From Erysipelotrichaceae bacterium (GTDB lineage Bacteria; Bacillota_I; Bacilli_A; Erysipelotrichales; Erysipelotrichaceae), in NCBI GenBank assembly GCA_963663995.1, contig OY760660.1, forward strand, positions 720,001 to 752,000: a stretch of DNA of 32,000 bases, in the 5' to 3' direction. Each line of letters opens with the position of its first letter. Position 1 is the first letter of the stretch. Positions 1-32,000 of this stretch are shown here, piece by piece. A program made the position numbers and the translations under genes. The notes beneath the pieces were generated by a model that was not told the origin of the DNA, made no database searches, and worked only from the letters and a program-made list of their open reading frames with translations.

Positions 1-210
1 AACAGATTTTATCGCATCTAAAATTTGATTGGTATGTTCAGCTTTTAATCGCGGCTTATCACCTAAATACAAACGAATTAAATTATAGTCTTTTTGATTT
101 TGATGAGATAACCATACTTCATCTTGGAGATGAGATACTTCAACCCGTTGATAACCATAGTCATTGATTAAAATCGATGCACATAGTCTAAGCGACTTCA
201 CTAGATTCAT
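1..210 (-). CDS. Hypothetical protein, N-terminal 70 codons only (runs off the window); possibly a YqgP/GluP-like N-terminal domain
   Basis: My own minus-strand translation from the ATG at 210..208 gives MNLVKSLRLCASILINDYGYQRVEVSHLQDEVWLSHQNQKDYNLIRLYLGDKPRLKAEHTNQILDAIKSV, open through position 1. The start shares 1 nt (position 210) with the rluD stop (TAATG-type junction). The GY...DE(V/I)WL...L(I/V)RLY pattern recalls the N-terminus of B. subtilis YqgP, from memory only. Confidence 0.45.
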   Translation of the reverse strand, partial: MNLVKSLRLCASILINDYGYQRVEVSHLQDEVWLSHQNQKDYNLIRLYLGDKPRLKAEHTNQILDAIKSV

Positions 211-1127
211 TATTGAATCTCCCGTTTTAAACGTTCAACAGTGTCTGAAAAAACCGCTGGCTCAGCCGCTTCAAATTCCATTTTCTGATGCGTAATTGGA
301 TGAGTAAACTCAATTTTTTTCGCATGTAACATTTGACCTTGAGTGTCCAGAGTACTTTGTTTTGTATACTTATCGTCACCCACTAATGGATGACCAATAT
401 AGGCAAAATGCACACGAATTTGATGGGTGCGTCCTGTTTCTAAGCGACATTCCACTAAAGTTGTATCTTTAAATCGTTCAAGAACTTTAAAATGAGTCAA
501 AGCTTCTTTAGCGTTAATTGGCGTAACTGTCATACGTTGACGATCTTTAGGATCACGTCCAATCGGTGCTTCTATCTTTCCGGCATTATGATTAATAATG
601 CCATGGACTAAAGCGATATAGGTACGATTTAAGCTGTGATCTTGAAGTTGATCACTTAAACCTTGATGAGTTTTATCATTTTTCGCTACAACTAAACATC
701 CACTGGTATCTTTATCGATACGATGGACAATACCAGGTCTTAGCACACCATTGATGCCTGATAAATCAGTACAATGAGCCATTAAACCATTCACTAAGGT
801 ATGGTTGGGATTACCAGCCCCTGGGTGTACGACTAAACCTTTTGGTTTATTAACAACTAATAGATCATGATCTTCATAAAGAATATCTAAATCCATTTCT
901 TCAGCTTCTACTTCAAGTTCACTTGGTTCATCAAAATCGATGCTTATCCAATCACCACTTTTAACTTTTGTATTCGCTTTTACTTCATTATCATTAAGTA
1001 AAACTTCACCATTCGCAATCGCTTTTTGTAGGAGTGAACGCGAAAAATCTGGTAAAAGTTCGGTGAGTACTTTATCCAGTCTTTGCATATTGTGCGCTGC
1101 TTCTACTAAGAATTCTTTTTCGCTCAT
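210..1127 (-). CDS. rluD: RluA-family 23S rRNA pseudouridine synthase (RluD-like) with an N-terminal S4 domain
   Basis: 305 aa. Catalytic motif HRIDKDTSGCLVVAKN; RTYIALVHG and GRTHQIRVH motifs; S4-like N-terminus. Conserved lspA-rluD gene order. Confidence 0.9.
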   Translation of the reverse strand: MSEKEFLVEAAHNMQRLDKVLTELLPDFSRSLLQKAIANGEVLLNDNEVKANTKVKSGDWISIDFDEPSELEVEAEEMDLDILYEDHDLLVVNKPKGLVVHPGAGNPNHTLVNGLMAHCTDLSGINGVLRPGIVHRIDKDTSGCLVVAKNDKTHQGLSDQLQDHSLNRTYIALVHGIINHNAGKIEAPIGRDPKDRQRMTVTPINAKEALTHFKVLERFKDTTLVECRLETGRTHQIRVHFAYIGHPLVGDDKYTKQSTLDTQGQMLHAKKIEFTHPITHQKMEFEAAEPAVFSDTVERLKREIQ

Positions 1128-1594
1128 TTTTTACCTTCCAATAATGTATCTATGATTAATAATCCTACCCCAAAATTTAAACTAATATCGGCAATATTAA
1201 AAACTGGAAACATATAGCCAAATGTATTAAAGGATAGAAAATCTCGGACATAACCTAATTGTAAACGATCAAAATAATTACCTAATGTCCCTGCCATAAG
1301 CAAGATAATCGCGATTCGAAAGAGTCTTTGATGATCTTTAGAAGTGACATAGAAATAACACATCGCAATAAAGGCAGCGGGTGGAATGATCATAAATAAC
1401 CAATCATTACCGGAAAACATTGACCATGCTCCGCCAGTATTTCTAAGGATATGAATCCAGAAGAAGTTCTCAATCACTTCATAGGAATTTCGATAACCTA
1501 ACCAATTCTCAGTCACAAATTTTGTGATATGGTCGAAATAGAGAATTAAAGCTAAGAGAGCTAGATCAAGCCCATATTTCTTAACTAAATTCAT
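1124..1594 (-). CDS. lspA: Lipoprotein signal peptidase II
   Basis: 156 aa polytopic membrane protein with NTGGAWSMF and FNIADISL motifs typical of LspA. 4-nt overlap with rluD. Confidence 0.9.
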   Translation of the reverse strand: MNLVKKYGLDLALLALILYFDHITKFVTENWLGYRNSYEVIENFFWIHILRNTGGAWSMFSGNDWLFMIIPPAAFIAMCYFYVTSKDHQRLFRIAIILLMAGTLGNYFDRLQLGYVRDFLSFNTFGYMFPVFNIADISLNFGVGLLIIDTLLEGKK

Positions 1595-2691
1595 TAGCGA
1601 TTAGATTCACTCAATTGATTTAAGATTTCAGCATCTAAACGACGGGCAAACTCAGTGATCAAAGTCACGGTATCAACGTAATCTTTACGATGAATCATTG
1701 CCCGATGTGAATGAATATATCGAGAAGGAATAGAAATCGTTAAAGTGATGACTCCATCATGTGCTTTGTGTATTTCACCTGAATCTGTACCACCGGCTAA
1801 AAGCATATCGTGTTGAACATCAAGCTTTAATTCTTCCGCTAGATCTTCCAACATATTTAATAAACCACGATGACCTAAAACTGATGAATCTTTAACACTT
1901 AAGGTAATTCCTTTACCCATAGGTGAACCCATATCAGCTCCTGGAATATCATTGGCTAAAGTTACATCAATTGCTAAAGCTAGATCAGGATGAATTTTAT
2001 GAGCAGCTGTTTTTGCCCCTCTAAGACCCACTTCTTCTTGAGCACTTCCTACACCATATAATTCACAATTGATTACTTCATCTTTTAAGTTCTTAAAAAC
2101 ATCCGTGATGATTAAAGCGCCAACCCGATTATCCCAAGCTTTTGCCATTAGATAATTTGGATTCGCCATAACAGTAAAGTCTGACTTAGGAACAACCATA
2201 TCACCCGGTTTAATCCCTAAAGATATACATTCATCTTTATTCGCTACACCAACATCAACAAACATGTCCTTAACTTCAATGACTTTATTTCGAACTTCAG
2301 CTGGTAATCCATGGGGAGGTTTTGAACCAACGATACCGGTAATCTTATCCCCTTTACGAGTCGTGATAATGACTGGTTGAGACAATAATACATGGCCCCA
2401 CCATCCACCAATTGGCGCAAGTTTAATAAAACCTTTATCATCAATTGAACGAACAACAAAACCAATTTCATCGATGTGTCCTGACAACATCAACTTTGGT
2501 CCACCTTTGCCTTTCTTATAGGCAATTAATGATCCCAGTTGATCATAAGTAATTTCATCTGAAACAGGTTCTATATATGACTTCATAACGCGGCTTGCTT
2601 CTTTTTCACAGCCAGATATACCATGGGCTGATGTAAAAGCTTCCATCATTTCTAAGTCAATTTGGCCATAAGCCTTTTCAATTTCTTTCAT
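1594..2691 (-). CDS. M42-family metallopeptidase (glutamyl aminopeptidase/PepA-like)
   Basis: 365 aa. GHIDEIGF, AWDNRVG, SAQEEVGLRGA and IPSRYIHS motifs characteristic of the M42 family. 1-nt stop/start overlap with lspA. Confidence 0.85.
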   Translation of the reverse strand: MKEIEKAYGQIDLEMMEAFTSAHGISGCEKEASRVMKSYIEPVSDEITYDQLGSLIAYKKGKGGPKLMLSGHIDEIGFVVRSIDDKGFIKLAPIGGWWGHVLLSQPVIITTRKGDKITGIVGSKPPHGLPAEVRNKVIEVKDMFVDVGVANKDECISLGIKPGDMVVPKSDFTVMANPNYLMAKAWDNRVGALIITDVFKNLKDEVINCELYGVGSAQEEVGLRGAKTAAHKIHPDLALAIDVTLANDIPGADMGSPMGKGITLSVKDSSVLGHRGLLNMLEDLAEELKLDVQHDMLLAGGTDSGEIHKAHDGVITLTISIPSRYIHSHRAMIHRKDYVDTVTLITEFARRLDAEILNQLSESNR

Positions 2692-2702
2692 AAATCTCCT
2701 TC

Positions 2703-3194
2703 TTAATACGATTCATCTTGTCGTTTATGATTTTTTTCATTTTTAAAAAAGTACGCATCCACAATATCTCTTGAACTAAAACCTAAAGCAATCCCAACTT
2801 GACCAAAACGATTAAAGGCACGCTCTAAGTTATGTTCATTAAAATTCTCACCAAGTTCAATGACTGACTTGTTGAAAGCTAAGAAAAGTTCAGTAACTGA
2901 AAGATTTGACTTTGATACAGACAAAGTTAGTTGTTCATAGTTTAAATCCAGTGACAGGGATAATAAGAAATGAAGTGAATCTACATATTCTTCTAATAAA
3001 ACTTCTTTTGGTGAAGCTTCTTTTAAACTCCAATATTTGAAAGATCTCGTTTCATTCGCAAGTTCTGCAATCTCAACCAAAAGTGCCAACACTCTTTTGC
3101 GTTGGGTACTTTCCCGAGTTTGATTATGCATCACTAAAATGCGTTCATCTAGCTCAGCTTGTTTAACTAAACAATTGGTTAAGTTTATATTCAT
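2703..3194 (-). CDS. Dimeric (all-alpha) dUTPase-like protein (dUTPase_2 family)
   Basis: 163 aa. LALLVEIAELANETRSFKYWS and LEEYVDSLHFLLSL motifs resemble dimeric dUTP diphosphatases of Firmicutes and phages. Start overlaps the ABC gene stop by 4 nt. Confidence 0.6.
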   Translation of the reverse strand: MNINLTNCLVKQAELDERILVMHNQTRESTQRKRVLALLVEIAELANETRSFKYWSLKEASPKEVLLEEYVDSLHFLLSLSLDLNYEQLTLSVSKSNLSVTELFLAFNKSVIELGENFNEHNLERAFNRFGQVGIALGFSSRDIVDAYFFKNEKNHKRQDESY

Positions 3195-5038
3195 GAAATC
3201 CTTTCCAAATGGAGGAGTGCATCTTGTTTCTCTTGGTTAAATTGATGCGTATACAAACGATGATAATAGCCTTTTAAAGCCATCAATTCATCATGATTTC
3301 CATCTTCTACAATTTTACCGTGTTTTAGGACTAAAATACGATCCGATTGAACAATCGTACTTAAACGATGGGCGACCACAAACGAGGTACGACCTTTAAG
3401 CATTAAACCAATCGCATCTTGAATCGCAGCCTCTGTCTCAGTATCAATCGACGATGTTGCTTCATCTAAGATAAATAAAGCAGGTTTCGCTAAAATAGCA
3501 CGGGCAAATGAAATCAATTGCTTTTGACCGGTTGAGAGTTTTGAACCCCCTTCACCTACATCAGACGCATAGCCATTTTCTAAGTGAATGATAAAATCAT
3601 GCGCTTTAACTTGCTTTGCAGCGGCGATAACTTCTTCATCACTCGCATCTAGTTTACCATAGCGAATATTTTCCATCACTGTTCCTGAGAATAAATGTGG
3701 GCTTTGTAAAACATATCCTAAGTTTGAATGTAACCATGAAATTGAACGGTCACGATAATCTTTTCCATCAATTAAGATTTCACCTGATATAGGTTCATAG
3801 AAACGACAGAGTAAATTAACTAAACTACTCTTACCACTACCCGTTTCACCAACTAAAGCCACTGACATTCCTGCTTGTACTTTTAAATTAAAGTCAGAAA
3901 AAATGCTTTCTTCTTCTTTATAGTAGAAATGAATATCTTTAAACTCAATATCCCCATGAATCGCTTCATAGTTTATGTCATTAGGCTCAAGAATATCACC
4001 ATAAGATTTAATCACGTCATCGCGATCGACTAAAGTGACCGGTTCTTCAATCAATGAAAGAACACGCTCTGCACTCGCTTGTGCCATTTGAAATTCAGCT
4101 AAGAGTCGAGCAATTTGACGTAATGGTTCAAAGAATTGACCGGCATAGGAAGAAAAGAGCACTAAGGTTCCAAATTCAATGGATCCCAACATGACAGCTT
4201 CGCCACCTTTCCATAACAATAAACTACTACTCAAAGCTCCTAAACCCATTACAATCGGCATAAATAAAGCTGATAAAACAGCTGCGCGAATCGATTCAAA
4301 ACGCATAGATGAAGTCAACTGCGTGAATTCATCATGTTGAACATCTTCCATAACTAAAGTCTTAGCCGTTTTCGCACCAGTAATGCCTTCTGAAAAAGCA
4401 CCGGTAATCTTCGAATTGATTTTACGTGTTTCACGGTATTTTTCTAAGATTTTACGTTGGAAATAAACGGAGATAAAAGCGAGGATTGGGACTGTAAACA
4501 AAACAAGGAGTGCGAGTTGCCAATTCACAATCAACATGACAACGGCAATCCCAATGATTAAAGCTGCTCCCCAGAATAAATCAATGAGTGACCAAGAAAT
4601 GATTTCAGCTAAACGACCAATGTCTGAAGTCATTCGTGCCATAATCCATCCTTGTGGTGTTTTATCATAATATGCAAAAGGTAAACGTTGAAGTTTTTCA
4701 AAACCACGCTTACGAACGGTATAAGCGAAATCCATTTCAACGCGACCAGCTAAGTAAATAAAAATCCAGACTACAAAGGATGCGACGATCACAAAAAAGA
4801 AATAAATAAGTCCAAACATCCATAAGTCATTTAAGTCACCCGCATGACTAACATATTTATCAATCGCATACTTATGTAAGAGTGGAAAGACGATATCAGT
4901 AATCGCTAAAATAATGACCCAGCCAAATAAGGCGAAAAGTCTGAGTTTTTGTTCCCAGATAAGGGCAAAAATACGCTTCCAAAGCGAGGTATCTAAAGTA
5001 TCGGTATTGTAGGTTTTTTCTTCGAATTTTACACTCAT
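3191..5038 (-). CDS. ABC exporter, fused permease/ATPase subunit (consensus Walker B, degenerate signature)
   Basis: 615 aa with an N-terminal 6-TM domain. Walker A GETGSGKSS, signature LSTGQKQL (not LSGGQ), Walker B LFILDEATSSID, H-loop VVAHR. Confidence 0.9.
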   Translation of the reverse strand: MSVKFEEKTYNTDTLDTSLWKRIFALIWEQKLRLFALFGWVIILAITDIVFPLLHKYAIDKYVSHAGDLNDLWMFGLIYFFFVIVASFVVWIFIYLAGRVEMDFAYTVRKRGFEKLQRLPFAYYDKTPQGWIMARMTSDIGRLAEIISWSLIDLFWGAALIIGIAVVMLIVNWQLALLVLFTVPILAFISVYFQRKILEKYRETRKINSKITGAFSEGITGAKTAKTLVMEDVQHDEFTQLTSSMRFESIRAAVLSALFMPIVMGLGALSSSLLLWKGGEAVMLGSIEFGTLVLFSSYAGQFFEPLRQIARLLAEFQMAQASAERVLSLIEEPVTLVDRDDVIKSYGDILEPNDINYEAIHGDIEFKDIHFYYKEEESIFSDFNLKVQAGMSVALVGETGSGKSSLVNLLCRFYEPISGEILIDGKDYRDRSISWLHSNLGYVLQSPHLFSGTVMENIRYGKLDASDEEVIAAAKQVKAHDFIIHLENGYASDVGEGGSKLSTGQKQLISFARAILAKPALFILDEATSSIDTETEAAIQDAIGLMLKGRTSFVVAHRLSTIVQSDRILVLKHGKIVEDGNHDELMALKGYYHRLYTHQFNQEKQDALLHLERIS

Positions 5039-6822
5039 ACTGCTTCTCCCACAATGGCATCTTGAATGGCCACAATCCGTTTATATAAACCTTCTTGACT
5101 TGAAAGTTCACTATGTGTGCCACGTTGTGTGATTAAACCATCTTCTAAAACTAAAATCATATCGGCTTCCATCGCGGTATTAACACGATGGGTAATAATT
5201 AAGGTTGTGACATCTTTGGACAACTGTTTTAAACCAGAACGAATTGCTGCATCTGTTTCCGTATCAACCGCACTTAAAGAATCATCAAAAATAAGGATTG
5301 GTGAATTATTCACAATCGTACGGGCAATCGCGATCCGTTGTTTTTGACCACCAGATAAAGTTACCCCTTTTTCACCGACTAAAGTTTCATAGCCTTGATC
5401 AAAATCAGAAATAACATTATGAACAGAAGCAATTTGAGCAGCTTTCATGACTGCCGTTTCATCAGCCGTTGGTGATGCGATTTTAATATTCTCTAAAATC
5501 GTCTTAGAGAAAAGATAGGGTTCTTGTAAAACAATCCCTATATTTTTACGTAAGTGATGTTTAGAAACGGATTGGATATTATGTCCATTAATCACAATTT
5601 CTCCATCACTGACTTCATAGAGTCTTAACATCAAATGGACTAATGAACTCTTACCTGAACCTGTTGGTCCAATTATCGCGACTGTTTGTCCTTTATTCAC
5701 TTTAAAACTTATATCTTTTAAAACATCATTTGATCCATCATCAAATCTAAAACGAACATGATTAAATTCAATGGTTCCCCTTAAGTCAGCTTCAGATCCA
5801 GCATATAAATCTTCCTGTGGCGTTTCTAAAATTTCATTTAAACGTTTTAAGGAAACGAGCATCTTACCAAAATCAGATAGAATACGGCCAATGTGTCGAA
5901 TTGGCCACAAGATCATCGTTTCATAAGAAACAAAAACGGTAAATTCACCTAAGCTAATATTCCCAGCTTGAGCTTCAAGAATTCCAAAGATAACCACTGC
6001 GAAGATTTGACTTAAGATGATTAAATCACTACCGCCCCAGTAGTAAGCTAAGTATTCAATGAGTTTAAAAGTAATATCACGATAGCTTTGATTAGATTTA
6101 TCATACTTATCAACTTCAAAAACTTCACGGTTAAAGGCTTTAACTACTCTTACTCCTGAAATATTTTCTTGAAGAATCGTTGATAATTCACCTTCAGCTT
6201 CATCACTCTTTAAAAACTCTTTTTGAATCTTTCTAAAGAAAAGATAGGCAAGAAGGAAAATAATCGGCATCGATGCTATCGCAATCCACGCTAACTTTAC
6301 ATAAATACTAAATAAAACCGTTAAGGCAATGATTGCGGTCGCAATGGAATAAACCAGTTCTGAATACTGAGCCGACAGAAAACGACGAATCGTATCAACA
6401 TCTGAGGTGACTCGTTGAATCAAATCACCGGTCTTGGAATTAACATGTGTATGATAAGACCAATGTTGAATATGGGAGAATAAATCATTTCTGATCTTTT
6501 CAGCAAATCTCTCGGCAATAATACCGTTAAAGCGACCTCTAAAATACATTAAGATAATGCGCATAAAAGTCACTAACATAATCATTAGTGCACCAAGATA
6601 TAATTTCTCTCTTATATTTCCAACCCCACCAAAAACATCCGCATAAGTCGCAATCAATGTATTTTGGATTGGTAAGCCATTAATGACAGAGTCAATAATG
6701 AAACTTAAGAGTAAGGGGGTAAAAAGGACAAAAAACACCAAAACAACAGTGGTGAGAGTTAAGATTAAACTTAAAAAACGGTAGCCTTTTAAATAAGACC
6801 ACAAAACTTGTAATTCTTTCAC
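5035..6822 (-). CDS. ABC exporter, fused permease/ATPase subunit (non-catalytic Walker B, consensus signature)
   Basis: 595 aa with a GTG start. Walker A GPTGSGKSS, signature LSGGQKQR, Walker B ILIFDDSLSAVD (Asp replaces the catalytic Glu), H-loop IITHR. 4-nt overlap with the partner subunit. Confidence 0.9.
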   Translation of the reverse strand: MKELQVLWSYLKGYRFLSLILTLTTVVLVFFVLFTPLLLSFIIDSVINGLPIQNTLIATYADVFGGVGNIREKLYLGALMIMLVTFMRIILMYFRGRFNGIIAERFAEKIRNDLFSHIQHWSYHTHVNSKTGDLIQRVTSDVDTIRRFLSAQYSELVYSIATAIIALTVLFSIYVKLAWIAIASMPIIFLLAYLFFRKIQKEFLKSDEAEGELSTILQENISGVRVVKAFNREVFEVDKYDKSNQSYRDITFKLIEYLAYYWGGSDLIILSQIFAVVIFGILEAQAGNISLGEFTVFVSYETMILWPIRHIGRILSDFGKMLVSLKRLNEILETPQEDLYAGSEADLRGTIEFNHVRFRFDDGSNDVLKDISFKVNKGQTVAIIGPTGSGKSSLVHLMLRLYEVSDGEIVINGHNIQSVSKHHLRKNIGIVLQEPYLFSKTILENIKIASPTADETAVMKAAQIASVHNVISDFDQGYETLVGEKGVTLSGGQKQRIAIARTIVNNSPILIFDDSLSAVDTETDAAIRSGLKQLSKDVTTLIITHRVNTAMEADMILVLEDGLITQRGTHSELSSQEGLYKRIVAIQDAIVGEAV

Positions 6823-6871
6823 GAAAATTATTATACTCCTTGTGCGTCAAATGCTTAATGAAAAAGCTTGC

Positions 6872-7369
6872 CTAAATTCGTAGACGCTTTAAAATTTCTA
6901 GCGCAAGTAAGCCTGTAAGTAAACCTGTTGGGATACTTGAAAACCAAAGCACAGGCAACCAATATATCATATAAACCGTTTGATTAATCAACATAAGTGC
7001 TAAGATTTGCCCTAAACCATGAAAAGCAGCTGAGCCCATACTAATCCCTATAATCGATAATTTATCTTGTTTGTATAAAATAATGGAAATCGCAGTTGAT
7101 AAAATAACCCCAGTCAGCGACAACCAAAAGCCAGTCCCAAAAATAATACCTTTTAAAAGTGAGGCAATTAAAACACGCATTAAATTTAAAATAATCATCT
7201 CTTTAACCCCAAAGAGAACTAAAGCAACTAAACCTAAAACATTCGCTAAACCTAATTTAACGCCAGGAACAGGTATTGGTAAAGATGGCTCAATCATATG
7301 CAACATAATACTCATCGCCAAAAGCATCGTTATCAGTGTTAAACGGCGTGTTGAACTAATCTTCTTCAT
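6872..7369 (-). CDS. Gx transporter family protein (heptaprenyl diphosphate synthase component I-like membrane protein)
   Basis: 165 aa, about 5 TM segments, glycine-rich helices. Sits in the typical position directly downstream of a NusG-domain-II protein, with a 4-nt overlap. Confidence 0.7.
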   Translation of the reverse strand: MKKISSTRRLTLITMLLAMSIMLHMIEPSLPIPVPGVKLGLANVLGLVALVLFGVKEMIILNLMRVLIASLLKGIIFGTGFWLSLTGVILSTAISIILYKQDKLSIIGISMGSAAFHGLGQILALMLINQTVYMIYWLPVLWFSSIPTGLLTGLLALEILKRLRI

Positions 7370-7755
7370 GAGATCACCGTATCTTCGTTATTTGGACGAT
7401 TGTTTGTCCCTTCAATTAAAATGACAATATGATTAGGTAAGCAAACAATTGGCACATTCGCATATTCAACCCAACCTTGAATACTACAAAGGTGATATGG
7501 GGATGTTTCTTTCTCAACACGTATTCTGCCATTTGCGACTTCAATAAAAACTTCACCTAAAGTTCCTTGAACAGTATAGGTCGCATCTGAACTCATATCA
7601 ATACGTAAAACTTCTTCATTTCGATAAGATACAACCGCTACTTTTTGACCAGATGTGCTTGCTCGCACAAAAAACTCCATCGACCCATATAAAACTACAG
7701 ATGTGATGAGGATAAAGATCATTAATAATTTGTCGTATCTATTTAATTTTTTCAT
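7366..7755 (-). CDS. NusG domain II-containing protein (DUF1312)
   Basis: 129 aa with an N-terminal signal anchor. C-terminal motif SPYHLCSIQGWV...PIVCLPNHIVILIEG is typical of the family. Confidence 0.75.
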   Translation of the reverse strand: MKKLNRYDKLLMIFILITSVVLYGSMEFFVRASTSGQKVAVVSYRNEEVLRIDMSSDATYTVQGTLGEVFIEVANGRIRVEKETSPYHLCSIQGWVEYANVPIVCLPNHIVILIEGTNNRPNNEDTVIS

Positions 7756-9248
7756 TCGTATTCTTTATAACATAATAAAGCAGAAACAGAATCTTTCCAG
7801 TGTTTTAATGCTTCAGAGCGTTGGGTTGCGCTCATTTTTGGGGTAAAGATTTTCTCAGGACTCCATTTTTCATAGAGTTCTATTTCACTTTTCACCCAAC
7901 CTAAACTTAAGGCTGCCATCATCGCACCACCAAAAGCAGCTGTCTCATGAATTTTGGGACGGATCACATTAAAGTTAGAAATCCCTGATTGAAATTCTAA
8001 TAAGAAATCATATTTAGAGAATTCTCCATCCACGTAAATTTCTTGAACTTTAAGCCCAGAGTCCATTTCCATCAGTTTTATCATATCGCGTGATTGAAAC
8101 GCTAAAGCTTCAACGGATGCGCGAACAATATGAGCAATTGAGGTTGAACGGGTAATCCCAAACATCGCTGCTTTTAAGTCTGAGCGCCAATACGGTGCCC
8201 CCATACCGACAAAAGCTGGCACAAATACAACCCCTTCATCATCTTCTACCGAGCGAGACAAACTTTCAATTTCGCCAGCACTTTCAATCAATCTTAATCC
8301 ATCTCTTAACCAGTGAATCGCTTCACCAGCACTAAAGACGGAACCTTCTAAAGCATAGGTAACTTCCCCACTCTTACGCCAAGCAATGGTAGAAACTAAA
8401 CCTTTTTTTGAATTTATTTTTGTATCACCGGTATTCATCAATAAGAAACAACCAGTCCCATACGTATTTTTAACATCACCTTTATGAATACACATTTGTC
8501 CAAATAAAGAAGCGTGTTGACTGGCAATAATTGAGGCAATTGGTACTTCTGCCCCAAAGACATTTTTATCGGTGTAACCAACAATTTGATTATTATCAAC
8601 AATCTTAGGTAAAACAGACATTGGGATATTCCATATTTCGCATAACTTTGGATCCCACTCACAGGTATCAATGTTCATTAATAAAGTACGTGAAGCATTT
8701 GAAACATCGGTAACATGAACTTTACCAGCCGTTAATTTATAAATGAGCCAGGTGTCGACGGTACCAAATAAGATATCACCACAGTTCGCACCCATTTGAC
8801 ATTCAGAGTGTTCATCTAAAATAAAACGAATCTTGGATGCGCTAAAAATCGCATCAATCATCAAACCCGTTCTCTTCTTCACAAAAGGCACAAAACCTTT
8901 TTTCTTCATATCTTCACAATAAAAAGCAGATTGACGTGATTGCCATACCAAAGCTGGAGCAATAGGTTCATGCGTATTCTTATCCCACATGATGGTTGTT
9001 TCACGTTGATTTACAATCGATATACCCGCTAAATCTTCAACTTTATAATGTGCTTCAGTTAAAACTTCTTGAACGACTTTTTGAACGGATGCAAACATTT
9101 CATTCGCATCTTGATTAACCCAAGCAGGATGTGGGTAATCACAGGCAAGTTTAGTCTGTGCTTTTGCGATAATAGAAAAATTTTCATCGAACAATATCGC
9201 TCGAGAAAAAGATGTTCCTTGTTGAATAACACATATAATCTTTGCCAT
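7752..9248 (-). CDS. FGGY-family glycerol-kinase paralog with degenerate catalytic motifs
   Basis: Start taken at the ATG at 9248 (MAKIICVIQQGT...), preceded by AAGGAG; the track start at 9296 would run into the arginase gene. Strong GlpK backbone: NQRETT, VWQSRQ, NASRT, NTYGTGCF, ALEGS, VPAFVGMGAPYW, FGITR. Key motifs are altered: DQGTTSSR to QQGTSFSR, DPYFSGTK to DAIFSASK, GDQQ to SQHA, DGGAV to DGEFS. Confidence 0.8.
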   Translation of the reverse strand: MAKIICVIQQGTSFSRAILFDENFSIIAKAQTKLACDYPHPAWVNQDANEMFASVQKVVQEVLTEAHYKVEDLAGISIVNQRETTIMWDKNTHEPIAPALVWQSRQSAFYCEDMKKKGFVPFVKKRTGLMIDAIFSASKIRFILDEHSECQMGANCGDILFGTVDTWLIYKLTAGKVHVTDVSNASRTLLMNIDTCEWDPKLCEIWNIPMSVLPKIVDNNQIVGYTDKNVFGAEVPIASIIASQHASLFGQMCIHKGDVKNTYGTGCFLLMNTGDTKINSKKGLVSTIAWRKSGEVTYALEGSVFSAGEAIHWLRDGLRLIESAGEIESLSRSVEDDEGVVFVPAFVGMGAPYWRSDLKAAMFGITRSTSIAHIVRASVEALAFQSRDMIKLMEMDSGLKVQEIYVDGEFSKYDFLLEFQSGISNFNVIRPKIHETAAFGGAMMAALSLGWVKSEIELYEKWSPEKIFTPKMSATQRSEALKHWKDSVSALLCYKEYE

Positions 9249-9252
9249 AAAC

Positions 9253-10086
9253 TTACTCCTTAATACTATGTATGAGTTCACATACATCTTTAACACATTC
9301 TAATGTATTCCCATTATCTTGAACAGGATTAAACTCAACGATGTCACACGATTTTAATGTCTCGTGTTGAAAAACATTTCTTAATATTTCCATTATCTCA
9401 GTTTGATTAAAGCCACCTTTTACCGGCGTATTAACCCCAGGGATTAAATGAGGATCCATCGAATCACAATCAAACGAACAATGAATATTTTGATGTTTCA
9501 TCATAAATTTATTTACTTCTTCAATACACCAAACTAAACCCTTTTCATTGATTTCATTCATCGTGATGATATTAACACCCCACTCCTTCATCAATGTTTC
9601 TTCTAAAGGATCTAAACTGCGAATTCCTACAGTTAAGATATTTTGCGATGGGACAAAGTGATCCATAATCGACACTAAATCAAGATGGCCATAACCTTGC
9701 GTCACCGCTAAAGGCATCCCATGAATTCGTTTTGAAATGGAAGATTCATCAGTATTGCAATCTCCGTGAGCATCAATCCATAAGACAGCCCAATCATCAT
9801 CTTTTGCACTTGCCGCAATCGAACCTATCGCTAAAGCATGATCTCCACCAAAAACCAGTGGAAACTCACCGTTTTTTGTATGTTTAATAATGGATTGTTT
9901 AATACGTTGGTTTAACTCTGTAATCGCTGTTAAATAAAGAGGTTTCTCATCTTTCAATAAACTTTGATCAATTTCTAATATTTCTTCAAAGTCAATGGTC
10001 TCACTTAAAACCTGTATGGCTTTCTCGCCACCAGAAATGTCACAACCTTGAACTAAATTAACCCCTATATGTACTATTTTTTTCAT
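9253..10086 (-). CDS. Arginase-family ureohydrolase (arginase-like)
   Basis: 277 aa. All Mn-binding motifs are present: GGDHALAIGS, WIDAHGDCNT, SFDCDSMDP. The arginase-type IHGMPLA and GIRSLDPLE motifs are also present. Confidence 0.85.
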   Translation of the reverse strand: MKKIVHIGVNLVQGCDISGGEKAIQVLSETIDFEEILEIDQSLLKDEKPLYLTAITELNQRIKQSIIKHTKNGEFPLVFGGDHALAIGSIAASAKDDDWAVLWIDAHGDCNTDESSISKRIHGMPLAVTQGYGHLDLVSIMDHFVPSQNILTVGIRSLDPLEETLMKEWGVNIITMNEINEKGLVWCIEEVNKFMMKHQNIHCSFDCDSMDPHLIPGVNTPVKGGFNQTEIMEILRNVFQHETLKSCDIVEFNPVQDNGNTLECVKDVCELIHSIKE

Positions 10087-10112
10087 ACTTTATTATTATA
10101 CCCAGTCTTTGC

Positions 10113-10138
10113 TTAAAAAAGAACGGTTGCCCCGTTCT
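10113..10138 (-). terminator. Rho-independent terminator after ktrA
   Basis: Minus-strand RNA AGAACGG-GGCAA-CCGUUCU followed by UUUUUU. The 5' arm of the stem overlaps the ktrA stop codon by 2 nt. Confidence 0.7.
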
Positions 10139-10805
10139 AGATTTTACCCTTATATTCCATTGCTTCAAACTTTTTGTTTTCTGCAATGACTAATAAATAA
10201 TCATCTCCATTAACAACATAACTTGCGGTTAAATCAACGTTTAGTTTACCTTCTTTTTCAGTACGATAACCTAAAACGTTAACCCCATATTCGCGTCTCA
10301 AATGTAAATCGATTAATGCTTTACCATGCCACTCTTCAGGTGCTTTAATTTCAAGTAATGAATAATCATCATCAATATCGATCATATCCATTACATTCTC
10401 AGACATTAAGGACTTCGCTACTCGAACACCCATTTCTTTTTCAGGACGAACAACTCGATCCGCCCCAATTTTAAGAAGGATTTGTAAGTTAATTTTATTT
10501 TTAGCTTTCGCAATGATATAGGGAATGCCCAGTTCTTTTAAATGAAGAACAGCCATAATCGATGCCTCAAGTCTTGAACCAGTCGCAATAATTGCAGTAT
10601 CCACATCAGCTACCCCTGACATACGTAATTGATCAATATCGGTAAAGTCTGCTTGAACAGCTTGAGTAACATATTCACTCACGCGCTCAACATTAACCAT
10701 ATCTAAATCCATTCCGATAACATCGTAACCATTTTCACTAAGTGTTTTCGCAATAGTTGATCCAAAGATCCCTAAACCTAAGATCGCAAATGTTTTTCTT
10801 TTCAT
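10137..10805 (-). CDS. ktrA: K+ uptake system peripheral subunit, RCK/NAD-binding (KtrA/TrkA family)
   Basis: 222 aa. N-terminal Rossmann motif ILGLGIFGSTIAKTL followed by an RCK_C-like C-terminus. Lies 3 nt downstream of ktrB. Confidence 0.85.
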   Translation of the reverse strand: MKRKTFAILGLGIFGSTIAKTLSENGYDVIGMDLDMVNVERVSEYVTQAVQADFTDIDQLRMSGVADVDTAIIATGSRLEASIMAVLHLKELGIPYIIAKAKNKINLQILLKIGADRVVRPEKEMGVRVAKSLMSENVMDMIDIDDDYSLLEIKAPEEWHGKALIDLHLRREYGVNVLGYRTEKEGKLNVDLTASYVVNGDDYLLVIAENKKFEAMEYKGKI

Positions 10806-10808
10806 AAA

Positions 10809-12197
10809 TTAACCAATGAGAATATCCGCTTTCGGATAATTCACTTCAATTCCTTTCTTCGTATTTGTATTAATCGATAAAATCATTGTCAGTGGACCAA
10901 TTCGTCCAATAAACATCAATAAGATTATAATCCATTTTCCTAAAACACTTAAATCAGGAGTAATGCCTGTTGATAAACCCACTGTCGCTATCGCACTTGC
11001 TGCTTCAAAAGCAATTTGAGGTAGTGTAAATGGATCGGTGATCGTTAATAAGACAATACCTACAAATAAGATACTTAGTAGAATAACAACGATAATGAAA
11101 GCTTTTCTAAATTGATCACGACCGATACTTCGATTATAAACAGTAATCGAGTCTTTTCCACGAAGTTCAGCAATCACCATCAGAAACAGAATCGCAAAGG
11201 TGGTTGTTTTAAAACCCCCAGCGGTCCCACCAGGTGAGCCCCCGATGACCATATATACCATCATAAATAATAATGTATACACTCTAAAGTTTCCAACATT
11301 TAAGAAAGAGAAGCCAGCTGTACGTAAGGTAATTGAATGAAAAAGTGCATTGAGTAATTTGTCCCATAAACTTAATGGACCAAACGAGTCAGGATTACTA
11401 AATTCAAATAAGACAAAGAAAATAAAACCACTGACAATTAACATGACCGTCATCCAAATAACTAACTTCACATGGACTTGGAAATGCTTCAAAACATATC
11501 TCACTTTCTGTTTTCCTCTAAAGATTAATTTAGAACCTTGAGAGAAATCAAACCATACACCAAAACCTAAACCACCCATGACAATTAATGCGGCAACAGT
11601 CAATATGATAATCGGATCTGAAACATAGTTTGCTAATGAGTTTGCCCCAAAAGGATCAAAACCAGCATTACAGAAAGCTGAAACAGAAATAAAGACAGCA
11701 TTGAATAAACCTTCACCTAAACCAAATTCAGGTATAAAGTGAGCTGCTAAGATAATAATTCCAATAATTTCAAAAAAGGCTGTGTATTTAACAATCGCTT
11801 GGATGAAATGATAGAAATCATGAAAGTTATTACGATTCACTGCTTCAGACATCGCCTTTTTAGTACTTAGCGTTAATTTCCCTTCAATAAAAATAAGGAA
11901 AATAGCGATCAAGGTCATTAAACCTAAACCACCTATTTGCATCAAGATAATCATGATGATTTTTCCAAATAAAGTGAATTGTGTTGAAACAACGAGTGTT
12001 GATAAACCGGTCACACAAACAGCTGAAGTTGCCGTAAAGATATAATCAATAAAAGGCAGAAGTGGTAAAGCATTACTGATTGGCAACATCAATAAAAAAG
12101 TCCCTACTAAAATAACTCCTAAGAAACTTAGGGCAATTTGTTGGGTTGGACTTTTCGTACTAATCCATGCTTTAAAACGTTGGTATTGTTTTTTCAT
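10809..12197 (-). CDS. ktrB: K+ transporter membrane subunit (KtrB/TrkH family)
   Basis: 462 aa polytopic protein. Repeated selectivity-filter-like segments: TGLS, NAGF, RTAGF and TVGLSTG. Confidence 0.85.
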   Translation of the reverse strand: MKKQYQRFKAWISTKSPTQQIALSFLGVILVGTFLLMLPISNALPLLPFIDYIFTATSAVCVTGLSTLVVSTQFTLFGKIIMIILMQIGGLGLMTLIAIFLIFIEGKLTLSTKKAMSEAVNRNNFHDFYHFIQAIVKYTAFFEIIGIIILAAHFIPEFGLGEGLFNAVFISVSAFCNAGFDPFGANSLANYVSDPIIILTVAALIVMGGLGFGVWFDFSQGSKLIFRGKQKVRYVLKHFQVHVKLVIWMTVMLIVSGFIFFVLFEFSNPDSFGPLSLWDKLLNALFHSITLRTAGFSFLNVGNFRVYTLLFMMVYMVIGGSPGGTAGGFKTTTFAILFLMVIAELRGKDSITVYNRSIGRDQFRKAFIIVVILLSILFVGIVLLTITDPFTLPQIAFEAASAIATVGLSTGITPDLSVLGKWIIILLMFIGRIGPLTMILSINTNTKKGIEVNYPKADILIG

Positions 12198-12241
12198 AAA
12201 TACTTGTTTATTTTATGCCTTTTAAATAAAAAATCAAGAAA

Positions 12242-12634
12242 CTAGACAAATTCAAGTTCTAGTGTGATCTCTGCTACTTGTGAAATAGTCGCGAAGACAG
12301 AACAATATTGCGTCGCTAAATCCATTGATTTGCGAATTTGTGCTTCTTTCTCATGTCGTGGACAAGTGACCTTTATCAAGACTTTTTCTAAAGTGCTAGG
12401 AATTGTCTCTCTTTTCTCACCGGATATTTCATAATTCACATAATCAAGTTCAATTCTTTTCTTAACTAAGATATCTAAGAATGTTGAATGTAAACAAGCT
12501 GCTAATGCTCCTTGCAACATATCGTATGGTCTAGCCTTATCATCAGCGATACCGATACCTATTTCACCTTGTTTTAAAACAAGTTTTCCATTAAATCCTT
12601 TTTCAAATTCTATTTTTGCATTTACTTGACTCAT
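12242..12634 (-). CDS. OsmC/Ohr-family protein (putative thiol peroxidase)
   Basis: 130 aa. Two conserved Cys contexts (ALAACLHS and ATQYCSVF). ATGA overlap with the upstream GGDEF gene. Confidence 0.75.
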   Translation of the reverse strand: MSQVNAKIEFEKGFNGKLVLKQGEIGIGIADDKARPYDMLQGALAACLHSTFLDILVKKRIELDYVNYEISGEKRETIPSTLEKVLIKVTCPRHEKEAQIRKSMDLATQYCSVFATISQVAEITLELEFV

Positions 12635-14256
12635 AAAAACTCCTTATTCACCTTTTTATAATAACGCATTTTATCATCATACATCGTATGATCTGCCAAA
12701 TTAAGTGCTGTTTCAAAGTCGATATCCATTTCTTTACTCACAACTAAAGCACCTGTACTTGCACTTAATTTTAATCCTTCGATATCTTCTTGAGCTACGT
12801 CCGCTAGCACACGTTCCTCAATTTTCTCTAATTCTTCTCTATTTACATCAAAGCACATATATAAGAATTCATCTCCACCTAAACGTACAAAGATATCATC
12901 TTCTCTAAAATTGAAGTATTTTCTAACCTTTGATGATAGTCGATGCAAAATAAATTCATAGAAATAGGTTCTTTGGACAAAGCGGATATTATTAATAATT
13001 GCTTGAGAAAATTTCATAATTGCTAAGTCTCCTGCTTGATGACCTAAGCGATCATTTATTTCTTTTAAACCATTAAGATCTCCAAAAACGACAGTGACAG
13101 TATGATTATTTGCCAACATCATATTAAAGCGTTCTTCCGCAATCTTTAAGCCATGAATCCGTGAATATGCACCACTCATCGGGTCATATTTCATTAACAT
13201 TTCTGTATTAATTCGATTCAAGAAGTAAAAATAAAGGATAAAGCCAATTCCATTAAATAAAATAAAGCTATAGATTAGCGAAGAACGTTTAAAGTCAAAA
13301 AGAAAACTTAAGAAATTATCCCAAGAATGATACGGGATTTCACTTTCATTTACTTCTGTGATGACATACCATTCTTCATGATTATTTATCTGTGATTTTT
13401 CAATATATTGCGTTTCTATCGTTAAATAATCAAAATGCAACACATGACTGAAATAGTAGATTTTATCATTGTCACTAACATAGCCTGAATTATTATTTTC
13501 AACGACTTTAAAAACATCAGGGTATTGTGATTTAAAAGAGATTGATGAATTAAACATAAAATCCCAATCAAAGTTTCGATTAGCTGTGTTTAAAATGTAA
13601 TCCCCTTTTTCATTTAAAAGATAAAAATGATCTGCTTGGGATATAACCATATCACTAATAAAGGTATCAATTAGTATATGTGCATCATAATTTAAAACAA
13701 CGATACCTTTTAAGATTCTATTATCATAAACTGTTTGGACAACCCGAATTGTTGGTATGATAGGGAAATGGACAACCCCATTTTCAAGATTTAAATCAAA
13801 TCTAGAAACATAGTACTCGTCTTCTTCTAATTGAATCCCTTCATAGAAAAAAGGACGACTTGAACGGTCTTCTAAATGAGTTGATACAAAGGATGTTTCT
13901 TCATCTTTATCAACCCGAACAATTTCTTGCCCTCTTAAATCAATAAAACGTATTTTATGATATATCCCTTTGTTTTTTGAAAATAGGACCCAATCTGATA
14001 ATAAATCATTTTCCCCATCATCTGTATTCAAGGAACGTAGATAAGTATCTTTTATAAAAGCTAGATCAGCTAGGTTACTAATGATTTGAGTATTTATATT
14101 TTTAACTGCGGCATCAACGATTAATTTTTCATGTGCTAGATAGTCTTCTTTTGTTTGTTCATTTCTTGCTTGTTCCCAATGAAAAAAAACAATCGTCAAA
14201 ATTAAATTGAAAATTAAAGTTAGAATTAATGATAATACAAAAGCTTGTCTTCGCAT
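12631..14256 (-). CDS. Membrane-bound sensor diguanylate cyclase (extracytoplasmic Cache-like domain plus GGDEF)
   Basis: 541 aa. TM helix near residues 5-25, an extracytoplasmic region of roughly 300 aa, and a second TM (SLIYSFILFNGIGFILYFYFL). C-terminal GGDEF domain with DPMSGAYSR, GDLNGLKEINDRLGHQAGD and RLGGDEF. An RxxD I-site (REDD) sits 5 residues before GGDEF. Confidence 0.85.
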   Translation of the reverse strand: MRRQAFVLSLILTLIFNLILTIVFFHWEQARNEQTKEDYLAHEKLIVDAAVKNINTQIISNLADLAFIKDTYLRSLNTDDGENDLLSDWVLFSKNKGIYHKIRFIDLRGQEIVRVDKDEETSFVSTHLEDRSSRPFFYEGIQLEEDEYYVSRFDLNLENGVVHFPIIPTIRVVQTVYDNRILKGIVVLNYDAHILIDTFISDMVISQADHFYLLNEKGDYILNTANRNFDWDFMFNSSISFKSQYPDVFKVVENNNSGYVSDNDKIYYFSHVLHFDYLTIETQYIEKSQINNHEEWYVITEVNESEIPYHSWDNFLSFLFDFKRSSLIYSFILFNGIGFILYFYFLNRINTEMLMKYDPMSGAYSRIHGLKIAEERFNMMLANNHTVTVVFGDLNGLKEINDRLGHQAGDLAIMKFSQAIINNIRFVQRTYFYEFILHRLSSKVRKYFNFREDDIFVRLGGDEFLYMCFDVNREELEKIEERVLADVAQEDIEGLKLSASTGALVVSKEMDIDFETALNLADHTMYDDKMRYYKKVNKEFL

Positions 14257-14344
14257 GATCTCTCTATATTCCCTTAATACTATTGTACGCTAGTTTTATT
14301 TAAAACAAATAGGCTATAATAAATGCGGCAATTAGGAGGCATCT

Positions 14345-15730
14345 ATGTCAAAACATGTCGTAATTATTGGTGGTGGTATATCTGGTTTAATGGCTGCTAC
14401 TCGTTTAGTTGATTCCAATCAAAATTTCAAAGTCACCCTTATCGAAAAAGGGGCTGATATTAAAAATAGAGTTTGTCCAATCATTCAAGGTAAAGTTGAA
14501 TCCTGTATCTCTTGTGCTACCTGTGGCGTTATGGAAGGTTTAGCGGGTGCGGGGGCATTCTCAGATGGTAAATATATTATTTCAACTGAATATGGTGGTT
14601 GGTTAACCGATTTTCTAAATCCCAACACAGTCATCAACTACATTGAACAAGCTGATCAAATTCTTCAAAACCATGGTGCAACTAAAGAGCGCTATATGCC
14701 AAATGATGAACTAAAGACACTATGCTTAAAATATGATTTACATATGCAACAAGCACAAGTTAAACACTTAGGAACTGATGCGAACTATCAAACAATGATT
14801 AAAATGGTAGAAGCCTTAAGAGATAAAATCACAATCATCACACGCGCAAAAGTCACTGACGTTGATCCTGATACAAAATCAGTTACCTACATACAAAACA
14901 AAGAAATGAAAACACTTGTGGGTGATGAAATCATCTTTGCGGTAGGTCGTGCTGGCAGTTCTTTCTTCTCTTCTTGGGCAAAGGAACATCACATACCATT
15001 AACTAATAATCAAGTGGATATCGGGGTTCGTGTCGAACTTCCTTATGAAGTCTGGAAACATTTCTCTGAAAAAATTTATGAACCTAAAATATGGTATCGT
15101 TCAAAACAATATGGTGATCGTACCCGAATGTTTTGTTTTAACGAAAGAGGTCATGTCGTAATTGAAAATACTGATGACATCTTAACCGTCAATGGCCATG
15201 CCTTTAAAGAAGAAGATCGTAAAACCCAAAACTCTAATTTCGCTCTTCTTTCAACGATTCGATTTACCACACCATTTGATGAACCAATCGAATACGCCAA
15301 AATGATCGCTAGTTTAGGTAATCGTATATCTGGTGGCTCAGTGCTTGTACAACGGTTTGGTGATCTAATCAAAGGTCGTCGCACCAATGAAAAACGTTTA
15401 GCGCAAAACTCCGTTATTCCTACGCAAAAAGCCGTCGCTGGTGATTTATCTTTATGTATTCCTAAGCGACAACTCGATAATATTATTGAAACCATTCAAG
15501 CATTAGATAAAGTTGCCCCTGGTACAGCTAATGCAGATACCCTTCTCTATGGAGTTGAAACGAAGTATTATTCAGCCCGGCCAGAGACGAATGATTTTGA
15601 ATTATTAAACAGTGAAGGCATCTATGCGATTGGTGATGGAGCAGGCTTTACCCGTTCATTATCACAAGCAGCTGCCAATGGCTTATATGTGGCCGATAAG
15701 ATTATTGAAAAAACTTTGAAAATTTCTTGA
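14345..15730 (+). CDS. FAD-dependent protein (COG2509-like NAD(FAD)-utilising dehydrogenase)
   Basis: 461 aa. N-terminal dinucleotide fold VVIIGGGISGLMAA, internal Cys cluster CPIIQGKVESCISCATCG, C-terminal GIYAIGDGAG. RBS AGGAGG upstream. Confidence 0.75.
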   Translation: MSKHVVIIGGGISGLMAATRLVDSNQNFKVTLIEKGADIKNRVCPIIQGKVESCISCATCGVMEGLAGAGAFSDGKYIISTEYGGWLTDFLNPNTVINYIEQADQILQNHGATKERYMPNDELKTLCLKYDLHMQQAQVKHLGTDANYQTMIKMVEALRDKITIITRAKVTDVDPDTKSVTYIQNKEMKTLVGDEIIFAVGRAGSSFFSSWAKEHHIPLTNNQVDIGVRVELPYEVWKHFSEKIYEPKIWYRSKQYGDRTRMFCFNERGHVVIENTDDILTVNGHAFKEEDRKTQNSNFALLSTIRFTTPFDEPIEYAKMIASLGNRISGGSVLVQRFGDLIKGRRTNEKRLAQNSVIPTQKAVAGDLSLCIPKRQLDNIIETIQALDKVAPGTANADTLLYGVETKYYSARPETNDFELLNSEGIYAIGDGAGFTRSLSQAAANGLYVADKIIEKTLKIS

Positions 15731-15792
15731 AAATTCATTGAAAAGTCTTTGACTAAAGACAAGCAATTTGATATCTTTAGAAGTGTAAATTT

Positions 15793-15817
15793 GGACAGCA
15801 CATGCTGTCCTATTTTT
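15793..15817 (+). terminator. Rho-independent terminator or leader hairpin between the FAD gene and purA
   Basis: GGACAGCA-CA-TGCTGTCC perfect inverted repeat followed by TATTTTT. It ends about 8 nt before the purA RBS GGGAGGG. Confidence 0.65.
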
Positions 15818-15835
15818 ATGAAAGGGAGGGTATTT

Positions 15836-17119
15836 ATGATTAAAGCTATAGTCGGCGCTAACTGGGGCGACGAAGGAAAAGGTAAACTAACAGACGTTTT
15901 CGCAGAAACAGCAGATGTCGTTGTTCGCTTTCAAGGAGGAAACAATGCTGGTCATACCATCATTAACCATTATGGTAAGTTCGCATTACATATGTTACCT
16001 TCTGGTGTGTTTTATAACCACACAACAAATGTTATTGGGAATGGTGTGGCACTCAATGTCCCTGCTTTCCTAAAAGAATTACAAAGTATTGTTGATGCAG
16101 GCGTACCTATGCCTAAAATCATTGTTTCTGAAAGAGCTCAAGTGGTTATGTCCTATCACATCTTGTTTGACAAACTTGAAGAAGAACGCTTAGGTAAAGC
16201 TTCTTTTGGTTCAACAAAAAGTGGTATTGCCCCTTTCTATTCAGATAAATATGCAAAAATTGGTTTCCAAGTTTCAGAACTTTTCGATGAAAAATGGTTA
16301 CATGAAAAAGTTGATCGTGTCTTAGGTATTAAAAATGCACTACTGGTGAACTTATATGCTCATGTACCACTCACACATGATGAAGTGTTTAAAGAACTCA
16401 TTGAATACCGTGAAGCGATTAAACCATTTGTAACAGATACTGTTAAATATTTCCAAGATGCTGTTGAGGAAGATAAAACCATCTTATTAGAAGGTCAACT
16501 AGGCGCATTAAGAGATCCTGACTTTGGGATTTATCCTTATTCAACATCTTCTTATACACTTGCTTACTATGGACCAATTGGTTCAGGTATCCCTCATCCA
16601 TTAAATGAAGTTTGGGCAGTCACAAAAGCTTACTCTTCAGCCGTTGGAGCTGGACCCTTTGTCGTCGAACTTGAAGGTGATGAAGCTCAAGAGCTAAGAC
16701 GTCGCGGTGGTGATGCAGGTGAATATGGGGCAACAACAGGACGTGCCCGTCGTGTCGGTTACTTCGATGCTGTCGCAACACGTTATGGCTGTCAAGTTCA
16801 AGGGGCAACCAATGTTGCTTTAACAAACTTAGATGTTTTAGCCTACTTAGAAAAAATTCCTGTCTGTGTTGCTTATGAAACAGAAGGAAAACGCCGTGAA
16901 CATTTCCCTAACATTTCTCGTTTAGAAGTTTCTAAACCAATTTATGAATATATTGAAGGTTGGAGAACTGATATCACAGCTATCCGTGATTACAATGAAC
17001 TTCCTGAAAAATGTAAAGCTTATGTTGACGCTTTAGAAAAAATGATTAATGTTCCGATTACATTAGTGTCTAATGGACCTAATCGTGATCAAATCTTACA
17101 TCGCGTTTCAAAATTATAA
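15836..17119 (+). CDS. purA: Adenylosuccinate synthase
   Basis: Start taken at the ATG at 15836 (MIKAIVGANWGDEGKGK), 5 nt after the end of GGGAGGG. P-loop GDEGKGK, QGGNNAGHT, and GATTGRARR (the TTGR motif). The track's TTG at 15749 would add 29 non-homologous residues spanning a terminator. Confidence 0.9.
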   Translation: MIKAIVGANWGDEGKGKLTDVFAETADVVVRFQGGNNAGHTIINHYGKFALHMLPSGVFYNHTTNVIGNGVALNVPAFLKELQSIVDAGVPMPKIIVSERAQVVMSYHILFDKLEEERLGKASFGSTKSGIAPFYSDKYAKIGFQVSELFDEKWLHEKVDRVLGIKNALLVNLYAHVPLTHDEVFKELIEYREAIKPFVTDTVKYFQDAVEEDKTILLEGQLGALRDPDFGIYPYSTSSYTLAYYGPIGSGIPHPLNEVWAVTKAYSSAVGAGPFVVELEGDEAQELRRRGGDAGEYGATTGRARRVGYFDAVATRYGCQVQGATNVALTNLDVLAYLEKIPVCVAYETEGKRREHFPNISRLEVSKPIYEYIEGWRTDITAIRDYNELPEKCKAYVDALEKMINVPITLVSNGPNRDQILHRVSKL

Positions 17120-17125
17120 AAAAAG

Positions 17126-17138
17126 AAGAGAGAATCTT
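17126..17138. repeat. Left arm of an inverted repeat split by the IS insertion (former purA/cvpA terminator stem)
   Basis: AAGAGAGAATCTT is the perfect reverse complement of 20092..20104. Preceded by an A-run immediately after the purA stop. Confidence 0.7.
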
Positions 17139-17272
17139 AAACTGTACCCTATAGAGTAGACACGATAAAAAAGTGTTACCCTTGAAGTAGTAAAGTAAAA
17201 GTAGACACAAGAAAAAACCATTTTCTTGAATAAAGTCTACTTTTTTCTTATACCTAAAGAAAAGGAGGTTAT

Positions 17273-17650
17273 ATGAGAGGAAGACCAAAAGGTGGGAAGA
17301 ACAGAAAATACGAATTAGAATTTATGATTGAAGTAATTAATCGTTATTTAGAAGATAGAGTTTCACTACCTCGCTTAGAATCGGAATTAAACATTAGTCA
17401 TTCCGTCATCAGAAACTGGATAAGACATTATCGAGAGAATGGAATTGAAGGTCTTAGAACCATTCACAAGGGCAAAGGCAACCCTTATTCAGCCCTGTAT
17501 ACAAGTAAAAATTTAACTGAAGTTGAACGTTTAAAACTTGAGCTTATGAAACGAGACATTGAAATTGAACGCTTAAAAAAAGGATACACCGTGAAAGGAG
17601 TTGGTTCACAGAAGGAATACGTTACACTATCCGGCAAGACTATCAAATAG
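17273..17650 (+). CDS. IS-A transposase OrfA (HTH domain)
   Basis: 125 aa. HTH and leucine-zipper-like region; RBS AAGGAGG upstream. Contains the in-frame slippery run A AAA AAA G at 17575..17582. Confidence 0.85.
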   Translation: MRGRPKGGKNRKYELEFMIEVINRYLEDRVSLPRLESELNISHSVIRNWIRHYRENGIEGLRTIHKGKGNPYSALYTSKNLTEVERLKLELMKRDIEIERLKKGYTVKGVGSQKEYVTLSGKTIK

Positions 17651-17697
17651 CTGATGGATTAAAAGATAAATATTCAATTACTCAATTACTTAAAGAA

Positions 17698-18498
17698 ATG
17701 GGATTGAATCGATCAGGGTACTACAAATGGTTAGAGCGCAAAGATAGACCTAATCAATACATCCAATATCGAATGAAGTTAATACCATATATTACGCAAA
17801 TACATCAAAAACATAAGACTTATGGTTATCATCGAGTAGCCTATGAATTACGTAATCAAACAGAGTTTGTGTTCTCTGATCACTTGGTTCATAAATGTAT
17901 GAAACAGTTGGGTTTAAAATCAAGTGCGAGAAAGTATAGATATCGAAAAGTTGGTGATGAGCATGTCATTTACAAAAATGAAGTGGCTGGGCATTGGAAT
18001 GCCTCAAAACCTTATGAGATTGTCGTATCAGACATGACTCAGATTCGTAATCGAGGGAAAGCATATGAACTCACATTGTTTATCGATACGTTCAATAATG
18101 AAATTATCGCTCAATCCATGTCATCTCAAAAAGGTGATATTAAACCTTATTATGATTGTTTATCCCAATATTTAAAGCAAATAAAAGGAATAGAATACCC
18201 CATCATCCTTCACACAGATCAAGGGTCAGTCTACTCCAGTAAAGCTTTCAATCAAGCTCTTTCAAATTATAACATTATTCGTTCGATGAATCGCTCAGGT
18301 ACACCTACGGATAATCCAGTCAATGAAGCACTTAATGGATGGATGAAAGATGAATTGTATATAGATTTTAATATCTCTCGTTCAAATGATGTTTATCAAA
18401 CAATTAAAGAATATATTCATCATTTTAATCATGAACGTCCTGCATATACCTTACAATATAAAACCCCAATTCAATATAAACATGACTTAGGGTTCTAA
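17698..18498 (+). CDS. IS-A transposase OrfB (DDE integrase core), expressed as an OrfAB fusion by -1 frameshift
   Basis: DDE triad contexts VSDMTQI, HTDQGSVY and NPVNEALNGWMK. By my own reading, the -1 frame is open from 17575 (KKRIHRERSWFTEGIRYTIRQDYQIADGLKDKYSITQLLKEM...), so it joins orfA at the slippery site. Confidence 0.85.
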   Translation: MGLNRSGYYKWLERKDRPNQYIQYRMKLIPYITQIHQKHKTYGYHRVAYELRNQTEFVFSDHLVHKCMKQLGLKSSARKYRYRKVGDEHVIYKNEVAGHWNASKPYEIVVSDMTQIRNRGKAYELTLFIDTFNNEIIAQSMSSQKGDIKPYYDCLSQYLKQIKGIEYPIILHTDQGSVYSSKAFNQALSNYNIIRSMNRSGTPTDNPVNEALNGWMKDELYIDFNISRSNDVYQTIKEYIHHFNHERPAYTLQYKTPIQYKHDLGF

Positions 18499-18581
18499 TT
18501 GTTTTTTAAACTTGTCTAATTTTCCTTTACAAGTTCACCCTATAGGGTTTTTAAATATAATAAAGAAAATGAGGAAAAGTT

Positions 18582-19016
18582 ATGAGTAAAGTCCGATTTT
18601 CAGAAGAACAGATTAAACGATTGAAAGATAATCCGTATATAGAAAATATTAGTGAAAAGTCGATAACTTACACGATGGCTTTTAGAGAGAAATCAGTTGA
18701 TTTGTATCAGAGAGGATATAGTTCTAGACAGATTTTCGAAGATGCAGGATTAAGTGTTAAAGATTTAGGAATGAATCGTATCCGTTTGTCGTTAGAGCGT
18801 TGGCGAAAGATGAGTAAACGCGATGAAGGGTTTAAAGACACGCGAAAAGGAAGTTCAGGTCGTTCAAGACAAAAGCCAAGAACACTAGAAGAAGAACTTA
18901 AGTATTTGAAAGATCGAAATGAATACTTAGAACAGGAGAATGAATTCTTAAAAAAGCTCGACGCACTGGAAAGGAGTGTGAGATACAACTTAGCGCACAA
19001 GAAAAATACGAAATAA
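18582..19016 (+). CDS. IS-B transposase OrfA (HTH domain)
   Basis: 144 aa with a coiled-coil C-terminus. Canonical in-frame slippery heptamer A AAA AAG at 18950..18956. Confidence 0.85.
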   Translation: MSKVRFSEEQIKRLKDNPYIENISEKSITYTMAFREKSVDLYQRGYSSRQIFEDAGLSVKDLGMNRIRLSLERWRKMSKRDEGFKDTRKGSSGRSRQKPRTLEEELKYLKDRNEYLEQENEFLKKLDALERSVRYNLAHKKNTK

Positions 19017-19063
19017 TTTTTAACCTTAATTCAAAACGTAAAAATCGTTTAGATATAAATTAT

Positions 19064-19948
19064 ATGTGTACAATCGCACAAGTATCCAGATCAGGTTATT
19101 ACGCCTTTATCAAACGCAAACGAAGCCTTAATTTTAAAGACATTCAAGATGAGATTGATTTTGCCTACATCAAAGAAGCCTTCAACTATCGTGGCTATGA
19201 TAAGGGTGCACGACCCATTAAGATGTATCTTCAAGATAAACATAATAGGTGTATGAATCTTAAGAAAATACGAAGATTAATGCGTAAATACGGCTTAGTG
19301 TGTGAGATTAGACAAGCAAATCCATATCGACAAATGATGAGAGATATGGCAACTAACGATATATCAGTCAATCGAGTTAATCGACAATTCAAACAAGGGG
19401 TTGCGCGTAAAATACTTCTCACAGATATTACGTATATTACTTATGGTTCTCATAAGCGAGCTTATTTATCTGTCATCAAAGATGCCTCTAGTAATAAGAT
19501 ATTATCTTATAGGGTATCAGAATCCTTAGATGTCTCGTTTGTATTAAAGACCGTTCAAGGGCTTATTGAAACACAAATGGGTGATTTAAATCTAAAGGTT
19601 CTCATTCACTCAGATCAAGGTTCACATTATACATCAAGAGCCTTTAAACAAGTCTTAGATGAACTAGGAATTGAAAGTTCAATGTCGAGACGTGGAAATT
19701 GTTTAGATAATGCAGCTCAAGAAAGTTTCTTTGGGCACATGAAAGATGAAGTAAAATTTAAGCATTATAAGACCTATATTGAATGTGTTGAAGCGATTAT
19801 GGACTATATCAACTACTATAATTATGATCGCCCACAATGGGGGTTACATCGTATGACACCTCATAAATATGAAAGTTACTTAGATCGTTCAGATGATATT
19901 CCATTATTATTACCTGTTCTCTATCATCAGCCAGTAATATACCTATAA
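19064..19948 (+). CDS. IS-B transposase OrfB (DDE integrase core, IS150-group-like)
   Basis: DDE contexts LTDITYI, HSDQGSHYTS and SMSRRGNCLDNAAQESFFGHMKDE. The -1 frame is open from the slippery site (18956) to 19064 by my own reading. Confidence 0.85.
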   Translation: MCTIAQVSRSGYYAFIKRKRSLNFKDIQDEIDFAYIKEAFNYRGYDKGARPIKMYLQDKHNRCMNLKKIRRLMRKYGLVCEIRQANPYRQMMRDMATNDISVNRVNRQFKQGVARKILLTDITYITYGSHKRAYLSVIKDASSNKILSYRVSESLDVSFVLKTVQGLIETQMGDLNLKVLIHSDQGSHYTSRAFKQVLDELGIESSMSRRGNCLDNAAQESFFGHMKDEVKFKHYKTYIECVEAIMDYINYYNYDRPQWGLHRMTPHKYESYLDRSDDIPLLLPVLYHQPVIYL

Positions 19949-19992
19949 TTCAATCGTTTCTCTTAAACATATTTTTATTATGATCAAACGAA

Positions 19993-20034
19993 AAAGGAAC
20001 ATATTTTCTATTCAGAAATTCTGTTCCTTTTATC
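19993..20034 (+). terminator. Compound hairpin/terminator inside the right end of IS-B
   Basis: Outer stem AAAGGAACA/TGTTCCTTT encloses inner stem ATTTCT/AGAAAT and is followed by TTAT. Located 45 nt after the orfB stop. Confidence 0.5.
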
Positions 20035-20091
20035 TAATTCTCTAAAGTCCTTTTTTTAAGTGTCCTTGACAAAGGGGACAGTTCATGTTGC

Positions 20092-20104
20092 AAGATTCTC
20101 TCTT
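20092..20104. repeat. Right arm of the inverted repeat split by the IS insertion
   Basis: AAGATTCTCTCTT is the perfect reverse complement of 17126..17138. It abuts the cvpA stop codon (20105..20107) and is followed by a T-run. Confidence 0.7.
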
Positions 20105-20926
20105 TTATTTAATCCCTAATCGATTAATAATTTCATCGATTTGTTCAACACTTAAACCCATCTGATTGAGGAAATTTGCGACATCTTCTTTTGTCCACCC
20201 CTCATCTTTTATGTATTCAATCACTGCATTAATCTCTTCTTGGCTTAATGATTCTTGATTGACCAGTTTTTCAAAAGGACCTTGAAGTTCAACTGGTAAA
20301 CCTAATTTCGCAAACCAATCAGGAATACTTTGAAAATCTTCTGTTGTGATCGGTTCGCCATCTAAGACTTTCTGAACCAATGAACCAGATTCAGTTTGGG
20401 CAACAATACTTTCTAAGGCAATATCTGTGAGTTCAGTAATTGGCGCAAGATAGGAAGCTTCTACAACATTACGACCATTTGTAAATAAAGGACTACTTAA
20501 AACAAAGGTTGCGATAATTGCGATAATACATGGTGCGATTAATCCAAAAACTGCTCCAAGTATGCGATTAATTGTTTTCGCAATAGGAATCGCATGGATT
20601 GTTTTCGCAGCTGGTTTAACAATGAAGGTCATAACCACTGAAACAACAATAAAGACTATAATATACCAAACCATCGTGTTCGCTATTTGGTGTAAACTAT
20701 CTCCAATTAATGGTGTTTGAAACCACTCTAAAGTCGAAGGAATAATGGTTACGGATGATGCCAGTTGGGGGGCAAATAGCCAGGCTAAAACAATTGAAGC
20801 AAGTAAGCTAACAATATCTAAGACTTGAGCTAACAAGCCTCTCATATAGCCCATGATAATAAATAACGCAAAGACTGCGATAATAATTAAATTTAATGTG
20901 TCTGCAAAATTGTATGGTAATGTCAT
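20105..20926 (-). CDS. cvpA: CvpA-family membrane protein with a soluble C-terminal extension
   Basis: 273 aa. About 4 TM helices in a CvpA-like arrangement (N-terminal IIIAVFALFIIMGYMRGL), followed by an acidic C-terminal domain of about 100 aa. Confidence 0.65.
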   Translation of the reverse strand: MTLPYNFADTLNLIIIAVFALFIIMGYMRGLLAQVLDIVSLLASIVLAWLFAPQLASSVTIIPSTLEWFQTPLIGDSLHQIANTMVWYIIVFIVVSVVMTFIVKPAAKTIHAIPIAKTINRILGAVFGLIAPCIIAIIATFVLSSPLFTNGRNVVEASYLAPITELTDIALESIVAQTESGSLVQKVLDGEPITTEDFQSIPDWFAKLGLPVELQGPFEKLVNQESLSQEEINAVIEYIKDEGWTKEDVANFLNQMGLSVEQIDEIINRLGIK

Positions 20927-20983
20927 AAATAAAACCTCACTGAAAGTTTACAATAAACCAAGTCATCTGACTAGCATCTGACA

Positions 20984-21009
20984 CAAAAAAAGCGTAATTA
21001 CTTACGCTT
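20984..21009 (-). terminator. Rho-independent terminator after cysE
   Basis: Minus-strand RNA AAGCGUAA-GUAA-UUACGCUU followed by UUUUUUU. The stem overlaps the last cysE codons. Confidence 0.7.
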
Positions 21010-21507
21010 TGAGACTAATATTTTTGCTGGATTACCACCCACTGTTTGATGATCTTCAACCGAATGAAGCACAACCGCATTCGCGCCTACTTTGACATGA
21101 TTTCCAAGGGTAATATTCCCTAAAACTTTAGCACCTGCACCCACCATCACATGATTTCCTAAAGTTGGATGACGTTTCACATGTTCTGTTCCTCGTCCTC
21201 CAAGTGTTACACCATGATAGATTAAGCAATCATCTCCAATAACACTGGTTTCACCAATCACAACTCCCATTCCATGATCAATGAGTAGTCGTTTTCCAAT
21301 CTTAGCTCCTGGATGAATCTCAATCCCTGTTAATGTCCGTGAAAATTGAGAAAGTAAGCGAGCTAGAAAATAGAAATGTATATTGTATAAAAAATGAGCG
21401 ACGCGATGAATGAGTACCGCATGATAGCCAGGATAAAGTAAGATGACTTCTAAAAGCGAATGGGCTGCCGGATCTTGCTGTTTAATCGCTTTAGCTGTAT
21501 CAAACAT
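20998..21507 (-). CDS. cysE: Serine O-acetyltransferase (short form)
   Basis: 169 aa. Hexapeptide-repeat core [41 protein letters not shown]. Confidence 0.85.
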
Positions 21508-22305
21508 TTATTCGCCTAAGATCGTTTCTGCTAACCAATGGAAATCTTCTGAATCATATGACTCTATATCTCCTGCATCAGCTAACTTAACAAGTTCTGG
21601 ATCAATAGGAAGTTGAGCTAAGAGAGGAATATTGTAGCTATTGGCTAAACCTTCACTCTTTGGTTCACCAAATGGGAATAATCTTTCCCCTTTATGTTCC
21701 ATATAAGCCATATTTTCAACAATCCCTAAAATAGGTACATTCATCTTGTGAGCCATCTCTACTGCTTTAGAAACAATCATTGTGACTAAATCTTGAGGTG
21801 ATGTAACAATTATAATGCCATTAATTGGTAAAGATTGGAAAACAGTTAAGGCAATATCACCTGTGCCTGGAGGCATATCCACTACCATTAAGTCTAAATC
21901 GCCCCATAAAACTTCTGAATAGAAATCTTTAACTGCATTGGTAATTAAAGCACCACGCCATAAAATGGGAGTCGTTTCATTTTCAACCAACATATTTGAA
22001 GTCATGACTTTAACACCTAATTCACTTAACGCTGGATCAATACCTTCTTTTGTCCCAAAGACTGGGTGATGAATATTGAAAAGATGTCCCATTGATGGAC
22101 CAACGATATCCCCATCAATGACACCAACTTTGAAGCCATCTTTTGCAGCATGTGATGCAAGTAGTGCCGCAACAGTGGATTTACCAACGCCACCTTTACC
22201 ACTTACAACCGCAATCATCTTTTTAATGTTTGTACTTTTTTTACCCCTTGTTTTAAACGGGTCAAAAGCCGGATCTAAATCTACTTTTGTTTCTTTTTCA
22301 CTCAT
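21508..22305 (-). CDS. Mrp/NBP35/ApbC-family Fe-S cluster carrier ATPase
   Basis: Start taken at the ATG at 22305 (MSEKETKV), preceded by AAAGGAG. The track start at 22380 lies inside the upstream terminator. Deviant Walker A SGKGGVGKST; DMPPGTGD motif. Confidence 0.85.
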   Translation of the reverse strand: MSEKETKVDLDPAFDPFKTRGKKSTNIKKMIAVVSGKGGVGKSTVAALLASHAAKDGFKVGVIDGDIVGPSMGHLFNIHHPVFGTKEGIDPALSELGVKVMTSNMLVENETTPILWRGALITNAVKDFYSEVLWGDLDLMVVDMPPGTGDIALTVFQSLPINGIIIVTSPQDLVTMIVSKAVEMAHKMNVPILGIVENMAYMEHKGERLFPFGEPKSEGLANSYNIPLLAQLPIDPELVKLADAGDIESYDSEDFHWLAETILGE

Positions 22306-22329
22306 TTTTAAATCTCCTTTTGCGCCTGT

Positions 22330-22359
22330 ATTATACCCAAGTTGTGGCACTTTTACCAA
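22330..22359 (-). promoter_or_regulatory. Candidate sigma-A promoter for the mrp-cysE operon
   Basis: Minus strand reads TTGGTA-N18-TATAAT, located between the pyrP terminator and the mrp RBS. Confidence 0.5.
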
Positions 22360-22367
22360 TGATGTGA

Positions 22368-22396
22368 TTAAAAAAAGCACCTAACGATAGGTGCTT
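22368..22396 (-). terminator. Rho-independent terminator after pyrP
   Basis: Minus-strand RNA AAGCACCU-AUCGUU-AGGUGCUU followed by UUUUUUU. Confidence 0.75.
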
Positions 22397-22423
22397 GTGA
22401 AGTTTTTAATAAATTGTTTAAAA

Positions 22424-23698
22424 TTAGTCTTCGTAAGGAAGAATTAGGTTTAAAGCAACCCCAACAATCGCCGCTAATGCAGTACCCGATAGTGAAGCTA
22501 AACCAACCAGTTTAAACATCGCTCCGCCTAGTCCTAAAACCAACATACTAGCCGCAATGATAACGTTACGACGTTGTGAGAAATCAACTTTCTCATCAAT
22601 CAATACTCGTAAACCATTTGAAGCAATAAAACCATAAAGTAAAATACTCATACCACCTAATACAGCCCAAGGAATCGTACTGATTAATGCTGATACTTTA
22701 CCAATAAAACTGATACATAAAGCAAGTACAGCTGCTCCGCCAGTTACCCAAACAGATGCAACACGTGTTAAACCAATAACACCTGTATTTTCACCGTAAG
22801 TGGTATTTGCAGGACCTCCTAAGAAACCTGAAATAGCAGTCGCAAGACCATCACCAATTAAAGTACGATCAAGACCTGGATCTTGTAAGAAATTACGATT
22901 ACAGATTTTACCTAAAACAGTATGATCTCCAATGTGTTCTGAAATGGTCACAATCGCAATTGGGACAATAACCCAAGTTTCAGGACCAAAGTACAATGAA
23001 TAAGTTCCAAAGTTACCAATCGCAAATGGGAAATAGAATTCAGGTAATGATAACCATGGAGCTGCCGCAACAGCACTAAAATCAACTAGCCCAAAAGCAA
23101 CTGCCACTGCATAACCACCAAAGATACCCATGATGAATGGAACAATACGTAAGAAACCTTTCGCTAAAGTCATAACTGCTGCAGTAATTGCAAAGGTAAT
23201 AATCGCAGTCCAGATAACGCGAGAATCTCCACCATCTACAAAACCTGCAGAACTAACAGCAACTGAAGCTAAACCTAAACCGATGATAATAATCATTGGG
23301 CCAATAACGATTGGAGGTAATAAACGATTAATCCAACCCTTGCCAATGACTTTAATCACTAAAGCAACTAATACATATGTTAAACCAACTAAAATCAAAC
23401 CTGTTTGAGCGGCAGAAATATCACCACCCATACTTTCTTTCGCAATAATAACAGCTGAAATATAAGCAAATGATGATCCTAAATAAACCGGAACTTTTGC
23501 CTTTGTTGCAGCAATATAAATCAATGTTCCTAAACCAGATGCAAATAATGCAACACTAACAGGTAAACCTGTCAAAATTGGTACTAAGACGGTTGCCCCA
23601 AACATTGCGAATACATGTTGAAAGCTTAATGCTAACCATGTCGCAGCCTGCGGTTTGTCATGTACGTCATACAACAATTCATTTTTTTGACTACTCAT
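22424..23698 (-). CDS. pyrP: NCS2-family uracil (uracil/xanthine) permease
   Basis: 424 aa, about 12-14 TM. N-terminus LSFQHVFAMFGATVLVP, plus ISEHIGD and NTTYGENTGV motifs typical of UraA/PyrP. A PyrR-type leader lies upstream. Confidence 0.85.
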   Translation of the reverse strand: MSSQKNELLYDVHDKPQAATWLALSFQHVFAMFGATVLVPILTGLPVSVALFASGLGTLIYIAATKAKVPVYLGSSFAYISAVIIAKESMGGDISAAQTGLILVGLTYVLVALVIKVIGKGWINRLLPPIVIGPMIIIIGLGLASVAVSSAGFVDGGDSRVIWTAIITFAITAAVMTLAKGFLRIVPFIMGIFGGYAVAVAFGLVDFSAVAAAPWLSLPEFYFPFAIGNFGTYSLYFGPETWVIVPIAIVTISEHIGDHTVLGKICNRNFLQDPGLDRTLIGDGLATAISGFLGGPANTTYGENTGVIGLTRVASVWVTGGAAVLALCISFIGKVSALISTIPWAVLGGMSILLYGFIASNGLRVLIDEKVDFSQRRNVIIAASMLVLGLGGAMFKLVGLASLSGTALAAIVGVALNLILPYED

Positions 23699-23723
23699 TT
23701 TCTCTCCCTTTTTGCACAGTCAC

Positions 23724-23808
23724 ATTATAAAAGGACATTTTCATGTCCTTTATCGAGTAAAAAGTTTGATCTTTACCTTATCAATCTCTCTGGATTGAAT
23801 TAAAGGAC
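23724..23808 (-). promoter_or_regulatory. PyrR-binding attenuator (anti-antiterminator plus terminator) in the pyrP leader
   Basis: Minus-strand RNA GUCCUUUAAUUCAAUCCAGAGAGAUUGAUAAGGUA matches the PyrR-site hallmark UCCAGAGAG loop closed by CCUU...AAGG. Downstream terminator AAAGGACAU-GAAA-AUGUCCUUUU. The upstream GUCCUUU can alternatively pair with the terminator's 5' arm AAAGGAC, acting as an antiterminator. Confidence 0.8.
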
Positions 23809-23919
23809 TTCGTGCTAGATAAAGTCTAGCATGAGGTCAAATAAGTGTAAACAGAAATTAAGTGATTATATGATATTAGTTAATATAAATACTTAAAAAA
23901 TATAGATTAAATGATTAAT

Positions 23920-24651
23920 TTATATTTTTGTTTCTAAGCGTACATAGAATGAATCAGAAATCGTGTAATTTATTAAATATTCCATTAATTCATTATCTTT
24001 GTCAAAAATCGTCGACTCAATGACATTAGATAAATTCGATTTAGTCTTTAAATCATGCATCATTTCTTCATTGATAATTTCAGTATGATAGCGAAGTTTA
24101 ACGTGACTTAAACTCACACCATAAGTTTTAGTTAGATATGGCCATGTTTGTTTGTTCATTAAATCAACTTTATCTAAACCTTTGAATTTTGATAGTGGGT
24201 AATAAAGTTTAACTAACATAATTGGCTTATCATCGCCAAAATATATTCTTTTAAACTCTAAGTAATCACCATCCCCTTCTGGAATCATATCTAATAATCG
24301 TTTAGGGGCATCAACAACTGAAATTTGTATATCTTTAAAACTAGCTTTAAAACCATTTAACTCAATTAAATCAATAATTGAATGAATCTTATCAAAGAAG
24401 ATACTTGGCATTTCAAAGTGAATAAGATAATACTTATTATCTTTCTTCTTAATAATGTTTTCTTTGACTAAAGTATCATAGACATCCTGAGCTTCTTTTT
24501 CACTAAGTTCGTAGGTTCTCGCAAAATCAAGTAACTTAGGCATTTCAGTATCACTACTTAAATGATGAATATTGGTATAATTACGCATTTCTGCAACAAG
24601 TTGTTGTTGAACTGAATCATTGCGTCTTCGATCAATATGTAAGTTAAGCAT
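23920..24651 (-). CDS. GntR/UTRA-like protein with a degenerate winged-helix domain (second of a tandem pair)
   Basis: Start uncertain: ATG at 24651 or 24660, both overlapping the upstream gene's stop at 24644. N-terminal SVQQQLVAEMRNY...MPKLLDFARTYELSEKEAQDVYDTLVKENII follows GntR spacing, but the recognition helix is acidic and the wing lacks the G.G motif. The C-terminal ~170 aa look UTRA-like. Confidence 0.6.
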   Translation of the reverse strand: MLNLHIDRRRNDSVQQQLVAEMRNYTNIHHLSSDTEMPKLLDFARTYELSEKEAQDVYDTLVKENIIKKKDNKYYLIHFEMPSIFFDKIHSIIDLIELNGFKASFKDIQISVVDAPKRLLDMIPEGDGDYLEFKRIYFGDDKPIMLVKLYYPLSKFKGLDKVDLMNKQTWPYLTKTYGVSLSHVKLRYHTEIINEEMMHDLKTKSNLSNVIESTIFDKDNELMEYLINYTISDSFYVRLETKI

Positions 24652-25369
24652 AGATAACATCACTTTCCATGATTGTAAATTCGCTTGGTAAATAGCGAAC
24701 AATCATCGCAACAACTTTGGATTCACTATTGGAGAAAATACTTTCAATTTTAATCATTGGTGACCCTTCTGCGATTTCAAACATACGCGCATCTTTAGAA
24801 TCAGCAATATAACCCGACATGATGTTTTCTTGTTTACTAATATTACAACGCGTACATTCTAGTAATATTTCTGAAATTGTTTTATCCATATGAACGTCTA
24901 AGACTAAACGTCTAAAATAAGATTCATCGATATAACTTTCTTCCAAGACAACAGCATGATAATAATCTTTATGTAAACGAAGGCAGTGAAAAACGGATTT
25001 ACAATCAAAGTGTTTTTTTGCGACAGAGTTTAAGTTATTCTCATTAAAAGTTTCAATCAACATCGTTTCAAAAGGAAGCTTAGTCGCCGTTTCCAAACGT
25101 AAATCTTTAGGAGAGAAAATATAAGAATTTCGGTTAACCACATAGGATCCTTTCCCACGTGTACGCCGAACTTTACCTGTTTTTTCTAACACAACAAATG
25201 CTTTCTTTACAACACCTAGTGAAAGGTTATATAAATCAGCTATTTCTTTCTCCGTCGGGAGATGATAATGATGAGCTAATTTTCTTTCATCTATTGCTTC
25301 TTCAATGGTATCGGCAATCTGCTGGTAGATTGGTTTCTTAGATGTTTTATCGATAAAAATGTAATCCAT
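24644..25369 (-). CDS. GntR-family transcriptional regulator, HutC/UTRA subfamily
   Basis: 241 aa. N-terminal KPIYQQIADTIEEAI...LPTEKEIADLYNLSLGVVKKAFVVLEKTGKVRRTRGKGSYVV (wHTH), followed by a UTRA-like effector domain. Confidence 0.8.
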   Translation of the reverse strand: MDYIFIDKTSKKPIYQQIADTIEEAIDERKLAHHYHLPTEKEIADLYNLSLGVVKKAFVVLEKTGKVRRTRGKGSYVVNRNSYIFSPKDLRLETATKLPFETMLIETFNENNLNSVAKKHFDCKSVFHCLRLHKDYYHAVVLEESYIDESYFRRLVLDVHMDKTISEILLECTRCNISKQENIMSGYIADSKDARMFEIAEGSPMIKIESIFSNSESKVVAMIVRYLPSEFTIMESDVIYA

Positions 25370-25570
25370 AATTCAATCGATCCTTTCTTTTTATACAAAA
25401 TATAAAAAAATACATATAAAACTAATATTATTTTAGCCTATTTAGCTAAATTTGCGAATATTAGTTTATATATTCCCCAAAAGTAGTCTTGATAATAGTA
25501 AAAATAGAGTATAAAAAATAAGAAAAACAAAACAAACAAATATTGATATCTATATTTAAAAATAGATACT

Positions 25571-25599
25571 AATATATATATTTTAGTATCTATTGTCAA
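25571..25599 (-). promoter_or_regulatory. Candidate sigma-A promoter of the GntR pair, overlapped by palindromic operator-like repeats
   Basis: Minus strand reads TTGACA (25599..25594)-N17-TATATT (25576..25571). The 11-bp perfect inverted repeat ATAGATACTAA/TTAGTATCTAT (25562..25572 and 25583..25593) covers the spacer, the -10 box and the predicted start site. Confidence 0.55.
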
Positions 25600-25605
25600 C
25601 TTTGA

Positions 25606-25638
25606 ATAGAAAAAGGACTCACAGCATGTGAATCCTTT
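25606..25638 (-). terminator. Rho-independent terminator after the purine permease
   Basis: Minus-strand RNA AAAGGAUUCACA-UGC-UGUGAGUCCUUU (12 pairs including one G-U) followed by UUUCUAUU. Confidence 0.7.
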
Positions 25639-25658
25639 ACTAAAAATCATAATTTGAC

Positions 25659-26969
25659 TTAGATCACAAAGTGAACAATAAAGACAAACATTAAGACCCA
25701 AAGAATGATAGGTACATTTTTAGCACGTCCAGCAAATAAGCTAGCGACACCGTAAATGATGAAACCAACTGCAATCCCTTCAGATATTGAGTAAGTTAAG
25801 ATCATTGCGGCAATGGCAATAAAAGCCGATGATGCGACAACAAAGTCTTCCCAATCAATTTCTTTAAGTTGTTGAGCCATTAAAATACCAACAACAATTA
25901 AAGCTGGTGCTGTAACAGCAGATGTAACAACAACCAATAATGGTGCGAAGAAAATAGATAAGAAGAAGAGTACTGCAGTCGTTACAGCTGTTAAACCTGA
26001 ACGACCACCCACTTCAACACCTGAAGCAGATTCAATATATGAAGTAACTGTTGAAGTACCAAGCATAGCACCCACAATGGTTCCAATTGAGTCAGCTAAC
26101 ATCGCTTTATTAACATTTTCTAATTCACCTTTTTCATTGATAAGGTTAGTACGGTTCGCAACCGCAACTAAAGTACCAGCTGTATCAAAGAAATCAATGA
26201 ATAAGAAAGTAAAGATAACAATCATCCAATCAGAACGTGAGAAGAGTTCTGAGAAACCTGCTGCAAATGCACCAAGTGTTGGCATATCAAAATCAAAACT
26301 AACAACCGCACTTGGTAATGAAGGCATACCTTCAACACCCATCACGCCTAAGATTAAGCCAACAACAGCTGTTGTGACTAAACCAATGAAAATAGCTGCT
26401 GGTGTTTTCTTTGCGAGTAAAGCAATTGTTACGAATAATCCAAAAACTGATAACATGACAGTTGGGGCACTTAAATCACCTAAACCAACTAAGGTTGCAG
26501 GATTATCTACAATGATTCCAGCATTGACTAAACCAATGAAAGCAATAAAGAAACCAATCCCTGCTCCAAACGCAAGTTTTAAGTCTTTTGGGATCGCATT
26601 GATAATCATCGCACGAACACCTGAAACAGAAATAGCTAAGAATACAGCACCTGATACAAAGACAGCTGCTAAGGCTGCTTCCCAACTATAACCGAATGTT
26701 AAAACAACGGTAAAAGTAAAGAAAGCATTTACACCCATTCCTGGTGCTAATGCAATTGGGTAATTAGCTAATAGACCCATTACAAGTGTTGCGATACCAG
26801 ATGAAATCGCAGTGGCTAAAAAGACGGATTGTACAGGCATTCCTGTAATACCCAACATCCCTGGGTTGACAGCTAAAATGTAAGCCATCGTCAAGAAGGT
26901 CGTTAGACCGGCTAAGATTTCAGTACGTACATTCGTACCTAGTTTCTTAAGATTAAAGAATTTTTCCAA
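25659..26969 (-). CDS. NCS2/AzgA-family purine permease (PbuG/PbuO-like guanine/hypoxanthine permease)
   Basis: Start taken at the TTG at 26969, preceded by AGGAGA at 6-nt spacing, giving (M)EKFFNLKKLGTNVRTEILAGLTTFLTMAYIL, the typical family N-terminus. The track start at 27002 is also a TTG but has no RBS. Confidence 0.85.
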   Translation of the reverse strand: MEKFFNLKKLGTNVRTEILAGLTTFLTMAYILAVNPGMLGITGMPVQSVFLATAISSGIATLVMGLLANYPIALAPGMGVNAFFTFTVVLTFGYSWEAALAAVFVSGAVFLAISVSGVRAMIINAIPKDLKLAFGAGIGFFIAFIGLVNAGIIVDNPATLVGLGDLSAPTVMLSVFGLFVTIALLAKKTPAAIFIGLVTTAVVGLILGVMGVEGMPSLPSAVVSFDFDMPTLGAFAAGFSELFSRSDWMIVIFTFLFIDFFDTAGTLVAVANRTNLINEKGELENVNKAMLADSIGTIVGAMLGTSTVTSYIESASGVEVGGRSGLTAVTTAVLFFLSIFFAPLLVVVTSAVTAPALIVVGILMAQQLKEIDWEDFVVASSAFIAIAAMILTYSISEGIAVGFIIYGVASLFAGRAKNVPIILWVLMFVFIVHFVI

Positions 26970-27020
26970 GATAAATCTCCTTTTTCTTGTATTCTTTCCC
27001 AATCTGATGTGTACTACACA

Positions 27021-27155
27021 AATAAAAAAAGCCTGGGGAATGAGTCCAGACCAAGTTTTTGCTTAGTTAACATCAATTCGCCACAGTAGTAAAATCATTT
27101 ACGGTGATTTTGTAGAGACTGCCTCACCATATTAGAGGCATTATAGAGTAGTGTT
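27021..27155 (-). ncRNA. Purine riboswitch (guanine/hypoxanthine class) with a terminator expression platform
   Basis: Minus-strand RNA CUACUCUAUAAUGCCUCUAAUAUGGUGAGGCAGUCUCUACAAAAUCACCGUAAAUGAUUUUACUACUGUGG. It shows UAUAAU, P2 GCCUC/GAGGC, AUAUGG, GUCUCUAC, P3 AAAAUCA/UGAUUUU, the CCGUAAA loop, and C at the discriminator position. Downstream terminator GUCUGG-N9-CCAGGC followed by UUUUUUU (27021..27053). Confidence 0.85.
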
Positions 27156-27276
27156 TTTGTGAATACCTAATCATTTTATGCTAAGAATGAGCATTTTGTC
27201 TATGAAATTTCGATTTTATCTTGTATTATACGAATTTAATTGTTTACTATATCGATTTCTTTTATAAAATAGGTCT

Positions 27277-28104
27277 ATGACTGAAATACGAAAAGGCTCA
27301 ATATATATATTTATAGCCGCAACCCTCTGGAGCTTTGGTGGTTTGCTTGGAAAAGCTATTCCATTAAATGGTTTAAGTATCGCCATATTAAGAGGTGGTA
27401 TTTCTGCTTTAACAATTGCACTCTATCGTAAAACCTTTAGAGTTCATCTTAGTAAATCAGTATTGATCGCAGCGATTGCCTTAAGTTTAACCACCCTTTT
27501 CTATATGATGGCCAATAAACTTACAACAGCTGCTAATGCTATCCTTCTACAATATACTTCTCCTGTCTATATTATTTTCTTTGCATGGCTCATGTACAAA
27601 CAAAAACCAAAACGCTTAGATATTTATGCCTTAATCGGTGTTTTCATTGGCATGTTTATCTTCTTTTCTCGCGAACTTAGTAGTGGTCATTTATTAGGAG
27701 ACTTATTAGGCTTAGCTTCAGGCGTCGCATTTGCAGGGGTTTTTTTCGCAAATAAGTTACCTAATGCTAATCCAGTTGATGCTGTCTATTTAGGCAACGT
27801 TTTAACCTTCTTTTTACTACCCCTTGTTTTCTTTGATCAAAATTTAAGTTCTATGGACTTACAAAGTATCAGTCTTTTACTGATCATGGGTGTCTTTCAA
27901 CTTGGGATTGCTTATATCTTATTTTCGATTGGTATCTCTAAAGTCAGTGCCACAAGCGCCAATATTATCGCAACTATTGAGCCTGTATTAAATCCTATTT
28001 GGGTATTCATTTTTCTAAATGAAGTACCCAATCCCATCGCTCTACTTGGTGGATGTATCGTTTTAATCACTGTTCTAATCTATAATCAAAAAAACACACA
28101 ATAA
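27277..28104 (+). CDS. EamA/DMT-family transporter
   Basis: 275 aa, 10 predicted TM helices in two EamA-like halves. The family's typical N-terminus pattern (G..Y.F.AA.LWSFGG) is present. Confidence 0.75.
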   Translation: MTEIRKGSIYIFIAATLWSFGGLLGKAIPLNGLSIAILRGGISALTIALYRKTFRVHLSKSVLIAAIALSLTTLFYMMANKLTTAANAILLQYTSPVYIIFFAWLMYKQKPKRLDIYALIGVFIGMFIFFSRELSSGHLLGDLLGLASGVAFAGVFFANKLPNANPVDAVYLGNVLTFFLLPLVFFDQNLSSMDLQSISLLLIMGVFQLGIAYILFSIGISKVSATSANIIATIEPVLNPIWVFIFLNEVPNPIALLGGCIVLITVLIYNQKNTQ

Positions 28105-28169
28105 ACTGACCCCAAGTCTTTCATATCTAAAAATAAGAGTTTATACTATTTTTATATGAGGTATTTAAA

Positions 28170-28391
28170 ATGAGTAAAAAAATCATTGCACCCATCATTA
28201 TCACAGTTTTGTTCTGTGCTTATTTTATTTTTTGGGCTTTCTTCATTTTAAAAGATGCCTATCTAAGTACTTTCACAAAAACTTTAATGGCCATTATTCC
28301 ATTAGCTTTTGCGATGGTTAATATTTATGTTTTATTCGAACGCATAAAAGAAATAAGGAGCGGTGAAGAAGATGATCTTAGTCAATACTGA
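28170..28391 (+). CDS. Small two-TM membrane protein, unknown function
   Basis: 73 aa. RBS GAGG upstream; two hydrophobic helices, then an acidic tail (RSGEEDDLSQY). The 3' end overlaps the ybjQ-like start by 20 nt. Confidence 0.55.
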   Translation: MSKKIIAPIIITVLFCAYFIFWAFFILKDAYLSTFTKTLMAIIPLAFAMVNIYVLFERIKEIRSGEEDDLSQY

Positions 28392-28683
28392 AACAATTAG
28401 TGGAAAAGAATTTGAAATGTTAGGTTTAGTTAAAGGAAGTACCATACAATCTAAAAATATTGGTCGTGATATCACCCAAGGATTTAAAACCTTAGTTGGA
28501 GGCGAACTCACTGCCTACAATGAGATGATGAATGATGCAAGAGCCTTAGCCACTAAACGGATGGTTCAAGAAGCTGAAGAATTAAAAGCAGATGCGATAG
28601 TGAATATTCGTTATGCATCTTCCGCGATTATGCAAGGGGCTGCTGAAGTTATTGTATACGGAACAGCTGTTAAATTTAAATAA
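28372..28683 (+). CDS. YbjQ-family (UPF0145) protein
   Basis: Start taken at the ATG at 28372 (MILVNTETISGKEFEMLG...), preceded by AAGGAG at 12-nt spacing. The family pattern is present throughout, including GGEL..Y..MM..AR..A..RM...A...GADAIVN.RY. Confidence 0.85.
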   Translation: MILVNTETISGKEFEMLGLVKGSTIQSKNIGRDITQGFKTLVGGELTAYNEMMNDARALATKRMVQEAEELKADAIVNIRYASSAIMQGAAEVIVYGTAVKFK

Positions 28684-28686
28684 TTA

Positions 28687-28721
28687 AAAAGAGCATCCAC
28701 TTCAATCAAGTGGGTGCTCTT
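28687..28721. terminator. Bidirectional terminator between the convergent ybjQ-like gene and the minus-strand membrane-protein operon
   Basis: AAAAGAGCATCCACTT-CAATC-AAGTGGGTGCTCTT (one mismatch), flanked by an A-run on the left and a T-rich run on the right. The 3' arm lies inside the last codons of the 79-aa gene. Confidence 0.7.
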
Positions 28722-28941
28722 CATTATATTTTTTACTTTGATAATCATCTTGTTTGTAGAGATAATAAGCAATGCCTAAATAGAAAGGCACAAACATCGC
28801 CATTAAGGCAAATGTTAAAGGGGATCCTAAGTCAGGATACTTTTGCGCATCTTTATAAATAAAGAAAGCAGCAATACCCGGTACAAATATAAACATTATG
28901 ATGGTCATTGAGATCAACAAGGTCAAGATAAAGGTATTCAT
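28702..28941 (-). CDS. Small two-TM membrane protein, unknown function
   Basis: 79 aa with two hydrophobic helices flanking FFIYKDAQKYPDLGSP. ATGA overlap with the upstream MFS gene. Confidence 0.6.
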   Translation of the reverse strand: MNTFILTLLISMTIIMFIFVPGIAAFFIYKDAQKYPDLGSPLTFALMAMFVPFYLGIAYYLYKQDDYQSKKYNEEHPLD

Positions 28942-30167
28942 GATTTATACAACTTAGGGTAGCGATTATGATCGGTGCGCATAAAGAGTGGAAACATAAG
29001 CATTAACACTAAACCAAAAGCAAATACAATAAACCAAGCGTTATTGTAATCAACAAAACTTAGGGTTCTAGAAAAAGCAAATTGGCCAACACCAATTAAT
29101 AAACTTGAGAAGACACCAATGCTGGCTTCAACCCGAGCACGATGTGTTGCTGGTATTCGTCGGGTCACATAAGCACCACGCGTTATCGCAAAGCTAACTT
29201 CACCTAAAGTAAATAACCACATCCCGATCACAAAGATGATCCAGTGTTGATAAAAACGGGCTAAGAGGACAAAGGTAAACATATAGAGGGCTGTCCCTAA
29301 GACAAAGTGTTTAATTTCAATGGTTTCTTTTAGCCATAACGTTAATAAGGGTGTAAAGATAATAACCACTAAACCATTAAAACTAGAGAGAATGCCAAAG
29401 AATTCTGAATAATTCGTCATTAATGATTCAAGTTGTAAAGGCATTAAGAAATTCATTTGCATATACATAACTTCACTAATCGCAATCATAATCATATAAA
29501 ACCATAAAACACGATTCGCTTTTAAAAGTTTAAAGATGGATTCATGGTGTGATTCAGTTTCATATTCACCTATTTCTACATGTTCCCCATCACGTAAACC
29601 ATCCTGAATATAAATATGAATTAATACAGTTCCAAACAATGTCGTTAAGCCATCGATAATGAAAGCTAAACCTAAATAATCTTGAAAGAGAAAACCACCA
29701 ATACTTGGTCCTAAAATAAAACCTAAATTAAAGCCTAAATAGGATAATGAATAGGCTCTTTCACGATCCTTTGAGGATGTTTTATCAGCAATCAGCGCAT
29801 GCGAAGCAGGATGTGAGGCTGTTCCCATGAAACCAGATAAAAAGAAAATAAAAATGGTATGTAAGCCTAAAGGAAGTAAACCATTGATGATATAGCCAAT
29901 AACCATTAAGTAGGATGAAACTAAAATAACGCGTTTACGTCCATATTTATCAGCCCACTTACCACCAAGTGCTTGGGCTGGCATTTGCATTGCCCCACCA
30001 ATTAAAAGAATAATCGCAATCGTTGGCGCATCATAACCAAATTTTGCAGACAGGATTAAGGTCATCATTGGCCAGATAAAAGTGCCCATTGCTTGGACAA
30101 TTCGGCCAATAAAAAGGATATAGATATCCCGTGATAATCCTTTGTACTGATCAAATATTTTTAACAT
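28938..30167 (-). CDS. MFS transporter
   Basis: 409 aa, about 12 TM. MFS loop-2/3 motif GGKWADKYGRKRV. Confidence 0.85.
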   Translation of the reverse strand: MLKIFDQYKGLSRDIYILFIGRIVQAMGTFIWPMMTLILSAKFGYDAPTIAIILLIGGAMQMPAQALGGKWADKYGRKRVILVSSYLMVIGYIINGLLPLGLHTIFIFFLSGFMGTASHPASHALIADKTSSKDRERAYSLSYLGFNLGFILGPSIGGFLFQDYLGLAFIIDGLTTLFGTVLIHIYIQDGLRDGEHVEIGEYETESHHESIFKLLKANRVLWFYMIMIAISEVMYMQMNFLMPLQLESLMTNYSEFFGILSSFNGLVVIIFTPLLTLWLKETIEIKHFVLGTALYMFTFVLLARFYQHWIIFVIGMWLFTLGEVSFAITRGAYVTRRIPATHRARVEASIGVFSSLLIGVGQFAFSRTLSFVDYNNAWFIVFAFGLVLMLMFPLFMRTDHNRYPKLYKS

Positions 30168-30170
30168 ATT

Positions 30171-30674
30171 TTAAATTCCTAATTGATTAAGTAATCCATA
30201 AGAGAAAACTAACATAATACTTAAAGCCATTAATAAACCACAAAAAATCGCAAGCAATGCTTTAGAACGTTTAATCTGTAGCATTTCCGCCACTAAAGCA
30301 CCTGTCCATGCACCGGTGATAGGAAGTGGAATCCCAACAAATAAGAGTAAACCGATAAATTCAGCGTTTTTAATACTCCCTGATTTATGTTCTGCTCTTT
30401 CACGAAGTTTATGGACTAAAGAAACTAATATATTGTGTTTTTCCATAAAATCAAAGATTTTTTCAATAAAAAAAAGAATGAATGGAATCGGTAATAAATT
30501 ACCTAAGACCGAAATAAGTGAAGTGGTCATTAAATCTAAACCTAAAGAATAACCAACCACAACCCCACCTCTTAATTCTAGAATTGGCATCATTGAGGTA
30601 ACAAAGACAATGCCCTCTTTCGATAATAAATTGGAAAATAAGTGAATCACTGATTCAACTAAAGTATCAAACAT
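30171..30674 (-). CDS. Small multidrug export-like membrane protein (COG2426 / Sm_multidrug_ex family)
   Basis: 167 aa, 4-5 TM, with the PILELRGGVVVG motif typical of the family. 8-nt overlap with the upstream VanZ gene. Confidence 0.65.
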   Translation of the reverse strand: MFDTLVESVIHLFSNLLSKEGIVFVTSMMPILELRGGVVVGYSLGLDLMTTSLISVLGNLLPIPFILFFIEKIFDFMEKHNILVSLVHKLRERAEHKSGSIKNAEFIGLLLFVGIPLPITGAWTGALVAEMLQIKRSKALLAIFCGLLMALSIMLVFSYGLLNQLGI

Positions 30675-31158
30675 AAGGAAGTTCCTCTTCTTCTAATTCA
30701 ACATGTCGTAAATAAACAAAACCTAAGAAAGCAGCCAAGAAATTAGTCATCAAGTCATCGATATCAAACATCCCAGCTCTTAATAAAAACTGCGCAATTT
30801 CGATGCCTAATAAAATTAAGAAAACAGTTCTTAAATATTTAATTGGATTTAAATATCGGCCCCAAATTCTAGGCATGAAATAACCTAACCACGAAAATAC
30901 AAACATATGTGCAACAATATTTTCTAAAATTGCATTCAATCCTGTTGCCCGATTCATTGCCATTACATAGGAAAGAATGTTCTTAAAAGGAATAAAGTTG
31001 GTATAGTCTTCCATATTTGTAAATAAGTCACCTTTAATCATCCATGATAAATCGATATCACGTTTGTAGACAAACAAAAGATAGGCAACGCCTATGCAAT
31101 ACAGTCCAAAAAAGATTTTTAAAGTTGACCTTGAAAAGGTTGAATCCATATTTTCCAT
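30667..31158 (-). CDS. VanZ-family membrane protein
   Basis: 163 aa, 4 TM. NFIPF and DIDDLMTNFLAAFLGF motifs typical of VanZ-like proteins. Confidence 0.75.
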   Translation of the reverse strand: MENMDSTFSRSTLKIFFGLYCIGVAYLLFVYKRDIDLSWMIKGDLFTNMEDYTNFIPFKNILSYVMAMNRATGLNAILENIVAHMFVFSWLGYFMPRIWGRYLNPIKYLRTVFLILLGIEIAQFLLRAGMFDIDDLMTNFLAAFLGFVYLRHVELEEEELPYV

Positions 31159-31173
31159 AATCTGCTCTTCAAA

Positions 31174-31833
31174 TTATACACAAGCAAGTGTTTCGAAACA
31201 ATCTTCTACCGAATCACTTGTATATGTTACTTTCATTTTCTTTAACTGCTCAAAATCTCGATATCCCCAAGCAATGGCCATGACATCCATCTTGGCCGCA
31301 TTAGCTGCTTGTATATCCACTTCTGTATCACCGATAAACAAACACGCAGATACATCTAGATTTAATACTTTGGCCGCATTCACCAACATATCAGCGGCTG
31401 GTTTTTTAGGTACTGATGCTTTCGCACCCGTTATATAATCAAATTTAATTTCATTAAAGTGATCACGAACAATCTCTTGCGTATATTCATCTTGTTTATT
31501 TGAGACAACCGCAAGTTTTAAACCTTTTTGTCTAAGTTCTTTTAAACCACTTATCATCCCAGCATAGGGGATAGAATCGATATTAAAACACTTGGCATAT
31601 GCTTTATGAAAATCATTTAATGCTTCTTTTAAAGTATCTCTATCACAACCTTTTAAAGACTCTTCAACAAGATACTGTATGCCATTCCCCATTAATACTT
31701 GGGTTTGGTCTTGATTAGATTTTTCGTATCCATATTTCTCTTGAACTATATTTAAGGCTTTTTGTAAATCAGCTGATGTATCCATTAAGGTTCCATCTAA
31801 ATCAAATAATATGGCTTCATAGGCTTTTATCAT
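31174..31833 (-). CDS. HAD-superfamily hydrolase (phosphoglycolate phosphatase/PGP-like subfamily IA)
   Basis: 219 aa. Motif I ILFDLDGTLMDT, motif II VVSNK, motif III/IV K...FIGDTEVDIQAA. Confidence 0.8.
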   Translation of the reverse strand: MIKAYEAILFDLDGTLMDTSADLQKALNIVQEKYGYEKSNQDQTQVLMGNGIQYLVEESLKGCDRDTLKEALNDFHKAYAKCFNIDSIPYAGMISGLKELRQKGLKLAVVSNKQDEYTQEIVRDHFNEIKFDYITGAKASVPKKPAADMLVNAAKVLNLDVSACLFIGDTEVDIQAANAAKMDVMAIAWGYRDFEQLKKMKVTYTSDSVEDCFETLACV

Positions 31834-31874
31834 GGTATTAGTTTACCATGCTTAACCTATGTTAAACTTGAAAT

Positions 31875-32000
31875 ATGGAAAAAATAAAACTCGCAATATT
31901 TGATATTGATGGCACATTACTGAAGTGGGGTTCTGACAAAATTGAAGAATCTACTGTTCAGGCAATCCATAAATTAAAAGAAAAAGGAATTGAAGTCTTA
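31875..32000 (+). CDS. HAD-superfamily hydrolase (Cof-type?), N-terminal 42 codons only
   Basis: My own translation from the ATG at 31875 gives MEKIKLAIFDIDGTLLKWGSDKIEESTVQAIHKLKEKGIEV, with HAD motif I DIDGTL. It runs off the window. Confidence 0.6.
   Translation, partial: MEKIKLAIFDIDGTLLKWGSDKIEESTVQAIHKLKEKGIEVL

Follow-up and report, generated by a model that had tools for sequence, protein, structure and literature searches.

A glycerol kinase ortholog of uncultured Erysipelotrichaceae that has probably lost its kinase chemistry and is kept under purifying selection

The window analysed here, a stretch of 32,000 nucleotides from an Erysipelotrichaceae bacterium, contains a full-length gene derived from glycerol kinase (GlpK). 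Its product, the window protein, has the complete fold of the family, and the residues for ATP binding and catalysis are replaced. We think it probable that the gene is the lineage's own vertically inherited glpK, that the ATP-dependent kinase chemistry was lost before two sister groups split from their shared ancestor and that selection has since kept the gene as a non-catalytic pseudoenzyme. The loss of catalysis is inferred from the identity of the residues. Group A denotes the window protein and its relatives P0001 to P0004 (5 sequences) and group B the sister group including P0006 and P0007; together they comprise 7 sequences.

Gene, fold and family

The gene and its ribosome binding site are located as follows.

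7752 to 9248, minus strand: GlpK-derived open reading frame from an ATG, 498 aa plus stop, with the FGGY_N and FGGY_C fold complete and the residues for catalysis and ATP binding substituted
9256 to 9261, minus strand: Shine-Dalgarno site AAGGAG, 7 nt 5' of the GlpK-like ATG, within the last codons of the arginase-family gene

A longer reading frame from a GTG start at 9296 would run into the upstream gene. Both Pfam domains of the FGGY carbohydrate kinase fold were found at full length and in order (PF00370 at residues 5-250, E = 7e-63; PF02782 at residues 260-448, E = 4e-34). The preliminary description had proposed a structure prediction, and the AF2 model indeed retains the GlpK fold with confidence (pLDDT 92.2, pTM 0.91; TM 0.92-0.95 against the solved GlpKs 3g25, 3h3n and 3ezw). 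The protein is colinear with GlpK from end to end, has the same length and carries no extension. It is about 45% identical to the solved Firmicute GlpKs (3g25, 3h3n), 42-43% to E. coli GlpK and 50-60% to Erysipelotrichaceae GlpKs. The GlpK backbone motifs recognised by eye in the preliminary description (NQRETT, VWQSRQ, NASRT, NTYGTGCF and ALEGS) are all kept.

By its NCBIfam scores the window protein belongs to the GlpK sequence family: it reaches 604.1 bits for TIGR01311 (cut-off 590.35) and 623.9 bits for NF000756 (cut-off 498). The intact GlpKs at the same chromosomal position score 652-672 and 708-731 bits, respectively, and P0006 of sister group B falls below the TIGR01311 cut-off with 571 bits. 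As the curated cut-offs are passed, pipelines that use them would call the window protein GlpK, and glycerol use would then be predicted wrongly when the metabolism of these gut MAGs is reconstructed.

Active-site residues

We aligned the window protein with HMMER to the GlpKs of S. aureus (3g25), Elizabethkingia (6ude) and Enterococcus (1r59). Residue numbers are those of E. coli GlpK, verified on PDB chain 1bo5_O, whose sequence matches the reference used at 100% identity. The motif regions aligned without gaps, so the register that had been set by eye was correct and the replacement of Asp, Tyr and Asp at the catalytic positions holds. Nine key changes were observed: D10Q, S15F, Y135I, D245S, Q247H, Q314H, G411E, A412F and N415Y. 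The motifs concerned are the following.

9201 to 9230, minus strand: phosphate-1 motif VIQQGTSFSR (canonical AIDQGT[ST]SSR), with D10Q (codon 9222-9224) and S15F
8994 to 9011, minus strand: NQRETT motif kept, with glycerol-binding R83 and E84
8832 to 8861, minus strand: MIDAIFSASK, in which the glycerol contact Y135 is Ile (codon 8847-8849)
8496 to 8531, minus strand: catalytic-base motif IIASQHASLFGQ (canonical [IV]GDQQAALFGQ), with G244A, D245S (codon 8520-8522) and Q247H
7986 to 8036, minus strand: adenosine motif YVDGEFSKYDFLLEFQS (canonical VDGGAS.N[DN]F), with G411E, A412F and N415Y

D10 is the phosphate-1 Asp of the ASKHA fold and serves Mg-ATP, and D245 is the catalytic base. The reading of this site as dead relies on data for the E. 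coli mutants D10N and D245N; our literature search for these mutants and for the ATP-contact residues returned no papers. For the phosphate-1 motif the change from DQGTTSSR to QQGTSFSR that had been described by eye reappears in the alignment (IDQGTTSSR to IQQGTSFSR). All five sequences of group A have Gln (CAA) at position 10, where group B has Tyr. The change from GDQQ to SQHA was likewise seen, including D245S. Where the canonical adenosine motif VDGG-A-x-x-N has G411, A412 and N415, which take part in adenine and ribose binding according to the structures of E. coli GlpK with ADP and to the annotation in UniProt/HAMAP, the window protein reads VDGEFSKY. The alignment thus bears out the earlier reading VDGEFSKYDF, opposite VDGGAVKNNF in the solved GlpKs.

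Two of the earlier observations had to be narrowed. The motif DPYFSGTK had been described as changed to DAIFSASK, and the solved GlpKs read D(P/A)YF where the window protein has DAIF; however, DAYFSASK is already the normal motif of canonical relatives, so only Y135I counts as specific to the degenerate protein. This position is Met in P0004 and still Tyr in group B. The His that is phosphorylated by HPr (His232 of E. casseliflavus, YHF[FY]G) is absent as stated, and its position is occupied by Asn (DKNVFG; YHFYG to KNVFG). It is not part of the degeneration, though: intact Erysipelotrichaceae relatives also lack the His (DASFFG, DKKWFG), which makes the lack a trait of the family.

On the glycerol side W103 (VWQSRQ) and F270 (NTYGTGCF) are kept in addition to R83 and E84. 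The signature of GlpK specificity is R83, E84, Y135, D245 and F270 (PMC3245297). In the window protein it reads R, E, I, S and F, with three of the five residues left. Counted by role, 6/11 positions for ATP binding or catalysis are altered in group A and 8/11 in group B, as against 1/5 and 0/5 glycerol-side positions.

Comparison with canonical homologues

As canonical set we used 111 close homologues, from which P0018 with its three changes was set aside, and 55 more (166 in total). Across 20 key positions this set showed only T/S variation at position 14 and a single R17L (P0079), and the window protein departs from it at nine of them. Among the 149 columns conserved to at least 95%, ligand-contact columns were changed more often (7/16) than others (19/133; Fisher p = 0.009).

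We consider it very unlikely that the protein is a weak or unusual but true glycerol kinase which tolerates its substitutions, and that the automated label 'glycerol kinase GlpK' is right. Scores above the NCBIfam cut-offs, the retained fold, about 123 of the 149 highly conserved columns and most glycerol-side residues would agree with such an enzyme. It would, however, have to work after the joint loss of D10, D245, G411, A412 and N415, none of which varies in the 166 canonical homologues. D10 and D245 are also present in nearly all of 150 diverse representatives of 50% clusters, and the family score of the window protein lies 50-110 bits under those of the intact syntenic relatives.

Chromosomal position and neighbouring genes

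The preliminary description had called the gene a paralog. This label is not supported: the gene fills the exact slot that intact glpK occupies in the nearest lineages and is thus a positional ortholog. Degenerate glpK (loci L001, L002, L003, L011, L012 and L013) and intact glpK (L005, L006/7 and L008) share one gene order, OsmC-TrkH-TrkA-arginase-like-GlpK-NusG_II-PF07456-ABC-ABC-dUTPase-M42-LspA-RluD, and the gene tree agrees with those of the neighbours. Groups A and B, 60% identical to each other, were monophyletic in 100/100 bootstraps, also with the 38 changed columns removed, and the trees of NusG_II, PF07456, TrkA and TrkH give the same grouping. The hosts are two sister groups of uncultured, gut-type Erysipelotrichaceae. 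No second glpK from the same 1.96-Mb chromosome appeared among the matches listed (two homologue lists, best 120 each), which is weak evidence, and the one scan of genome contigs yielded no locus other than the orthologous one of OY781039.1. Neither glpF nor glpO nor glpD adjoins the degenerate gene, and the same is true for the intact syntenic relatives. When 1.84 billion representatives were searched with a profile built from the 7 degenerate sequences, no further clade members emerged as a cluster of their own (best 547 bits); the search brought up only sporadic degenerate GlpK-like proteins that are unrelated to the clade.

The neighbours of the gene in the window are as follows.

10120 to 10138, minus strand: terminator-like hairpin with T-run directly after the TrkA stop, from a consensus scan only
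9253 to 10086, minus strand: arginase-family gene, 277 aa, upstream of the GlpK-like gene
7366 to 7755, minus strand: NusG_II-domain gene, downstream; its ATG overlaps the GlpK-like stop (ATGA at 7752-7755)
6872 to 7369, minus strand: PF07456 (EetB-like ECF S-component) gene, which overlaps with NusG_II and closes a tight four-gene cluster

The putative hairpin probably separates trkHA from a unit of the arginase-like, GlpK-like, NusG_II and EetB-like genes. The ATGA overlap suggests translational coupling of the GlpK-like and NusG_II genes. PF07456 has been assigned the role of an EetB-like ECF S-component (bioRxiv 10.1101/2022.11.04.515267). The arginase-family protein stays under every NCBIfam equivalog cut-off. 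In every lineage it has kept its metal-ligand motifs (GGDH, DAHGD and S.D.DSMD) intact, and we therefore rejected the idea that this neighbour has degenerated together with GlpK. Since the arginase-family gene and the other neighbours adjoin intact and degenerate versions alike, gene context is uninformative on a new role and was dropped as a clue.

Selection

The substitutions are present in every member of the clade, that is in 4 further clusters at 78-92% identity and in the sister group at 60%. The motifs were kept in 15/15 cluster members examined. For dN/dS we obtained 0.053 (window protein against P0001), 0.10-0.13 (against P0002 to P0004) and 0.054 (P0006 against P0007); as all of these comparisons have a saturated dS (above 1), the absolute values are rough. 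The dN of the degenerate GlpK ranged from 0.066 to 0.18 and did not exceed that of most neighbours: we observed 0.066 for the GlpK-like gene compared to 0.082 for TrkH, 0.090 for NusG_II, 0.080 for PF07456 and 0.156 for the arginase-like gene. Relative to TrkH, the degenerate GlpK evolves at the rate of intact GlpK: the ratio of GlpK to TrkH dN was 0.80-0.93 for the degenerate clade, compared to 0.83-1.07 for the intact lineages. Within the groups amino-acid change is thus as slow as in neighbouring housekeeping genes. The divergence on the stem and between the groups is faster than for most neighbours.

That this is a decaying gene, an unrecognised pseudogene left after loss of the glycerol pathway, is hardly credible and was already largely refuted by these data. 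The catalytic residues are gone, and a moderate acceleration along the stem and from one group to the other would fit decay (A-to-B distance ratio 1.67 as against 1.14-1.28 for most neighbours; root-to-tip 1.03-1.09 as against 0.80-0.95). Nevertheless, almost every assembly and cluster member seen, from various samples, has an intact reading frame of full length, and the single short entry (412 aa) is apparently a partial sequence. Furthermore 249 columns are invariant across two groups that are only 60% identical, and the Shine-Dalgarno site and the putative translational coupling are conserved. The conditions named at the outset as fatal to the idea, strain-specific substitutions and a gene in decay, are thus contradicted by clade-wide conservation and by purifying selection that matches the neighbours, with dS saturated. 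Two marks of a pseudoenzyme were observed: the essential residues are lost (D10, D245 and the adenosine motif), and purifying selection acted after the loss within both sub-clades, with the same caveat on dS.

Replacement pattern and proposed function

The preliminary description had left the choice between a pseudoenzyme or scaffold and an enzyme re-tooled for a different substrate, rather than random decay. Decay is disfavoured by the clade-wide substitutions, the neighbour-level purifying selection and the retained fold, and between the other two the evidence leans to the pseudoenzyme because the replacements for D10, D245 and Q247 differ between the sub-clades and position 247 varies even in the closest cluster. 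Groups A and B have in common A412F, N415Y, an acidic residue at 411 (E or D) and the absence of D10 and D245. They differ at positions 10 (Q/Y), 245 (S/N), 247 (H/Q) and 314 (H/Q). Eleven changes that are rare or absent in canonical sequences are invariant in 7/7 members of A and B: M308S, V344F, G362A, L367I, T380S, L381V, Y386F, A412F, N415Y, Q420E and G448A. Taken together, these eleven changes amount to a remodelled domain II.

A re-tooled enzyme would have a remodelled cleft with another reaction, phosphoryl donor or substrate, for example the hydrolysis of a glycerol-like compound, or phosphotransfer to it without a nucleotide, via new residues such as Ser245, His247, Glu411 and Tyr415. 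We regard this as rather unlikely. It could draw on the strong purifying selection, on the invariance of the remodelled pocket residues of domain II, on the acidic 411 of both groups and on the retained R83, E84, W103 and F270. Moreover, Ser245 has survived a switch of codon family, being AGT in the window and TCT in four relatives. The acidic 411 and the invariant pocket could equally mark a new ligand site or a new catalytic site. A new catalytic site would, however, not be expected to vary as these positions do, with different replacements at 10, 245, 247 and 314 in the sister groups and with H or S at 247 in the closest cluster. We down-weighted the idea that His247 forms a new catalytic site together with Ser245 and Glu411, as group B has Gln and two close relatives have Ser at position 247. 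In group B five positions of the phosphate-1 loop are degraded, which resembles relaxation and not redesign. To our knowledge, all characterised FGGY kinases rely on the two Asp residues of the ASKHA/FGGY mechanism.

For the pseudoenzyme we propose the following. The side chains of Phe412, Tyr415 and the acidic residue at 411 would fill or block the nucleotide pocket, so that ATP binding would be lost. The glycerol side of the cleft would remain usable, with R83, E84, W103 and F270 kept and in group B also Y135; binding of glycerol or a glycerol-like ligand, and/or of a partner protein via the domain-closure and oligomer surfaces, would thus probably be retained. A simple glycerol sensor is a weaker idea for the window protein, as 2/5 glycerol-signature residues are gone in group A. 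The retained function was probably already present in the ancestral enzyme beside catalysis. Such a pre-existing moonlighting role would explain the undiminished constraint as well as the altered ATP motifs of P0018. P0018 has the same synteny, is 88% identical to the intact P0014 and shows the changes G12S, G411V and A412V; it is a separate lineage that has altered its ATP motifs independently at the same locus.

A more specific proposal, which we put forward tentatively and do not expect to be correct, is that GlpK has a selected second, non-catalytic role as a glycerol-sensing regulatory subunit, or as the obligate partner of either the co-translated arginase-like enzyme or the NusG_II/EetB-like flavin-trafficking membrane proteins. 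The window protein would be the 'pure' form, a bacterial sensor or scaffold descended from a kinase of central metabolism, with the ATP pocket permanently filled by Phe, Tyr and acidic side chains of its own. This state would have been reached at least twice independently at this locus (A and B together, and P0018).

Related cases

Bacterial GlpK (E. coli P0A6F3, PDB 1gla/1bo5; S. aureus 3g25; E. casseliflavus 3h3n) shares the two-domain FGGY/ASKHA fold with the window protein, which differs from it in lacking D10, S15, Y135, D245, Q247, Q314, G411, A412 and N415. In mammals, the glycerol kinase homologues Gykl1/Gk2 lack kinase activity and serve as adapters (PMC5566117). They are eukaryotic paralogs derived from retrogenes and have a mitochondrial targeting sequence at the C-terminus (PMC5566117). 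They resemble the window protein in that the glycerol kinase fold is retained for a non-catalytic role, which for the window protein we propose from its sequence. The window protein, in contrast, comes from a bacterium, is a positional ortholog and has no extension; its substitutions are different, more extensive and of independent origin.

Our full-text literature searches found no earlier paper on a bacterial GlpK pseudoenzyme. The documented bacterial pseudoenzymes known to us are few and mostly duplicated regulatory paralogs. A positional ortholog of a textbook metabolic enzyme that would have lost its chemistry and kept its selective constraint would be a new kind of bacterial case. Constraint that outlasts the chemistry would imply a hidden non-catalytic function of GlpK in these bacteria, and the degenerate glpK would offer a natural separation-of-function allele for tracing it.

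Among representatives of 50% clusters from metagenomes, D10 and/or D245 or the glycine of the adenosine motif are sporadically missing too, for example in P0218, P0150, P0160 and P0253. P0218 reads KQSSASCQ, VSINNGAF and VDGIYSIYDI, and its motif VDG-x-aromatic-S-x-Y-D resembles that of the window protein. Their identity to the window protein is only 35-40%, which is below that of ordinary GlpKs, and they thus represent separate origins.

Reading frame, family and gene cluster

The GlpK-like gene belongs to a compact cluster of four genes (arginase-like, GlpK-like, NusG_II and PF07456); in ATGA at 7752-7755, its stop codon and the ATG of the following gene overlap. The gene context suggests conserved co-expression and translational coupling of the cluster. 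The relevant features are as follows.

7752-9248, minus strand: GlpK-like ORF, ATG start, 498 codons plus stop
9256-9261, minus strand: Shine-Dalgarno sequence AAGGAG, 7 nt 5' of the GlpK-like ATG, within the last codons of the arginase-family gene
9253-10086, minus strand: arginase-family gene (277 aa, short), directly upstream of the GlpK-like ORF
10120-10138: terminator-like hairpin after trkA, upstream of the cluster (consensus scan only)

A GTG start at 9296 is unlikely for the GlpK-like ORF, as it would run into the upstream gene. Both FGGY domains are present, the protein scores above the NCBIfam GlpK cut-offs (TIGR01311, 604 vs 590; NF000756, 624 vs 498) and glycerol kinases are its top matches in the PDB (E-values, 1e-153 to 1e-142). 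The AlphaFold2 model, computed from a 78-sequence alignment, is confident (pLDDT 92.2, pTM 0.91) and superposes on solved GlpKs with a TM of 0.92-0.95. The arginase-family protein has its metal-ligand motifs intact in every lineage and falls under all NCBIfam equivalog cut-offs for arginase, agmatinase and formimidoylglutamase (best 189.7 vs 227.6). The EetB family, to which PF07456 corresponds, comprises ECF S-components with an implied role in exporting FAD (bioRxiv 10.1101/2022.11.04.515267).

Substitutions at key positions

We aligned the protein with HMMER to the GlpKs of S. aureus, Elizabethkingia and Enterococcus, and verified the E. coli numbering on PDB chain 1bo5_O, which shows 100% identity to the reference used. 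The motifs align gap-free, and the substitutions at catalytic and ligand positions, read by eye in the preliminary description, are real.

Key positions (E. coli numbering): canonical residue; window protein; where compared, group A (window protein and clusters P0001-P0004) and group B (clusters P0006 and P0007)
10: D; Q; A Q, B Y
15: S; F
135: Y; I
244: G; A
245: D; S; A S, B N
247: Q; H; A H (two sequences close to the window protein have Ser), B Q
314: Q; H; A H, B Q
411: G; E
412: A; F
415: N; Y

T439A, L441F and G448A are among the further changes; R83, E84, W103, Q246, G266, T267, F270, G310 and G410 are retained. In canonical homologues (111 close ones among the matches listed, omitting P0018 with its three changes, and 55 from a second search) the only variation at 20 key positions was T/S at 14 and one R17L (P0079). 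Canonical sequences have 149 columns with ≥95% conservation, of which some 26 are altered in the window's clade, and ligand contacts are over-represented among these 26 (7/16 altered vs 19/133 for the others, p = 0.009). It is very improbable that the protein is a residual kinase. Two of the changes first described need qualification. For DPYFSGTK to DAIFSASK, Y135I is specific and the remainder is not, DAYFSASK being the norm in intact relatives; loss of the HPr-target His is likewise not particular to the window protein, as intact relatives also have no His.

Orthology and origin

Among the matches listed, P0001-P0004 show 92, 85, 86 and 78% identity to the window protein and share its substitutions; the P0001 cluster includes the window's own sequence. 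P0006 and P0007, at ~60% identity, have a different degenerate pattern (IYQSSSAST, ANQQ, VDGDFSTYDF) and keep Y135. The remaining matches listed (≤60% identity) are all canonical GlpKs except P0018. The sole reference genome match was OY781039.1 ('MAG: Erysipelotrichaceae bacterium', a 1.96-Mb chromosome).

A conserved block (OsmC-TrkH-TrkA-arginase-like-GlpK-NusG_II-PF07456-ABC-ABC-dUTPase-M42 peptidase-LspA-RluD-rhomboid) surrounds the degenerate genes of group A (loci L001, L002, L011, L012) and group B (L003, L013) as well as the intact GlpKs P0005, P0014 and P0009 (L005, L006/7, L008). The gene had been called a paralog; this was not borne out, as the degenerate gene sits in the syntenic slot of intact GlpK. 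None of the retrieved loci, degenerate or intact, has glpF, glpO or glpD adjoining the GlpK gene. The context is uninformative on a new function, since intact and degenerate genes have their neighbours in common.

In a neighbour-joining tree groups A and B were joined in 100/100 bootstraps, unchanged without the 38 altered columns, and their clade nests among intact syntenic GlpKs. The trees of NusG_II, PF07456, TrkA and TrkH each give the same grouping. There was therefore a single degeneration event, in the ancestor shared by the two sister lineages, followed by vertical inheritance; the window gene is an ortholog. Seven clusters at 90% identity make up this small clade, and every one comes from metagenome-derived assemblies.

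Selection and rates

The check for purifying selection proposed in the preliminary description was run with pairwise Nei-Gojobori estimates, and the GlpK-like gene gave 0.053-0.13 against its group A relatives, ratios that are rough as dS is saturated.

Pairwise dN/dS (dS >1 in every comparison; dN unsaturated)
GlpK-like, window vs P0001: 0.053
GlpK-like, window vs P0002-P0004: 0.10-0.13
GlpK-like, P0006 vs P0007: 0.054
Arginase-like: 0.06-0.22
NusG_II: 0.06-0.14
PF07456: 0.03-0.12
TrkH: 0.08-0.12
TrkA: 0.01-0.10

dN agrees with these rough ratios: the gene is not decaying. Between the window and P0001 its dN of 0.066 is below that of PF07456 (0.080), TrkH (0.082), NusG_II (0.090) and the arginase-like gene (0.156), the fastest-evolving of the cluster, which leaves decay with almost no credibility. 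The GlpK/TrkH dN ratio spans 0.83-1.07 for pairs of intact lineages and 0.80-0.93 inside the degenerate clade; within-clade constraint is therefore unchanged. Distance to canonical lineages relative to distance among them was 1.67 for the GlpK-like gene and 1.14-1.28 for most neighbours, and root-to-tip length was 1.03-1.09 in the degenerate clade vs 0.80-0.95. This points to faster change on the clade stem and between A and B, with normal constraint inside each group.

Independent assemblies contributed 15 cluster members, and 15/15 keep the motifs; a single short entry of 412 aa is apparently a partial sequence. The window uses AGT for Ser245 (8520-8522, minus strand) and its four closest relatives use TCT, a Ser-to-Ser codon-family switch that needs two substitutions, within <10% protein divergence; we read it as a sign of constraint. 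Catalytic and ATP-binding residues have thus been lost while constraint was maintained.

Pattern of change across the cleft

Among 11 ATP/Mg/catalysis positions (D10, T13, S15, R17, D245, Q246, T267, G310, Q314, G411, N415), which we take to be the relevant ones from E. coli GlpK-nucleotide structures and UniProt/HAMAP annotation, six are altered in group A and eight in group B. On the glycerol side (R83, E84, W103, Y135, F270; glycerol residues documented in PMC3245297) the counts are 1/5 and 0/5. Both groups have A412F, N415Y, an acidic 411 (E or D), G362A, L367I, T380S, G448A and several further domain-II changes, a shared set invariant in 7/7 sequences.

The nucleotide pocket may have been remodelled first, probably filled by Phe, Tyr and an acidic side chain, and then conserved in its new form, after which the catalytic positions would have been free to drift. 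A conserved pocket with drifting catalytic positions would be the expected signature of a pseudoenzyme and would speak against a newly designed active site. That the protein is a re-tooled enzyme, as had also been proposed, seems unlikely to us: the replacements at catalytic positions differ between A and B in a drift-like manner. We somewhat favour a selected, non-catalytic GlpK derivative. Such a protein, its ATP site blocked, might still bind a glycerol-like ligand or a partner, and the role retained could be an ancestral moonlighting one of GlpK. Mammalian Gykl1/Gk2 offer the closest functional parallel (PMC5566117); no account of a GlpK pseudoenzyme in bacteria turned up in full-text literature searches.

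Recurrence

P0018 (L014, 6001-7491), with 88% identity to intact P0014, occupies the same syntenic glpK slot. No more than five highly conserved columns depart from the canonical consensus in this protein (G12S, V59A, R317K, G411V, A412V), and the first three of these changes also occur in group B. From its sequence, this looks like an independent, earlier-stage ATP-site alteration at the same locus. In a set of 150 diverse representatives of 50%-identity clusters, a few GlpK-like proteins of separate descent have no adenosine glycine, or are without D10, D245 or both (P0218, P0150, P0160, P0234, P0246, P0248, P0253, P0259). VDGIYSIYDI of P0218, from an AT-rich organism, resembles VDGEFSKYDF of the window at only 35% protein identity.

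Other features in the window

12631-14256, minus strand: sensor-domain and GGDEF gene, between an FAD-dependent protein and OsmC
17273-19948, plus strand: two adjoining IS3-type elements, each with orfA (HTH) and orfB (rve integrase)
23920-25369, minus strand: two overlapping ORFs with UTRA
25659-27002, minus strand: xanthine/uracil permease gene
27067-27168, minus strand: purine riboswitch (Rfam RF00167, 70.7 bits), directly 5' of the permease gene

The sensor/GGDEF gene is present in the window and L001 and absent from L002, L005, L006 and L008. It matches the GGDEF profile incompletely and in separate pieces, the best piece covering positions 2-71 of 161, and the cyclase domain may itself be degenerate. 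The IS3-type pair sits between purA and a CvpA-like gene and is absent at that place in L001 and L002. A GntR HTH occurs only in the upstream UTRA ORF (24644-25369), and the pair could reflect tandem duplication or the disruption of a regulator.
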